Assembly: GCA_965247115.1 (NCBI GenBank)
Contig: CBDFGR010000002.1
Location: 576,001 to 640,000, forward strand
Length of the DNA stretch: 64,000 nucleotides
Reading direction: 5' to 3'
Origin: Myxococcota bacterium
GTDB taxonomy: Bacteria; Myxococcota_A; UBA9160; SZUA-336
Positions 1 through 64,000 of this stretch are shown here, one piece after another. The notes under the pieces are model-generated. The model worked only from the letters and a program-made list of their open reading frames with translations, was not told where the DNA came from and made no database searches. The position numbers and the translations under genes are program-made. Position 1 is the first letter of the stretch. Every line of letters starts with the position of its first letter.

Positions 1-496
1 CAAACGCAACCCGACCCGTGAAGCGACCGTCCTCGACCTCGAGCTCGCTGCAGACGACGAGCTCCACGCCGAGATCGCGCGCGAGTGGGTCGATCTGGTA
101 GCGCGTGGCGGACGAGATGATCGCGACGGTGTGACCGCGCTCCAGATGAGTCTCGACCAGCGCGCGCGACTCAGGATAGATCAGCGTGGCGAGCTCTTCT
201 TCGAACAGACGCTCGCCGAGCTCCTCGAACTCCTTCTCGGAGATGCCCCGCATGAAGCCGGCCAGGGTGGCCATCACTCCGGAGAAGCCGAGCGTTCCGC
301 GCCGAAAGCCGGCGACACTTGCAAGTGTAGAACGGATCTCCGCCAGCGAGATCCCCCGGCTCAGGATGCGATCCCGCCAGAAGGCGGCGATCGAGAAGCC
401 CGCGATCAGCGTGCCGTCGAGGTCGAAGAAGGCTCCGACCCTCGGGCCCGCGGGCCCTTCGCGAACTTCGGAGGTGAGCCACTCGTGAAGGGCCAT
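1..496 (-). CDS. HAD-IB family hydrolase (likely N-terminus of a HAD/acyltransferase fusion); runs off the window start
   Basis: Absent from the ORF track; hand-translated from ATG 496: MALHEWLTSEVREGPAGPRVGAFFDLDGTLIAGFS...GHTVAIISSAT...CSELEVEDGRFTG. HAD motif I DxDGT and motif II present; open to position 1. Confidence 0.85.
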   Translation of the reverse strand, partial: MALHEWLTSEVREGPAGPRVGAFFDLDGTLIAGFSIAAFWRDRILSRGISLAEIRSTLASVAGFRRGTLGFSGVMATLAGFMRGISEKEFEELGERLFEEELATLIYPESRALVETHLERGHTVAIISSATRYQIDPLARDLGVELVVCSELEVEDGRFTGRVAF

Positions 497-506
497 CCGC
501 CCATTA

Positions 507-655
507 TGCGGGACCCGGCGCGGGTCTTGCGGGACCCGGCGCGCGAGCGGTCGCGCGCCTCCCGCCTTCGCTCAGGCCTACGGCCTTCGCTGCGCGCTCC
601 GCTTCCGCGGAGCTTGCGTTGCGGGACCCCGCGCGCGAGCGGTCGCGCGCCTCCC
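507..655. repeat. REP-like palindromic repeat cluster (two 37-bp copies plus one partial)
   Basis: TTGCGGGACCC(G/C)GCGCGCGAGCGGTCGCGCGCCTCCC at 527-563 and 619-655 (1 mismatch); partial copy 507-522. Each full copy has the hairpin GCGCGCGA-GCGG-TCGCGCGC. Confidence 0.8.
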
Positions 656-695
656 CCTTGTTTACTTCGAGAGCCGGCGGATGGAGAATCGGGGC

Positions 696-1868
696 ATGGC
701 AAGCGAAACGAAGTGTCTGGTCTACGCTTCCTCGATCAGGGAGAACGCGCTCCTTGCATATGCGCTCGACCGAAATACCTGCTCACTCGTTCCGATCGGG
801 AAGCCGATTGAGCTCGGCGTGCCGTGGGCTCTCACGCTGAGTCCGGACGGGCGGTTCCTCTACGCCGCCGCTCACGTGGAGCATGTCATCGCGACGCTCG
901 AGATCGACCCCGTTTCTGGAGCACCGAGGCTGCTCGACGTCATGCCGCTCGACACGATGAAGGTCTTGCGTGCCGCGGACCAGAAACGCGGGGTGATCCA
1001 CAAGATCCCGACCTATCTGACCGTCGACCCGACGGGTCGGCACCTACTCGTGTGCGACTACTACAGGGACACGCTGGCCTCCTTTGCCCTGGCCGAGGAC
1101 GGGCGCATCCGGGGCGAGACTGCGGCGAGCGTGAGTGTCGGACCCGGCGTGGGGCACTCGCCGGAGCTCCCCAGCCACCCCCACTCGATCCAGCTGGATC
1201 CGAGCGGGCGGTTCGTGGTGGTGCCGCTTACAGGAGCCGACAGCATCCACTTCTTTCGCTGGGATGGCAGCACGGGCCGCATCTCCGACAAGGCCGTGGG
1301 GAGCGTGGCCACGGTCGGCGGGACGGGTCCTCGACACTTCGCGTTTCACCCCTCGCGGCCGCTCGTGTACTTTGCGAACGAGCGCGGGGAGCATCACTCG
1401 AGCGTTACGCTGTTCGAGCGAGCAGATGGCGAGCCGACGCTGCGCGAGCTCGACACCTGGTCGACGATCCCGACTTCCCACACGAGTCCGAATGCCATCG
1501 CGGACATCCATATCACCCCGGACGGGCGCTTTCTCTACGTCTCCAACCGCGGTCACGACAGCCTTGCGGGCTACGCAATCTCGCCCGACGACGGCAGTCT
1601 GGAGTCGCTCGGCCAGTTCGCCACCGGAGCCGCGCCCACCACGTTCGCGATCGAGGCTGGCGGGGAGCTCGTGGTCTCCGCCAGCACCCGCGACGGCACG
1701 CTGTCGGTCCATCGCATCGACGCGGAGAGCGGCTGCCTCTCGAAACCCGAGGTGACCGAGTGCACGTGGTTCGGCGACGAGACCGACCGGATGGAGCCGG
1801 TGGAGTCCCGCGCTACCGAGCAGGGCACCGGCGTGCCCTGGGTGCTCACTCTGACCCTGCCTGCCTAG
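696..1868 (+). CDS. Lactonase family beta-propeller protein (6-phosphogluconolactonase/Pgl-like)
   Basis: SHPHS, GPRHFAFHP, ADIHITPDGRFLYVSNRGHDS motifs; start 696 or 681. Confidence 0.85.
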   Translation: MASETKCLVYASSIRENALLAYALDRNTCSLVPIGKPIELGVPWALTLSPDGRFLYAAAHVEHVIATLEIDPVSGAPRLLDVMPLDTMKVLRAADQKRGVIHKIPTYLTVDPTGRHLLVCDYYRDTLASFALAEDGRIRGETAASVSVGPGVGHSPELPSHPHSIQLDPSGRFVVVPLTGADSIHFFRWDGSTGRISDKAVGSVATVGGTGPRHFAFHPSRPLVYFANERGEHHSSVTLFERADGEPTLRELDTWSTIPTSHTSPNAIADIHITPDGRFLYVSNRGHDSLAGYAISPDDGSLESLGQFATGAAPTTFAIEAGGELVVSASTRDGTLSVHRIDAESGCLSKPEVTECTWFGDETDRMEPVESRATEQGTGVPWVLTLTLPA

Positions 1869-2439
1869 CCGCGTTCCACTCCCGTTGCATTCTTCGAAGC
1901 AGAGCGGGGTAGACGACCAGGCGGCGAAAAGGATCGATGAGCGCCATGTACCAGCGGGTCCAGCCGCTGACGGGCTGGACGTAGATGGCCAGCCAGACCC
2001 GGTTGCCCTCCGCAGTGGGTTCGAGCGACGTGGACAGGAAGGCGTGAACAGTCGCGTTGCGAACCTCGAGGAGAGCTTCACCCGGGAGCTCGAACACCAC
2101 GCGAAACGGGCCCGGGCCGGCTGAGCCAGGAGGCGAGAGAGAACGAGCCCGGTCCGCCTCTCGGAGGCGGTGGATATAGGAGTGAGGGTCCGGTTCGGAG
2201 CCCCTTAGGTCCCAGCCAAGAGTCCGACCAAGCCAGGCGCGCAGGCGAAAAAGCTGCGCGGCCGCCCATCCCACATCAGAACCGTCAAGGTCCGGCACGA
2301 ACCCCGGGACGTCACGCAACGTCGCGCCCGGAGCGCCGCCAGAGAGATCGACCGTCCAGACGTCGCGCAGTGGAACGTCGGTGAGCAGCTCGTGAACGAG
2401 CAGGTCCCGAACCGCGAAGCTCTCAGCACTCGCCTTCAT
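1846..2439 (-). CDS. DUF2867-like protein
   Basis: LFRLRxxLG...GPFRVV...EVRNATVH...YMALIDPFRRLVVYP pattern typical of this family. Confidence 0.65.
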   Translation of the reverse strand: MKASAESFAVRDLLVHELLTDVPLRDVWTVDLSGGAPGATLRDVPGFVPDLDGSDVGWAAAQLFRLRAWLGRTLGWDLRGSEPDPHSYIHRLREADRARSLSPPGSAGPGPFRVVFELPGEALLEVRNATVHAFLSTSLEPTAEGNRVWLAIYVQPVSGWTRWYMALIDPFRRLVVYPALLRRMQREWNAARQAGSE

Positions 2440-2525
2440 CGGCTCCCGGTCTTTGCTTTCAGGAGAATCGGTCCTATGCTAGCTCTGCTTGGCATGCCAA
2501 GCAGCCCCCAGAGAGGGAATTCTCG

Positions 2526-3287
2526 ATGCCCGAAGCCGCAGCGCGACCGACCGCCCCGAACCCGCTCTGGCTCTTGCTGGAAGCCCCACGCCTGGTCCTC
2601 GAATCCGCCACCCTGGCACCCTCCGTCCCGGTTCTCTGGCGGGCCCCGCGCGGAGACGGGCACCCCGTGATGGTGCTACCCGGTTTCTGGGCCGGCGATC
2701 AGTCCACGCGGGTGCTGCGCGAGTATCTGCGCCGACTGGGCTACGGGGCCCACCGCTGGTTGCTGGGCCGGAACACGGGCCTTCCCGAGGGAGCCGCCAG
2801 GCAGCTCATGGATCGCGTGACCGATCTGCATCGACGCTACGGACACCCCGTGAGCCTGGTGGGCTGGAGCCTCGGCGGGATCTACGCGCGCGAGCTCGCG
2901 CGCCAGGTCCCGCACGCCGTACGCCAGGTAATCACGCTGTCCAGCCCCTTCGGTGGCGAACACCGTGGCCACCGAGCGGGCTGGCTACACCGCACGGTGA
3001 CAGGCGAAGACATCCCGCCGGAGTTGCGCAGGCGCATGAACCGCAACGCCGGACCGCTGCCGGTACCTTCCACAGCGATCTTCAGCAAGAGCGACGGGGT
3101 CGTGGGCTGGCGTGCCTGCATCGAACCGGAAGCGGAGCACACCGAGAACATTGAGGTGGTCGGCAGCCACTGCGGACTCGGCTTCAACCCCGTGGTGCTC
3201 TACGCGGTGGCGGACAGATTGTCTCAGCCAAAGGAGGGCAGGAAGAGCTTTGACAAGAGCGGCCTCCGCCGGCTCTTCTACTCGTAG
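2526..3287 (+). CDS. Alpha/beta hydrolase, lipase-like
   Basis: GWSLGG nucleophile elbow, PG oxyanion loop, SxxDGVV and catalytic His in SHCGL. Confidence 0.85.
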   Translation: MPEAAARPTAPNPLWLLLEAPRLVLESATLAPSVPVLWRAPRGDGHPVMVLPGFWAGDQSTRVLREYLRRLGYGAHRWLLGRNTGLPEGAARQLMDRVTDLHRRYGHPVSLVGWSLGGIYARELARQVPHAVRQVITLSSPFGGEHRGHRAGWLHRTVTGEDIPPELRRRMNRNAGPLPVPSTAIFSKSDGVVGWRACIEPEAEHTENIEVVGSHCGLGFNPVVLYAVADRLSQPKEGRKSFDKSGLRRLFYS

Positions 3288-3302
3288 GAGACCCCCCAAT
3301 GA

Positions 3303-4727
3303 TCAGCGGACTGGGGGACTCACGTCTGCCTCGCCCCGGAGCTCGTCGAAGGAGTCGCGCGTCATCTGGACGAACGTCTCCAGGTCGGGCACCAGGTCGT
3401 AGTCGGCGTTGAAGCCCCAGCACAAGCGTCCGTCGTAGCTCGTCAGCGCAATGCCGAGACCCAGCCGGGCAACCAGCGGGACGTGCGGGTAAATCTCGAG
3501 CAGCGTCGCGCCGAGCGTGTAGATCGGGACCTGCGGGCCGGGAACGTTCGTAACGACCAGGTTGAACGGGAGCATGCGCGTGAGGTTTCGTGCGCCGAGG
3601 CTGAGCAGCGTTGACGGTGTCCACTCCGCGGCCTGAGTCAGTGTCTCCGCACCGACGGCGCGACGCGACTCCTTGAGCTTCCGGGTTTTCTCACTGATCT
3701 GCTTCAGCCGTCGTCGCGGATCGCGCTCGCCTATGGGGAGGTCGAGGACCCAGGCCGACACGCGGTTGCCGAGCTGCCCCCGTTGCTCGTCGCTGCGCAC
3801 GCTGACCGGCGTCATCACGCGGAACGAGATCGCATCGGGGTCCACGCGCCGGTACGTGAGGAAGCGGCGCACCGCCCCCGCAACGACCGCCAGCACGACG
3901 TCGTTCAGCGAGCCGCCGAGCGACTTCCGCACGGACTTCACGTCGGCCAGGCTCATCACGCACCAGTCGAAGCGCCGGTGCGGCCCGATTTCCCGGTTGA
4001 GCGGAGTCTCGGATGGGCGTCGGAGCGACGTCCCGAGCGTCTCGAGCGCCGCCCGTGCGCGCACCAGAACCTCCCGGCGCGCGTCGTCGGCCTCGCGCGT
4101 GAATTCGCGAAAGTCGCGCAGCGCGGTGAACGGGAGGCGCATGCGCCGACGCACCTCCTCGCGCAGCAGTCGGGAACGCGACGGCCTGGGATGCGGCAGG
4201 AACGGCGGCGCCTCCGGGATGGTCGTGTCGGGCCTTTGCGTCATCAAGACGTTCATCAGGTCGACACCCGAAACGCCGTCGATCATGCAGTGGTGCACCT
4301 TGGAGATGATCGCGAAGCGATCGCGCTCGAGGCCCTCGACGACCCACATCTCCCAGAGCGGGCGCGAGCGGTCCAGGTGCTGCTCCATGACCCGCGCAGA
4401 GAGGCGCTTGAGCTGCTCCTCGTTGCCCGGGCGAGGCAGGCTCGTGTGCCGGATGTGGTAGTCGATGTTGAAGCAGTCGTCGTCGACCCAAACCGGGTGG
4501 TTCTCGAGCGGGATGTAGCGCAGCTTCTGGCGGTAGCGCGGGATCTTGTGCAGCAGGCCGGCGGTCAGTTGCTTGAAGGCCTCGGCGTCGACGCCGCCAT
4601 CGGCCTTGCGCAGGGGCCCGGCCTCCAGAATCTGTGTGGAGGCGACGTGCATGTAGGCGTGCGGTTGCTCGAGCACCAGAAAAGAATTGTCGAGCGCCGA
4701 CAAACGGTCGTAGGAGTAGCGGGCCAC
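3303..4727 (-). CDS. Wax ester synthase/diacylglycerol acyltransferase (WS/DGAT)
   Basis: HHCMIDG catalytic motif, LDRSRPLWE, NLVVTNVPGP; GTG start at 4727 preceded by CAGGAG. Confidence 0.95.
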   Translation of the reverse strand: MARYSYDRLSALDNSFLVLEQPHAYMHVASTQILEAGPLRKADGGVDAEAFKQLTAGLLHKIPRYRQKLRYIPLENHPVWVDDDCFNIDYHIRHTSLPRPGNEEQLKRLSARVMEQHLDRSRPLWEMWVVEGLERDRFAIISKVHHCMIDGVSGVDLMNVLMTQRPDTTIPEAPPFLPHPRPSRSRLLREEVRRRMRLPFTALRDFREFTREADDARREVLVRARAALETLGTSLRRPSETPLNREIGPHRRFDWCVMSLADVKSVRKSLGGSLNDVVLAVVAGAVRRFLTYRRVDPDAISFRVMTPVSVRSDEQRGQLGNRVSAWVLDLPIGERDPRRRLKQISEKTRKLKESRRAVGAETLTQAAEWTPSTLLSLGARNLTRMLPFNLVVTNVPGPQVPIYTLGATLLEIYPHVPLVARLGLGIALTSYDGRLCWGFNADYDLVPDLETFVQMTRDSFDELRGEADVSPPVR

Positions 4728-4779
4728 GAGAAGCTCCTGCGCTGTTCCTGGATTGTGTACCAGCAGGGGTCCGTCGGGG

Positions 4780-4808
4780 TGCTTGATCGGCCAAGCGGCT
4801 GCTACACT
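4780..4808 (+). promoter_or_regulatory. Putative XRE operator (TGCTT-N8-AAGC) and extended -10 (TGcTACACT)
   Basis: TGCTT 4780-4784 and AAGC 4793-4796, same motif and spacing as at 5184-5200; TACACT at 4803-4808 lies 7 nt before the GTG at 4816. Confidence 0.5.
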
Positions 4809-4815
4809 GGCTCGC

Positions 4816-5163
4816 GTGAAGAGGAAGCAGGGCGGCGCGCTGGGGGACTTCATCCGCGACCAGCGGGAGATCACGCGGCTCTCCCTGCGCCAGCTCGCGA
4901 ACCTGGCCCGGATCTCCAACCCCTACCTGAGCCAGATCGAGCGCGGAGTCTATCGCCCGTCCGCCGACATCCTCAAGTCGCTTGCCGAAGCCCTTGGAAT
5001 CTCTCCGGAATCTCTGTTTGCACGGGCGGGGCTGCTGGACGAGGACGAGGAGGCGGAGCGAACCATCGGGGTCGAGGAGGCGATCCGGCTGGACCCTGAG
5101 CTCTCCACCGAGCAGAAGGAGGCCATGATCGGCGTGTACCGGGGCTTCGTGGACCATCCCTAG
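4816..5163 (+). CDS. XRE-family HTH regulator, Rv0474/MLDSR-like
   Basis: GDFIRDQRE..SLRQLA..ISNPYLSQIERG..RPSADIL..AGLL..EAI..D..LS.EQK...VY..F pattern recalled for the actinobacterial regulator encoded next to hbhA/MLDS. Confidence 0.85.
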   Translation: MKRKQGGALGDFIRDQREITRLSLRQLANLARISNPYLSQIERGVYRPSADILKSLAEALGISPESLFARAGLLDEDEEAERTIGVEEAIRLDPELSTEQKEAMIGVYRGFVDHP

Positions 5164-5165
5164 GG

Positions 5166-5204
5166 TTGATTTCTCAAGCAGATTGCTTAGTATACCAAGC
5201 AATC
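5166..5204 (+). promoter_or_regulatory. Promoter with perfect 8-8-8 palindromic operator
   Basis: TTGATT 5166-5171 and TAGTAT 5188-5193; GATTGCTT-AGTATACC-AAGCAATC at 5181-5204 in an AT-rich patch. Confidence 0.6.
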
Positions 5205-5235
5205 AATCACCCACGCAGGATAGAGGATCAACACC

Positions 5236-5583
5236 ATGCCGCAGTACAACGAGCTCACCGAGGATCTGGGTAGCCGGCTGACCGACCTGATCGGGCGCAT
5301 CCAGACCTTCCAGACGGACGCGATCAGCGCGGTCCGCGAGCGCGTCGAGTCCTTCCTCCCCGAGCTCCCGACACCGGCCCTCCTCGAGGATCTCCCCAGA
5401 CCCGAGCATTTGGCCCGCGCGAACTTCGCCCTGGCCGAGCAGCTGCTCCGCGCCCAGAAGCGGTACGCGCTCGGCATCCTGGACGCCCTGCAGCCCTCCG
5501 AGAAGGCTCCTCCGACCGAAGAGAGCGAGCCTGTCGCGGTGGAGCCGACACCCGAGCCGTCGAGAGACCACTCGGCAGCGTAA
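5236..5583 (+). CDS. Small amphipathic-helical protein, phasin/lipid-droplet-coat-like (hypothetical)
   Basis: 115 aa, GAGGA RBS, helical core with Pro/Glu-rich tail; lies directly after the XRE gene among lipid genes. Confidence 0.6.
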   Translation: MPQYNELTEDLGSRLTDLIGRIQTFQTDAISAVRERVESFLPELPTPALLEDLPRPEHLARANFALAEQLLRAQKRYALGILDALQPSEKAPPTEESEPVAVEPTPEPSRDHSAA

Positions 5584-5585
5584 GC

Positions 5586-7390
5586 ATGCCGGGGCGGCCC
5601 ACCGATCGGCTGCTCGACCGGGTCCAGCGCGACCTCCGCTACGCGTGGATATTCGGCGGCCTGATGCGCCGCCTGGTGGGGGTCGCACCCTGGGGCGGAA
5701 CCACCCTGGCCGACGTGATCGAGCGACAGGTCGACCGCACGCCTCTGGCCGAGGCTTTGCGTTCCGACGCTGGCGTCATCACCTACCGCGAGCTGGACGA
5801 GCGTGCCAACCAGTACGCGCACTGGGCGCGCTCGTCCGGGGTCGAGGCCGGCAACGTGGTCGGGCTGCTCCTGCCCAACGAGCCGGATTTCGTCTTCGCG
5901 TTGCTCGGGCTCGCCAAGCTTGGCGCGACGAGCGCGCTGCTGAACACGAACCTCCAGGGGCGGGCGCTCGCGCACTGCATCAACCTGGCGCAGCCGGGGC
6001 ACCTGATCGTGAGCCCGGAACTCGCGAATGCCTACACGTCAGCACGAGAAGAGCTCGATCGAATGCCGACACCGTGGTTTGTCGGTGGCGAAGCGCAAGA
6101 CGGAGAGGATCTCGAAGCCGCTGTCTCGAGCAGCCCCACGGATCGTCCCGACCGAAGCATTCGCGCCGGCATCGGAGCCCAGGACAGGCTCTGCTACATC
6201 TACACGAGCGGGACAAGCGGCCTTCCGAAGGCCGCGAACATCAGCCACTTCCGCTACCTTGGCGCCGCGGTCAGCGCCGCCGGCATGGCGCGGATCAGCG
6301 CCGACGACCGCAGCTACGTCGCCCTCCCCCTCTACCACGCTGCAGGCGTCGGGGCCGCGCTCGGTGGCGCGCTCACGAGCGGCGCTACGGCGGTGCTCGC
6401 GCGCAGATTCTCCGCGAGCCGCTTCTGGGTCGACTGCGTCGAGCACCGCGCCACGCACTTTCAGTACATCGGGGAGCTGTGCCGCTTTCTGCTGAATCAG
6501 TCGGAGCGGCCCGAAGAGCGCGAGCACACGATCCGCGTCTGCGTCGGCAACGGACTGCGCGCGGAGGTGTGGGTGCCCTTCCAGAGGCGCTTTCGCATTC
6601 CCGAGATCGTGGAGTTCTACGGTGCGACCGAGGGCAACGTGGCCGTGGTCAACCTCGACAACAAGGTCGGCTCGATCGGCCGCGTCCCGCCACGGCTGCG
6701 CTCCGCGATGGGGATCCGCCTGCTGAAGTACGACGTGGAAGGCAACGAGCTGGTTCGGGACGCCACCGGACGCTATGTGGAGAGCGAGCCGGGCGAGGCC
6801 GGTGAGGCGATCGGCAAGATCTCCGCGCTGGGCGGCTTCGACGGCTACTCGGACGACGAGGCGACCGAGAAGAAGGTGCTTCGAGACGTGTTCCGGGGTG
6901 GAGATGCGTACTTTCGCAGCGGTGACCTGCTGCGAGTGGACGACGAGGGCTACTTCTATTTCGTAGATCGGATCGGGGATACGTTCCGCTGGAAGGGGGA
7001 GAACGTCTCGACCCAGGAGGTGGCAGAGGCGCTGTCAGGCTTCCCCCCGCCGTGCGGGACGTCGCCGTTTACGGCGTCTCTGTCCCGGGGAACGAAGGGC
7101 GCGCGGGGATGGCGGCGTTGGTCGTTCATGGTGAGCTGGACCGAAAGGCATTTGCCGAGCACGTGGCACAGAACCTCGCCGCCTACGCGCGGCCTCTATT
7201 CCTGCGGCTCCTGGCGGAGATCGTCGTCACCGGGACGTTCAAGCACCGCAAGGTCGAGCTCGTCGAGCAGGGCTTCGATCCTGGCCATGTCGCCGATGTC
7301 CTGCTCTTCCTGGACCCGCAATCGGGCAGCTACGAGCCGCTCGACCCCGAACGCTTCCGGGAGATCGCCGCGGGGCGCGTTCGACTCTGA
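5586..7390 (+). CDS. Long-chain acyl-CoA synthetase (FATP/FadD6 type), frameshifted near 7043-7048
   Basis: YIYTSGTSGLPKA, EFYGATEG, DRIGDTFRWKGENVS. The C-terminus (VYGVSVPGNEGRAGMA...TGTFKHRK) continues in another frame (ORF 7052..7390) after a C6 run. Confidence 0.88.
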
Positions 7391-7437
7391 GCCGTCGCAC
7401 CCCACTCCCGCGTATACTCTGCGCGAGGGAGGATGCG

Positions 7438-8205
7438 GTGTCGGAGTGGGTTGGAATCGAGGAGGCGCGCAAGCTTCCGGGACTGAGGCTGGTTCTTCTG
7501 CGAGGGCGCCCGAGCCCGTGGTCGGTGGCGACGCGCTCGCTCTTCGACCTGAAGAAGGTTCCCTACGTCAAGGTGCATCTCGCGGAGGAGGATTCGGGCG
7601 GGGCACTGGTCGAATGGACGCGTCAGGCCAGCTTTCCGGCCGTCATGTACGAGGACGAGCGGCCGCGAACTGGCTGGGCCGAGATCCTGCTCCTGGCCGA
7701 GAGGCTCGATCCCCAGCCGCAGCTGATTCCCGGCGCTGCCAACGATCGCATGCTCATGTTCGGACTTGCGCACGAGCTTTGTGGCGAGATGGGACTCGCA
7801 TGGTGTCGCCGCTTGACGGGACTGGCGGCCCGTCTGAAGAGCGCGCCGAAAGACGCAGACGTGCTGGACTACGCACGCAAGTACGGCTCGGGCCTCAACG
7901 AGGCGGCGAGCGCGACCCAACGTGTGGTCGACATCTTGCGTATGCTCGCGCAGCAGCTACGAGCTCAGCGCGAGGCGGACCGTGAGTTCCTGGTCGGCGA
8001 CACGCTCAGCGCCGTCGACATCTACTGGGCGACGTTCTGCAACCTGATCTCACCGCTCCCGAACGAGCGGATGCAGCTGCCCGATGACGTGCGCAAGGGC
8101 TTCACCGCCGAAGATCCGCAGGTGCGCCTTGCGCTGGATCCCCTGCTGCTGCAGCACAGGGACAAAATCTACGAGCGCTATCTGCCGCTGCCTGTGGAGC
8201 TGTAG
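7438..8205 (+). CDS. Glutathione S-transferase-like protein
   Basis: PSPWS N-terminal motif, cis-Pro region SFPAV, C-terminal FLVGDTLSAVDIYW. Confidence 0.65.
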   Translation: MSEWVGIEEARKLPGLRLVLLRGRPSPWSVATRSLFDLKKVPYVKVHLAEEDSGGALVEWTRQASFPAVMYEDERPRTGWAEILLLAERLDPQPQLIPGAANDRMLMFGLAHELCGEMGLAWCRRLTGLAARLKSAPKDADVLDYARKYGSGLNEAASATQRVVDILRMLAQQLRAQREADREFLVGDTLSAVDIYWATFCNLISPLPNERMQLPDDVRKGFTAEDPQVRLALDPLLLQHRDKIYERYLPLPVEL

Positions 8206-8207
8206 CC

Positions 8208-9062
8208 CTAGCGGACCTCGACGGCATCGCCGACCTTCACGCGGCCCTCCTGTACGACCGAGGCGTAGACCCCGAGGTTCTGGTCTGCCTCGCGCACCAG
8301 GCTGCGCATGATGCGCGGCTCCTTTGGCAGACCCGGCTGGGCGGCCGTGGTCATCACGCAGCGGACGCAGTGGAGAGCAATGTCGAGGACCACCGGGCCG
8401 ACATGGAGCTTCTTCCCGATCCAGCTCTGCTCCGTGAATCCAGACGCCGCCGTCTCGACCAGAAAATTGGGGCGGAACCTGCGCACATCGACCTGCATAG
8501 CAGGTGTCGCGCCCCTCAAAGCCTCGAGTGAGGAGGTAGACAGGACGAGGATGGGGAAAGCGTCGAAGTACGTCCCCGGCGGCGTTGCGTAGCGCAACAC
8601 ATCGGCGTAGTCCGAGAGGTCGGGAGTGGGCTCACCGACCTCGAGACCGAGGATGGACCGAAGCTCCCCCTCCGCGTCGTCCGGGTTGTCGAGTGCGGCC
8701 GGCTTGTAGTGATCCAGGTTCTCCTTCGGCTGCAGCGGCCAGAGCGTGATCTCTCGCCCCATCGCCTTGGACAGCTTCTCGCCGATCGAAGGGTCGTCCG
8801 AGCGGACAGTGTCCCCGTCGGGGAGCACGACCTCCACGTGGGATACGACGCCGGAGCTGGGTGGTGCGCAGAACGACGCCCCACAGCCGAGCAGTCCCGC
8901 GATTCGTTTCGCGCCAACGATTGCTTGCTTCTCCTCGTCCCGGACCGCCCACACGCGATCGCCAAGGACTCCGGAGGCGTGGACCGCGGTATCCTCGAGC
9001 TGCTCCCCCTGCATGGACTTGACCGGATAGCGCCAGACTTCCGAGATGGTGCCGACCTTCAT
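8208..9062 (-). CDS. MOSC domain protein
   Basis: WRYPVKSMQGE, GDRVW, RRFRPN, CVRCVMT; ATG at 9062. Confidence 0.9.
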   Translation of the reverse strand: MKVGTISEVWRYPVKSMQGEQLEDTAVHASGVLGDRVWAVRDEEKQAIVGAKRIAGLLGCGASFCAPPSSGVVSHVEVVLPDGDTVRSDDPSIGEKLSKAMGREITLWPLQPKENLDHYKPAALDNPDDAEGELRSILGLEVGEPTPDLSDYADVLRYATPPGTYFDAFPILVLSTSSLEALRGATPAMQVDVRRFRPNFLVETAASGFTEQSWIGKKLHVGPVVLDIALHCVRCVMTTAAQPGLPKEPRIMRSLVREADQNLGVYASVVQEGRVKVGDAVEVR

Positions 9063-9078
9063 TCCAAGCTCTCCTTTG

Positions 9079-10581
9079 TTACGCCGATGTGCCCATGATA
9101 CCTCGACTTCGTCCGGGCCAGCACAGCAGAGAAATGGGAAGAGCAACGGCCGCAACGCCCGTCGCGATGAGATAGGTACCGCGAAACGCCGGCGCGAACG
9201 CGTCCGCGTCGCCGCCGTGGGAGTCGAGCAGGCCCGCGAAGACGGCGCTGAGGACGGCAACGCTTGTGACCGAGCCGAGGCTCCGCGACAGCGCCAGAAT
9301 CGATCCGCCCATACCGAGCCGATCGGCGCTGACGCTGCCCATTACCAGGCTCGCGTTCGCAGCCTGGAACACCCCGAAACCGATCCCGAGCAATCCCATC
9401 CGCACGCCGACTTCGACGACGCTCGATTGCTCATCGAGGCGGCTCAGTGCATACAGGACTGCGACCGTAGCGGCGGTTGCAGCAGTCGACAGATGGGCAG
9501 CCGACATCCGATCGCACAGCCAGCCGCCGAGCGGCGCGACCACTGCAGACACCATCGGCATCAGGACGAGGAGTACGCCGAGTGTCGTCGCGCTCGTTCC
9601 CAGCACGCTGACGGCGTAAAACGGAAAGATGAACAGGTTGACGAATGTGGCCATGAACAGCAGAAGCGCGTTGACCACGGCCGGTAGCAGTACGCGGTCC
9701 CCCAGCAGAGCAAGGTCCAGCAAAGGTCTCGCGGCACGCCGCTCGAAGTAGCCGAACGCTGCCAGGAAGATCGCGGCAGCAGCGCCGAGGCCGATGACGG
9801 TCGGATCCACCCAGCCGTGACGGCCGCCGAGCGTGAGAAAGAGGATCAGCGTCACGAACGCGACAAACGACGTCAGCGCTCCGGCGACGTCGAAGTGGGG
9901 TCTCGAGCGTTTCACGACCCCTGTATCGTCAGGGGACGCATCCGCTGGCGCCTCCTTCAGCGCAAAGAACGCGAACCCGAACGTCGCGACACACAGTGGC
10001 ACACGCGCGAGAAAGATGGACGGCCAGCCAAACGCATCGACCAGCAGGCCTCCGCCAATAGACCCGGCAATCAAGCCGAGGGTGCCAATGGCGGCCATCA
10101 GACCGAGTGCACGACCGCGTTCTCTGGCGGGAAACAAGCGGGTCACGAGACCTGGTGCAGAGGCCAGAATCAACCCGTTGCCGATAGCCTGAAGCACGCG
10201 CAAGGCGAACACACTCGACAGGGTTTCATCCGCAAGGCCGATCAGCAGCACCGCGAGCGTATACACCGCGACGCCGCCAAGATAGAATTTCCGCAACCCG
10301 TACAGGTCCACCGCACTTCCGAGCCCGAGCTGCAAGCCCGTCGTCGCGCCGACATAGAACACGATGATCCACTGGATCGTCTCCACGTCGGTGGCGAAGC
10401 TCGCCGTGATCTCTGGCAACGCGACGTTCACTGTCACATCGAGCGTACCGAGAAACAGACCGAGTGAGGCCGCGACCAGGCCGCTCCATTTGTTGGCGAG
10501 GTTCACGGCGCCACATTCTACAGAGACGCCAGAGGAGGATTGCGCCAATACGCGACGACAGCGAGAGTTTGTTGGTAGCAT
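9079..10581 (-). CDS. MFS transporter (DHA2/EmrB-like)
   Basis: LDVTVNVALP, RVLQAIG, RERGRALG, many TM segments; true start possibly GTG 10506. Confidence 0.9.
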   Translation of the reverse strand: MLPTNSRCRRVLAQSSSGVSVECGAVNLANKWSGLVAASLGLFLGTLDVTVNVALPEITASFATDVETIQWIIVFYVGATTGLQLGLGSAVDLYGLRKFYLGGVAVYTLAVLLIGLADETLSSVFALRVLQAIGNGLILASAPGLVTRLFPARERGRALGLMAAIGTLGLIAGSIGGGLLVDAFGWPSIFLARVPLCVATFGFAFFALKEAPADASPDDTGVVKRSRPHFDVAGALTSFVAFVTLILFLTLGGRHGWVDPTVIGLGAAAAIFLAAFGYFERRAARPLLDLALLGDRVLLPAVVNALLLFMATFVNLFIFPFYAVSVLGTSATTLGVLLVLMPMVSAVVAPLGGWLCDRMSAAHLSTAATAATVAVLYALSRLDEQSSVVEVGVRMGLLGIGFGVFQAANASLVMGSVSADRLGMGGSILALSRSLGSVTSVAVLSAVFAGLLDSHGGDADAFAPAFRGTYLIATGVAAVALPISLLCWPGRSRGIMGTSA

Positions 10582-10593
10582 GGTTCACCCAAG

Positions 10594-11937
10594 GTGCTCG
10601 AAGAACCGCTGCAAGACCGGCCCGTCGCTACGGGAGAGCGCGGCCGACAGCCCCGTTTCTTCTACGGCTATTGGCTGATCGGCGCAGCGTTCATCGCTCA
10701 GTTCGTCGCCGTTGGCGCCATCGTCTACGTGATGGGCCCGTTCCTTGCCCCCATGACCGAGGAGCTCGGGTGGACTCGCGCGGAGTACACCATCCCCCGC
10801 TCGCTCGGGCAGTTCCTGATGGCCGTCACCGGCTTCGTGATCGGGACGCACGTGGATCGCTACGGTGCCAGGCGCCTGATGCTGATCGGCATCACGCTGC
10901 TCGCAGGCTCACTGTTTGCCATGGGCTCGATCGATACGCTCTGGCAGTGGATCGTGCTCAACGGGATCCTTGCAACCGTCGGCGCCGGCCTGATGGGCAA
11001 CCTTGTGGTCAACGTCACTCTCGCCAGGTGGTTCGTCGAGCTGCGGGGCCGGGCCATCGCGTTCTCGGCCATGGGCGTGTCATTTGCTGGCGTGCTGCTG
11101 ACACCGACGATGACGATGGTGATCGATACGTGGGGGTGGCGGACGGGCTGGCACGTGCTCGGGGTGGGGGCGGCTCTGCTCGCTTACCCCGTCGCGCTCG
11201 TCATGCGTCGCGCGCCTGAAGACCACGGGCTCCACCCAGACGGGAAGTCGGATGCGCAAGTGGCGGCGGGGCTTGCCCGACGCGCGCGGCTCGACTACGC
11301 GAGCTCGCTCACGCGCTCACAGGCGCTGCGGACCGGGGCATTCTACCTGCTGGTCTTCGCGTTCGGGCTATCGCTCGTCAACCTGAGCGTGGTCATCCTG
11401 CACGCCATCCCGTTCATGACCGACGCTGGCTATCCGCGTACGACAGCGGCCCTCACGTTCACGCTTGCCTCGGTCCCCGCGCTGCTCTCAAAGCCGCTCT
11501 GGGGCTACTTCATCGACAAGCTCGACCCAAAGCCACTCGCGGCATTGAGCTCCGCACTCACTGGCGTGTCGTTACTCATCATCCTGATGAGTGTTCGGGC
11601 AGGAGCGGACGCGATCGTGTACGTGGGCTTCCTCCTGCTGGGCTGCGGCTGGGGTGGAATGATCCCCCTGCAAGAGGTGATCTGGGCCTCGTTCTTCGGC
11701 CGCCGCTACCTCGGATCCGTGCGCAGCGCGGCCCTGCCCTTCTCACTGATCCTCGGCGCCGGCGCCCCGCTGGCAGCCTCGTACTACTTCGACTACGTGG
11801 GCGACTACGACGGCGCCTTCTTGGCGATCGCCGGACTCACGCTCCTAGCCGCCGTGCTGCTGCTGTTGATCTCTCCGCCCGAGCGCCAGGTGACTCAATC
11901 CGAGGAGCTCGCGTCTCGTTCGGCGAGCAGCGCGTAG
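10594..11937 (+). CDS. MFS transporter (OFA/MCT-like)
   Basis: FYGYW N-terminus, DRYGAR motif A, WFxxxRGxA, FGRRYLG. Confidence 0.9.
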   Translation: MLEEPLQDRPVATGERGRQPRFFYGYWLIGAAFIAQFVAVGAIVYVMGPFLAPMTEELGWTRAEYTIPRSLGQFLMAVTGFVIGTHVDRYGARRLMLIGITLLAGSLFAMGSIDTLWQWIVLNGILATVGAGLMGNLVVNVTLARWFVELRGRAIAFSAMGVSFAGVLLTPTMTMVIDTWGWRTGWHVLGVGAALLAYPVALVMRRAPEDHGLHPDGKSDAQVAAGLARRARLDYASSLTRSQALRTGAFYLLVFAFGLSLVNLSVVILHAIPFMTDAGYPRTTAALTFTLASVPALLSKPLWGYFIDKLDPKPLAALSSALTGVSLLIILMSVRAGADAIVYVGFLLLGCGWGGMIPLQEVIWASFFGRRYLGSVRSAALPFSLILGAGAPLAASYYFDYVGDYDGAFLAIAGLTLLAAVLLLLISPPERQVTQSEELASRSASSA

Positions 11938-12632
11938 ACTCGCAGCACCGTCAGCAACGTGATGTTCCGCACGAGGTCCGCCGGTGCCTCGGCCAGCGGA
12001 TTCAGCGGGTACGCCCCGAACACAGCGGCAAGATCGAGGCGGGCTGCGGCCTGGTCCGCGCTCAGACCCGAGTCGCGGGCGCTCGAGACCTCGGTCCAGA
12101 GCTTTCGCAGCGAGGTCTGGGCCATGTCGATGACCGCGCGATCTCGGGTGGCCTCCCCATGGCCGGGCAGCAGCAGATCGAAGTCGAGCTCCTTCAAGCG
12201 CTCGAGCGTCTCCGCCCACTCGTCGACGTAGGCGTCGCCGGTGTAGGAGGGAAAGGGTAGAAGCAGATCGCCGGTGAACACGAGCCGCTCACGGGGCAGG
12301 TACACGACGACGTCGCCGCCCGTGTGGCCGCGCCCCAGGAAGTGGAGCTCGGGAATGGCCCCTGTAAAGATGCGGTACGTCCGCTCGTCGAGCACCGGTC
12401 CCAGCAGCCTCTCGCGGGTGTACTCGTGCCCCACAGTGGCGACCCCTGGCGGGAAGCTCAGATTGCCGTGAGCGTGGTCGAAGTGGAAGTGGGTGTTGAC
12501 CAGGTAGCGGACCGGCTTGTCCGTAAGCTCTGCTGCGGAGGCAAGCAACGCGCGCGCGGCTGCGGGAGTCACGTGAGAGTCCACAATGATCTCCCGAATC
12601 GGGTGCCCGCCGACATGCCACGCCAGCGCCAC
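11895..12632 (-). pseudogene. Metallo-beta-lactamase-fold hydrolase, apparently truncated and internally deleted
   Basis: THFHFDHAHGN, GHTGGD, FTGD, PGHG motifs intact, but the N-terminal strands are missing and the segment before GHT is unusually short. Confidence 0.55.
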
Positions 12633-12711
12633 GGGGGCACCCTACTCCGCCCGGCGCCGCGTGTCACAGGCTCCTGCGCGCACCCTCTGCCCTGATCTAC
12701 AATCGGGCGAG

Positions 12712-13203
12712 ATGTCGCGCATGAAGCCAGAGGTTCTGAAGGACTTCCTGCTCCAGCCCTACGTGGGGGTGGTCGCCACGCTGCGCCGGGACGGGCGGCC
12801 GTACACCGTGCCCGTCTGGTGGCTCCACGACGACGGGGCGTTCTGGATCACCGGGACCACGAGCCGCGTCTGGTGCAAGCAGCTCAAGCGGGACCCGCGC
12901 GCGTCGCTCTGCATCGAGACAACAGACGGTGCGCCCCGCCACGTCGAGGTCGATGGACATGCGACGGCCCACGAGCTACCCGACTTCGACATCTGGCCGG
13001 TCACGCGGCTCCTGGCCGAGAAGTACGTTGGCCGCAACGATCCCGCGAACGACGCAGCGGTCGACGCGTTCTTCGCGAACATGCAAACCGAGCCGCGACT
13101 TCTGTTCCGGCTCGAGGGCGATGTGTGGCGCACCATCGATCTGACCGTGTACCGCGGCAAGCGCGCCGATCGCGAGTTCCAGGCGGCCCAGGGCTCCGAC
13201 TGA
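12712..13203 (+). CDS. Pyridoxamine 5'-phosphate oxidase-like (split barrel, flavin/F420-binding) protein
   Basis: VATLRRDGRP..VPVWW, L.RDPRASLCI; start 12712 or 12721. Confidence 0.8.
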   Translation: MSRMKPEVLKDFLLQPYVGVVATLRRDGRPYTVPVWWLHDDGAFWITGTTSRVWCKQLKRDPRASLCIETTDGAPRHVEVDGHATAHELPDFDIWPVTRLLAEKYVGRNDPANDAAVDAFFANMQTEPRLLFRLEGDVWRTIDLTVYRGKRADREFQAAQGSD

Positions 13204-13215
13204 CGGCGTCCCCGC

Positions 13216-14223
13216 CTACGCCCCCTGCAGCAGGAGCTTCACCACATCGGAGAGCTTCGCATCGAACTCGTCGGCGGCGTCCGCGCCCAGCTGCCGCAGC
13301 TCGTTCAGGTTCTCCTGATCGACCCTGTCCAGGTCGCTGTTACCGACCGGGATCTCTGGCTGTACCCGCAGGTACTGCTCGGGGCGGCCGACCGCATCGA
13401 AGATCTGCTCGAGCTGGTAGTCCACGGTCTCGGCAACGCCGGACATCATGATGCTGATCACGGGCTTCGCCCACTCGGCGAGACCCCAGTCCTTGGCCTC
13501 TGCATACGCGTAAGATTTCTCGTTCGAGCCGCTGCCGAGGGAGAGGATCAGCATGTCGGCCGCACGCTTGTCCGCGTGGACCCGGGCCTCGGCGTAGGCG
13601 CAGAGCGCTGGGTTGTTGGCGAACACGCCGCCGTCGACGAGCGGAAAGACCAGGTTCGCGTCGGACTTGACCCGTGCACACTCGAAGTACGTCGGTGCCG
13701 CAGACGTTGCGCGGGCCACGTCGCGGACGAGAAAGTTCCGATTCGGGTCTCCCTGCGCGAGGTGCTGTTTGAAGAAGTGCGCGCGCCGGCGCCTGACGTC
13801 GTACGCGGTGATGAGACAGGGTTTGAGCAGGGCGCTCAGCTTCAGCTGGCCGAGGTAGTCGTGGAGCGCCTCCTCCAGTCCCTCTGCCGGATAGCGCTCG
13901 TCGAGCAGCCCCGCAGCGGAGCGAATCTTGTGCCCCAGGGGAATGTCGAAGATCTCGTCCCCCCGCTCGAAGTAGAGCTCGAGCGCTTGCGAGGCCGTGA
14001 AGCGCGGCCGCGTGGGCTGGTCCGAACTCGGGCAGAGATAGACGCAGCCGAGGATCCCGCCGGTGCTCGTCCCCGCGATGAGGTCGAAGTAGTCGGCGAT
14101 GCGCGCGTCCTCGTTCCCCGTCTCCTGCTGGAGCTTCTCCTCGACAGCCATGAGGATCCGGGCCGGAATGATGCCGCGAATCCCTCCGCCGTCGATCGAG
14201 AGAATGCGATACAGGTCGGCCAC
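13216..14223 (-). CDS. Patatin-like phospholipase
   Basis: SIDGGGIRG, GTSTG, SAAPTYF, DGGVFANNP; GTG start 14223 (ORF extends to 14268). Confidence 0.92.
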   Translation of the reverse strand: MADLYRILSIDGGGIRGIIPARILMAVEEKLQQETGNEDARIADYFDLIAGTSTGGILGCVYLCPSSDQPTRPRFTASQALELYFERGDEIFDIPLGHKIRSAAGLLDERYPAEGLEEALHDYLGQLKLSALLKPCLITAYDVRRRRAHFFKQHLAQGDPNRNFLVRDVARATSAAPTYFECARVKSDANLVFPLVDGGVFANNPALCAYAEARVHADKRAADMLILSLGSGSNEKSYAYAEAKDWGLAEWAKPVISIMMSGVAETVDYQLEQIFDAVGRPEQYLRVQPEIPVGNSDLDRVDQENLNELRQLGADAADEFDAKLSDVVKLLLQGA

Positions 14224-14285
14224 TCCGCTGATTCTAGGACCCCGATCGGACCGGTTCGAGAGCTCCATGGCGCAGGCGGACGTCG

Positions 14286-15107
14286 GTGGCGGTTGAGGCG
14301 GGAGTGGTACAATCTGAACCCAACATGGAGTGGCTCGAAGAGCGGGTGGACGTCGGAGGAGATGCTCTCATCGTCCGGAGGACCGGAAGCGGGAGACCGC
14401 TCCTCGTGCTCCACGAAGAGCTCGGCTGTCCCGGACCCGTCGCTTGGCAGGCGACGCTGGGCGAGCAGCGAACGCTTCTCGTCCCGCTGCATCCCGGCTT
14501 CAGTCGCAGCCCTGCAAGCGACTGGATCGCGAGCGTCCGCGACCTCGCCTGCTTCTATGGCCGCTACCTACGGGAACAGGAGCAGGTCCCGCTAGACGTG
14601 ATCGGCTTCTCGTTCGGCGGCTGGATCGCAGCGGAGATGGCGGCGAACGACCCCACTCTCTTCTCGCGAATGGTCCTCGTCGGTGCAACAGGTGTCCGCC
14701 CCCCGGAAGGCGAGATCCTCGACATGTTCCTGTCAACTGCAGAGGACTACCTGCGGGCGACCGTGCTCGACCCGGCCGCGACGAGCGAGTTCACGAGCCT
14801 GTACGGAGCCGAGATCACGCCCGAGCAGTTCGAGGCCTTCGAAGACGCCCGCGCCCAGGTCGCACGACTCGCCTGGCGGCCCTACCTGTTCAACCCGAGC
14901 CTTCCCCATCTTCTGGAAGGGGCCAACGCTCTCCCCACGCTCATTCTGTGGGGAGACAAGGACGGCGTGGTCCCGCGCAGTGCTGGTGAGGTCTATCGGA
15001 GAGCAATCCCGGACTCGAAGCTCGTAGTCTTCCCGGACTGCGGGCACCGCCCAGAGATCGAGAAACGCGAGGAGTTCCTCGCCGAGCTACGAGCCTTTCT
15101 CGGCTGA
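14286..15107 (+). CDS. Alpha/beta hydrolase
   Basis: GFSFGG elbow, WGDKD, CGH. Confidence 0.85.
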   Translation: MAVEAGVVQSEPNMEWLEERVDVGGDALIVRRTGSGRPLLVLHEELGCPGPVAWQATLGEQRTLLVPLHPGFSRSPASDWIASVRDLACFYGRYLREQEQVPLDVIGFSFGGWIAAEMAANDPTLFSRMVLVGATGVRPPEGEILDMFLSTAEDYLRATVLDPAATSEFTSLYGAEITPEQFEAFEDARAQVARLAWRPYLFNPSLPHLLEGANALPTLILWGDKDGVVPRSAGEVYRRAIPDSKLVVFPDCGHRPEIEKREEFLAELRAFLG

Positions 15108-15132
15108 CAGCCGAGAGCCAAGGAGATCCACC

Positions 15133-16455
15133 GTGCACATCATGTGGTTCACCGAGCGGGCCTACCACGAAGACGACCCCGCCAGGAACAAGGCGTTGGA
15201 AGACGAGATCCTCCGCAAGCAGAGCTTCTGGGGGACCCCGAACGAGTTCTTCGACCGCAAGCGCGGCGCCGAGCTGCTCAACTTCTATCTCGACGAGAAG
15301 ATCTACGCCGAGGAGCTCGGCGGCTTCGACGGGCTGATGCTGAACGAGCACCACGGCACGCCGTTCTGTCTCGGCTCGGTGATGGACATGGAGGCCGCGA
15401 TCATCGCGAAGACCACGAAGACCTCGAAGATCGTGCTGCTCGGCAACCCGATCCCGGTTAATAACCCGCTGCGGCTGGCGGAAGAACTCGCGATGATCGA
15501 TCTGATCTCGGGCGGCCGGCTGGTTCCCGGCTGGGTGCGCGGCACCGGCACCGAGCAGCTCGCCAACGGGGTGAATCCGGCGATCAATCGCGAGCTCTTC
15601 GAGGAGGGCCACGACCTGATCATCCGGGCGTGGACCGAGGACGGCCCGTTCCGCTACGAGGGCAAGCACTACCACTACCGCATGGTGAACCCGTGGGTAA
15701 AGCCGCTGCAGGAGCCCCATCCACCCATCTGGATCCCGGGACTCGTCAGCCCGGACACGGCCAGGTGGTGCGCTCAGAAGCGCTACCCCTACGTGGCGCT
15801 CGCCACGTACCCGGAGCCCACCGCGGAGCTCTGGCGCATCTACTCCGACACCGCCGCGAAGGAGGGCTACCAGGCGGGACCCGAGAACTTCGGCTACATG
15901 CAACCCATCTTCGTAAGCGACAACCAGGAACGCGCCGAAGAGCTCGGCAAGCGCTTCCTCTTTGGCGGCCACTTTGCCCACTTCGCACGGCCCGAGTGGA
16001 TGTTTCCCCCGGGCTACAACTCCAAGGAGGCCACGCAGCGTCTCGCTCGCCAGTTCGCGAACCCGAACCTGCCGGGACACTCCATGGTATCAACGTGGAC
16101 CGACGAGACCGACGTAGAGGAGATCCGGCGCCAGGTCTACGGCCGCTTCGATACCGCGCAGCAAGACCTGCAGATGATCGCTGGAACGCCGGACTACGTG
16201 ATCCCACGCCTCCAGTACGTGCTGGACATGCTGCGCCCAGGGATCCTGTCGTTCTGGATCGACGGGCCCATCCCCCGCGACGAGCGCGCGAAGTGCCTGC
16301 GCATGCTGAGCGATGACGTGATTCCGGCCGTGCGCGAGCACGGCAAGAAGCTGGGACTCCGCTCTCCCTTCGAGCGCCAGCCCGGCTCGGTCCCGCTCAA
16401 CTCGTCCGGGGTCCCGGAGCCGGTCGCATGGCCGGACACGCAGCCGTCCTACTGA
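15133..16455 (+). CDS. Luciferase-like (LLM) flavin-dependent monooxygenase
   Basis: LNEHH, PLRLAEELAMIDLISGGRL, KPLQEPHPPIW; AAGGAG RBS. Confidence 0.92.
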   Translation: MHIMWFTERAYHEDDPARNKALEDEILRKQSFWGTPNEFFDRKRGAELLNFYLDEKIYAEELGGFDGLMLNEHHGTPFCLGSVMDMEAAIIAKTTKTSKIVLLGNPIPVNNPLRLAEELAMIDLISGGRLVPGWVRGTGTEQLANGVNPAINRELFEEGHDLIIRAWTEDGPFRYEGKHYHYRMVNPWVKPLQEPHPPIWIPGLVSPDTARWCAQKRYPYVALATYPEPTAELWRIYSDTAAKEGYQAGPENFGYMQPIFVSDNQERAEELGKRFLFGGHFAHFARPEWMFPPGYNSKEATQRLARQFANPNLPGHSMVSTWTDETDVEEIRRQVYGRFDTAQQDLQMIAGTPDYVIPRLQYVLDMLRPGILSFWIDGPIPRDERAKCLRMLSDDVIPAVREHGKKLGLRSPFERQPGSVPLNSSGVPEPVAWPDTQPSY

Positions 16456-16482
16456 ACGGGCTCACACGGTCCTACTTCACCG

Positions 16483-17940
16483 TCAGGAGCCGGGAACCCT
16501 CCCGAGCACTGCGGCCGCCTCCTTCTCCACCGCCGTGCCTTTGAAGAAATCTGGATTCGTCTCGCCCCAGAAGTGGATGGGGTTCGTGAATACGAAGTCG
16601 CGGAAGTCGTCTCCGCTCATCAGGCCTTTCTCGACGAGCTCGTAGGCTTCCGGCAGGACACCAGCCATGTCGGCGACGTCGAAGTGGCCGATGTCCGAGC
16701 CGAACAGAGCGTTCAAGCGCCCATTGAAGGGGATGGCCTTGCGGTTGAAGGCCAGGGCGTTCATACGGTCGTCCGCCTCGCAGCCAAAGTAGAGACTCCT
16801 CGTGAACAGGTCGCGGAAGTCCTCGATGTCGTCGATCTTGCAGGCGGCGAAATCGTCGAGATTCTCGATGCCGCCGGTCTCTACGGCTCCACTCAGCGTC
16901 ATGGCGGCCTCGAACGCCCCGTCGCCTTCCAGGGCAGCTGCCATCCCCGGGCTGCCGTACCTCTCTGCCAGCTCGCGAAGCTGAGCCTGGTCGAGGTTCT
17001 CCGGATTCACTTCCTCCAGCGCCTGGAGATTTCGCTTCTCCCAGTGCTCGATCAGATCGGCGTAGAGCTGGCAGGCCCAGCCCACCCCGCCCTCGAGGAA
17101 GGCGAGCTTCAGGTCCGGGAAGCGGCGGGTCACCCCACCAAGGAAGAGTGCCTTGCACACTGCCTCGCCAGCAGAGGCAAAGTGGCCAATGTGGTTGTAG
17201 ACGAAGTTCGACGGCGAGTTGCGCAGAGCAAACCCTCGTCCGCCGGAGTGGAAGGTCGGCGATACGCCGAGCTCGACGCACTTGGACCACACGGGATCGT
17301 AGTCGTGCTCGCTGTCGATGCCGAGCACGTCGAACCAGACGGCAGTGCGCGACGCCTCCGGATGCTCCCTAGCCGAAGGAATCGGGCGGCGCATCATGCT
17401 GGCCATCAGGATGACTTTGAGGCCGAGCTGCCGGGTCACGAACTCGAGCTCCTCGATGGCCTCTTCCGGAGTGTGCATCGGGATCACCGCGGCCGGCGTG
17501 AGACGATCTGCGACGTCGGCGAAGTACTCGGCAGAGAAGATGTTGAACGCGCGGGAGGCGGCACGGCGAACCTCGCCGTCTCCATGCATGGCCACTCCCA
17601 GGCCGGCGGTCGGATACATGACGCTGAAGTCGAAGCCGAACTCGCCCATCCGTTCGTACAGAAGCTTCGGCATCAGCGCCGTCGCCCGGTCTCGCGTGTT
17701 CCTGGTAGGGAAGGACCAGAACGCCTGCTGCCCGATCCGCCGCTTTTGTCTCTCCGCCAGCGACATCGAGAGCTGGCTCCCGACCATCTCCGGAAAGAAG
17801 GCAAAGCCCTCCAGGGCCTTGTCCCCGCCGATCTGCCGGAGCCGCTCCCGGATCAGCGGGCCGAACTCGAGCCAGTGGCCATCCGCGTCGATGACGGGAT
17901 GACCGAGCTGCGATCGAAGCTCTGCTGCACTTGCACTCAT
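16483..17940 (-). CDS. Amidohydrolase 2 family protein
   Basis: VIDADGH, YPT, YDPVW, FLEGGVGW, FGSDIGHFD; ATG 17940 with GAGGAGG RBS. Confidence 0.9.
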   Translation of the reverse strand: MSASAAELRSQLGHPVIDADGHWLEFGPLIRERLRQIGGDKALEGFAFFPEMVGSQLSMSLAERQKRRIGQQAFWSFPTRNTRDRATALMPKLLYERMGEFGFDFSVMYPTAGLGVAMHGDGEVRRAASRAFNIFSAEYFADVADRLTPAAVIPMHTPEEAIEELEFVTRQLGLKVILMASMMRRPIPSAREHPEASRTAVWFDVLGIDSEHDYDPVWSKCVELGVSPTFHSGGRGFALRNSPSNFVYNHIGHFASAGEAVCKALFLGGVTRRFPDLKLAFLEGGVGWACQLYADLIEHWEKRNLQALEEVNPENLDQAQLRELAERYGSPGMAAALEGDGAFEAAMTLSGAVETGGIENLDDFAACKIDDIEDFRDLFTRSLYFGCEADDRMNALAFNRKAIPFNGRLNALFGSDIGHFDVADMAGVLPEAYELVEKGLMSGDDFRDFVFTNPIHFWGETNPDFFKGTAVEKEAAAVLGRVPGS

Positions 17941-18046
17941 ACCATCCTCCTCACCTGCATACAGCATACTCCGGGGATGTGATAAAGGGGACTGGCAACA
18001 ACCGAAAAGGAGCCGGGGATGCTCCTGGGAAAGGAGCAGCACCGAC

Positions 18047-20419
18047 GTGCACGGCCTGCGCGAGCTACGCGTGATCGATCTCTCGACCGGCATCGCCGGG
18101 GCCTACGCGACCAAGCTGTTCGCCGACGCCTGGGCCGACGTCGTGAAGGTGGAGCCCGCGGGCGGAGATCCGCTGCGGCGCTGGTCCGCCACGCGAGGAG
18201 AGCTTCCGGAGAGCGAGGACGGAGCGCTCTTCCGATTCCTCCACACCTCCAAGCGCTCGGTGGTCGGAACGCCAGCTGCCCCGGAGGTCCTCGAGCTCGT
18301 CGCCGCAGCGGATCTGGTCGTCGAGTCGTTTCCCCCGAGCGCGTCCCCCGCGCGCGATTGGTGTGAGCGCTACCCTGGCCTCGTCGTCCTCTCCATCACG
18401 CCCTTTGGACACGACGGCCCCTACGCCGAGCGTCCGTGGACGGAGTTCACGGTGCAAGCGGAGTGCGGCTCCATCGCGTCGCGCGGGCTCCCCGAGCAGC
18501 CACCGATCATGGCGGGCGCCAAGATCACGGAGTGGGTCGGCGGAACCTTCGCTGCCGTGGCAGCGCTCGCCGCAGTGTCGCGCGCGCGGCGTTCCGGACA
18601 GGGCGAGCACGTGGACTTCTCCCTGCTCGAGGTGATGAACGTGGCCAGCGGGATCTACTCGGACCTGATGAGCAGCCTGGCGGGACGGCCGCTCCCGAAC
18701 GTTCCGGGACGCAGGGTCGAGCTTCCCTCCGTCGAGCCGACGAAGGACGGCTGGGTCGGCTTCGCCACGAACTCGGCCCAGCAGTACCAGGACTTCCTTT
18801 TGCTGATCGAGCGTCTCGACTGGAAAGACGACGCCGAGCTCGCTTCCTCCGTGGGCCGCTGGGCCCGGCGCGAGGAGTGGGACCGTGCAGTCCGAGGCTG
18901 GACCCGAAGCCACACGACGGCGGAGATCGTCGAGAAGGCCTCGCTGCTGCGGATCCCCGTCGCCCCGGTGAACCACGCGGCCAGCGTGCTGGAACACGAG
19001 CAGTTTCGCGCCCGCAACGTGTTCATTTCCAATCCGGGCGGCTTCCTGCAGCCGCGACCGCCATACCTCATGGATGGGGAGGGTCCACGTCCGCTCGAGC
19101 CCTCGCCCGCGCTGGGCGAGCATTCGGGACAGGTCGAAGTGACCAAGAGGAAGCGGCGTGCGCGCGGCACGACACCGTCCGGAGCAGCAAACGCAGCGCT
19201 GCCGCTGGAGGGGATCCGCGTGCTGGACGCCACTGCGTGGTGGGCCGGGCCGTCGGCCACACACATGCTCGCCACCCTGGGCGCCGATGTGATCCACCTG
19301 GAGGCGGCCCAGCATCCCGATGGGATGCGCTTGTATGGCGACCCGTTCATGGCGGATGACTGGTGGGAGTACTCCAGCATTTTCCTCGGCACGAACACGA
19401 ACAAGCGCGGGCTTACGCTGAACCTGGCGGACGCTCGCGGTCTCGAGCTGTGCCGCAAGCTCGTCAGTTGCTGCGATGTCTTCGTGGAGAACTACTCTCC
19501 GCGTGTCGTCGAGCAGTTCGGCCTCGGCTGGGAAGGGGTCCAGACGCTCAACCCGCGCATCATCATGGTGCGCATGGCGGCCTTCGGGCTCTCCAGTCCA
19601 TGGCGCGACTACGTGGCCTTCGCGCAGACGATGGAGCAGATGACGGGTCTGGCGTGGGTCACGGGACACGTCGACGACCAGCCACGCATTCAGCGCGGAC
19701 CCTGCGATCCGCTTGCCGGAATGCACGCCGCCTTCGCAACCCTGGTGGCGCTGGAGGAGCGCGAGCGCACCGGCCGTGGCCAGCTCCTGGAGTGCACCAT
19801 GGTGGAGGGAGCCCTCAACGCCGCGGCCGAACAGATCGTCGAGTACTCCGCGTACGGCATACAGCTCGAGCGCGACGGGAATCGCTGCCAGGAGTGCGCC
19901 CCGCAGGGCGTGTACGCCTGCACGGGCGTCGAGCAGTGGCTGGCGCTCTCGGTAGCAAGCGACGCGCAGTGGCAGGCCCTGGTGCGCGCGCTCGGCCTGC
20001 CCACCTGGGCGATGGACCCTTCCCTCGACACGCGGGCTGGACGGCGCGACTCGCACGACGTCATCGATCGAGAGCTCTCCACGTGGGCGAGCGATCGCGA
20101 CCTCGCGGAGACCGTCGAGATGCTGCTCGCGCACGGCGTTCCAGCGGCGCCCGTCCTGGACGGTCGCGAGATCTATCGACATCCGCAGCTCACGAGCAGG
20201 GGGTTCCTTGAGCCGTTCGACCACCCCGCGGTGGGCCGGCACGTCGTCGCGACCGTGCCGTTTCGCTATGCGACCCGCGACCACTGGCTCCGCTCCCCCG
20301 CTCCAACGCTCGGCCAGCACAACCGAGAAATCCTGAGCCAGCTCCTGGGGCTGAGCGACGCAGAGATCGACGCTCTCGAAGAGGCCGAGGTAATCGGAAC
20401 TCGCCCGACAAATCTGTAA
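18047..20419 (+). CDS. Family III CoA-transferase (CaiB/BaiF), tandem two-domain fusion
   Basis: Two CaiB units: LRVIDL...ADVVKVEP and LEGIRVLD...NTNKRGLTLNL...APTLGQH. Confidence 0.92.
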   Translation: MHGLRELRVIDLSTGIAGAYATKLFADAWADVVKVEPAGGDPLRRWSATRGELPESEDGALFRFLHTSKRSVVGTPAAPEVLELVAAADLVVESFPPSASPARDWCERYPGLVVLSITPFGHDGPYAERPWTEFTVQAECGSIASRGLPEQPPIMAGAKITEWVGGTFAAVAALAAVSRARRSGQGEHVDFSLLEVMNVASGIYSDLMSSLAGRPLPNVPGRRVELPSVEPTKDGWVGFATNSAQQYQDFLLLIERLDWKDDAELASSVGRWARREEWDRAVRGWTRSHTTAEIVEKASLLRIPVAPVNHAASVLEHEQFRARNVFISNPGGFLQPRPPYLMDGEGPRPLEPSPALGEHSGQVEVTKRKRRARGTTPSGAANAALPLEGIRVLDATAWWAGPSATHMLATLGADVIHLEAAQHPDGMRLYGDPFMADDWWEYSSIFLGTNTNKRGLTLNLADARGLELCRKLVSCCDVFVENYSPRVVEQFGLGWEGVQTLNPRIIMVRMAAFGLSSPWRDYVAFAQTMEQMTGLAWVTGHVDDQPRIQRGPCDPLAGMHAAFATLVALEERERTGRGQLLECTMVEGALNAAAEQIVEYSAYGIQLERDGNRCQECAPQGVYACTGVEQWLALSVASDAQWQALVRALGLPTWAMDPSLDTRAGRRDSHDVIDRELSTWASDRDLAETVEMLLAHGVPAAPVLDGREIYRHPQLTSRGFLEPFDHPAVGRHVVATVPFRYATRDHWLRSPAPTLGQHNREILSQLLGLSDAEIDALEEAEVIGTRPTNL

Positions 20420-20442
20420 GTCGTTCAGGACATGGCAATGCC

Positions 20443-20477
20443 AGAGTTCAACTCTCCCCGGGAGAGTTGAACTCTCC
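20443..20477. repeat. Nested palindrome upstream of the HNH gene
   Basis: AGAGTTCAACTCTCC-CCG-GGAGAGTTGAACTCT, a perfect 15-bp inverted repeat whose arms are themselves palindromic. Confidence 0.85.
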
Positions 20478-20716
20478 TGAAAGAAAAGACAGGAAGCCCT
20501 TGACAGGTTTGTCGAGCTCAAACGAATCCGATCACGTGCTTCGCTGTAACTTTGTTCCTAGAGCCATGGACGCTTCTCTACGAGTGGCTATCGCGCATTC
20601 CGTTCTCGAAGTCTCGTGCTCATTCGATCGGTCGGCATAGCTGATCCTCCGACACTGAAATATGTCGTGCTATCGTTCGTACCTCACATCTCCTCGGTCC
20701 CGAACGAGAGGCACGA

Positions 20717-21793
20717 ATGGATTCTCTCAAGACTGTTTCTAATCATAAACTGCTCCGTGGCCTGGACGAACTCGTGGCGATGCGCCGCCAGAACGAGGCA
20801 GACCTGCTCGCGTACCTTGCCGAGGTCGATCAGCGCAAGCTCTATCTGGGAGAGGCCTGCTCGTCCATGCATTGCTACTGCACGGAGGTGCTCCGATTCT
20901 CGGACGCGACTGCCTTTCACAAGATTCGCGCTGCACGGACTGCGCGCGCATATCCCGCCTTGTTCGAGAGAATTCGAAAGGGCGAGATCCACCTGGCGGG
21001 AGTGATTCTGCTCGCGCCCCTACTCACTCCGCAGAACCACGTGGAACTGCTCGACCTGGCGCACCACAAGAGCCGGCGTGCGATCGAGGTGCTTCTCGCC
21101 AATCGCGCTCCAAAACCTGATGTGCCGGCGCGGGTGAGGAAGCTCCCAGAGCCCAGTCCGGCCCCTGTGATCCCGATGCGCTCCGAGACCCGTAGTCCGC
21201 CGCACGAGACTTCGGGCCGCGAAGCGGCCGCCTCACCTCCGATTCGACGCGCATCGAGTCCAGCCCCGAGCCCGCTCGGGGCCAATCGGTTCAAGATCCA
21301 GTTCACGGGCAGCCAGGCGCTCTACGACAAGCTCCGTGAGGCGCAGGCTCTGCTCAGTCACCAGATTCCGGACGGCGATCTCGTGGAGATCTTCGATCGA
21401 GCGCTCACGTTGCTGCTCGAGGATACGAAGCGGAAGAAGTTCGCCCAGACGCCGAGACCCCGAGCTGGGTCGAACCCCTCAAAGCGGACCGGAGCCGCGA
21501 CCCGGCACATCCCGGCGGAGATCAAGCGTGCCGTCTTCGCGCGGGATGGAGGTCATTGTGCCTTCATCGGAGCGAACGGCCGCCGTTGCGGTTCACGCGA
21601 CTTTCTCGAGTTCCATCACCAGGACCCCTGGGCCAAAGCGAAGCGCCACTCGAGCGACCGAATCGAGCTCCGCTGTCGAGGGCACAACCAGTACGCAGCG
21701 GTGCAGGAGTATGGGGCTGCCTGCATGGCGCGATTCGCGAGGCAAAGACCACTCTCCAAGGGAGAGTGCAACGTAAAGCATCGGCAGGAATGA
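20717..21793 (+). CDS. DUF222-like N-domain plus C-terminal HNH endonuclease
   Basis: N-terminal LAEVDQRKLY...SSM..YC..VL.FS; Pro-rich linker; RHIPAEIKRAVFARDGGHC...RC...LEFHH...LRCRGHN. Confidence 0.85.
   Translation: MDSLKTVSNHKLLRGLDELVAMRRQNEADLLAYLAEVDQRKLYLGEACSSMHCYCTEVLRFSDATAFHKIRAARTARAYPALFERIRKGEIHLAGVILLAPLLTPQNHVELLDLAHHKSRRAIEVLLANRAPKPDVPARVRKLPEPSPAPVIPMRSETRSPPHETSGREAAASPPIRRASSPAPSPLGANRFKIQFTGSQALYDKLREAQALLSHQIPDGDLVEIFDRALTLLLEDTKRKKFAQTPRPRAGSNPSKRTGAATRHIPAEIKRAVFARDGGHCAFIGANGRRCGSRDFLEFHHQDPWAKAKRHSSDRIELRCRGHNQYAAVQEYGAACMARFARQRPLSKGECNVKHRQE
21750..21768. repeat. Second copy of the ACTCTCC-N3-GGAGAGT palindrome at the HNH 3' end
   Basis: CACTCTCC-AAG-GGAGAGTG; same core as 20451-20467. 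Confidence 0.75.
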
Positions 21794-21882
21794 GCAATGT
21801 AGACTTCGGACCGGGGACGCCAGGACCCAGGTTGACCTAGTCCGGCGCGGGATTCAGACTTGGGAACTTGAAGGAGGGGAGT

Positions 21883-22425
21883 ATGCCCGACAGCAAGGCC
21901 TCAACCCCGATTGGGGTGAATCATCTGGTCCTGAACGTGCGCGATATGGAGGCGTCTCATCGCTTCTACACCGAAGTGCTCGGTTACGAGCAGGTCGGGG
22001 AGCTCGGCGACGTCTTGCCCATGACCATGCGCTTCTACTCGACGCACGGGAAGCACCACGACGTTGCGCTCGTCGAGCAGGACAAGCCCGATCCACCGGA
22101 CTCAGACTGGAGCATGGGCGTTCCCAACGGGCGGCGGATCAATCACTTCGCCATCGCGTATCCGGATCGGGATTCCTTCCTGAACCAGCTGCGGCATATG
22201 CAGGAGTGCGGCGTTGATTTCAAGGTGCGTGGCGACCACGGGATGACGCACAGCGTGTACATCAACGACCCCGACGGGAATGGCATCGAGGTGCTCTACG
22301 AGCTGCCTCGCGAGTTGTGGGAGGGCGACGTGAACGCTGCCCTCAACTACTTCAAGCCGCTGCCCGTCGAAGGTCCCGAATCGCTCGAAGACACCACGGA
22401 CTACGTCAAGTTCGGAGAGAGCTGA
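21883..22425 (+). CDS. VOC/glyoxalase family protein (single domain, extradiol-dioxygenase-like)
   Basis: NHLVL, HHDVAL, NHFAI, DHGMTHSVYINDPDGNGIE; AAGGAGG RBS. Confidence 0.88.
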   Translation: MPDSKASTPIGVNHLVLNVRDMEASHRFYTEVLGYEQVGELGDVLPMTMRFYSTHGKHHDVALVEQDKPDPPDSDWSMGVPNGRRINHFAIAYPDRDSFLNQLRHMQECGVDFKVRGDHGMTHSVYINDPDGNGIEVLYELPRELWEGDVNAALNYFKPLPVEGPESLEDTTDYVKFGES

Positions 22426-22441
22426 GAGCGGGCTGACGATC

Positions 22442-24595
22442 GTGAGCAACGGGCGACCACTCTCGGCGAGCCTCGCGAGCAATCCGGATCTGGACACCTG
22501 GATCCGCATCGAGCGCGACGGGACTGTGATCGTGTCGACCGGAAAGGTGGAGATCGGGCAGGGGATCAAGAGCGCGGTCGCGCGGATTGCGGCGGAGGAG
22601 CTCGACGTGCGCCTCGACCAGGTGAAGGTGCACGGGGCGGATACCGGCGAGGGTCCGGACGAAGGAATGACCGCCGGGAGCACATCGATGGAGGTGGGCG
22701 GCGATGCCATGCGGATCGCTGCGGCGGAGGCCCGGCAGGTCATGCTGGAGGCCGCCGCCCAGCGGCTGGGCGCTCCGCTCTCCCAGCTCCAGGTCGATGG
22801 CGGCGTCGTGCGCGCGCGAGGGTCCTCGCGCTCGGTCAGCTACGGCGAGCTCCAGGGCGGACGCCCCTTCGACCGCAAGATCACGGGCGAGGCGACGCCG
22901 AAGGCGCCCGAGACCTACCGCATCGTCGGCAAGCCCGCGCCGCGGATCGACATGCGCGCAAAGCTCACGGGCGGTGCGTTCGTTCAGGACCTGCGGCTGC
23001 CGGACATGCTGTTCGGGCGCGTCGCGCGGCCCCCCGGCTACGGGGCGCGCCTGCTGAGCGTGGACCTGGCTGCCGTGCGGGCCTTGCCGGGGGTCGTGGA
23101 GGTGGTGCGCGACGGTCAGTACCTGGGAGTGATTGCCGAGCGCGAGGAGCAGGCCGTCCGGGCGCGCGAGCTGCTGCGCGACACCGCGGAGTGGAGCTCG
23201 CCGGATCCGCTTCCGGCAGACCGCGACCTGGTCGAGTGGCTGCTCGAGCAGCCCCGGGAGAGCTACCCCGTGATCGACGGGGCGGCGCAGGAAGGGGCGG
23301 TCGAGCCGTACGTCGAGCCCCCGAACGCGCGCGTCACCCTCCACGAGCGATACGCGCGCCCGTTCATCATGCACGCCAGCATGGGGCCCTCCGCCGCTGC
23401 CGCACAGCTGCGGGACGGCCAGCTGACCCTATGGACCTCCGCTCAGGCGATCACCTGGTTCCGCGAGGCGGTCTCCACGGTCCTGGACCTGCCCCCCGAG
23501 TCCATTCGCGTGATCCATTCGGATGGCGCCGGCTGCTACGGACACAACGGCGCCGACGATGCCGCGCTCGACGCGGCGCTGCTGGCGCGCGCAGTGCCCG
23601 GCAGACCCGTTCACCTGCAGCTGATGCGGGAGGACGAGCACTGCTGGGAGCCGTACGGTCCGGCGATGGTGGTCGACGTGCGGGCGAGCCTGGACGCGAC
23701 CGGTCGCGTGATCGACTGGAGCCACGACGCCTACAGCCCGACCCACATCGGGCGGCCGTGGCCGGGCGAGCCGGACTGCAGACTCCTCGGGGCCTGGCAC
23801 CTGGACCCGCCGTTCGAGCGCCTCGCAGCTCCGGCCCGGCTCGGACCGGAGATCGGCGTCCACCGCAACGCGAACCCGGGGTACGCGTTTCCCCGGAAGC
23901 GGATCACGAAGAACCTGGTCCGGACGCAGGCGTTCCGCACCTCGGCCCTGCGCGGGCTCGGGGCCTACGCGAACGTGTTTGCAATCGAGTCGTTCATGGA
24001 TGAGCTCGCGTACGCCGCCGCCGCGGATCCCCTCGCCTTCCGCCTGGCCCATCTCGAAGATCCTCGCGCCCGCGCGGTGCTGGAGGCCGCGGCCGAGGCG
24101 ATCGGCTGGCCCGGACCCAGTGAGGATGGCCGCGGTGTCGGGATCGCGTACGCGCGCTACGCCGGGGCCAAGGGCTACGCGGCCGTCGGCGTGGAGCTCG
24201 GGGTCGAGGCATCCGGCGCCATCCACCTGGAGCGTGCCGTGGTGGCTGGAGACGTGGGACAGGTCATCGATCCGCAGGGAGTCGCCGCCCAGCTCGAGGG
24301 CGGCTTCGTTCAGGCGGCGAGCTGGACGCTGCTCGAGGAAGTGCGCTTCGACGCGACCAGGATCCGGAGCGTCGACTGGGAGACCTATCCCATCCTCGGC
24401 TTTGCCGAGGTGCCGGAAGTAGAGAGCGTGCTCATCGACCGGCCCGGCGCTCCGACGCTGGGCGCTGGAGAGGCGAGCACGGGTCCGACGCCAGCGGCCA
24501 TCGCGAACGCCGTGTTCCGCGCGACCGGACGTCGTCTGCGGCGCACTCCCTTCACGCCCGAGCGCGTCGCCGCTACCGAGCCGAGCCGCGACTAG
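22442..24595 (+). CDS. Molybdopterin-binding subunit, xanthine oxidase family (isoquinoline oxidoreductase beta / nicotinate dehydrogenase-like)
   Basis: GKVEIGQG, TAGSTS, GAGCYGHNG, ALRGLG, QLEGG, GAGE, AAIANAV...GRRLR. Confidence 0.9.
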   Translation: MSNGRPLSASLASNPDLDTWIRIERDGTVIVSTGKVEIGQGIKSAVARIAAEELDVRLDQVKVHGADTGEGPDEGMTAGSTSMEVGGDAMRIAAAEARQVMLEAAAQRLGAPLSQLQVDGGVVRARGSSRSVSYGELQGGRPFDRKITGEATPKAPETYRIVGKPAPRIDMRAKLTGGAFVQDLRLPDMLFGRVARPPGYGARLLSVDLAAVRALPGVVEVVRDGQYLGVIAEREEQAVRARELLRDTAEWSSPDPLPADRDLVEWLLEQPRESYPVIDGAAQEGAVEPYVEPPNARVTLHERYARPFIMHASMGPSAAAAQLRDGQLTLWTSAQAITWFREAVSTVLDLPPESIRVIHSDGAGCYGHNGADDAALDAALLARAVPGRPVHLQLMREDEHCWEPYGPAMVVDVRASLDATGRVIDWSHDAYSPTHIGRPWPGEPDCRLLGAWHLDPPFERLAAPARLGPEIGVHRNANPGYAFPRKRITKNLVRTQAFRTSALRGLGAYANVFAIESFMDELAYAAAADPLAFRLAHLEDPRARAVLEAAAEAIGWPGPSEDGRGVGIAYARYAGAKGYAAVGVELGVEASGAIHLERAVVAGDVGQVIDPQGVAAQLEGGFVQAASWTLLEEVRFDATRIRSVDWETYPILGFAEVPEVESVLIDRPGAPTLGAGEASTGPTPAAIANAVFRATGRRLRRTPFTPERVAATEPSRD

Positions 24596-25809
24596 AAGTG
24601 ATCGGGACAGTGCGGGGCGTGCCGCGTCCCGAACAGCGCGTCCGCGCGCCGAATGCCGTCGTCGGAGCCCGAGATCAGCCCCCAGGCGGCGAGCTCTCTG
24701 GCCGTGCGAAACCCCGTGTACAGCGACGCCAGGCTCTTGACCGACATCTGCACGTCCGCCGGACCCGATGAGCGCGAGACCTCCGCCCCTTGCGGCGACG
24801 CCGCCACGCGATACGTACCGCCGTTCCAGGGCGCCAGGTCGTCCTTGTCGATCTCGATCGAGAGCTCGCCCGCCTCGTCGTAGCCTCGAGCCTCGAGCGC
24901 CGTCGCAGCGTCGACGATCCGAAGCCAGATGCCCTCGTGATCGCGTGTATTCAGCAGTCGCGGCTCCAGAAAGAGCTCGGGAGCCGGATCGTCGAGCGGC
25001 GCCGAACGCCAGAGCACGCGGCCGACCAGGTCGTGACGGGCGAGGAAGCTCCAGAGGCTCCGGTACGCATCGAGCGTGAGCCACACGAGATCGCGGACGA
25101 CGATCTCCTCGTCGCGGGACGGGTGATCCCGCTTCCCGGCGCGCAGGGTGTAGATGACGTAGCCCTGTCCCTCGCCCGACGCATCAGAGCAGATCCCGAC
25201 GTGGATCGGGCCATCAGCCGCGACCTCCTTCAAGGCATTGTTGAGCCAGAGGGGCCTCGCACGATGCAGGTAACAGCTCCTGTCCGAGATGTATTCGATG
25301 TAGAGCTGCTTCGCGATTCCGTAGCCCGCGTCCACGTCGAGCCGCTCGACCGTTGCGGAGCCAGGATCTCCATCGTGAAAACCGATGTCCACGGTATCGA
25401 CCGAGTACGTTCGCTGAACGGTCGTCATCGCGTAGCCGTAGCGCTGATAGATCGCGGCCTGAGAGGCCCAGAGGGCCGCAACCGCCTGGCCGCGCTCTCG
25501 CATGTCCGCAAAAGCCTGCGTGGTGAGCCGGCGGACGAGACCCTTGCGGCGGTACTCTGGCAGGGTCCCGACGGTTGACACGCCGGCGAGAGGCATCGCC
25601 CTGCCGTTCGCCCGCATGGTGAACGGGATCGCGGAGGTGCTGGAGACCATGCGGGGGCCGTCGAACGCACACAGCGTCCACTCAGCCCGGTTGGCCGTAG
25701 CGGCGAAGCTGTCGGGACCGTCGCCGAAGGTCCCGCCGTAGTTGTAGCCGCACAGCTCGCCCAGCTGGCCCATCTCGTCTTGCGTGGCGGGTCGGATCTC
25801 GAAGCCCAT
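24592..25809 (-). CDS. Eis-like GNAT acetyltransferase
   Basis: VGTLPEYRRKG, LWASQAAIYQRYGY, C-terminal SCP2-like LASLYTG, ends ...DHF. Confidence 0.9.
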   Translation of the reverse strand: MGFEIRPATQDEMGQLGELCGYNYGGTFGDGPDSFAATANRAEWTLCAFDGPRMVSSTSAIPFTMRANGRAMPLAGVSTVGTLPEYRRKGLVRRLTTQAFADMRERGQAVAALWASQAAIYQRYGYAMTTVQRTYSVDTVDIGFHDGDPGSATVERLDVDAGYGIAKQLYIEYISDRSCYLHRARPLWLNNALKEVAADGPIHVGICSDASGEGQGYVIYTLRAGKRDHPSRDEEIVVRDLVWLTLDAYRSLWSFLARHDLVGRVLWRSAPLDDPAPELFLEPRLLNTRDHEGIWLRIVDAATALEARGYDEAGELSIEIDKDDLAPWNGGTYRVAASPQGAEVSRSSGPADVQMSVKSLASLYTGFRTARELAAWGLISGSDDGIRRADALFGTRHAPHCPDHF

Positions 25810-25842
25810 CGCGTCTCTCCGCTGATTCTACCTATCCCCGCC

Positions 25843-26721
25843 TCAGGCACTCAAGCGCACGTTCGTAGACTCCGCGACCAGATCGTCGGCGGCGCCCTCC
25901 CACATGACCGGGCGCTCGCCGCGGACGGTGATCCGGTGGCCGCTGCGCTCGGCCGGCCAGTAGTCCCAGATGGCGTGATGCAGCACGCAGCGGTTGTCCC
26001 ACACGGCAATCGCGTTCTCCGTCCACTGGAAGCGGCACTGGAAGGCGACCTGCTCCACGTGGTCGAGCAAGAAGTCCAGCAGCGCCTTCGCCTCGAGACG
26101 CGGAAGACCGTTCAGGTGCTCCGTGAACTCCCTGTTCACGTAGAGCCCCGGCCTGCCGCTTTCGGGATGGAGCCGCACGACGGGATGATCTGCCTCCGGC
26201 CACGATCCGGCAGAGTCCTTCGCCTCGAACTTGAAGAGCTTGCGGTAGGGACCCTCTCCCGAGTGGTGCGCCGTCAGGCCTCGCAGCAGGCCCCTCATCT
26301 GCGGCGAGAGCGCAGCGTATGCCGCATACATGCTCGCAAACAGCGTGTCCCCACCGTTCGCTGGCACCTGGTGGAGCTGCAGGATGGTGGCGTATGGCGG
26401 CTCCTCGTCGCATGACACATCGGAGTGCCAGCGGTTGCCCGCCGCCACACGCGTCTCCTCTGTGGTCCGCATCTTCATCAAGCCCGGGTACTCCGCGTCG
26501 TGCCCGCGTGCGGCAGGGTGCACGTGGACGGGCCCGAAGCGCTTCGCGAACGCGATCTGCTGAGCGGGACTGAGTGCCGGCTGATCGCGAAAGAAGATCA
26601 CCGAGTGCGCGACGAACGCGCGCCGGATTTCCTCGAACTCCTCATCGGACAGATCGATGAGGTCGGCACCGATGATCTCGCCCCCGATCGTGGGCGTCAG
26701 GGCTCTGGTCTCCAGCGGCAC
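25843..26721 (-). CDS. TauD/TfdA family 2-oxoglutarate dioxygenase
   Basis: WHSD, GGDTLF, HPVVRLHPESG, WDNRCVLH. Confidence 0.93.
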   Translation of the reverse strand: MPLETRALTPTIGGEIIGADLIDLSDEEFEEIRRAFVAHSVIFFRDQPALSPAQQIAFAKRFGPVHVHPAARGHDAEYPGLMKMRTTEETRVAAGNRWHSDVSCDEEPPYATILQLHQVPANGGDTLFASMYAAYAALSPQMRGLLRGLTAHHSGEGPYRKLFKFEAKDSAGSWPEADHPVVRLHPESGRPGLYVNREFTEHLNGLPRLEAKALLDFLLDHVEQVAFQCRFQWTENAIAVWDNRCVLHHAIWDYWPAERSGHRITVRGERPVMWEGAADDLVAESTNVRLSA

Positions 26722-26811
26722 ATCCTATTTATCCACGATCTGGCGCTGAAGAACAAGACGGTGCTCGCTCAGGAGGCATGGTCCAGCTCCGCCCTCATCC
26801 GGCCTCACCAC

Positions 26812-27111
26812 TCAGTCGCCGCCACCGAGAACAACCCTCAGGAGCCGTCGTGACGGGATGCCCGAGGACCCGTACATCCGACGGCCCAGGGCGTACTCAG
26901 TCTGCGCGTCAGCGCCCGGTTCAATGTCAGCGCCGTCCACTCGGATTGACGGCGCGCCGACGAAGCGATGCCGCTCGGCTTCCCGCTGGTCGCGAACGTC
27001 TGTCTCCTCGACCTCTGCGTCGAGGCCGAGTTCGGACAAGGTCGTGTCGATCAGCTCGCGCGTCGGTCGGTGGTGCGGACACCCGTCAAAGTACAGGAGT
27101 TCGATCTTCAC
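26812..27111 (-). CDS. Small thioredoxin-fold protein of the type found near mer genes (DUF2703-like)
   Basis: GTG 27111: MKIELLYFDGCPH...FVGAPSIRVDGAD...YALGRRMY. Confidence 0.75.
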   Translation of the reverse strand: MKIELLYFDGCPHHRPTRELIDTTLSELGLDAEVEETDVRDQREAERHRFVGAPSIRVDGADIEPGADAQTEYALGRRMYGSSGIPSRRLLRVVLGGGD

Positions 27112-27194
27112 GGTCTGGTGCTGTGCTCCGGCTCCGCAGTGTGACCCAGCTCGTCCCCCTCCCACTCCTCTTCCCAACCAAATGCTTTGCTCAT
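27108..27194 (-). CDS. 28-aa acidic mini-ORF (leader or remnant) coupled to the thioredoxin-fold gene
   Basis: AGGAGG RBS 27203-27208, ATG 27194, MSKAFGWEEEWEGDELGHTAEPEHSTRP; stop overlaps the next start (GTGA). Confidence 0.5.
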   Translation of the reverse strand: MSKAFGWEEEWEGDELGHTAEPEHSTRP

Positions 27195-27199
27195 GTCGC

Positions 27200-27736
27200 C
27201 TACCTCCTAGCTCTCTCCCACCGATCCAGGCGAGTCAGTCCTGCCTTTCATGGGAACTCCTCGACCTTGCGTCCGCGAATCATCCCCAGCACGTGGGGAA
27301 CGGCGCGGAGCTCTCATCCCGGAGCCGCGACGACAGCCGCCACGATGTGCGACGCACCTACCACTCCGAGCACCAGCGCCAGCAGCAGGCCGAAGGTGAG
27401 ACCCAAGGCGGCGCCGTTGGGGCTACCGCCAAGTGCGAGATCCGCGGCGCATGCGAAGACGAACAGGCCGCCCACACCGAGACGCACCTGTCGCCGGGGC
27501 CACGAGCGCGAGAACGGCATGCCGATGACCTCTGGGATCACGTACAGCATGAAGCCGAGGCCGATCCAGGCCATCGGGTTCGCCAGGTTGACGCCGTCTA
27601 CCAGCCTTGGAAAGTCGGCAACCATACCGGCAAAGAAGTAGAGGAGCGCCAGGCCAAATAGCAGTCTCACCGCTCGGCCGATGGGACCAGGCCGCGGGAG
27701 TCGCTCGACCTCGGCAGACGCGGTTTCCCCGCTCAT
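27200..27736 (-). CDS. Putative selenoprotein membrane protein with two in-frame UGA (Sec) codons, 178 aa
   Basis: The ORF track stops at UGA 27314. Read-through gives ...AAPG-U-ELRAVPHVLGMIRGRKVEEFP-U-KAGLTRLDRWERARR-TAG(27200); hairpins follow both UGAs; about 4 hydrophobic segments. Confidence 0.7.
27217..27234 (-). promoter_or_regulatory. Weaker SECIS-like hairpin after the second UGA
   Basis: CUCGCC-UGGAUC-GGUGGG (two G.U pairs); loop starts at +20 from UGA 27248-27250, with G at loop position 2. Confidence 0.4.
27272..27309 (-). promoter_or_regulatory. Bacterial SECIS-like hairpin after the first UGA
   Basis: UCCGCG-CCGU-UCCCCA-[CGUGC]-UGGGGA-UGAUU-CGCGGA: two 6-bp Watson-Crick stems; apical loop starts at +21 with GU at loop positions 2-3. 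Confidence 0.65.
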
Positions 27737-27744
27737 GGGCCAGA

Positions 27745-27776
27745 AAGGTAGCGCTTGAACCCTGGTTTAAGGTCAA
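27745..27776 (-). promoter_or_regulatory. MerR-family promoter/operator
   Basis: TTGACC-20 bp-TACCTT with the dyad CTTAAACC-AG-GGTTCAAG in the spacer; elongated spacer typical of MerR-family activation. Confidence 0.8.
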
Positions 27777-28165
27777 CCCCCCTTCGCCCGTGCGGAGAGA
27801 TCGTCGATCACCCCGCAGCGGCCCCTGCGCTCGTGTCTGTGGCACTCCTCCAGAGAGCGCCGCAGCACGCGCTGGACGTGGCGCAGCTCCCGCATACGGT
27901 CGGCCACGGCCTCGAGTCTGCGCTCGATGAGGCGCTGCACCTTGCCGCAGGGCGCTGGGCGCAGGAGCTCGGTCTCGTCCCGCAGCGTGAACGCCGTCCC
28001 CTGCGCCGCCCGGATGAAGCGGAGCCGCTCCACGTCTTCCCGGAAATAGAGGCGGTAGTTCGAGCCGTTGCGACCCGCTGGGCGGAGAATCCCCTCACGC
28101 TCGTAGTACCGGACCGTCGAGGTCGGAACTCCGGCCGCCTTCGCTAGCTCGCCAATCGTGAACAT
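27773..28165 (-). CDS. merR: Metal-responsive MerR-family regulator (Hg/Cd/Pb/Zn type)
   Basis: FTIGELAK..GV..STVRYYER.G...YRLY; Cys73/108/117 with the 35 and 9 spacing of Hg-MerR C82/C117/C126; GGAGGTGAGGAG RBS. Confidence 0.88.
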   Translation of the reverse strand: MFTIGELAKAAGVPTSTVRYYEREGILRPAGRNGSNYRLYFREDVERLRFIRAAQGTAFTLRDETELLRPAPCGKVQRLIERRLEAVADRMRELRHVQRVLRRSLEECHRHERRGRCGVIDDLSARAKGG

Positions 28166-28186
28166 CTCCTCACCTCCTCGTCTGAG

Positions 28187-28205
28187 GTTGTACCTAACCT
28201 CAAGG
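28187..28205 (-). promoter_or_regulatory. Second MerR-like operator upstream of merR (autoregulation)
   Basis: ACCTT-N7-GGTACAA versus ACCTT-N7-GGTTCAA at the downstream promoter; also IR TGAGGTT-N6-AACCTCA at 28183-28202. Confidence 0.55.
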
Positions 28206-28345
28206 TGGCGCGCAGACGCGACCAGACCAGCGGCTGCGCCTTGTTTCCGGCGGCTTTGAAACGCGCGTTGCAGGAAGCCCGAGCCCCGGAACCGTAGCAC
28301 TCGCCGAAACGTCGGCGCCCTACAGTAGGGGAGCTTGGAAGAGCA

Positions 28346-29128
28346 GTGATGGCGGGTTCTGGTCGCGCGTTAGGGGTCTCGGGTTGGTTGGTCGCCGCCG
28401 CTGTCAGCATCATCTACCTGATAGTGAGCTACGACGTCACGATCCGAGAGCGGGGAGCTCGTAGCCGGGCCGCACTCGCCGCAGCCGTCAATGTAACGCC
28501 AGGCGGGGTGCGGCCAGTCGTCGACGAGCGATACAGCGATCTTGCGGCTGAAGCGCAGATCGCCACAGGGGCCGATCTGCCGGTGGTAGACCGGAGACTC
28601 GAGGCTGCCGAGCGCGAGTTCCCCTCGGACTATCGGTTCACGTATGAGCGAGCAACACTGGCTGTCTACGGTCGAGCCGAACATCACGAGGCGTTCTTCC
28701 ACCTCCGGAGGGCGGCAGAGAAGGCGATCGGGACGGAGAGAGCCGGCGAGATGCTCGATAGATTGGAGCATGACGGAGAGGCCGACGGACGCTTGCGGAA
28801 ACTGGCTGTGGGACACGATGAGTGGTCGGTGCTCCACGAAGCGTTGGAGCATCGGGACGGAGACCGACTCTGGCACTCTCACTCGAGACATCCACCCACT
28901 CCCACGACTCGGAGGAGGGGCCCGTCCGATGACAGTGTGCCAGCTCGTGTGAGCGCCTCATCCCCACTCGAGTACGAAACGCCCTGCCTTGATGCGTTGA
29001 TTGCGCTTCGGCAGGTGCCAATGGACCCAGGGGCAAGAACCGCATATCACCGCCTGCGGAAGGTGTGCCTGGGGGGTTCCCCGTCTGGCCAACCCCCGAC
29101 GTCAGCTCCAAGTCCCCGCCATCACTGA
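28346..29128 (+). CDS. Hypothetical protein with N-terminal membrane anchor, helical and His-rich
   Basis: 260-aa ORF; hydrophobic aa ~10-28; EHHEAFFH, HSHSRH; no family recognised. Confidence 0.55.
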   Translation: MMAGSGRALGVSGWLVAAAVSIIYLIVSYDVTIRERGARSRAALAAAVNVTPGGVRPVVDERYSDLAAEAQIATGADLPVVDRRLEAAEREFPSDYRFTYERATLAVYGRAEHHEAFFHLRRAAEKAIGTERAGEMLDRLEHDGEADGRLRKLAVGHDEWSVLHEALEHRDGDRLWHSHSRHPPTPTTRRRGPSDDSVPARVSASSPLEYETPCLDALIALRQVPMDPGARTAYHRLRKVCLGGSPSGQPPTSAPSPRHH

Positions 29129-29278
29129 CCACGTCCGCTGGGGCTGCTCGATGGAATCGACCGTGGAGCCGAGGTCGACTTTCGCGTGTGGGAGGAGCGA
29201 GGTATCTACACCGCAACGGAGACTCGCGCCGTCGATCTATAGCTGAACCCAGGCCGATGGCCGAGGAGGCACGAACAC

Positions 29279-30355
29279 GTGTTCGAAACACTTCTCGATG
29301 GGACAGCGCTTCCGAATCTGCACCCCGCGCTCGTCCACTTTCCCATCGCCCTGGCGGGTGTAGCGCTCGTCTTCGACCTCGTGTCACTCGCGCGCCAAGG
29401 AGAGTGGCGAAGCTCGGCGGTCGCACTCTGGTGGCTCGCGGCGGGCGGGGGACTCGCCGCCTACCTGGCCGGCGAGAAGGCCGAGGAGAGTCTCGGGATG
29501 CTCGCTCCAGCGGCGGAGCGCGCGGTTGGTCTGCACAGCGACTTCGCCTGGTGGGCGCTCCTCGGCCTCGGGGCGGTCGCGCTCCTGCGCACCGGCACCA
29601 TCTTTGGTTGGGGCGGTCGCCCGCTGGCCTGGCTGGGTGTTGCGGCCGGCCTCGGCGTACAGCCCCTCATCCTGCGCACCGCCGATCTCGGAGGCGCGCT
29701 GGTGTTTCAGCACGCGGTCGCCGTGACACACGTCCCCCAGCAGAATCCCGAGCCGGAAAGGGCCAGGCTCGCGGCTGAACCGCGCCCGAGCCCGCCACCC
29801 GACCTCGTTCGCGTAGCAGACGGATCCTGGACATGGACTCCCATCCCGGGTGATGTCACCGCACTGGGGCGCGTTCTCGAGCTCTCGGGCGCTAGCGCCC
29901 TCGAGGTCCAGGTGCTGCCGGGTGGCCCGGGCCTACGGCTCCGGGCCACCGGGGAGGGGAGCCTGCTTCTCCCCGAGCGCTTTGGGGATGTTCGAGTTGA
30001 AGGCGACCTCGACGTGGCCGGCTTCGATGGCACGGTGGGACTCGGTGTGCTTGCGCTCGAGCAGGAGGACGGCCTGACTCTCGAACGCGAGTCCACTGGA
30101 GACCTCGCGCTGGTGCGATCCCGCCAGGGCGCCCGCGAGCTGCTCGACCAAGGTACACCCGCACTACAGGAAGGCAGCATCCAACTCGCGCTCTCTGCAA
30201 TCGGCGGCCACTGGAAGGGGTATCTGTTCGATCGGAGCCTGGTGCACGCACACGGCAGCCTGTCGGGAGCTCTGCGTCCGGTGCTGACCCTGCGCGGAGC
30301 TGGCGAGCTCACGCTGCTCGCGCTTCGCGTCACCTCGATGGCAGATCAGGACTAG
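29279..30355 (+). CDS. DUF2231 membrane domain fused to a soluble beta-rich domain
   Basis: LHPALVHFPIAL, AAYLAGE.AEE, H..., TADLGGALVFQH; GAGGAGG RBS. Confidence 0.8.
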   Translation: MFETLLDGTALPNLHPALVHFPIALAGVALVFDLVSLARQGEWRSSAVALWWLAAGGGLAAYLAGEKAEESLGMLAPAAERAVGLHSDFAWWALLGLGAVALLRTGTIFGWGGRPLAWLGVAAGLGVQPLILRTADLGGALVFQHAVAVTHVPQQNPEPERARLAAEPRPSPPPDLVRVADGSWTWTPIPGDVTALGRVLELSGASALEVQVLPGGPGLRLRATGEGSLLLPERFGDVRVEGDLDVAGFDGTVGLGVLALEQEDGLTLERESTGDLALVRSRQGARELLDQGTPALQEGSIQLALSAIGGHWKGYLFDRSLVHAHGSLSGALRPVLTLRGAGELTLLALRVTSMADQD

Positions 30356-30401
30356 TCGCTAGCTTTGCGAAACTACCAGAGCTCGCCGCGGGGCAATACG
30401 C

Positions 30402-31439
30402 TCAGCAGGCGAGCGCGTAGACATCCTGGCTGCCGTCCGGAAGTGGATGCTCACTCCACGACGCTCCGGAATCGCTGGTCGTGAACACCTGCCCGCCCCG
30501 CGTGGCAAACGACACGCGATTCGGGGCGTCGGCGCTCGCGGCGATGATCATGGCGGTGCCCTTCACTCCCACGCCCCGATCGAAGCGCCGCCACGACTGA
30601 CCGAGGTCCTGGCTGATGCAGACCGAGCCGGCGTCGCTGAACGCAGCCCCGCTGAACGCGCCGAGCAGCGTGGAGGTATCGTAAGGGGCTACGCGCACAT
30701 CGCGTGCGTAGGTCAAGGGTGAGAAGCGACCGATCTGGAGGTCGGTCCAGGTCTCGCCCCGATCGGCGCTCTCGAACAGCCCCATCCGGTTGGCGAGGAA
30801 CACGCGTCCTTTCGAGACAGCCATCGCGTGGCAGTCGACCATCCCCTCGGACTGGGAGTCGCTCCCGATCGCGCTCTTCAGGTGATCCTGCTGGGCCAGT
30901 CGGAGCAGCCCGCGGGAGCAATCCTGCCAGGACTCTCCGGCATCCGCGCTCCTGATCACCCCCGCCACCTCGATGCCGGCGTAGATCTCGTCTGAATCCG
31001 CCGGATTGATGGCGATGCGCGTGACGCGATTCGGAAACCCCATCTCGACCGCACCCGCAGGCGTCAGTGTCGGCAGCGACTGCCACGACCGGCCGCCATT
31101 GTGGCTGCGATACACGCCTGCAGGACCCGTCCCAGCGTACATGATGGTGGGATCGCCCGGGTGAAACACGATCGACCACACCGTCACGTCCTCGCCCGCC
31201 ACAGGCAGGTGGCGCCAGCTGTCACCGCAGTCTTCGCTCAAGTGAACGCCGTACTGCGTTCCCGCGTAGATGATGTTCGCCTTGTCGGGATGGACCGACA
31301 CACCGCGCACCTCTACGTCTGCGGCAAGCGAGAGCTTCTGCCACGACTCCTCGGTGAAGGCGCGGCGGAAGAGGGCCCCTGGCCCCGCACCTCGACCTGG
31401 AATGAACTGCGCTGTACCCGCGTATAGATAATCGCCCAT
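30402..31439 (-). CDS. BNR/Asp-box beta-propeller protein (Ycf48/sortilin-like)
   Basis: Repeated SxDxGxSW boxes (SEDCGDSW, SHNGGRSW, SADAGESW, SADRGETW, SQDLGQSW, SDSGASW). Confidence 0.88.
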   Translation of the reverse strand: MGDYLYAGTAQFIPGRGAGPGALFRRAFTEESWQKLSLAADVEVRGVSVHPDKANIIYAGTQYGVHLSEDCGDSWRHLPVAGEDVTVWSIVFHPGDPTIMYAGTGPAGVYRSHNGGRSWQSLPTLTPAGAVEMGFPNRVTRIAINPADSDEIYAGIEVAGVIRSADAGESWQDCSRGLLRLAQQDHLKSAIGSDSQSEGMVDCHAMAVSKGRVFLANRMGLFESADRGETWTDLQIGRFSPLTYARDVRVAPYDTSTLLGAFSGAAFSDAGSVCISQDLGQSWRRFDRGVGVKGTAMIIAASADAPNRVSFATRGGQVFTTSDSGASWSEHPLPDGSQDVYALAC

Positions 31440-31620
31440 GGCTCGGTTACCCCTCGATGTGTCGCGTCGCTTCCGTCGATTCTACACCGGATCGGCCTCT
31501 GCCGACGTCCAATTCCAATGGCCTGGGGTCAGTCGTCCGTCAACCCCCGGTACAAGAACAGGTACCTGCTGTCAGAGACGTGGGTGTATAGTTCGGGGAC
31601 ATTCGAGCTGGAGGTGCAGG

Positions 31621-32724
31621 GTGCCCACACCCATGAAGATCAAAGCCGCGGTGTTTCGAGGGGTCGGAGTACCGCTCAGCATCGAGTCGGTGGAGATCGC
31701 CGATCCGGGCCCGGAGGAGGTGCTGGTCCGGACTGCGGCCTGTGGGGTGTGTCACAGCGACCTGCACTTCGTGCAGGGTTCGATCCCGGGGCCGAGCCCC
31801 TGCATCCCGGGCCACGAGCCCGCTGGCGTAGTCGAGGCGGTCGGGGAGCGCGTCAAGCTCGTGGCGCCCGGCGACCACGTCATCGCGTGCACGTCGATGT
31901 ATTGCGGAGACTGCCCCCAGTGCCTGCGGGGCCACAGACACTTGTGCGTGAACCGCCGAGCCTGTCGACGGGGCGCGGACGAGCCACCCCGCCTGTCGCA
32001 GTCCGGCTCCGAGATCTACCAGTTTGCCGACCTCGCCGGCTTCGCGGAGCGAATGCTCCTCCACGAGCGGGCGGTGGTGAAGATCGACGACGACCTGCCG
32101 CTCGAGACGGCCGCACTCGTCGGCTGCGCCGTCATGACGGGTGTGGGTGCCGCGCTGAACACCGCGCGCGTGGAGCCCGGTTCCTCGGTCGCGGTGTTCG
32201 GAGCTGGCGGCGTTGGCATCTCGATCATCCAGGGGGCGCGCCTCGCCGGAGCGCGCCAGATCATCGCCGTCGATCTTCTGGATCGAAAACTCGAGACGGC
32301 TCGCCACTTCGGCGCAACCGACACTCTCAACGCAACGGATGGCGACGTCGTACGGGCCATCAAGAAGCTGAGCGACGGCGGTGTCGACTACTCGTTCGAC
32401 GCGGTGGGCAACGTCGGCCTGGTCGAGCAGTGCTTCTATTGCCTGGGGCCGCGCGGCACGGCGACTGTCGTGGGCGCGATCCCGCCGGACCAGAAGCTCC
32501 AGCTCACTCCGGGTCATTTCTTCCTCGAAAAGCGGATCATCGGCTGCATGATGGGCTCGAACCGCTTTCACCTCGACGCGCCGCGTTACCTCGAGCTCTA
32601 CCGGCAGAAGCGGCTCGACCTGGACTCCATGGTCAGCCGGCACGTCGCCCTTGACGACGTCGAGGATGCATTCCGAGCAATGGAGGCCGGCGAGGTCACG
32701 CGGACGGTCATCACGTTCAACTGA
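31621..32724 (+). CDS. Zn-dependent alcohol dehydrogenase (class III-like)
   Basis: CGVCHSD, GHE, CGDCPQC...C, GAGGVG; start GTG 31621 (GGAGG RBS) or ATG 31633. Confidence 0.93.
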   Translation: MPTPMKIKAAVFRGVGVPLSIESVEIADPGPEEVLVRTAACGVCHSDLHFVQGSIPGPSPCIPGHEPAGVVEAVGERVKLVAPGDHVIACTSMYCGDCPQCLRGHRHLCVNRRACRRGADEPPRLSQSGSEIYQFADLAGFAERMLLHERAVVKIDDDLPLETAALVGCAVMTGVGAALNTARVEPGSSVAVFGAGGVGISIIQGARLAGARQIIAVDLLDRKLETARHFGATDTLNATDGDVVRAIKKLSDGGVDYSFDAVGNVGLVEQCFYCLGPRGTATVVGAIPPDQKLQLTPGHFFLEKRIIGCMMGSNRFHLDAPRYLELYRQKRLDLDSMVSRHVALDDVEDAFRAMEAGEVTRTVITFN

Positions 32725-32735
32725 GCGGGCACGAG

Positions 32736-33923
32736 GTGCACATGGACGGATCCGACCTGCGAGACCGGACTGCGATCTGCGGCGTAGGCTTGTCCGCATA
32801 CGGGAGGCGACTGGGCCGGAGCGCAATCGACCTGGGCGCCGACGCCCTCCGCGCAGCGGTCGACGATGCGGGCCTCGCGCCGGGCGACGTCGACGGGCTG
32901 ATCGTGAGCTTCGGCACGCCGAGCGGCGCCGACGCGGACACGCTCGCGCACACGCTCGGACTGCAGCTGCGGATGTACAGCCAGACCTGGGCGCACGGCC
33001 GCTTCACGGCCACATGCATTCAGCAGGCGGCCATGAGCGTCGCCGCCGGCCTTGCCGAAGTCGTCGCATGCATGGCGTCGGTGAGCTTCACGGGCTCGCG
33101 TCGTCCCCGATTCGGTGGCTCGGGTGACCGCGAGGGCGCACGCGAAGGCGGAGGAGGCCACGGCGAGGATCCCGTCTACGGCATGACGTCTCCCGGCGCG
33201 GGCGCCGCACTGGTCGCCCGCGCCTACTTCGAGCGCTACGGTGCCACGAGCCGCGACCTGGCCTCGGTGGCCGTCGCGTTTCGCCGCCACGCGTCGCTCA
33301 ACCCGACCGCGATGTGGCGCGAGCCGATCACCGTCGAAGACCACCAGGCCTCACGCCTCGTGTGCGCGCCGCTCCACTTGCTCGACTACTGCCAGGTCAA
33401 CGACGGTGCCGCCTGTGTGATCGTGACGTCCGCCGAGCGGGCCCGCGACCTGCGCAAGCCCGCGGTGCTGATCAGTGGCATGCAGGGATTGCCGGCCGGG
33501 CGCGACGAGTTCATCTGGAGCTACCCCGGCTTCGGGATTGCTCAGCAGGAGAGCGCGCCCCACGCCGCGGAGCCGGCGCCCATATATCGCATGGCCGGCC
33601 TGGAACGCGCCGCAGTGGACGCGCTCTTCACCTACGACGCGTTCTCGATCCTGGCCTGGATCGCGCTCGAGCGCTGGGGGTTCTGCAAGCCTGGCGAGGC
33701 CGCCGCTTTCACGCAGGACGGCCGGATCGAGCTGGGCGGGGCGCTCCCGATGAACACGCACGGCGGGCTGCTCTCCGACGGCCACATCCTGGGCTGGAAC
33801 CACCAGGTCGAGATCGCGCGGCAGCTGCGCGGCGAGTGCGGCGTGCGACAGATCGAGGGGGCGGAAGTCGTGCAGTGGGCCAACTCCTACGGCGACTCGC
33901 TGATCTACCGGAGCGCGGCGTGA
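32736..33923 (+). CDS. SCP2/Ltp2-type thiolase-superfamily protein
   Basis: AICGVG, HASLNPTA, PLHLLDYC..NDGA, YDAF, NTHGGLLS, RQLRGE. Confidence 0.88.
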   Translation: MHMDGSDLRDRTAICGVGLSAYGRRLGRSAIDLGADALRAAVDDAGLAPGDVDGLIVSFGTPSGADADTLAHTLGLQLRMYSQTWAHGRFTATCIQQAAMSVAAGLAEVVACMASVSFTGSRRPRFGGSGDREGAREGGGGHGEDPVYGMTSPGAGAALVARAYFERYGATSRDLASVAVAFRRHASLNPTAMWREPITVEDHQASRLVCAPLHLLDYCQVNDGAACVIVTSAERARDLRKPAVLISGMQGLPAGRDEFIWSYPGFGIAQQESAPHAAEPAPIYRMAGLERAAVDALFTYDAFSILAWIALERWGFCKPGEAAAFTQDGRIELGGALPMNTHGGLLSDGHILGWNHQVEIARQLRGECGVRQIEGAEVVQWANSYGDSLIYRSAA

Positions 33924-34336
33924 GCGCGGACTACACCAAGCCGCTGCCCGCGGTCTCCAACCTGAATCGCCCGTACTGGGAGGGGCTCGTCCGTCGGGAG
34001 CTCCGCCTGCAGCGCTGCAACAAGTGCAGCCGTGTCTGGTATCCCCCCGGCCCCTGGTGCCCCGCGTGCTGGTCGGAGGATCACACCTGGAGCGCTCTCT
34101 CGGGCCGGGGTCGGGTGAGCTCCTGGGTCGTGTTCCACCAGGCCTACTTCCCGTCCTTCGCCGACGAGCTACCCTACAACGTGGCCGAGGTCGAACTCGA
34201 CGAGGGACCGCGTCTTCTGACGAACCTGGTCGACGTCGCCGAAGATGAGATCCGGATCGGGCTTCCCGTCGAGATCGTCTACGACACCGTGGTCGAGGGC
34301 GTGACCCTCGCCAAGTTCAGACCCGTAGGGGGCTGA
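33920..34336 (+). CDS. Zn-ribbon/OB-fold (DUF35) protein
   Basis: GTG 33920 overlaps the upstream stop; QRCNKC...PP..WCPAC, VELDEGPRL. Confidence 0.9.
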   Translation: MSADYTKPLPAVSNLNRPYWEGLVRRELRLQRCNKCSRVWYPPGPWCPACWSEDHTWSALSGRGRVSSWVVFHQAYFPSFADELPYNVAEVELDEGPRLLTNLVDVAEDEIRIGLPVEIVYDTVVEGVTLAKFRPVGG

Positions 34337-34337
34337 T

Positions 34338-35486
34338 GTGGCGGGCGTGCTCGACGGAGTCCGCGTCTTCGACCTGACCCTGGTGGCGGTCGGGCCGTGG
34401 GCGTCGAAGCTGCTCGCTCAGCTCGGTGCCGACGTGATCCGTGTGGAGTCGCCCGCCGGAGACATGTCGCACGGCATCCCTCCGAGAATCCACGGCACGG
34501 GCGCCCTGTACATCTCGGTCAACCACAACAAGCGGCAGATCGTGCTCGACCTGAAGCGCGACGAAGACCGCGAGAAGGCGCGGCGCCTCGTCGAGGTGTC
34601 CGACATCTTCCTGCAGAACATGCGCCCCGGCGCTGTCGAGCGCCTCGGGCTCAGCTACGAGGCCGTCCGCAAGATCAACCCGCAGATCGTCTACCTTTCG
34701 GCGTCCGCCTACGGGAACACGGGTCCTATGGCCACCGAGGCCGGCGTCGATCCGCTGCTGCAGGCGTTCAGCGGCTTCGGCAGCATCAGCGGCCCTCCCG
34801 GCTCGCAGGGTGAGATGTACCGCCACCTGGCGCACCTCGACCTTACGACCTCCTCGACCATCGTCGAGGCGGTGCTGCTCGCGCTGCTCCACCGCGAGCG
34901 CACGGGCGAGGGGCAGCACGTCGAAGTCGAGATGCTCACGTCCGCCCTGTCGCTTCAGACCAGTCGGCTCGCAGAGTTCTTCGCAACGGGCTCCCCTCCG
35001 CAACCGAGCGGGAGTGCCGCCGCGACCACGGCGCCACACGAGGCGTTTCGCTGCCGGGACGACGTCTGGCTCGCGGTGGGCGTCGTTTCGGACGACCAGT
35101 GGCCGCGCTTCTGCCGCGCACTCGGGGTCGAGGGCCTCGTCGACGAGCCGCGCTTCGCCGACAACCCGTCGCGCGTGCGCCACCGCACGGAGCTCTCGAC
35201 AGTCCTCGCCAAGTGCTTCGCCTCGCGCGCTGCGGCGTGGTGGACGCTGCGTCTCACACGGGAGCGCGTGCCGAACAGCCGCATCCTCGACTTCGACGCG
35301 ATCCGCACACACCCGCAGGTCGCGGCCAACGCCCACCTGCTGGAGCTCGACACGCCGCACTGGGGGCGGCTATGGGTAGAGAATGTGCCCTGGCGCTTCG
35401 AACGCACGCCCGCCGATCCGGTGCGGCCCGGCGGCTTGCAGGGCGAGCACACCGAGCAGGTACTGGCCGAGTTCGGGATCAAGTGA
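34338..35486 (+). CDS. Family III CoA-transferase subunit 1
   Basis: LDGVRVFDL, GADVIRVE, NHNKR, NMRPG. Confidence 0.9.
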   Translation: MAGVLDGVRVFDLTLVAVGPWASKLLAQLGADVIRVESPAGDMSHGIPPRIHGTGALYISVNHNKRQIVLDLKRDEDREKARRLVEVSDIFLQNMRPGAVERLGLSYEAVRKINPQIVYLSASAYGNTGPMATEAGVDPLLQAFSGFGSISGPPGSQGEMYRHLAHLDLTTSSTIVEAVLLALLHRERTGEGQHVEVEMLTSALSLQTSRLAEFFATGSPPQPSGSAAATTAPHEAFRCRDDVWLAVGVVSDDQWPRFCRALGVEGLVDEPRFADNPSRVRHRTELSTVLAKCFASRAAAWWTLRLTRERVPNSRILDFDAIRTHPQVAANAHLLELDTPHWGRLWVENVPWRFERTPADPVRPGGLQGEHTEQVLAEFGIK

Positions 35487-36649
35487 TGCCAGGCCCTCTC
35501 GACGGCATTCGCGTGCTCGACCTGACGCAGGGCCTGTGCGGCCCCTTCGCGACCCTGCGCCTTGGCGACGCGGGCGCCGATGTCGTGAAGCTCGAGCCCC
35601 CGAGCGGCGACGCAGCGCGGCGCATGGGCCCGCCGTTCCTCGGGGACGAGAGCGCGCTCTTCCTCGCGCTGAACCGGAACAAGCGCAGCGCGGTCGTCGA
35701 CCTCGAGAGCGGGCCCGGTCGCGCGGCGCTCGCGCGACTCGTCGCCCGCGCGGACGTGCTGGTCGAGGACCTGGGGATGGGGCGGATGGCCGAGCTCGGA
35801 CTCGACCCCGGGCGGGCCAGCACCGCACACCCCGAGCTCATCATCTGCTCGATCAGCGCGTACGGCGACGAGGGTCCACAGGCCGACCAGCCCGGCGCTG
35901 AGCTCGTCATCCAGGCCATGGCCGAGTACACGCGCTCGCTCGGCCGCATCGGGGAGCCGCCCGTGCGCGTCGGTGCCGACATCGCCAACCTGAACACGGC
36001 CATCTTCGCGACCCAGGCGGTGATCGGCGCTCTGCTCGCCCGCGCGCGAACCGGACGCGGGCAGCGCGTGGCGGTCAGCATGCTCGGCACGCTCCTGCAC
36101 CTGCGCGGGATCATGTGGACGGCGATGTCGAACCCCGACGACTGGTGGGGCTTCCACCTTGACCATTACACCAACCCGCCGGAGACGGGCTACGAGACCG
36201 CGGACGGGCGCATCTTCTTCGGCCTGCGCCGGGGCGACAGCGAGGACTTCGACACTCTGATGCTGTCGCTCGGGCTGCAGGATCACACCGTCGACGAGCG
36301 CTTCGGCCACTTTGGCCGCGACGCCGCCCCACTCGGCCGCCATGCCGTCGAGGCGAAGCCGGTCTGGGAGGGCGCCTTCAAGCAGCGCAAGACCGAAGAG
36401 CTGCTCGAGCTCTTCCACGCGGTAGACGGCGACGCGGTCCCGTATACCAACTACGCCGAGATCACGTCGCACCCGCAGGTCCGCGCGCTCGCTGCCCTGT
36501 GCGACGTCGACACCGGCGACGACGCCACGTTCCGGACCGTGCGCGCCCCGTGGCGGCTGCCCGCGAGCCCGGCATCGGTGCGGCGCGGCCCACCGAAGCT
36601 CGGCCAGCACACGCAGGAGATCTTTCGCGAGGCTGGGATCGACGTCTGA
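35486..36649 (+). CDS. Family III CoA-transferase subunit 2
   Basis: ATG overlaps the upstream TGA; PLDGIRVLDL, LNRNKRS, PPKLGQHT. Confidence 0.9.
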   Translation: MPGPLDGIRVLDLTQGLCGPFATLRLGDAGADVVKLEPPSGDAARRMGPPFLGDESALFLALNRNKRSAVVDLESGPGRAALARLVARADVLVEDLGMGRMAELGLDPGRASTAHPELIICSISAYGDEGPQADQPGAELVIQAMAEYTRSLGRIGEPPVRVGADIANLNTAIFATQAVIGALLARARTGRGQRVAVSMLGTLLHLRGIMWTAMSNPDDWWGFHLDHYTNPPETGYETADGRIFFGLRRGDSEDFDTLMLSLGLQDHTVDERFGHFGRDAAPLGRHAVEAKPVWEGAFKQRKTEELLELFHAVDGDAVPYTNYAEITSHPQVRALAALCDVDTGDDATFRTVRAPWRLPASPASVRRGPPKLGQHTQEIFREAGIDV

Positions 36650-36784
36650 CCTCGCATCCGGGTGTATCCTAGGCAGTTCACGACCGGGGTGGCAGAGAAC
36701 CCGACGCTGACCATCGTTGGCCATCCAGCAGGCCAACAATCACCCAGCAGCTGAGCGAGCGGGCGCTCTAGGAGGTTCCTAGCG

Positions 36785-37804
36785 ATGGCCGCCGATCGAT
36801 CCGGCGACGAACACGCGACGTGGATCGCCCAGGTGCACGAGGAAGCCCTCGAGCCCGAGCTCCCGATCTGCGACCCCCACCACCACCTCTGGCTCGACAC
36901 CGGCCATAGTGGTTGGCCGTACACTCTTGAGGACCTACACGCCGACACGGGAGCGGGCCACAACGTGCTGCGCACGGTGTTCCTCGAGTGTGGGGCCCAG
37001 TACCGCAAGGGCGGTCCCAAGCACCTTCGGCCGGTGGGGGAGACCGAGTTCGTCGCCGAAGTCGCCGAGCGAAGCGCAACATCGGGGCAGGCCGAGATCG
37101 CCGGGATCATGGGCAACGCCGACGTATCGCTGGGCGACGCCGTCGAAGAAGTCCTCATCGCTCACGCGGAAGCCGGCGGCGGTCGGTTCCGGGGAGTGCG
37201 CTACATCACGGCCCAGGACGCGCACCGCCCGCTCGCGATGGGTTCGAGCTCGCCTATGGACGACCCCGCTTATCTCGCCGGCGTCCGCAGGATCGGCGCG
37301 ATGGGATACACGTACGACGCCATGGTGTATCACCCGCAGCTGCCCGAGCTCGTCGGAGTCGCGCGCGCGTGTGCCGATACGCCGATCGTGATCAACCACC
37401 TCGGCGGGGTCCTGGGCACCGGCCCGTACAAGGACCGGCGCAAGGAAATCCTCGAGCTCTGGCGGGGGGCCATGGCGAGCCTCGCATCGTGCTCGAACAC
37501 CTACCTGAAGGTCGGCGGCATCGGCATGCCGATGATGGGCTTTCGCTGGGACAAGCGGGATGCGCCCCCTACCTCTGAAGAGCTCGCCGACCCCTGGGAG
37601 GAGCCGATCCGCTACGTCATCGAAGCGTTTGGCCCCAGTCGGTGCATGTTCGAGTCAAACTTCCCGGTCGACAAGCGGGGAGCCGGCTATGTCGTCTTGT
37701 GGAACGCCTTCAAGCGGATCGCCGCGGGCTATTCTACCGACGAGAAGAGGGACCTGTTCCACGATACTGCCGCGCGCGCCTACCGGCTCGACACGCTCGC
37801 TTGA
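36785..37804 (+). CDS. Amidohydrolase 2 family (lactonase-like) protein
   Basis: ICDPHHHLW, INHLGG, RCMFESNFPVD. Confidence 0.9.
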   Translation: MAADRSGDEHATWIAQVHEEALEPELPICDPHHHLWLDTGHSGWPYTLEDLHADTGAGHNVLRTVFLECGAQYRKGGPKHLRPVGETEFVAEVAERSATSGQAEIAGIMGNADVSLGDAVEEVLIAHAEAGGGRFRGVRYITAQDAHRPLAMGSSSPMDDPAYLAGVRRIGAMGYTYDAMVYHPQLPELVGVARACADTPIVINHLGGVLGTGPYKDRRKEILELWRGAMASLASCSNTYLKVGGIGMPMMGFRWDKRDAPPTSEELADPWEEPIRYVIEAFGPSRCMFESNFPVDKRGAGYVVLWNAFKRIAAGYSTDEKRDLFHDTAARAYRLDTLA

Positions 37805-37887
37805 CCAGTTCGCTCGAGTTGGTCGTCAGGAGTCAAGCACAGTTGACACTCGAAGCTGCGACCACCTAGGGGCGTGACGGAATCACA

Positions 37888-39075
37888 GTGGCTCCACTAA
37901 TCAGTCTGCCGGCCGTCTTCATGCGCGGCGGAACAAGCAAGGGGCTCTTCTTTCGGGATTCCGATCTACCGGAGGAGCCGGCCGCCCGCACCCAGTTCTT
38001 CCTGGCCGCACTCGGGAGCCCCGACCCGTACGAGCGCCAGCTCGACGGTCTGGGTGGCGGGATCTCCTCGCTCTCCAAGGTCATGGTCGTGGCCACGTCG
38101 GACGCGCCGGACATCGACGTCCAGTACACGTTTGGTCAGGTGGCAGTGGATCGCGCCGTGGTGGATTACTCCGGCAACTGCGGGAACCTCTCCTCTGCAG
38201 TCGGGCCGTTCGCAGTCGACGAGGGGCTCGTCCGCGTATCGGGCGACCGCGCGGTCTTGCGAATGCTCAATACGAATACCAGCAAGATCGTGCGCTCCGA
38301 GTTCGGCCTGGTAGGGGATCGGGCGGAGGTTGACGGAGACCTCGCCATTCCCGGCGTCGCGGGCCGTGGAGCGCCCGTTCGGCTCGACTTCCTGGATCCA
38401 GGTGGCGCGGTCACGGGCAGCCTCCTGCCCACTGGGACCGTGCGCGAGACGCTGAAGGTGAAGGATTGGGGGGCCTACGAGGTATCGATCGTCGACGCAA
38501 CGACGCCCGTAGTGACAGTCCGGGCTCGTGACGTGGGACTGAAGGCCACGGAGCAGCCCAACCTCCTACAGGCGGACACCCTGCTTCTACGCAGGCTCGA
38601 GGCGATCCGCGTCGCGGCCGGGGTAGCCATCGGATTGGGAACCGAGGAAGAGGTGCGCCGCGATTTTCCGGCGACCCCCAAGCTTCTGCTAGTGGCGAAG
38701 GCTGCGCATGGACCGAGTCTCGACGGAAGCGAGCTCTCCGCTCCCGACATGGACCTGATGGTGCGCGCGATCTCCATGGGTCTTCCCCACCGAGCGGTGC
38801 CGCTGACGACAGCCATGTGTCTGGCGGTAGCCGCGCGTATCGAAGGAACGTTGCCGCACGAAGTTGCTGGAATCCGCACTTCGGATGACCTTCGCATCGG
38901 GCATCCCTCGGGAATCTCCACCGTGTCTGCGAAGGTGGATCGCCAGACGCAATGGAGGGCTCAACGTGTCAGCGTCGTTCGTACCGCGCGCCGGTTGATG
39001 GCCGGGGAGGTGTACGTCCCCTCGTCTGCGGACAGCGGCGGGCGCAAAGCCCGCGGGAGCGGGGTCGCGTCGTGA
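37888..39075 (+). CDS. prpF: PrpF/AcnD-accessory family isomerase
   Basis: FMRGGTSKG, GSPDP..RQLDGLGGG.SSLSK, NCGN, GHPSG, RTARRLM. Confidence 0.9.
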   Translation: MAPLISLPAVFMRGGTSKGLFFRDSDLPEEPAARTQFFLAALGSPDPYERQLDGLGGGISSLSKVMVVATSDAPDIDVQYTFGQVAVDRAVVDYSGNCGNLSSAVGPFAVDEGLVRVSGDRAVLRMLNTNTSKIVRSEFGLVGDRAEVDGDLAIPGVAGRGAPVRLDFLDPGGAVTGSLLPTGTVRETLKVKDWGAYEVSIVDATTPVVTVRARDVGLKATEQPNLLQADTLLLRRLEAIRVAAGVAIGLGTEEEVRRDFPATPKLLLVAKAAHGPSLDGSELSAPDMDLMVRAISMGLPHRAVPLTTAMCLAVAARIEGTLPHEVAGIRTSDDLRIGHPSGISTVSAKVDRQTQWRAQRVSVVRTARRLMAGEVYVPSSADSGGRKARGSGVAS

Positions 39076-39941
39076 CCGCCGCTTCCTCTCTGCGCCAATT
39101 GATCGAACGGGACAACGCGCTGGTCGCGCCGGGGGTCTGGGATGGGCTCTCCGCACGCATGGTCGAGCGCGGGGGGTTTCGGCTGGTCTACGCCAGCGGG
39201 GGTGCCATCTCTCGCAGCGCGGCACTGCCGGATCTGAACCTCCTCTCCGTGGACGAGGTCGTAGGCAGGGTGAGAAGTATCACCGCCGCGGTTCAGATCC
39301 CGGTGCTTGCGGATGCGGATACGGGGTACGGCGGCCCGTTGAACGTCCACCGCGCCGTCCGGATGTTCGAGGATGCAGGCGTGGCCGGCCTTCATATCGA
39401 GGACCAGGCCTTTCCCAAGCGGTGCGGCCACTACGAGGACAAGACCGTGGTCAGCCCAGCGGAAATGGTCCAGCGTCTACACGCCGCGTGCGACGCACGC
39501 CGCGCTGCCAGTTTCGTGATTGTCGCGCGGACGGATGCGCTTGCCGTGGAAACGTTCGACTCCGTCGTGGAGCGGGCTCATCGGTACATGGAAGCGGGCG
39601 CCGACATGATCTTCGTGGAGGCACCGACCACGGAGCGCGAAATTGAAGCAATCGCCCACGCCCTTCCGTACCCCAAGGTCATCAACATGTTCCACGGCGG
39701 GAAGACACCCGTGGTGCAGCTGGCGCGGCTGAACGCGCTGGGGTATCGCATTGTGATCGTTCCATCCGATTTACAGCGGGCGGCCCTGTTCGCGATCAAC
39801 GAGGCGCTGGCGAGCATCCGCCGCGACGGCAACACACAGGCGATCTCGGATCGCATGACCTCTTTCGCGGAACGCGAAGAGATCGTCCGCACCGCGGACC
39901 ATCTCGCCCGCGCCAAGAGATACGTCGGCGATTCGAGCTGA
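39072..39941 (+). CDS. Isocitrate lyase/PEP mutase superfamily lyase (methylisocitrate/2,3-dimethylmalate lyase-like)
   Basis: GTG 39072 overlapping the prpF stop; DADTGYG, IEDQ.FPKRCGH, ARTDA. Confidence 0.9.
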   Translation: MTAASSLRQLIERDNALVAPGVWDGLSARMVERGGFRLVYASGGAISRSAALPDLNLLSVDEVVGRVRSITAAVQIPVLADADTGYGGPLNVHRAVRMFEDAGVAGLHIEDQAFPKRCGHYEDKTVVSPAEMVQRLHAACDARRAASFVIVARTDALAVETFDSVVERAHRYMEAGADMIFVEAPTTEREIEAIAHALPYPKVINMFHGGKTPVVQLARLNALGYRIVIVPSDLQRAALFAINEALASIRRDGNTQAISDRMTSFAEREEIVRTADHLARAKRYVGDSS

Positions 39942-39958
39942 GCGCTACCGGAGGCCGC

Positions 39959-41428
39959 ATGGACTCTTACGATGTGATCGTCGTCGGGGCCGGAAACGCG
40001 GCCTGCGCTGCCGCGGTTTCCGCGCGCCAGCTGGGCGCGAAGCGAGTCATCGTACTGGAGAAGGCCCAGGAGGATCTGCGCGGTGGGAATACCCACTACA
40101 GCGGCGGCCTGCTCCGCGTCGCCTTCGAAGGCGCCGAGGACCTCTTGCAGCTCATTCCCGATGTAGAGAAGCAGGCGCCGGGGTTTCTGAAGGGAGTCAC
40201 GGCGTACACGGGAGGCGACTACTGGAACGATCTCCAACGCGTTACAGAGGGCCGCACCGCAGAAGATCTCGCCGAGATCCTGATCTCGAAATCGTTCGAC
40301 ACCGTCAAATGGATGAAGGGCACAGGCATCGAGCTCGAGGCGGCCGTAGCCCTGAGCGCGATCAAAGTGGACGGCGAGCTCAAGTGGCCCACAGGGGCAG
40401 TCGTGCGCGCCGTCGCAATGGGAATCGGACTCTCCCGAATGTGGTTCCAGACCCTGGCTCACCACGGAGTCGAGGTGCGCTACGGCACGCGCGGGGTGCA
40501 GCTCTTGCTAGAGCACTCCGGACGCGTGACCGGTGTTCGAACGATGGGCCCGGGGGGCCTTGAAGATCTCTCGGGGCACACCGTTGTACTCGCCTGCGGC
40601 GGTTTCGAGGCCAATCCCGAGTGGAGGGCTCGCTATCTGGGCCCTCCGTGGGATCACGCCAAGGTGCGCGGTACGCAGTTCAACACGGGCGATGGCCTGC
40701 GGATGGCGCTAGACGTGGGCGCGCTTCCCTTCGGTCAGTGGACCGGCTGCCATTCGACGCCCATCAGCCTCGAGGCGCCGCCCTACGGCGACCGCAAGCT
40801 GACGGACCAGACCAACCGGCTGTCGTACCCGTTCGGGATTCTCGTCAATCGGCGGGGAGAGCGCTTCTGCAACGAGGGCGAGGACTTCCAGTGGTACACG
40901 TACGCGAAGATGGGGCGCATCATCCTCAACGAGCCGGGCGGCTACGCCTACCAGATCTTCGACTCCAAGGTCGCCGGCTTCCTGGAGCCGCGCTACAAGA
41001 CGAGCCGACCCGTCCATGCGGACAGCCTCGGAGGCCTCGTGGCGCAGCTGGATGTAGACCATGAGGCGTGCTCGAAGACGATCGCTGCCTACAACTCGGC
41101 GTCGCGCACGGGCAGCTTCGATCCGGTCAAGCTCGACGGGCTCAGGACCCGGGGACTGGCGATCGACAAATCGAACTGGGCCCAACCCCTCGACACGCCG
41201 CCGTACAGGGCGTACCCCGTCACCGGCGGCATCACGTTCACGTTCGGAGGGCTGCGGATCAACGAACGCGCCCAGGTCATCGACGTGGCCAACAACGTGA
41301 TCCCCGGCCTCTACGGTTGCGGTGAGATGGTGGGCGGACTCTTCCACAGCAACTACCCGGGTGGTACCGGCCTGGTTTCCGGCGCCGTGTTCGGACGAAT
41401 CGCCGGGGCGGAAGCCGCGAGCGGCTAA
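39959..41428 (+). CDS. tcuA: FAD-dependent tricarballylate dehydrogenase-like flavoprotein
   Basis: VVGAGNAA, RGGNT, ACGGFEAN, VRGT..NTGDG, GITFTFGGL, NYPGGTGL. Confidence 0.85.
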   Translation: MDSYDVIVVGAGNAACAAAVSARQLGAKRVIVLEKAQEDLRGGNTHYSGGLLRVAFEGAEDLLQLIPDVEKQAPGFLKGVTAYTGGDYWNDLQRVTEGRTAEDLAEILISKSFDTVKWMKGTGIELEAAVALSAIKVDGELKWPTGAVVRAVAMGIGLSRMWFQTLAHHGVEVRYGTRGVQLLLEHSGRVTGVRTMGPGGLEDLSGHTVVLACGGFEANPEWRARYLGPPWDHAKVRGTQFNTGDGLRMALDVGALPFGQWTGCHSTPISLEAPPYGDRKLTDQTNRLSYPFGILVNRRGERFCNEGEDFQWYTYAKMGRIILNEPGGYAYQIFDSKVAGFLEPRYKTSRPVHADSLGGLVAQLDVDHEACSKTIAAYNSASRTGSFDPVKLDGLRTRGLAIDKSNWAQPLDTPPYRAYPVTGGITFTFGGLRINERAQVIDVANNVIPGLYGCGEMVGGLFHSNYPGGTGLVSGAVFGRIAGAEAASG

Positions 41429-41527
41429 ACCTCCGATGAAGAGGGAGTCGAGCGCCACGACGCCCCGGACGCAGAGCCTAGGGCGTTCAAGGGCATCAGC
41501 ATCATCTCCGCGACCGGACCCCGTCGA

Positions 41528-42232
41528 CTACACCTTCAGCCAGGGCGAAGCGCGCGCTCCCCCAGGCACGTCCCATGGATCGAGTAGCCCATGCCGCCGC
41601 CACCCCTGGGCCAGCAGCCACGTGTGGGGGGCGGCAACCGATCGAGAATCCGGACGACACTCGACTCGCGCCCTACTCCTCTTCCAACCGTCAAACCAGC
41701 GCCCCGATGAAGCGGGATCCAGCTCCTGGAGCGCCCTGCGGCGATGCCGCGCCGCGTTGAGCAGAACGTACCGGATCGCATTCCGAACCTGGCGCGGCGT
41801 CTTCAGTATCCGCAGATGGTATCGGTCCGCCAGCAGCCGGCCCCGCCACCCGAACGCTCGACGCATCGCCCATCCCATCCTCTTAGCAAGAGACTTCATC
41901 CCGCGACCGAGCGCGTACTGATCCCTTGCCTCGACAATGACGTGCGCATGGTCCCGCAAGAGCGCGTAGTGCACCAGGCGGAAGTCCCCCCGGTCGCAAC
42001 CACCCACGAGCGAAGCTTCGAACGCCCTCACAAAGGCCGGAGCTCGTGGCGACGGAACACCCGCGCGCAGCCGCAGCGTCACGTGGCAGGGATGTCGCGA
42101 CGAGAGAGTCGGCCGACTCTCGTGCCGAACCCGAGGATTCGGTCCGGGCCTACGCCCGGCACCGTTGCGCCAGCCGCCATGACGGGCTTGAGCCCGTAGG
42201 TCAAGCACGAGCTGTCGGTCCAACCTCTTCAC
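41528..42232 (-). mobile_element. Y1 HUH tyrosine transposase (IS200-like/REP-associated RAYT type)
   Basis: HVTLR, HY...DHAHVIVE (HUH), DRYH, YVLLN (catalytic Tyr), DPASS; inserted opposite the upstream operon. Confidence 0.85.
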
Positions 42233-42455
42233 ATGTTCACCAATCAGTGTTGATAGCGGCTTTCTTTAGATTAGTGGTGTTTCAGAGGGCTCGGTGTCGG
42301 TTTCACTCGAGTTTCCGCCCGACAGAGAACTCCACCAAGCGAGCGGGGCCGCGCCACCCGACCCACCATTCGAGCCAATCAGCGACGGTGCGTATGAAGG
42401 ACAACAGAGCGGGTGTTCACGGACCGTCTTGGCGCCCGTTGCGAGGCGGGAGGAA

Positions 42456-43739
42456 CTAGGTCTGCGCGAGCGGTCTGCCGGGTGTGAACTCGCACGGCAT
42501 GCGCTTCAGGCCGTGGATGAAGTTCGACGCCAGGCGTTCCGGGTCCGCGCTCACGCGGAGGTCGGGCAGGCGCTGGAAGATCTGGCGGAAGGCCACGAGC
42601 ATCTCGCGCCGGGCGAGGTGGGCTCCCATGCAGAAATGGGCCCCCGGCCCGCCGAAGCCGACGTGCTCGTTCGGGCTGCGCGTGATGTCGAAGCGATGCG
42701 GCTCGTCGAATACCGCCTCGTCGCGGTTCGCCGAGTTGTAGAACATCACCACCTTCTCGCCCTCGCGGATCTTCTGGCCCGAGAGCTCGGTGTCGCGCGT
42801 CGCCGTGCGCCGGAAGTAGATGACGGGGGTCGCCCAGCGCACGATCTCCTCGATCGCGGTAGGAGCCATGCTCTCGAAGTCCGCCGCCCACTTCGCGCGC
42901 TGCTCCGGGTGATCGGAGAGCGCCTTCATCCCGTGACTGATCGCGTTGCGCGTCGTCTCGTTGCCGGCCACGACCAGCAAGACGAAGAACGACCCGAGTT
43001 CTGACTCGTCGAGCTTCTCGCCCTCGAGCTCCGCGTTCACGAGTGACGAGGTCAGGTCGTCGGTCGGGTTCTTGATACGCTCCCGACCCAACTCCTGCAC
43101 CAGCTGGGCGAGCTCGGCGCCAGCACCGAGCAGCGCGGGAACGAGCTTCTCCGGTTCGGACACGTACTCGGGATCAGTGGCCCCCAGGATCACGTTTGTG
43201 CGGTCGAACACGAACTGATGCTGGCTCTCGGGAATGCCCATCATGTTGCAGATGATCCAGAGCGGCAACGGAGCGGCGATATCCCCGACGAAGTCGCACT
43301 CCCCGCGCTCAATCACGGCGTCGATCACGCGCGTCGCGATCCGCGCCACGTCCTCTTCCGTCTGACGAATCATGCGCGGCGTGAAGCCACGCGAGACGAT
43401 TCGTCGCAGCCGCGCGTGCCTGGGGTCGTCCATGCTGATCATCGACCCGAAGAACTCCTGGAACGGCTGGGGCAGATCGCCAATGTTCGTGCCCTTCCCG
43501 GAGCAGTAGAGCTGCGCGTTTCGGCTGATCTTCAGCACGTCGGCGTGACGTGTCACTGCCCAGTAGCCGGGGCCCTGCGGGAGGCCCTCGAGGATGGTCT
43601 CGGGCTCCGCGTGGAAGGAGATCGGCCGCTCGCGCCGAAGGGTCTGGAACGCGCCCTCGCGCTCCTCGAGCGGACGCCTCCAGAAGTCGCTCGACGACAG
43701 CTCGATCTCGTCGACCGCGAGAACGGGGACAGGCTGCAT
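42456..43739 (-). CDS. Cytochrome P450 (CYP124/125/142-like)
   Basis: MDDPRH, AGNETT, EEIVR (ExxR), SANRDE, FGGPGAHFCMG heme motif. Confidence 0.95.
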   Translation of the reverse strand: MQPVPVLAVDEIELSSSDFWRRPLEEREGAFQTLRRERPISFHAEPETILEGLPQGPGYWAVTRHADVLKISRNAQLYCSGKGTNIGDLPQPFQEFFGSMISMDDPRHARLRRIVSRGFTPRMIRQTEEDVARIATRVIDAVIERGECDFVGDIAAPLPLWIICNMMGIPESQHQFVFDRTNVILGATDPEYVSEPEKLVPALLGAGAELAQLVQELGRERIKNPTDDLTSSLVNAELEGEKLDESELGSFFVLLVVAGNETTRNAISHGMKALSDHPEQRAKWAADFESMAPTAIEEIVRWATPVIYFRRTATRDTELSGQKIREGEKVVMFYNSANRDEAVFDEPHRFDITRSPNEHVGFGGPGAHFCMGAHLARREMLVAFRQIFQRLPDLRVSADPERLASNFIHGLKRMPCEFTPGRPLAQT

Positions 43740-43759
43740 GGGTCCTCCTACGCTCGATT

Positions 43760-44895
43760 CTACAGATCGTAGGCCGTGGTGACCGCGTCGCCCAGAAGGT
43801 TCCTGCCCGTCGTCTCCGAGAGCCCGGAAACCAGGCGCTCGAGCTCGTCCATGTAGTTCTCGGGATGATCGAAGTGGGGGAAGTCGGTGGCCCAGAAGAA
43901 GCGGTCGTTTCCGACGTGGTCGATGATGAGCGGGAGGGCCGTCTCGTCGGGGTCTCGGAGATCCAGCACTGCCGGCGGAAGTAGAAGCTCGGCTTCTCCT
44001 TGAGCGGCACGCTGTCGCCGAGGCTTGTCTCGTACGTGGCGTCCATGCGGTCGAGAGAGGCCCCGATCCAGCCCGCGCCCGACTCGAGCACGATCGTCTT
44101 GACCGCTGGGAAGCGATCGAAGAGGCCCCACTGGAACAGCCCGTAGAAGGCCTGCTGCGGACCCTGCATGCCGAGCGCGTTCTGCATCCAGCGGGCCTGC
44201 TTCATGCCGTCGAAGCGCTGGTACGTGCGGATCTTCGGGTGCTCTGACATGGGGTGAATCGCGACGGGCACACCGAGGTCCTGGGCCTTCGCCCAGAACG
44301 GGTCGTGCTCCGTGTGCGCGTGCGGGATCCGGGTGAGCGTGTAGGGCGAGAGGAAGGCCCCCTTTGCCCCGGAGCGGACGGAACGCTCGAGCTCCGCTGC
44401 GGCCTCCCCGGGATCGACGAGCGAGATGTGCGCGATGGCGACCAGACGCCCGGCGGTGTCGCTGCAGAACTCGCAGATCCAGCGGTTGTACGCGCGCGCG
44501 TAGGCCAAATGGAGCTCCGGGTCCTCGAGCTCGCACTCCCAGGTCAGGCCAAGGGTCGGGTAGAGGATGGCCTTGGCCAGCCCTTCGCGATCGAGGAGCG
44601 CGACCCGCTCCTTTGGATCGGTCGATCCGAAGGGCGCGCCAGCCAGGTAGTCGAGGCTCGACAGCACCCCCAGCTCCTCACCGGACTTGCCCATGCCACC
44701 ACCGAGGATGTTGAGGCCGGAGGGGGTCAGGAACCGGGACGGCTTTCCCCCGATCTCGATCACCTCGCGATCGCCGTGCACGGTCAGCCGCAGCGCGCGT
44801 TCGCGCAGCGGAGGATCGATGTAGCGCTCCCACAGATCGAGTGGCTCGAGGATGTGCCCATCGGCGTCGACGACGTTGTCGTATGAGAGCGCCAT
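43760..44895 (-). CDS. Amidohydrolase 2 family protein, single-base frameshift near 43955
   Basis: VVDADGH...LESGAGW...RQCWIS in one frame, then DPDETALP...WATDFPHFD in another; junction TCC GA GAC lacks one base. Confidence 0.85.
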
Positions 44896-45014
44896 GCGAG
44901 GCCTCCTCTACGGAAGCCTACCACCGCTCGAAGACAAGGTGCGTCGAGGTGATCGCGGATCATCTCCGGCAGATCAGCCGGAATCTCTTCAGTCATGCTG
45001 TCTGCCGCCGCTTG

Positions 45015-45956
45015 TTAGACCGCGTACAGCCTGCGCAGCCCGCGGCTCGCCGTCACCAGAAACGCCGAGAGGTGGGTCTCGTTCTCGAGCACCTCGTGGC
45101 TCCACACGAGCCCAGGATAGCGGCGCTCCTCGAGCAGGCGGACGAGCTTGTGGTAGTTGGCCACGAGCACCTGGAACGGACCGTCGGGCTCGGCCTGCTC
45201 GAGCTCGCCCAAAGCGATGTACGCCATGGCGTCGAATGGCTCGCCGGATCGGGCTTCCTCGAGGTCAAAGAGGACGTCCCTCTCCCCGAACACGGCCGGG
45301 TTCCCGATGATGTAGCGGTCGAAGAGAGGCGAGCGCGAGAACAGCGCGTACAGCTCGAAGAGCCCGCCGTACGAGCCTCCCAGGAGCCCGGCTTTAGCCT
45401 GAACGGCCGGATAGCTCTCGCGGATGCGCGGATCGAGCTCCTCCTCGATGAAGCGAAGGAAACGGTCGGCTCCGCCCACCTCGAGGTCCGCACCGATGGC
45501 CTGTTTGAGAAACTCCGGCGCCGGCGTGCCGGGCGGCGAGTAATCGCGAACCACGCCGGGAATGCGGAGTAGGACCCCGGAGTCGAGCAGCTCCTCGGCA
45601 ACCGGGTACCCGATGCCCACGACAAGCAGCGACTCGATCGGCGAGGTCCCGTCGCTTGCAAGCAGACGTGCGAGCTCCGCGATGCTGGCAAAGGTGATGT
45701 TCCCATCGAGCACGTAGAGAATGCGGCCGCGCTCTGGCGTCGGGCCCGACAACGAGAGGAGACGCGCCACCGATATCTCGTAGCTGTCGCCGACGTGCTG
45801 GGACTTCATCGTGAACCGGTCGGAGGAAACAAGCGGGGCGGAGGTCACTTCTGACACGCTGGCTCTCCTGTCCGGTTCCGGCTCCCCCAACCCGGCCGCA
45901 AGGTAGCCTGCTCCCCCTGCTCCGATGGCCGTCAGCATGTCGCGGCGCGTGATCAC
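45015..45956 (-). CDS. IroE/Fes-like alpha/beta esterase with twin-arginine signal
   Basis: TRRDML plus h-region; YVLDG, VVGIGY, RDY, GGADRF, GGSYGG, ETH. Confidence 0.85.
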   Translation of the reverse strand: MITRRDMLTAIGAGGAGYLAAGLGEPEPDRRASVSEVTSAPLVSSDRFTMKSQHVGDSYEISVARLLSLSGPTPERGRILYVLDGNITFASIAELARLLASDGTSPIESLLVVGIGYPVAEELLDSGVLLRIPGVVRDYSPPGTPAPEFLKQAIGADLEVGGADRFLRFIEEELDPRIRESYPAVQAKAGLLGGSYGGLFELYALFSRSPLFDRYIIGNPAVFGERDVLFDLEEARSGEPFDAMAYIALGELEQAEPDGPFQVLVANYHKLVRLLEERRYPGLVWSHEVLENETHLSAFLVTASRGLRRLYAV

Positions 45957-47188
45957 TAGGCGCGCAGGTCCTTGACGACCTCGCCGCTCTTCACCACGAG
46001 CAGGATCTTCTCACGCTCGTTCCAGAGCTCGGGCTTGTCGAGCGGGTTGCCATCGATCGCGATCAGGTCGGCGATCCTGCCCTCCTCGAGCGTTCCGAGC
46101 GAGTCTCCCATGCCGATGATCTCCGCGTTCGTTCGGGTCGCAGAGATGAGGGCCTCCATGGGCCCGATGATCTCGGATTTCAGTATGAGCTCCAGGCCAC
46201 GGTCTCGCTGGTCGGGCCCGATGAGGTCCGAGCCCGAGCCCACGCGGAGCCCGGCCTCGCGCGAGGCGAGCACGGCGTCTGCCATCGCCTCATAGGTCCC
46301 CCGCGAGCGCTCGGCAATGACCGGAGGCAGTCCCATCGCGGTGACGTTCTCCTGGATCTTGCGCACAACGGCAAACGTGGGCACGTGGCTGACACCGTGC
46401 TCCGCCATCAGCGCGCCGGTGGCCTCGTCGATCTGGGTCCCGTGCTCCACGCACTTCGCGCCGGCCTCCACCGCGTTGCGAATGCCCTGGTTGTTGTGGG
46501 CGTGAACGGTCACGTAGCTGCCGCGGGCCTCGGCCTCGAGCACGGCAGCGCGGATCTCCTCGACCGTGAACTGGGTATCGGTCAGCCGGTCGTTGCGGGA
46601 GACGACGCCCCCGGTGACGCACATCTTGATGAAGCTCGCACCGCGCCGGAAGCACTCGCGGGCGTTGCGGCGCACCTCATCAGCACCGTCGGAGATCAAG
46701 CTGAAGGCGCTGAGCCCCGGGACGTGGTGGTTGTGCCAGTCGCAGGACGGCTCCCACTCCGCGCCGAAGTGCCCGTGGCCGCCCGTCTGGCACAGCAGCG
46801 GCCCGCAGTGAATGGCGCGCGGACCGCGCACGAGACCCTTCGCGATCGTACTGACGATGCCGTCGTCGATCCCTCCCGTGTCGCGCACCGTGGTAAACCC
46901 GGCGTCCAGCGTCTGCTCGCAGTTCCGGAACATGGCCGCGGCCGTCTCGGCGACCGAGATCGACCACCCCATGGCCCGGGAGAGATCGGTCGACGTTCCG
47001 ATGTGTACGTGCGCGTCGATCAAGCCTGGCATGAGCGTCAGCCCGGTCAGGTCCACCACCTCCGCACCCCGCGGCGCAGAGCCACCGAGGCGCGTGATGC
47101 ATCCGTCCTCGACCACCACCGTGCTATCGCCCACGGGATCACGCCCCGTGCCGTCGATCAGCGTCGCTCCTCGCAAGACGATCGCCAT
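45956..47188 (-). CDS. Binuclear metal amidohydrolase (prolidase/carboxypeptidase-like)
   Basis: PGLIDAHVH, GFTTVRD, IKM..TGG, HAH, EHG, GSD. Confidence 0.9.
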   Translation of the reverse strand: MAIVLRGATLIDGTGRDPVGDSTVVVEDGCITRLGGSAPRGAEVVDLTGLTLMPGLIDAHVHIGTSTDLSRAMGWSISVAETAAAMFRNCEQTLDAGFTTVRDTGGIDDGIVSTIAKGLVRGPRAIHCGPLLCQTGGHGHFGAEWEPSCDWHNHHVPGLSAFSLISDGADEVRRNARECFRRGASFIKMCVTGGVVSRNDRLTDTQFTVEEIRAAVLEAEARGSYVTVHAHNNQGIRNAVEAGAKCVEHGTQIDEATGALMAEHGVSHVPTFAVVRKIQENVTAMGLPPVIAERSRGTYEAMADAVLASREAGLRVGSGSDLIGPDQRDRGLELILKSEIIGPMEALISATRTNAEIIGMGDSLGTLEEGRIADLIAIDGNPLDKPELWNEREKILLVVKSGEVVKDLRA

Positions 47189-47321
47189 GTCTCGCCCTCC
47201 TGCCTCCCCGAGCTTGTCACCGCGGCCGGCAGACGGTCAAGCAAGCAGATCTCGGGTGGCCTTGCGAGAGAGCTCCTCACGCACCAGCGCCCCATGGGGA
47301 CCATACCCTCGTCGGCAGTTG

Positions 47322-47405
47322 CCGAACTTAGGGACGGTCCTTAATCCGAACTTTTTTCGTCCGATCGAGGAGTTAGTTCGGATTAAGGACCGTCCCTAAG
47401 TTCGG
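47322..47405. repeat. Perfect 31-bp inverted repeat with 22-nt spacer (REP doublet/MITE-like)
   Basis: CCGAACTTAGGGACGGTCCTTAATCCGAACT at 47322-47352 and its exact reverse complement at 47375-47405. Confidence 0.9.
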
Positions 47406-48585
47406 GCGCGATAGAAGGGTTGCCGAGTTCCGACGGGAGTCGCAAGGCGAGGGGAAGGGCGAAGGCGAGAGCGAGCCCGCACCACGCTGCGACAAGCCAG
47501 CCCAGGCCGGGGAACCCGTAGCCGGCTGCGGCGAGGCCCGTTGCGGCCGGCCCGATCGCTCCGCCCACGGTGCGCGCGCCCGCAGCGGCCGCGCTCCAGC
47601 GCCCTCGCGGATCGAGCGCGGCAAGGCTCCCCATCACGTAGGTGAACGCGACGAAGATGGTACCACCCCAGACGGCCAGCAGGACGGCGTAGGGGCGGCT
47701 TGCTGTGACGTGCCCGATGGAGATGGCGGTCCCGAGCATGATCAGCAGGGTTGCTGTGAGCGGCACGATTCGTCCAGCGCGCGTGCCGAGCCAGGCAGCG
47801 AAGACCGCGCTCACGGCGCTGGCCAGCGTTGCAATGGCAAGCACGTTGCCCATCTCCGCGATGGACAAGCCGACGCCACTACCGATCCGCTCGGCGAACG
47901 CCCACACGCCAAGATCGGACGCACCGAGCAAGACCACCGCGAGCATTGCGGGCAGAGCGAGCGCCCGCCCGGGCGCATCGCGCAACCGCGACCCTCTTCC
48001 GGCGTCCTCGATAGGGGCACGCGGCAGCCACACGACGAGGGGAAGTGCGAGAAGCGAGATTCCCGCCAGGACCGCGTAGCCGCCCGCATACCCGGCCGGC
48101 TCGAGCGCGTACGGCATGAGTGCAAGTTCGATCGCACCGAGCGGTGTGGACACTGCGAAGAACAGCGCGAAAATGCGGTCAGGCTGTGACGATGCTGCGA
48201 TGGCGGCTTGGGCCGCGGCGGCCGCCATGCCGATTCCCGCGCCGGCGACCAAGCGCGAGATCACGAGCCAGGTGAAGCTCTCCGCGGGCACGCCAATCGC
48301 GTGGCCGACGACAGAGATCGCGGTCCCGAGCGCGGCGAAGGCAACGCGCGAGCGGCGCGCTACGACCGGTGTGAGCCCGATGGCAAAGACTGCAATCGCG
48401 GCGAGTTCACATGCGCTGAGCAGGCCTATCCGCTCTGCCCCGAAGCCGAGCTGCTCCGAGATCGAGCCGAGCAGCAGCGGCAGCGCGCTTCCGCTGAAGA
48501 ATTGCAGGCCCAGCGCGGCCACTACCGAGATGACTACACGCACCTCGATCTGACTGGAACGACTTCCCGAATCCGTGGACCTCAC
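47383..48585 (-). CDS. MFS transporter
   Basis: About 12 TM segments; paralog of 57718..58926; the stop codon lies inside the inverted repeat. Confidence 0.85.
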   Translation of the reverse strand: MRSTDSGSRSSQIEVRVVISVVAALGLQFFSGSALPLLLGSISEQLGFGAERIGLLSACELAAIAVFAIGLTPVVARRSRVAFAALGTAISVVGHAIGVPAESFTWLVISRLVAGAGIGMAAAAAQAAIAASSQPDRIFALFFAVSTPLGAIELALMPYALEPAGYAGGYAVLAGISLLALPLVVWLPRAPIEDAGRGSRLRDAPGRALALPAMLAVVLLGASDLGVWAFAERIGSGVGLSIAEMGNVLAIATLASAVSAVFAAWLGTRAGRIVPLTATLLIMLGTAISIGHVTASRPYAVLLAVWGGTIFVAFTYVMGSLAALDPRGRWSAAAAGARTVGGAIGPAATGLAAAGYGFPGLGWLVAAWCGLALAFALPLALRLPSELGNPSIAPELRDGP

Positions 48586-48637
48586 GGCGCCTGTGCGACC
48601 GCGTCGATCTCGGTCGACATCTCTTCGTGCAGGAGGC

Positions 48638-49495
48638 CTACGGCTGCTCGATCACGGGATTTTCGAGACGGCCAACGCCCTCGATCTCGATGCGCACGAC
48701 AGCGCCGGCTCGCAGGTACTGCGGCGGATCCATCGCGAATCCAACACCGCCAGGCGTACCGGTCGACACGATCGTTCCCGGCAGCAGCGTGAAGACCGTG
48801 GACAGGGTCTCGACCTGAGCGTAGCAGTCGTAGACCAGGTTCTTGGTGTTGGAGTCCTGGCGCAGCTCCCCGTTCACCCAGGTTTGCAGCCGCAAGCCAT
48901 GCGGATCGCCGAGCTCGTCAGGGGTCACGATCCAGGGGCCGATGGGGCCGTGCGTGTCGAACGACTTCCCAAGGGTCATGGTCGGAGCCCGAAATTGCCA
49001 GTCGCGCACGCTCACGTCGTTGACCACCAGGTAACCGGCGATCACCTCGTGCGCGCGTTCGCGGGAGACGTTCCGCGCGGGGCGACCGATGACGAAGCCG
49101 AGCTCGCCCTCGTAGTCGAGCTGGTCCGAGACCCGCGGGAGGTGGATCGGATCGTGCGGCCCGGTCACACAGCTGGTCTGCTTGTTGAAGAACAGGGGGA
49201 ACTCCGGGGTTCCGAGCCCGGCCTCCGCGATGTGGTCCGTGTAGTTGAGGCCGATTGCGAGAAACTCCGGTGGCCTCAGCACGGGCGCTTCGAGCTTCAC
49301 CTCGCCGAGAGGAAGCAGGGACCTCGAGGCGGCAACTGCGCCGCGGGCGGCTTCGAGGGCCGCCTCTCCGGCTGCGAGGAAGGCGGTCATCTCCGTCGGC
49401 AGATTCGGTTCGGCCGCCGACAGGTCGACCACTGCGTCGCCCTCGACGACGCCGATTCGGGTCCGGCCCCCGTGGGTGAACGTGGTGAGCTTCAT
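48638..49495 (-). CDS. Fumarylacetoacetate hydrolase family protein
   Basis: IGLNY..H, DYEGEL, NDVSVRD, GKSFDT, TGTPGGVG. Confidence 0.93.
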   Translation of the reverse strand: MKLTTFTHGGRTRIGVVEGDAVVDLSAAEPNLPTEMTAFLAAGEAALEAARGAVAASRSLLPLGEVKLEAPVLRPPEFLAIGLNYTDHIAEAGLGTPEFPLFFNKQTSCVTGPHDPIHLPRVSDQLDYEGELGFVIGRPARNVSRERAHEVIAGYLVVNDVSVRDWQFRAPTMTLGKSFDTHGPIGPWIVTPDELGDPHGLRLQTWVNGELRQDSNTKNLVYDCYAQVETLSTVFTLLPGTIVSTGTPGGVGFAMDPPQYLRAGAVVRIEIEGVGRLENPVIEQP

Positions 49496-49499
49496 CCCA

Positions 49500-50300
49500 C
49501 TAGGCTCGGACGAAGTCGAGGATCAGCCGGCTCGTGGCGTCCGGCTGCTCGTACCCATAGTAGTGCCCGCAGTCGGGCACGATCTCGAGGCGGGAGCCAG
49601 GCAAGGCCTTGTGGAGGGCCTCGGACAGCGCCGGTGGCGTACGGCCGTCCTCGGCGCCGCAGATGATCAGAACGGCCGCGCGCACGCGCGCGAGCTTCGG
49701 TCCGAAGTCGGAGAGCTCGTCGAGCGCGCTCACCATCTCGGAGTAGTCATCCGAGCTGTTGCGCAGTAGCGTTTGCCGCATCTTCTCGACCGCGGCGGGG
49801 TTCTGCTCCCTGGAGTAGCGGCTAAACGCCGCTCGAGTGAAGTCGAAGGTCGCATCGATGATCTCCTCGACCGACGCCCCGCCATCCGCGAGCCGCTGTC
49901 GCGCCTCGAAGCCTGATTTGTCCTGCACGACCCTCTCCGGACCCGGCGACCCGATCGGGATCACGTGGCTCGCGCGATCGGGGTGCTCGGCCGCGAAGTT
50001 CAGGGTCACCGAGCCGCCGAGAGACCAGCCCGCGAGCGCCGGCCGCTCCAGCCCGAACGCGTCGAGCAAGTCGAGCAAGTCCCTGGTCCAGACGTCGAGC
50101 GACAGCTTCGGCTCGGGCGGGCGGGTCGTCTTTCCGAAGCCCCGCAGGTCGTAGCGGTAGACGCGCCTCTCTCGGGCGAGCGCCGGGACCATTTCGTCCC
50201 AGGTGATCAGATCCGCTCCGCCGCCGTGGACGAGCACGATCGGGGCGCCCTCGCCCGCAACCTCGTAGTTGACATCCAGGTCTCCGATGGTTCGCTGCAC
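49500..50300 (-). CDS. Alpha/beta hydrolase (paralog A)
   Basis: LVHGGG, DLRGFG, GWSLGG, GAEDGRTP, CGHY. Confidence 0.9.
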   Translation of the reverse strand: MQRTIGDLDVNYEVAGEGAPIVLVHGGGADLITWDEMVPALARERRVYRYDLRGFGKTTRPPEPKLSLDVWTRDLLDLLDAFGLERPALAGWSLGGSVTLNFAAEHPDRASHVIPIGSPGPERVVQDKSGFEARQRLADGGASVEEIIDATFDFTRAAFSRYSREQNPAAVEKMRQTLLRNSSDDYSEMVSALDELSDFGPKLARVRAAVLIICGAEDGRTPPALSEALHKALPGSRLEIVPDCGHYYGYEQPDATSRLILDFVRA

Positions 50301-50312
50301 TCTTGGATCTCC

Positions 50313-51293
50313 TTACGCGGCCACGAGCCAGAACTCGCGCAGCTCGGCGGGCGCGAGTCCGGCGGGCGGCGCGCCGCGCGCCGCATAGAACTCGACTCCC
50401 AGCCCGTCGGGATCGCGCACGAACAGGCTGAGCTTTGCAGGGTGGTCGCGACGGACCTCGATCTCGATACCCGCGTCGCTCAACCTCGGCTCCGCGGACT
50501 CGAGGTCGGCCTCGGTCACCTCGAACGCCATGTGGTGGTAGCCAGCGGACTGGCCCCCCTCGGCCTGATAGAGCACCAGGGAGTAGGGAGCCGCGCTACC
50601 GCGCAGGACCGCCAGGCCAGCGTCCTCGGAGTAGATGACGTCGCTGAAGCCGCCAACCTCCCGGTAGAAGGCCAGCTGTAGGGCGAGGTCGGCGCAGCCG
50701 AGCGCCGCGTGAGTCGTGAGGCGGGACTGCACCAGCGCCTCCTCCACGCGAGCGAGGTCCGGATCGATCGAGTAGTTCCGCTCCCGCGACGGGGTGGAGG
50801 CGCCCGGCGTCCAGGGGCCGGTCACCAGCTTCCCTTCCAACTCGCCGAAGATAGCCCGCCAGTCCTTCGTCGAGTCGGACGTGAACTCGAGCATGTTCCG
50901 TTCCGCGTCGAGCAGGTACACACTCTTCGCGAGAGTGTGGTCGACCGTCATGATGATCTCTACACCGAACCCGACGGCCCGCTCGTGAGCCGCTACCAGC
51001 TCCGCCTCGTTCTCCATCTCGAACGCCAGATGGAACAGACCGGGCCGCCGCCCGAACTCTGAGGGCACGAGCAGCTGCCCTTCGCGGCCGATCAACGACT
51101 CCTCCGACAGCTGCGTGAGCCCGACGTCGTGGTGCGTATTACCGTTGCTCATGAAGCCGGCGTGGATGGCAGGCTCCTGGAAGCACTCCTCCAATCCCAC
51201 GACTCGATTGTAGAACTCCATCGAGCTGTGGACGTCGGAGATGAAGAGATTCGCGTGACCAAAGCGGCGCGGCCGGAACTGGGGCTCTGCCAT
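50313..51293 (-). CDS. Two-domain VOC protein, putative extradiol ring-cleavage dioxygenase
   Basis: GHANL, NGNTHHD, FHLAFE, DH..AKSVY, NMLEF in domain 1; H, HHMAFE, DPDG..VEF in domain 2. Confidence 0.8.
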   Translation of the reverse strand: MAEPQFRPRRFGHANLFISDVHSSMEFYNRVVGLEECFQEPAIHAGFMSNGNTHHDVGLTQLSEESLIGREGQLLVPSEFGRRPGLFHLAFEMENEAELVAAHERAVGFGVEIIMTVDHTLAKSVYLLDAERNMLEFTSDSTKDWRAIFGELEGKLVTGPWTPGASTPSRERNYSIDPDLARVEEALVQSRLTTHAALGCADLALQLAFYREVGGFSDVIYSEDAGLAVLRGSAAPYSLVLYQAEGGQSAGYHHMAFEVTEADLESAEPRLSDAGIEIEVRRDHPAKLSLFVRDPDGLGVEFYAARGAPPAGLAPAELREFWLVAA

Positions 51294-51308
51294 GACGAGT
51301 TCTCCTTC

Positions 51309-52493
51309 CTAGCTGTCGGTTCGCAGGGCTGGGTCTGCCGCCTGGAGGCGCCGCACGACGTACTTGCCCAGCTCCCACGTGGTGCGCTCCAGGGGCGAGA
51401 AGCCACCGGTTGGCGAGAAGCGGGAGCTCATGCCCGTGTGGGTGCCCCGAGCGCCGGCCATGTCCTGGTAATTGAGCTCCTCGAAGCCGTTGATAGCATC
51501 CTCGACATTCCGCTGGAAGTCGGGCATGCGGGTGGTGCTCTCCGGGTAGCACAGGTTGATCCGCACCTGAGTGCGATCGACGCCCTCGGGGAAGAACAGC
51601 AGGTAGAGCGCGCCGTCGGGCACGCAGGCGATCAGGGTGTTCGGGTAGATCAGAAAGATGTTGAACGATTGGAGCTCGAATTCACTGAGTCCATCGATCG
51701 CCGGGAAAGGCGACTGCTCGAGCTGGGTGCCGCTCACCCAGGGATGCGGCTTCTCGCAGGGCGTGAAGGAGGTCGTCCAGGCGCGCTCCGGATCCTCCTC
51801 GCCGAAGGTCTCGGCCACCCGATAGAAGTGCGCCACCTCGGGATGGGTCGCGGGAACGTGGTACATGTCGATGCCCTGCTCCACCGAGAGCTTCCAGTTG
51901 CACTCGTTGGTGAAGATCATGGGCTCGCAGGCGCGCAGGTCGCTGAAATTGTAGTTCCCGAAGCGATCCTCGAGTCCAGCGAGCCTGGGGGCAAGAGGCC
52001 GGGCGTTCGGGTCGAAGTTGACGAAGAGGAACCCCTGCCAGACCTCCGTCTTGAGCTGGTGGAGGCTGTGCTGCTTGCGGTCGAAGCCCCTGGCCTGACC
52101 CATGAGCGGTGCGTTCAGCAGCTCGCCCTGCAGCGAATAGGTCCAGCCGTGGAAGGGGCAGCTGAAGTTCCGGCAGCGGCCACGCCCGTCGACGACGAGC
52201 GCACCGCGATGCCGACACACGGTCGACAGCACCCGGACCTCGCCCGTGTCGTCGCGCACGACGACCAGCGGCTCACCGTAGAGCTCGAGCGTGAAGTAGT
52301 CGCCGGGGCTCGGGACCTCGTCCACACGTCCCACGCACGACCACTCCTTCGAGAAGATCTCGCGAGTCTCGCGCTCGAGGATGTCGGAAGAGCGGTAGTA
52401 GTATGACGGTAGCCGCTGCGAACGTTCGAGGGGGTTCAGCAGGGCGGTGAAATCGGAACGCATCTCCTCCGATGCCTTGATCTGCGCTCTCAT
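51309..52493 (-). CDS. Rieske non-heme iron oxygenase alpha subunit (choline monooxygenase/CntA-like group)
   Basis: CRHRG, CPFHGW, NWK...EQGIDMYH....H, QD. Confidence 0.92.
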   Translation of the reverse strand: MRAQIKASEEMRSDFTALLNPLERSQRLPSYYYRSSDILERETREIFSKEWSCVGRVDEVPSPGDYFTLELYGEPLVVVRDDTGEVRVLSTVCRHRGALVVDGRGRCRNFSCPFHGWTYSLQGELLNAPLMGQARGFDRKQHSLHQLKTEVWQGFLFVNFDPNARPLAPRLAGLEDRFGNYNFSDLRACEPMIFTNECNWKLSVEQGIDMYHVPATHPEVAHFYRVAETFGEEDPERAWTTSFTPCEKPHPWVSGTQLEQSPFPAIDGLSEFELQSFNIFLIYPNTLIACVPDGALYLLFFPEGVDRTQVRINLCYPESTTRMPDFQRNVEDAINGFEELNYQDMAGARGTHTGMSSRFSPTGGFSPLERTTWELGKYVVRRLQAADPALRTDS

Positions 52494-52506
52494 CAGACCA
52501 CCTCCC

Positions 52507-53685
52507 CTACTCGGCGAGCTCCCCCATCGTCTTCCGGATCACGTAGCGATCGACCTCCCAAGTCGTCCGCTCCACGTGTGAGAATCGCCCTGGTCGGAGC
52601 AAGCGGGACTTCATGCCGCGCTGCGTGAGCCGGGCACCGACCATGTCCTGGTTGTTCGTGATGGCGAAGCCCTCCATCGCGTCGTTCAGGTGCTTATCGA
52701 AGTCGGGAATCTTGAACGTGCTCTCGGGATAGTAGAGGTTGATCGTCACGTTGGTTCGATCGGGGCCTTCGGGATAGGCGGAAATCGAGAGCGCCCCATC
52801 CGGGAGCGGAGCTACCAGGGTGCTCGGGTAGATCAGGAGCATGTTAAAGCTCTGCAGCTCGAAAGCGCTCAAGCCCTCGAGAGCGGGGAAGGGGGACTTG
52901 GCCATGTTGGTCCCCGTCACGTACGGGTAGGGCGCCTCCGCCTCGGTGAAAGACGTCGTCCACACACCGTTCGGGTCCTCCTCACCAAAGGTCGCAGCCA
53001 TACGCTTCTGGGTCTTGGGCATGAAGTGGATGTTGGGCACGTGGTACATGTCGATCGCCTGCTCGATCGAGAGCTTCCAGTTGCACTCGTTCCAGAACGG
53101 CAGTGCTTTTGTCGCCCGGAGCGAGCTCAGGTTGTAGTTCTTGAACTTCTCAGAGAGCCCCACGAGCTTTGGGCCGAGCGGGGACGCGTCCGGGTCGAAG
53201 TTCACGAAGATGAAACCCTCCCAGATCTCGACGCGCAGCTCGGGCAGGGGCCAGTCGCTGCGATTGAAGTCCGTGGCGCGGTTCATGTTCGGGGCCCCGA
53301 TCAGCGCCCCGTCCAGATTGTAGGTCCAGCCGTGAAAGGGGCACTTGAAGGAGCGGGCGTTTCCCTCACCCTCGACCACACATGCGCCGCGGTGCCGGCA
53401 AGTCCGCGAAAACGCGCGGACTTCTCCTTGCGTATCGCGCAGAATCACGATCGGTTCGTCAGCGATGTCTTTGCAGAAGTAATCTCCGGGGTTCTCGATC
53501 TCATCCACGCGACCGACCCCGAGCCACTCCTTCATGAAGATCTTCCGGACCTCGAGCTCGTAGAACTCGCGCGACGTATAGCAGTGGGGCGGCAGCGTGT
53601 GGGCCTCGTTGAGAGGCCGCATCGTGGCGGCGAGCTGCTCGCGGAGCTGGACGTCGATCTCGGGCGTAGTCGCTGATGCGGTCAC
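52507..53685 (-). CDS. Rieske oxygenase alpha subunit (tandem paralog)
   Basis: CRHRG, CPFHGW, NECNWKLS.EQ.IDMYHVP..H; GGAGGAGG RBS. Confidence 0.92.
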   Translation of the reverse strand: MTASATTPEIDVQLREQLAATMRPLNEAHTLPPHCYTSREFYELEVRKIFMKEWLGVGRVDEIENPGDYFCKDIADEPIVILRDTQGEVRAFSRTCRHRGACVVEGEGNARSFKCPFHGWTYNLDGALIGAPNMNRATDFNRSDWPLPELRVEIWEGFIFVNFDPDASPLGPKLVGLSEKFKNYNLSSLRATKALPFWNECNWKLSIEQAIDMYHVPNIHFMPKTQKRMAATFGEEDPNGVWTTSFTEAEAPYPYVTGTNMAKSPFPALEGLSAFELQSFNMLLIYPSTLVAPLPDGALSISAYPEGPDRTNVTINLYYPESTFKIPDFDKHLNDAMEGFAITNNQDMVGARLTQRGMKSRLLRPGRFSHVERTTWEVDRYVIRKTMGELAE

Positions 53686-53721
53686 TTCGCTTCCTCCTCC
53701 CCTAGGATCTCAGTGTCGACG

Positions 53722-53730
53722 ACTATACCA
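53722..53730 (-). promoter_or_regulatory. Extended -10 element for the Rieske operon
   Basis: TGGTATAGT on the minus strand about 36 nt upstream of GTG 53685. Confidence 0.45.
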
Positions 53731-53868
53731 GACCCTCGAGCACGTCTGCCAAGCGCCTGTGCCGATTGAGCCAGATACTCGGCGGAGGAGGTCTGTTCAC
53801 TCGCTGGTCATCATTGTTGCCCCGGGTTAACCTAGCGCTCAGGGGTCAGATGAAGGGGAGGCAGACAG

Positions 53869-54201
53869 ATGGCTGGAGCCACGGTCTTTCATCGCTTCGT
53901 CACAGACGCGAACCCGATCCAGGTCGAGTGGATCGCGATCACGGCCGACTCGGCCCAGGACAACCCCGACGGCTCAGTCAAGAGCCATCTGATCAACCCC
54001 CTGCGCGCCGTCCTTCTGCCAGCCAACCAGGACCGCGGCGGCACTCCATCCGGGGCCAGCGTCGCGCTTCGGCAAGGCTCACCGGAGCTGACTCTCCACG
54101 ATCTCGAGAGCGATCAGGAGATCATGGTGATCGTGATCGGTTTCGGGAGCGTCGACTACACCGAGAAGTACAGACCCGAAGGGACCGGACGCGAGTCTTG
54201 A
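53869..54201 (+). CDS. Hypothetical 110-aa protein leading the E1/E2 operon
   Basis: GGGGAGG RBS, GC3-rich codons, ends 4 nt before E1 alpha; no family recognised. Confidence 0.6.
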   Translation: MAGATVFHRFVTDANPIQVEWIAITADSAQDNPDGSVKSHLINPLRAVLLPANQDRGGTPSGASVALRQGSPELTLHDLESDQEIMVIVIGFGSVDYTEKYRPEGTGRES

Positions 54202-54205
54202 GCCG

Positions 54206-55339
54206 ATGGACAGCATGGAACCAGTGAGCAGACTGAACGGGGCCCCTGCAGAGGGCGAACCCCTCGCAGCGGAGAAGCTCGAGCGAATCGACTACTTCGA
54301 AGATCTGCGCGAGCGCTACGTTTCGTTCGACGGGCTAGGCTCCCGCTGGCTCCCGAAGGACCCGGACTCGCTGTCCCTCGACAAGCCGGCATACCTCAGG
54401 CTGCATCACCTCATGTCGCTCACGCGCGCCGTCGAGGAGACGCTGGACTCCGCGTTTCGGGCCGGACACGTCCCCGGAACGGCATTCTTCGGCCGAGGAA
54501 ACGAGGCCGCGAGCGTAGGCGGGGCCTTCTGCCTGCGCGACGACGAGTGGCTCGTACCCATGCATCGCAACTGCGGCGCCCACCTCGCCAAGGGCCACCC
54601 ACCCGAGAGCATCATGGCGCAGTTCTTTGGCCGCGTGGACTCCCCTAGCGCGGGTCGCGAGGGAAACCTCCACCTGGGCTATCGCCCAAAGAAGATCACA
54701 CAGCTGATCAGCCACATCGGCACCATGGTGCCGATCGCGGCGGGGCTGGCCCTGGCCACCAGGTCGAAGGGCCCGGGCTCGGCAGTCCTCACGTACATCG
54801 GAGACGGTGGGACGAGCACCGGGGACTTCCACGAGGGGCTCAACTTCGCTGCCGTGCGCCGCCTCCCCCTGGTCGTCGTGATCGACAACAACCAGTACGC
54901 ATACAAGACGGCGCCGTCGGAGCAGTACGCGTCCCCGACCCTGGCCCAGAAGGCGCCAGGCTACGGGATTCCGGGCTACCTGATCGACGGCACCGACCTG
55001 AGGCTCGTCCTACAGGTGTGCGGACGGGCGCTGGAGCGCGCCCGCGCGGGCGAGGGCGCGACCCTGATCGAGAGCGTCACGATGCGGACCGTCGGGCATT
55101 CCGTCTACGACAAGTTCAAGGATTACGTCGATCTCGAGAACCTGAAGCGCTGGGTGGAGCAGCGGGACCCGATTCGTCTCTTCGACCAGGTGCTGCTCGA
55201 TCATGCCATCGCGACCGAGGAGGAGCTCCGCGCCTCGCACGAGCGCGCGCGCGAGCAGGCCGAGTCCGCACGTGATACGGCGCTGCAGAGTCCGTTCCCC
55301 ACTCCGGAGAGCGTGACCGAGGGCGTCTACGCCGAGTGA
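54206..55339 (+). CDS. 2-oxoacid dehydrogenase E1 alpha (TPP-dependent)
   Basis: GNEA, HR, GDGGTSTGDFHEGLNFA...NNQYA, R..GH, RDPI. Confidence 0.93.
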   Translation: MDSMEPVSRLNGAPAEGEPLAAEKLERIDYFEDLRERYVSFDGLGSRWLPKDPDSLSLDKPAYLRLHHLMSLTRAVEETLDSAFRAGHVPGTAFFGRGNEAASVGGAFCLRDDEWLVPMHRNCGAHLAKGHPPESIMAQFFGRVDSPSAGREGNLHLGYRPKKITQLISHIGTMVPIAAGLALATRSKGPGSAVLTYIGDGGTSTGDFHEGLNFAAVRRLPLVVVIDNNQYAYKTAPSEQYASPTLAQKAPGYGIPGYLIDGTDLRLVLQVCGRALERARAGEGATLIESVTMRTVGHSVYDKFKDYVDLENLKRWVEQRDPIRLFDQVLLDHAIATEEELRASHERAREQAESARDTALQSPFPTPESVTEGVYAE

Positions 55340-55343
55340 GCCG

Positions 55344-56342
55344 ATGAGCCAACCCACGTATCGCGAAGCGATCAGTACCGCCCTCTGGGAAGAGATGGAG
55401 CGGGATCCGAGTGTGTTCCTGATCGGCGAAGATATTGGCGTCGGTGGGGGCGCCTTCTACATCACAAAGGGATTCCAGAAGCACTTCGGACCCGAACGCG
55501 TCATCGACGCGCCGCTCTCGGAGGCGGGATTTACGGGTGCCGCGATCGGCGCTGCTCTCGACGGAATGCGCCCCGTCGTGGAGTTCCAGTTCGCCGACTT
55601 CGTGACCGAGACATTCAAGATGATCGTCGACTTCGCAGCGGGCAATCACTACCGCATGATGGGACCCGTGCCGCTGGTCCTTCGCCTTCCGGCAGCCGCT
55701 CTCGCCAGTGCTGGTCCGTTCCACAGCGTGAACCCAGAGCCCTGGTTCTTCGGCACACCCGGCCTGAAGATCGTTGCGCCCACAACGGCGTACGACGCCA
55801 AGGGCATGCTCAAGGCCGCGATCCGCGACGAGAACCCGGTCGTGTACATCGAGTACAAGAAGCTCTACAACTACCCGCTCGCAGAGCTCCCTCTAGTGTT
55901 GAGGCCCGAGGTGCCCGCCGAGGACTACGTTGTTCCCTTCGGCGAGGCAAGGATCCTGCGCCCGGGCGAAGATGTGTCGCTGGTTACCTTCGGGACGACA
56001 GTACTCGAAGCCCTCGAGGCAGCGGAGATCCTCGCCGGCGAGGGCGTATCGGTCGAGGTCCTGGATATGCGTTCGCTTGTCCCCTACGACCACGCAGCCT
56101 TGCTCGAGACGGTACGCAAGACGGGCAGGCTTCTCATCTTGCACGAGGCCCGCAAGCGCGGGGGCATCGGCGCCGAGTTCGCCACGATCGTCGCCGAAGA
56201 GGCGTTCGAGGAGCTCGACGCGCCGATTCGACGCGTCACCGCGATCGATACGCCCGTCCCCTTCAGCCCCCCTCTCGAGAAGGCCTACCTTCCAAACTCG
56301 GATCAGGTCGTTCAGGCGTTGCGCGATCTGGCCGCGTATTGA
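55344..56342 (+). CDS. 2-oxoacid dehydrogenase E1 beta
   Basis: GEDIG, DAPLSE, EFQFADF, FHS, VLDMRSL.P. Confidence 0.93.
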   Translation: MSQPTYREAISTALWEEMERDPSVFLIGEDIGVGGGAFYITKGFQKHFGPERVIDAPLSEAGFTGAAIGAALDGMRPVVEFQFADFVTETFKMIVDFAAGNHYRMMGPVPLVLRLPAAALASAGPFHSVNPEPWFFGTPGLKIVAPTTAYDAKGMLKAAIRDENPVVYIEYKKLYNYPLAELPLVLRPEVPAEDYVVPFGEARILRPGEDVSLVTFGTTVLEALEAAEILAGEGVSVEVLDMRSLVPYDHAALLETVRKTGRLLILHEARKRGGIGAEFATIVAEEAFEELDAPIRRVTAIDTPVPFSPPLEKAYLPNSDQVVQALRDLAAY

Positions 56343-56356
56343 GCTGAGCGCCGCTC

Positions 56357-57724
56357 GTGAACGTCGCCCGGATTCGGATGCCGCGAATGGGATCGGGGGT
56401 GCATGAGGGCACGGTCGTCGAGTGGAAGAAGAGCGCCGGAGACGCAATCAGTAAGGGCGAGGTCCTGCTTGCCGCCGAGAGCGAGAAGGTGGACTTCGAG
56501 ATCGAAAGCCCCGCCGACGGAGTGCTCACCCGAATTCTGATCGAGGCGGGGACCGAGGTGCCTGTCGGGGAGATCCTGGGACTGCTGGAGACGGAGGCGG
56601 TCGTCCCGGACGCGACCCCGGAGCTCGAGCTCAGCGACTCGCCGCCGGAGCCGGGCGACGCTCGCCCCACGGCGCCGCCGAAGTCGGACGAGTGGGTGGC
56701 GCCGATCGCGCCTCTGCCTCCCCGGGAGGCGCGCTCGGCTCCGACGCGTGCCGCGAGTACCGCGGCTACCGGGCGCTCACGCTCTCGGCCGACCCGACTC
56801 TCGCCACGCGCGCGCCGGCTGCTGGAGGAGCACGGTCTCTCAGAGGACAGCGTCGCCCGCATCCCCGGGACCGGCGCGGGCGGTCGCGTGACGGCGCGCG
56901 ATGTCGAGGCGTTCGCGCACGACACGGCCGCCCAGCTCCCGGGCGCGCCGCTCGCAACGAAAGCCGGCACTGCTACACAGATCCCCGTCGTGTTCCGCCC
57001 GCTAGCCGAGGGGGAGCCTCTGGAGACTCGCGTGGCGCACGGACCGGTGCGGCGTCGCATCGCCGAACGGCTCAGCCAGTCGGCTCGAGAGATTCCGCAG
57101 GTCACCAACCACGTGGACGTCGACCTGGCAGCCATCGCCACCTGGCGGCAGCTGCACAAGGACCGCTTCCGGCGCCGGCACGCAGCCCCGCTCACCTACA
57201 CCCCGTTCTTCGCACTCGCCATCATTGCCGCCTTGCGGGACCCCGCTCATGCGAGGTTCAACGGCACCTACGAGGAAGACGCTGTCGTCGTAAAGCGCTT
57301 CCTCAACCTGGGGGTCGCCGTAGACGCCCCCCAAGGTCTGGTCGTGCCGGTGCTGCGCGGAGCGGACCAGCTCGATTTCGTCGAGCTGGTCCAAGGCCTC
57401 GAGGACCTGACCTCGCGCGCACGGGCCGGCAAGCTCTATCCCGGCGAGATGCGGGAGGGCACCATCTCGCTCAGCAACTTCGGCGTTGCCGGCGTCGTCT
57501 CGGCAAACCCGCTGATCAACCCTCCCCAGCTCGCCATCGTCGGCACGGGAGCTGTGGTTTCCCGAGTCGTGGCGCTGCCTGGAGACACCATCGGAATCCG
57601 CCCCGTGCTACAGCTGTGCGTGACCTTCGACCATCGGGCCAATGACGGGGGCGCAGCCGGTCGCTTCACCTCGGCGGTGGGCGCCGCACTGGAACACATG
57701 GACCTGACGCACCTGCACTACTGA
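56357..57724 (+). CDS. Dihydrolipoamide acyltransferase E2
   Basis: Lipoyl ESEKV, E3-binding SPRARRL..GTGAGGRVT, FDHRANDG. Confidence 0.93.
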   Translation: MNVARIRMPRMGSGVHEGTVVEWKKSAGDAISKGEVLLAAESEKVDFEIESPADGVLTRILIEAGTEVPVGEILGLLETEAVVPDATPELELSDSPPEPGDARPTAPPKSDEWVAPIAPLPPREARSAPTRAASTAATGRSRSRPTRLSPRARRLLEEHGLSEDSVARIPGTGAGGRVTARDVEAFAHDTAAQLPGAPLATKAGTATQIPVVFRPLAEGEPLETRVAHGPVRRRIAERLSQSAREIPQVTNHVDVDLAAIATWRQLHKDRFRRRHAAPLTYTPFFALAIIAALRDPAHARFNGTYEEDAVVVKRFLNLGVAVDAPQGLVVPVLRGADQLDFVELVQGLEDLTSRARAGKLYPGEMREGTISLSNFGVAGVVSANPLINPPQLAIVGTGAVVSRVVALPGDTIGIRPVLQLCVTFDHRANDGGAAGRFTSAVGAALEHMDLTHLHY

Positions 57725-58926
57725 GCGGCTTCGGAGAGGACTCCGCGGTCGAGGCGCACGGCGACAGGCAGCGTGACGAGCAAACCCAGAAGCCCTGAGA
57801 CGAGGACGGCCCAGCCAAGGCTCGAGTACCCCCAATTCTGCGCCAGGAGCCCCATCGTTCCCGGACCCATGGCGCCACCGACCGTGCGACAGGTGATGGC
57901 GAGCGAGCTCCAGCGACCGAGCGGGTCGAGCGCGGCGAGACACCCGATCGCGTAGGGCAGCGTGAAGAAGGTCGCGGTTGCCCAGATCGGCAACAAGACG
58001 ATGAACACCGTCGGGTTCTCCGTGCGCGCCATGCCCATGCCCGCCAGCACGATCACGGTAATGCCGAACACGAACGGGCGCGTCCGGCCAAAGCGAGTGC
58101 TGAGCCACGCCGCCAGGCCTGCGCCCCCACTGCTCAACAGGGTTGCCAGGCCCAGCGCCTGGCCGATCGCCGGCAGGGAGAGACCCATCCGAGTCCCGAG
58201 GCGCTCTGTCCAGACGTAGAGCCCCACCTCTTCGCCCCCGAGTAGCAGCACGCCGAGAAGCACCGGAATGGCCAGGACCGCTCGCGGCGCGTCGCGGAGG
58301 CTGGTCTTCGCCTCTGTCTCCTTCCCGACGGGCGGCGGCGGGAGCCACGAGAGGAGCGGGAACGCGAGCAGGCAGATCCCGGCCAGCACGGCGTAGGCAC
58401 CGTGATAGCTCCAGGCCTCGATCGCGTAGGGCTCCAGGGCGAGCAGTACCGCGCAGAAAGGCGTCGCGATGATCAGGAACAGCGCGAACAGCCGATCCGG
58501 CTCGCGCGCGGCCGCGATGGCAGCGTAGCCGGCGGCGTAGAGCATCCCAACGCCGGCTCCGATCGTGACGAAGGCAACGAGGAGCACCTCGAACGACTGC
58601 GCCGCGATCGCGATCACGTCTCCCAGAAGAGCCACGGCGGCGCCGGCGCGCGCGAGGGCCACGCGGGAGATCCGGCCAACACGCGACGAGAGAAAGAGGG
58701 AGACACCCGCGATCGCGGCGAGCTCGAGAGTTCCGATCAGCCCCGTCTGGCCCGGCGTCAGGTTGAGCTCGTCCACGATCGCACCCAGGATCAACGGGAG
58801 GGAGCTGTTCGTGCAGAAGCCGACGCCGAGCGCAGCCACGACCGAGGTGACCACGCGCACGTCGATCCCGTGACCCGGGGCCGAGGGTTGCCCGTTCGAG
58901 GACGCGATTTCGGGCCCTGCGCTCAC
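57718..58926 (-). CDS. MFS transporter
   Basis: GTG 58926; about 12 TM segments; shares VV.SVVAALG, PDR.FALF, LAALDP.GRWS with 47383..48585. Confidence 0.85.
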   Translation of the reverse strand: MSAGPEIASSNGQPSAPGHGIDVRVVTSVVAALGVGFCTNSSLPLILGAIVDELNLTPGQTGLIGTLELAAIAGVSLFLSSRVGRISRVALARAGAAVALLGDVIAIAAQSFEVLLVAFVTIGAGVGMLYAAGYAAIAAAREPDRLFALFLIIATPFCAVLLALEPYAIEAWSYHGAYAVLAGICLLAFPLLSWLPPPPVGKETEAKTSLRDAPRAVLAIPVLLGVLLLGGEEVGLYVWTERLGTRMGLSLPAIGQALGLATLLSSGGAGLAAWLSTRFGRTRPFVFGITVIVLAGMGMARTENPTVFIVLLPIWATATFFTLPYAIGCLAALDPLGRWSSLAITCRTVGGAMGPGTMGLLAQNWGYSSLGWAVLVSGLLGLLVTLPVAVRLDRGVLSEAAQ

Positions 58927-58945
58927 GCTCGCTCGCGCTCGGCGC

Positions 58946-59263
58946 TCAGTGGTCCGCGACGACTTCGTAGAAGTGCGTGTCGTTGCTTTCGAAGTACCTG
59001 CCGATGGAGGCGGGGAGCCGCTCGCCGGGCTTCGGAGGCCCGTGGTTCCGCTGCAGCTGCGCAACGTGAGCGTCGAGGGCTGCCTCATCCGTCCACTGCT
59101 CGTAGACCACGAAATCGCGCGGATTGTCGACGTCGCGCAGATAGGCATAGGCAATGCAGCCCTTGTCCTCCGCGTGGGTCGTGCGGGTGATGCGCTCCGC
59201 GAGCTTCGCGTACTCTTCCTCCATGCCCTCGTTGATGCGGAGTTTCACGACGATCGTTAGCAT
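58946..59263 (-). CDS. ABM/putative quinol monooxygenase family protein
   Basis: GCIAY, FVVYEQW.DEAALDAH; AGGAG RBS. Confidence 0.88.
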   Translation of the reverse strand: MLTIVVKLRINEGMEEEYAKLAERITRTTHAEDKGCIAYAYLRDVDNPRDFVVYEQWTDEAALDAHVAQLQRNHGPPKPGERLPASIGRYFESNDTHFYEVVADH

Positions 59264-59274
59264 GCTCGCTCCTT

Positions 59275-60174
59275 TCAGGCTTCGGGGGAGGCGCTCTCGA
59301 GCGCCTCGGCTATGGCGACGATGCGCCGGGCCTTCCGGGCCAGCGCGATATCAACGAAGACACCATCGACGGTGAGGGCGGCGGAGCCCTCGGCCTCGGC
59401 CGCCTTTGCGGCCGCGATGACACGGCGGCAGAACTCGACTTCCGCCGGATCCGGTCCGAACCGCTGATTGGCGACCGGAACCTGGTCCGGATGCAGGCAG
59501 AGCTTCCCCTGGAAGCCGAGGAGTCGCGCCCGCTCGCAATCCGCCAGGAAGCCCTCGGCGTCGCGCACCTCGAGGTAGGGGCCGTCGATGGGTCGCTCGC
59601 AGCTCGCGGCGCGCGCATCGAGAATCAGCTTGGCCCGCGCGTAGGCGAGCTCCTCGCCGCTGCGCGACCAGCGAATCGTGAGCAGATCCAGCTCACGGGT
59701 GAGATCACCGCTTCCCAGCACCAGCGTGCGCACCCGCGGACTCGCCGCCGCGATCTCGGCGCCACACACGATTCCCCCCGGCGTCTCGACGAGTGGAAGG
59801 ATCGAAACCGGCCCGGCCAGGTCGCGCTCGCCCTCGAGCTCGGAAAGCCGTCCCGCGAGCTCGACGACCGACTGCGGACTGGCCTTTGGCAACATGACCG
59901 CATCCAGGCCGGGGGCGGCGACCGCGTCCAGGTCTTCCTTCCACAACCCGGTCTCCAGTGCCTGGATCCGCACGCAGGTCAGCGGCACCTGGACCTCGGC
60001 GAGTGCGTCGCGCACGATTGCGCGCGCGCGCGCCTTCTCGCGCGCTGGAACCGCGTCCTCGAGATCGAGCACGACGGCGTCGGCGCCGGACCGAGCCGCC
60101 TTCCCGATCCGGTCGGGCCGGTTGCCCGGGACGAACAGCACCGAGCGCAGGAGCGGGATCGGGCGGTCCGTCAT
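59275..60174 (-). CDS. CitE/HpcH aldolase-citrate lyase family (acyl-CoA lyase)
   Basis: RSVLFVPG, LDLEDAV, VMLPK, LVET, GFQGKLCLHPDQ. Confidence 0.92.
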   Translation of the reverse strand: MTDRPIPLLRSVLFVPGNRPDRIGKAARSGADAVVLDLEDAVPAREKARARAIVRDALAEVQVPLTCVRIQALETGLWKEDLDAVAAPGLDAVMLPKASPQSVVELAGRLSELEGERDLAGPVSILPLVETPGGIVCGAEIAAASPRVRTLVLGSGDLTRELDLLTIRWSRSGEELAYARAKLILDARAASCERPIDGPYLEVRDAEGFLADCERARLLGFQGKLCLHPDQVPVANQRFGPDPAEVEFCRRVIAAAKAAEAEGSAALTVDGVFVDIALARKARRIVAIAEALESASPEA

Positions 60175-61205
60175 TGACCCGCCCGCAACGCTGGCAGGAC
60201 CTCCGCCGAGAGCAGCTTCAGCGACTCCATGGCTGCCTGCGCCGGCATCCCGACCCAGTCGGTTCGAAACACGAAGTGGTTGATCCCGAGCTCATCGCGC
60301 CAGAACCGGAGCTGAGTCAGGCAGTCCTCGGGCGAGCCCAGAATGAAGCGGTCGCGCGCGAGCTCATCGAACGGGACCCGGAACGACGTGCGACCCGGTA
60401 GGGCGCGATCCTGACCCCAGTCCGCATAGGCTCGGTATTTGCGTTCGAGGTGCGGGCGAACCCGGGCGACCGCCTGGGCCCGCGTGGGAGCGCAGTGGAT
60501 CTCGCGAAGCGCGGGTCGCGCGTCGGGAGGAGGCAGTCCGGCAGCGGCGCGCGCCGAGTCGAAGAGCCCGAGCTGCCGCTGGATCGTTGCCACGGTCGCG
60601 TGCGGGTTCGCCAGCCACGCGTCGCTCAGGCGCGCGGCGCGCTCCACTGCGGCGTCGGCGTTCGCGGCCATCCAGATCGGTGGTCGCGGCTTCTGCACGG
60701 GACGGGCAAGCAGGGTTGCGCCCTCCAACCGGCACCCTGGCAGGTCGGCGTCGACCCGCTCTTCAGTCCAGAGGCGCTTCACCAGCTCCAGATTCTGCTC
60801 GAAGCGCCTCACGCGCTCGCCCTTGCCCAGACCGAACGCGTCGAACTCCGCTTCGCGGTAGCCCAGCCCGACTCCGAACACCAGGCGCCCACCGCTGATG
60901 ATGTCGAGCGACGCGAAGAGCTCCGCAACTTCCACCGGATTGTGCAGGGCGAGGAGAAGCACGCCCATTCCGACGCGCATCGAGCCCGACTCGGCCGCCA
61001 GGCGTGCCAGGAAGGGGACGGGCTGCAGCATTGCCAGCGAGTCGGTCAGGTAGTGTTGCCCGGCCCACACGGAGTCCCAGCCCATATCGCCGACGAGGCG
61101 GACCAGAGCTAGCTGCTCGCCGAGTGCGGCAACCAGGTCTGTGCCCGGGGGCTGTTGATTGGTCAGGAACAGCCCGACCCGGATCTCACCCCGGGTGGGG
61201 TTCAC
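60171..61205 (-). CDS. LLM-class flavin-dependent oxidoreductase
   Basis: WAGQHY, NPVEVAE..ASLD..SGGRL..GVGLGY, RPVQKPRPPIW. Confidence 0.9.
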   Translation of the reverse strand: MNPTRGEIRVGLFLTNQQPPGTDLVAALGEQLALVRLVGDMGWDSVWAGQHYLTDSLAMLQPVPFLARLAAESGSMRVGMGVLLLALHNPVEVAELFASLDIISGGRLVFGVGLGYREAEFDAFGLGKGERVRRFEQNLELVKRLWTEERVDADLPGCRLEGATLLARPVQKPRPPIWMAANADAAVERAARLSDAWLANPHATVATIQRQLGLFDSARAAAGLPPPDARPALREIHCAPTRAQAVARVRPHLERKYRAYADWGQDRALPGRTSFRVPFDELARDRFILGSPEDCLTQLRFWRDELGINHFVFRTDWVGMPAQAAMESLKLLSAEVLPALRAGQ

Positions 61206-62414
61206 CTAGACGTCGCCTCTTTCGCGCAGCTGGGCGATCTCGTGGGCCGAGAGGCCCAGGAGCTCGTGCAGCACCGCATCGGTGTCGGCGCCGAGTGCTG
61301 GTGCAGAGGACCTGGGACTCGGCTCGGTATCGGACAGGCGCAGAGGCGACCCGATCTCGCGCAGGACACCGAGCTTTGGATGTTCGACCTCCCACAGCAG
61401 GTCGAGCTCCTCGAGCGCGGGATGGGCGAGCGCCTCGCCCAGCTCGTAGACGGGCGCGCACGGAACACGCCCACGCAGGCGCTCGATCCACTCGTCGGTC
61501 GTACGCTCACGAAGCGCGTCGGACAGGAGGGCGATCAGCTCGTCGCGGTGGCGCAGGCGGCCCTGCATATCGCGAAAGCGCGGATCCGCTGGCACGTCGG
61601 GAAGCCCGAGAGCCTCACAGAGGGGCGGGAAGAAGCTGTCCTTCATGCACATGATCAAGATGCAGCTATCCCGCGTCTGGAAGTTCTGGGCCGGTACCGC
61701 CGTCTGATGCGCGGCGTTCGGAAGCTTTTCCGGTACGAAGCCCAGGTTCAAATTCCAGGCGGCGAGGTAGTTGAGCATGGAAAGCGCGCCGGCGTAGAGC
61801 GAGGTCTCCACGTCCCCGCCGCGGCCCGTCGAGCGGGCTCGCTGCAGGGCCGCGAGGAGGCCGACGATCGAGATCAGACCGGAAGCGAAGTCGATCACCG
61901 AGACAGCGCAGCGCGTCGGGGGGGCATCGGGCTCCCCGGTGAGCGCCATGTAGCCCGTCATCGCCTGGATCAGATAGTCGTAGCCAGGCTCCGCGGCGTG
62001 GCTTGACTGCGTCCCGAAGGCGGAACAGGAAGCACACACGATTTGCGCATTCACGGATCCCAGAGCCTGGTAGTCGAGGCCGAGCTTGCGAGGCTGGTCT
62101 CCGCGCAGGTTGTTGTAGATGGCGTGGGAGACGCGCACCAGCCCGTGGAGGATCTCCTGGCCCCCAGGTGAGCGCAGGTTGAGCGTGATCGAGCGCTTGT
62201 TCCGGTTCATCGACTGGAAGTAGACCGAGTCGTTCTCGACCCCGTCCGAGAGCGGAGGCACACCACGCGCCGCGTCGCCTCCCGTTGGGTGCTCGATCTT
62301 GATCACCTCGGCGCCCAGCTCGGCCAGCTGCATGGTGGCCCAGGGACCTGCGCCGAACGAGGAGGCCGTCAGGATGCGAACGTCCGCGAGCGGGAGGGGC
62401 GCGAGCTCGCTCAT
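61206..62414 (-). CDS. Family III CoA-transferase
   Basis: GAGP, GAEVIKIE, NRNKRSITLNL, PGYD, SVIDFASG, APALGADT. Confidence 0.92.
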   Translation of the reverse strand: MSELAPLPLADVRILTASSFGAGPWATMQLAELGAEVIKIEHPTGGDAARGVPPLSDGVENDSVYFQSMNRNKRSITLNLRSPGGQEILHGLVRVSHAIYNNLRGDQPRKLGLDYQALGSVNAQIVCASCSAFGTQSSHAAEPGYDYLIQAMTGYMALTGEPDAPPTRCAVSVIDFASGLISIVGLLAALQRARSTGRGGDVETSLYAGALSMLNYLAAWNLNLGFVPEKLPNAAHQTAVPAQNFQTRDSCILIMCMKDSFFPPLCEALGLPDVPADPRFRDMQGRLRHRDELIALLSDALRERTTDEWIERLRGRVPCAPVYELGEALAHPALEELDLLWEVEHPKLGVLREIGSPLRLSDTEPSPRSSAPALGADTDAVLHELLGLSAHEIAQLRERGDV

Positions 62415-62441
62415 TGGTGAACCTCTTCGACCCGCGATGAC

Positions 62442-63245
62442 CTAGCCGAACGCCCGGAGGAACTCGATCATCGCGCGACTGGTCGCCTCTGGCTGCTCGT
62501 AGGGGTAATAGTGGCCACAGTTCGGGATGATCCTGAGAAGGGAGTTCGGGAGCGCCGCGTGCAGGTCTCGGGACATCTGCAGCGGTGTGCGACCATCGGC
62601 GTCGCCGCAAAGTACGAGCGTGGGACATTCGATCTTGGCCAGGTCGGTCTCGCTGATCGGCCCCGCCACCGCCCGGACCATCTCCGCGTAGCTCGTCGGC
62701 TCATTGCGGAGCAATGTCTGCCTGAGCTTCTCCAGCGCCTCCGGATTGTGCTGGACGGTGTAAGGGCTGTGCGCGGCCTTCGTGAACTCCCAGGTCTTCT
62801 CGATGATCTCCTCGATGGGAGCCCCACTCTCCGCGAGCTGCTGCCTCAGCTCGAAGCCGCTGCGGTCCGTCGGCACCGGGCGCGGTCCCGCCGCTCCCAT
62901 CGCGACCAGGGCCCGCGTTCGGCCCGGATTCTGCGCCGCGAAACGCGTGATGATGGCGCCGCCCAGCGACCAGCCCGCGAGCGCGGCCTCGTGCAGATCG
63001 AAGCCCTCCAGAAAGCCCCGCAGGTCGTCCACCCAGAGCTGCTGCGAGAGCGGCGGCTCCGGCGGGCGGACCGTCTGGCCGAAGCCGCGCAGGTCCATGG
63101 CATAGACGGTGAAGTGCGGCGTGAGCCGCGGAACCAGCCACTCCCACGCGAGCGAGTCAACACCCCCCCCGTGCACCAGCACGAGCGGCGGCCCCTGGCC
63201 ATTTACCTCGAAGAAGATCTCCAGGTCTCCAATCGATCTGAACAC
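62442..63245 (-). CDS. Alpha/beta hydrolase (paralog B)
   Basis: GTG 63245 with GGAGG RBS; LVHGGG, DLRGFG, GWSLGG, GDADGRTP, CGHY. Confidence 0.9.
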   Translation of the reverse strand: MFRSIGDLEIFFEVNGQGPPLVLVHGGGVDSLAWEWLVPRLTPHFTVYAMDLRGFGQTVRPPEPPLSQQLWVDDLRGFLEGFDLHEAALAGWSLGGAIITRFAAQNPGRTRALVAMGAAGPRPVPTDRSGFELRQQLAESGAPIEEIIEKTWEFTKAAHSPYTVQHNPEALEKLRQTLLRNEPTSYAEMVRAVAGPISETDLAKIECPTLVLCGDADGRTPLQMSRDLHAALPNSLLRIIPNCGHYYPYEQPEATSRAMIEFLRAFG

Positions 63246-63255
63246 GCTACCTCCC

Positions 63256-64000
63256 TCAGCGAAACGCCGTGACGAAGGTGATGATCGACCGGCTCGTCGC
63301 CTCGGGCTGCTCGCGGGCGTAGTTATGGCCACAGTCGGCGATGATCCTGAGGTAGGAGTTGGGAAGAGCCTTGTGCAGGTTCTCGGACATCTCGAGCGGA
63401 GTGCGCGAATCCGAGTCGCCGCAGATCACGAGTGACGGGCAGGTGACGGCTTTGAGCTTTCCCTCGAGGATCGCCGGATCTTCGCGGCAGCGGAGCATCT
63501 CGGCGTAGTCGGTGGGGCGGTTGCGGCTCAGCATCAGCCGAACCTTCTCCACGGCCGTGGGATTGTGCTCGAGGCTGTACTTGCTGAACGTCACTTTGGT
63601 GAACTCGAAGGTCCTCTCGACGATCTCCTCCATCGTTATGCCGCTCTCCACAAGCGCCATGCGATCTTCGAAGCCCTTGCGGTCCCAGACCCCCGTATGG
63701 GAGCCGGGCGCGCCCATCGGGATCAGGTGGGTCACCCGATCGGGATAGACCGTCGCGAAGTTCATCACAATGATGCCGCCGAGCGACCAGCCCGCGAGCG
63801 CGGCCCTCTCGATCCCGAAGCTGTCCATGAAGTTCTTGAGATCCTCGGTCCAGACGTCTGCATGCAGCTTTGGCTCCGGCGGCCGCACCGTCTTGCCGTG
63901 GCCACGCAGATCCATCGCATAGACCTGGAAGTGCCTGGCAAGGCTCGGGATGACCTCCTCCCACCAGACCGCATCCGCCCCACCGCCGTGGAGGAGCAGT
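63256..64000 (-). CDS. Alpha/beta hydrolase (paralog C); 5' end outside the window
   Basis: LLHGGGAD at the window edge, DLRGHG, GWSLGG, GDSDSRTP, CGHNY. Confidence 0.88.
   Translation of the reverse strand, partial: LLLHGGGADAVWWEEVIPSLARHFQVYAMDLRGHGKTVRPPEPKLHADVWTEDLKNFMDSFGIERAALAGWSLGGIIVMNFATVYPDRVTHLIPMGAPGSHTGVWDRKGFEDRMALVESGITMEEIVERTFEFTKVTFSKYSLEHNPTAVEKVRLMLSRNRPTDYAEMLRCREDPAILEGKLKAVTCPSLVICGDSDSRTPLEMSENLHKALPNSYLRIIADCGHNYAREQPEATSRSIITFVTAFR

Follow-up and report, generated by a model that had tools for sequence, protein, structure and literature searches.

Where does the small membrane protein encoded next to a MerR-family regulator in this DNA end? In the window, the whole 64,000-nt stretch analysed here, its reverse-strand frame runs from an ATG at 27736 over 140 codons to a TGA, over 21 further codons to a second TGA and over a last 15 codons to a TAG at 27202-27200. 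The earlier note had proposed that this frame is read through both UGAs as selenocysteine (Sec) up to the TAG abutting an AGGAGG, and we confirm a frame of 178 codons plus the TAG with these parts:

27200..27736 (-): read-through gene, a 178-aa membrane protein with four predicted TM helices and two C-terminal helices
27314..27316 (-): UGA141, putative Sec in P-G-U-E-x-R right behind TM4, aligning with an invariant Cys
27248..27250 (-): UGA163, putative Sec 22 codons past UGA141, aligning with an invariant Cys
27203..27208 (-): Shine-Dalgarno AGGAGG, spelled by the two Arg codons that close the read-through frame

The two TGAs are not assembly errors, because sequencing run X1, probably the source sample, shows 0 differences from the window across 26800-28250. 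Neither TGA is altered among the changes listed for runs of related strains (X5-X8, X14, X16); five of the 11 changes listed for the gene are non-synonymous, and the UGAs and conserved residues are all spared. GC content by codon position in the tail past UGA141 is coding-like (0.70/0.51/0.70 vs 0.73/0.50/0.78).

A first homologue search, run with U read as C, returned 16 proteins consisting of the window's own truncated product, nine close relatives that all stop at ..PG and six longer homologues that carry PGCE...C...D.WE. We sorted the best 150 of 210 cluster representatives by pattern: 117 show Cys at both sites, 19 terminate exactly at PG, two (P0100 and P0145) carry the first Cys and terminate just before site 2, and 12 were left unclassified (four visibly have both Cys and most others are fragments). 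The expectation that gene callers truncate the protein is thus borne out by nine of nine close relatives and 19 of the 150 representatives. In an alignment of 82 sequences picked as full length, with P0001 entered with C, the sole invariant columns are G140, C141, E142, C163 and D171; both UGAs therefore sit at conserved Cys positions, as had been suspected. We refer to these proteins as the double-Sec family; the record names of its members are all 'hypothetical protein'.

P0100 and P0145 are probable single-Sec forms, judged from the protein ends only, and we dropped the idea that Cys and Sec sites are never mixed on account of these two proteins. Some members are fusions: P0034, P0054, P0149 and P0152 carry a membrane domain that has no name and contains a CxRxHC motif, for which all Atlas clusters are hypothetical, and P0075, P0103 and P0119 are fused to a DF domain (DF match below cut-off). 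Longer fused forms of 350-2000 aa were not found, which is weak evidence. Searches of plasmids and of viral contigs for the family gave no match, and neither did a related-locus search of genomes for the double-Sec gene.

The earlier note had also suggested a search for TGA-bearing homologues, and these turned out to be numerous. Metagenome and relative searches yielded TGA+TGA homologues at L006, L007, L070, L073, L078, L079 and L080. We then searched genome contigs with a DNA pattern that required TGA at the first site but just TG at the second, resulting in 64 matches, 34 of which were recognised as family members by a profile made from Cys forms only. Although any TGN was allowed, site 2 is TGA in 34/34 family loci, 22 codons after site 1, compared to 8/30 for the other matches, which are chance. 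By record title the 34 loci belong to Chloroflexota (14), Acidobacteriota (11), Ca. Neomarinimicrobiota (3) and, with one each, Thermodesulfobacteriota, Myxococcota, Actinomycetota and Latescibacterota, giving seven named phyla overall, with two loci unnamed. Five of the 34 (L084, L109, L112, L133, L140) have extra stops or frameshifts. In L109 and L133 one more TGA, the third, stands in frame and is probably a mutation or sequencing error; that of L109 falls on a Trp position.

All loci together comprise 61 Cys/Cys, 42 TGA/TGA and two that are cut, and in the 42 Sec loci both sites are always TGA and never TAA or TAG. The gene is distributed patchily within the host's class: six of 225 genomes have it, four in the Sec form and two in the Cys form. 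L080, from a genome of the host's genus (G002), is missing the first helix region and has kept both TGAs and hairpins. A tree of Cys and Sec forms, built from 168 of 194 rows after seven broken or duplicate loci had been removed, needs six state changes, but only one is forced by starred branches.

Sec insertion in bacteria calls for a hairpin behind the UGA. The bSECIS consensus described in PMC13188914 is a 3-9-nt loop located 16-37 nt after the UGA with a G in the first two loop positions. The hairpins that had been claimed at SECIS distance behind both UGAs are present and conserved across the family, and in the window they are:

27283..27299 (-): SECIS-like hairpin 1, a 6-bp stem with a 5-nt loop that has G at position 2, 20 nt past UGA141
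27217..27234 (-): SECIS-like hairpin 2, with a loop that begins UGG, 19 nt past UGA163

Both satisfy the bSECIS model, with loops at 20 and 19 nt and local MFE of -13.0 and -9.4. Single-sequence folding does not distinguish them significantly from dinucleotide shuffles (z of -1.66 and -0.19), and it is their family-wide conservation that gives them weight. After site 1, a hairpin carrying G at the start of its loop is found in 34/37 Sec loci vs 0/54 Cys loci, and after site 2 such a hairpin is found in 35/37 Sec loci vs 10/54 Cys loci, the Cys ones at a different offset; these counts were made with near-duplicates removed, bulges allowed, an analyst-set -5 kcal threshold and a test picked after seeing the sequences. 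A strict unbulged scan does not separate site 2 (24/39 Sec vs 28/56 Cys).

Synonymous positions inside the hairpins are almost frozen across phyla (Pro CCC in 35/36, His CAC in 26/26, Leu CTG in 34/36 and Thr ACC in 23/25), while upstream of the hairpins third codon positions vary, with the top codon of Pro139 at 0.38. The stems pair in 85 % of cells compared to 44-63 % for slid registers, and hairpin 2 occurs in two registers and shows a C-G/U-A exchange (20 and 11 of 32 rows) that goes with a change in the encoded residues; these counts lean favourable, the kin being not independent and the structure being drawn from the same sequences.

The machinery for Sec is found where the gene is found. 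A selA above cut-off is present in 32 of 35 carrier genomes compared to 15 of 30 chance-match genomes, and two of the three carriers without a selA match have tRNA-Sec. The earlier note had let its reading depend on selABCD in the host. There, selA, selC (tRNA-Sec) and a Sec-type selD with its own TGA are all present; selB lies in two frames in the assembly, having one nucleotide more than the gene of same-genus G002, whose frame of 652 codons is intact. Since comparable indels occur in up to five of 98 other host orthologues, both an assembly error and a real loss are possible. The host selB locus is L004 (G000:C2, about 1656150-1658070). We rejected a code in which UGA means Trp or Gly: the genes next to it terminate with TGA, homologues have Cys at the aligned position, and tRNA-Sec is the only tRNA of the host with a TCA anticodon.

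The gene lies in an operon whose remaining features are:

27773..28165 (-): MerR-family regulator of 130 aa with Cys73, Cys108 and Cys117
27745..27776 (-): MerR-type promoter/operator, TTGACC and TACCTT separated by a 20-bp spacer with an imperfect dyad
28183..28202 (-): palindrome ahead of merR, probably a degenerate second operator
27108..27194 (-): doubtful 28-codon ORF between the read-through gene and the DF gene
26812..27111 (-): thioredoxin-like DF-family gene (NF049942, 100.6 bits, cut-off 70)

The regulator had been taken for an Hg-type MerR, and the three-Cys spacing and the 20-bp-spacer operator agree with this assignment. The Cys spacing of 35 and 9 is that of C82/C117/C126 in Hg-MerR; the best match, TIGR02051 MerR at 98.6 bits, is under the cut-off of 150.85. 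The -35 of the operator overlaps the merR stop codon, and the same arrangement precedes the gene in L006, L078, L145 and L146. A promoter scan with 16-18-nt spacers found nothing at 27745..27776, which is expected because the spacer is long.

A 7-nt deletion in merR is found in four (X5-X8) of the five other DNA runs covering merR and in the RNA run, and is absent from X14; seven of the eight changes listed for merR are non-synonymous. The contigs of that RNA run leave the read-through gene uncovered. The second Cys of the DF protein is Arg (CGT) in this strain only and Cys (TGT) in five other runs. The 28-codon ORF is doubtful because four of four listed changes are non-synonymous and because some strains have 149 other nt in its place. 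The replacement takes 33 nt within 27167-27201 in X5, X8 and X14, and perhaps a small gene is missing here. Elsewhere in the window, 20717-21793 (+) holds an ORF of 358 aa, probably a mobile element gene, with an HNH-like motif, read by eye, at its C-terminus.

These observations bear on the reading in which the UGAs are true stops, so that the gene either makes a protein of 140 aa or is a nonsense pseudogene. The split selB in the assembly and the signs of decay in merR and DF speak for it, and the system in this particular strain may be decaying; if the selB frameshift is real, read-through may have lapsed in this one strain. At the level of the family, true stops are very unlikely given that the sequence is conserved beyond both UGAs, that the codon is always TGA (42 loci) and that the hairpins are conserved, and we regard this reading overall as highly improbable. 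Judged from sequence comparison, the two UGAs very likely encode Sec in an uncatalogued family, and SelB-dependent insertion at both codons is, family-wide, what we infer with near certainty.

What the protein does is suggested by its neighbours, which link the family to mer operons as the MerR-controlled layout of the window had implied. Genes for MerR, MerT, MerA, HMA, GDCCVxC or DF lie within 2.5 kb in 42 of the 61 Cys loci, which largely form one redundant clade, and mer-type neighbours are present in 23 of the 26 Cys loci with enough upstream DNA; in L012 a MerA over cut-off lies 42 bp upstream of the Cys-form gene. Eight of the 42 Sec loci are in mer-type operons (the window, L006, L082, L100, L101, L107, L108 and L135). 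Elsewhere among the Sec loci the gene follows a CsoR/RcnR repressor (L095, L098), precedes an efflux gene (L097) or retains the operator alone (L078), and about 30 of the 42 have no recognisable metal gene nearby. MerA is above cut-off in six of 35 Sec-form genomes; no MerA over cut-off was found in the host genome, where the best match is without the C-terminal Cys pair. Two Cys-form loci of the host's class repeat the window layout of merR, operator, gene and DF, L145 with a MerC-like gene and L146 with MerF and MerB; the Sec-form locus L006 repeats it too and continues with a MerT-like gene. The double-Sec family is often found in mercury-resistance clusters and likely binds mercury.

A separate MerT-like gene with a CC motif lies elsewhere in the host genome (L147, G000:C2, about 1345382-1345603). 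The merR-gene-merF-DF-merB operon of L146 (G193) encodes at 1842-2513 (+) a MerB (PF03243, 101.6 bits) with an in-frame TGA at 2361, apparently at the last catalytic Cys position, making it a candidate Sec MerB within a genuine mer-type operon; this TGA is preceded by Thr, not by Cys as in the CU motif of SaoL. At 2716-3270 (+) of L145 (G195), a secreted/lipoprotein-like gene after merC has an in-frame TGA in a UxxC motif; it has no Pfam match and is similar to the CxxC protein that adjoins 19 of the Cys loci.

To place the two Sec in the protein we used an AlphaFold2 model built from 112 rows (pLDDT 92.4), which has long helices at 18-40, 54-75, 81-103 and 109-136, then at 142-154 and 167-177. 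The charge pattern is positive-inside and favours both termini inside, so that U141 at the end of TM4 and U163 in a cytoplasmic loop are both predicted to lie on the cytoplasmic face of an N-in/C-in protein. No conserved ligand lies inside the membrane or on the outer side in the 178-aa protein. Foldseek found no solved fold at E<=0.001, an absence that is not proof of a new fold, and the best structural match by VIA-align has a Z of 5.6 and an rmsd of 4.4 over 79 residues.

Selenolates bind Hg tighter than thiolates. We lean towards a MerR-induced membrane protein whose two-selenolate site would capture mercury at the inner membrane face and pass it on, a proposal built on the predicted topology and the mer-type neighbours. 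Hg(II) or organomercurials, whether they come across the membrane or via MerT, MerC, MerF or MerE, would be captured in a two-coordinate Se-Hg-Se site shaped by the conserved E142, R144, D171 and W173, and would then be handed to MerA or to the thioredoxin-like DF protein. Against this reading stand the many Sec loci with no recognisable metal gene, the few Sec-form genomes with a MerA over cut-off, and the lack of a Cys pair within a membrane helix such as MerT-type importers carry.

It is also conceivable that the protein moves Hg(II) across the membrane unaided in the manner of MerT, being a small multi-helix membrane protein in mer operons of which some, such as that of the window, have no other transporter. 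The helices and outer loops of the 178-aa protein lack a conserved ligand, the gene usually adjoins MerT, MerF, MerC or MerE instead of replacing them, and none of 112 members has a Pfam Mer-transporter match, all of which makes such an importer improbable.

A different use of the two Sec would be a membrane redox relay in which U141 and U163 cycle through a diselenide, exchanging electrons with a thioredoxin-like partner for thiol repair under metal or oxidant stress. The DF thioredoxin-like partner is adjacent or fused, a CxxC protein (motif read by eye, no family match) stands beside 19 of the 61 Cys loci, L082 has MerE-thioredoxin and AhpC/TSA genes, and metal genes are missing at most Sec loci; most selenoproteins that are still uncharacterised are, according to a review, probably redox proteins (PMC13188914). 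The dominant neighbours are nevertheless MerR, MerT, MerP/HMA, MerA, MerF, MerE, MerB and CsoR/RcnR repressors, and no solved membrane oxidoreductase was matched. We consider a relay rather unlikely.

The invariant Cys, Cys and Asp echo Cys96, Asp99 and Cys159 of MerB (PMC8261052), and merA or a merA-like gene stands immediately before the family gene in L008, L010, L012, L016, L017, L100 and L101. The protein might then be a membrane lyase like MerB (PF03243), in which two Cys/Sec ligands and the conserved Asp protonolyse the Hg-C or another metal-carbon bond of lipophilic organometals. MerB does share the two invariant Cys, the Asp and often the position after merA; however, it is a soluble enzyme unrelated in sequence and fold, and L146 carries both a Cys-form family gene and MerB, so we hold a lyase of this kind to be doubtful at best. 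Another reading, an undescribed part of mercury resistance in the form of a membrane-anchored two-selenium catalyst that would strip or cleave lipophilic mercury species at the membrane face, MerA-free in many carriers and with Sec gained stepwise at site 2 and then at site 1, strikes us as unlikely.

The mercury transporters MerT (PF02411), MerC (PF03203), MerF (PF11431) and MerE (PF05052) are likewise small multi-helix proteins with a thiol pair, found in the same operons under an Hg-type MerR. The double-Sec family has no Pfam or NCBIfam match, its ligand pair is 22 residues apart and predicted to be cytoplasmic whereas theirs is vicinal in a helix, and, unlike in these proteins, both ligands are Sec in many lineages. 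Metal-related selenoproteins catalogued in Table 1 of PMC13188914 are a putative mercuric transport protein, MbdU, NF041115 UxxU, SaoL/SaoP, GDCCVxC (NF041374) and DF (NF049942). They have in common with the double-Sec family UGA/Cys pairs, a downstream SECIS and a metal-related context, and DF and GDCCVxC selenoprotein genes are neighbours of the double-Sec gene. None of their Pfam or NCBIfam models matches the family, which differs in that its integral membrane proteins have two separate Sec, with the two SECIS spaced by 66 nt.

The earlier note had further likened the C-terminal pattern to that of a DUF6410-like family (PF19948). What stands is a weakly shared helix-xGCE-helix-C-xx-D-x-E module: aligned with L148, one protein over the DUF6410 cut-off that the model does detect, it spans 51 columns (hhalign E 4e-4, probability 34 %) and covers model positions 5-69 of 189, with the remainder unaligned. 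Membership itself was rejected, no score exceeding the Pfam cut-off in the host genome, in 27 homologues or among the 25 families listed for 112 members.

Scans of Pfam, NCBIfam and PDB sequences found no family match for the double-Sec protein, and the ESM Atlas gave no family name (best score 0.85, all hypothetical). The family is absent from the 119 prokaryotic selenoprotein families of Table 1 in PMC13188914, as compared by scan for those with Pfam or NCBIfam identifiers and by name for the others. In the literature covered, including sections of PMC12013277 and PMC13326102, we found no description of it; the families of Haft and Tolstoy 2025 were compared via the review table. Haft and Gwadz state in a preprint that they found no selenoprotein with a part in mercury resistance (bioRxiv 10.1101/2022.07.06.499078). 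We conclude that this is very probably a real double-selenoprotein family, uncatalogued and tied to mer operons.

The finding adds an uncatalogued family of selenoproteins, which occurs in bacteria of at least seven phyla, most of them uncultured, and which databases hold as truncated hypothetical proteins, and gives a recurrent gene of mer operons that has had no name. With Cys and Sec forms in one operon layout, selenium versus sulfur in mercury handling becomes directly testable. With two units of UGA plus SECIS, 66 nt apart and with RNA pairing that co-varies with the protein, the gene would lend itself naturally as a model of how bacteria recode in tandem.
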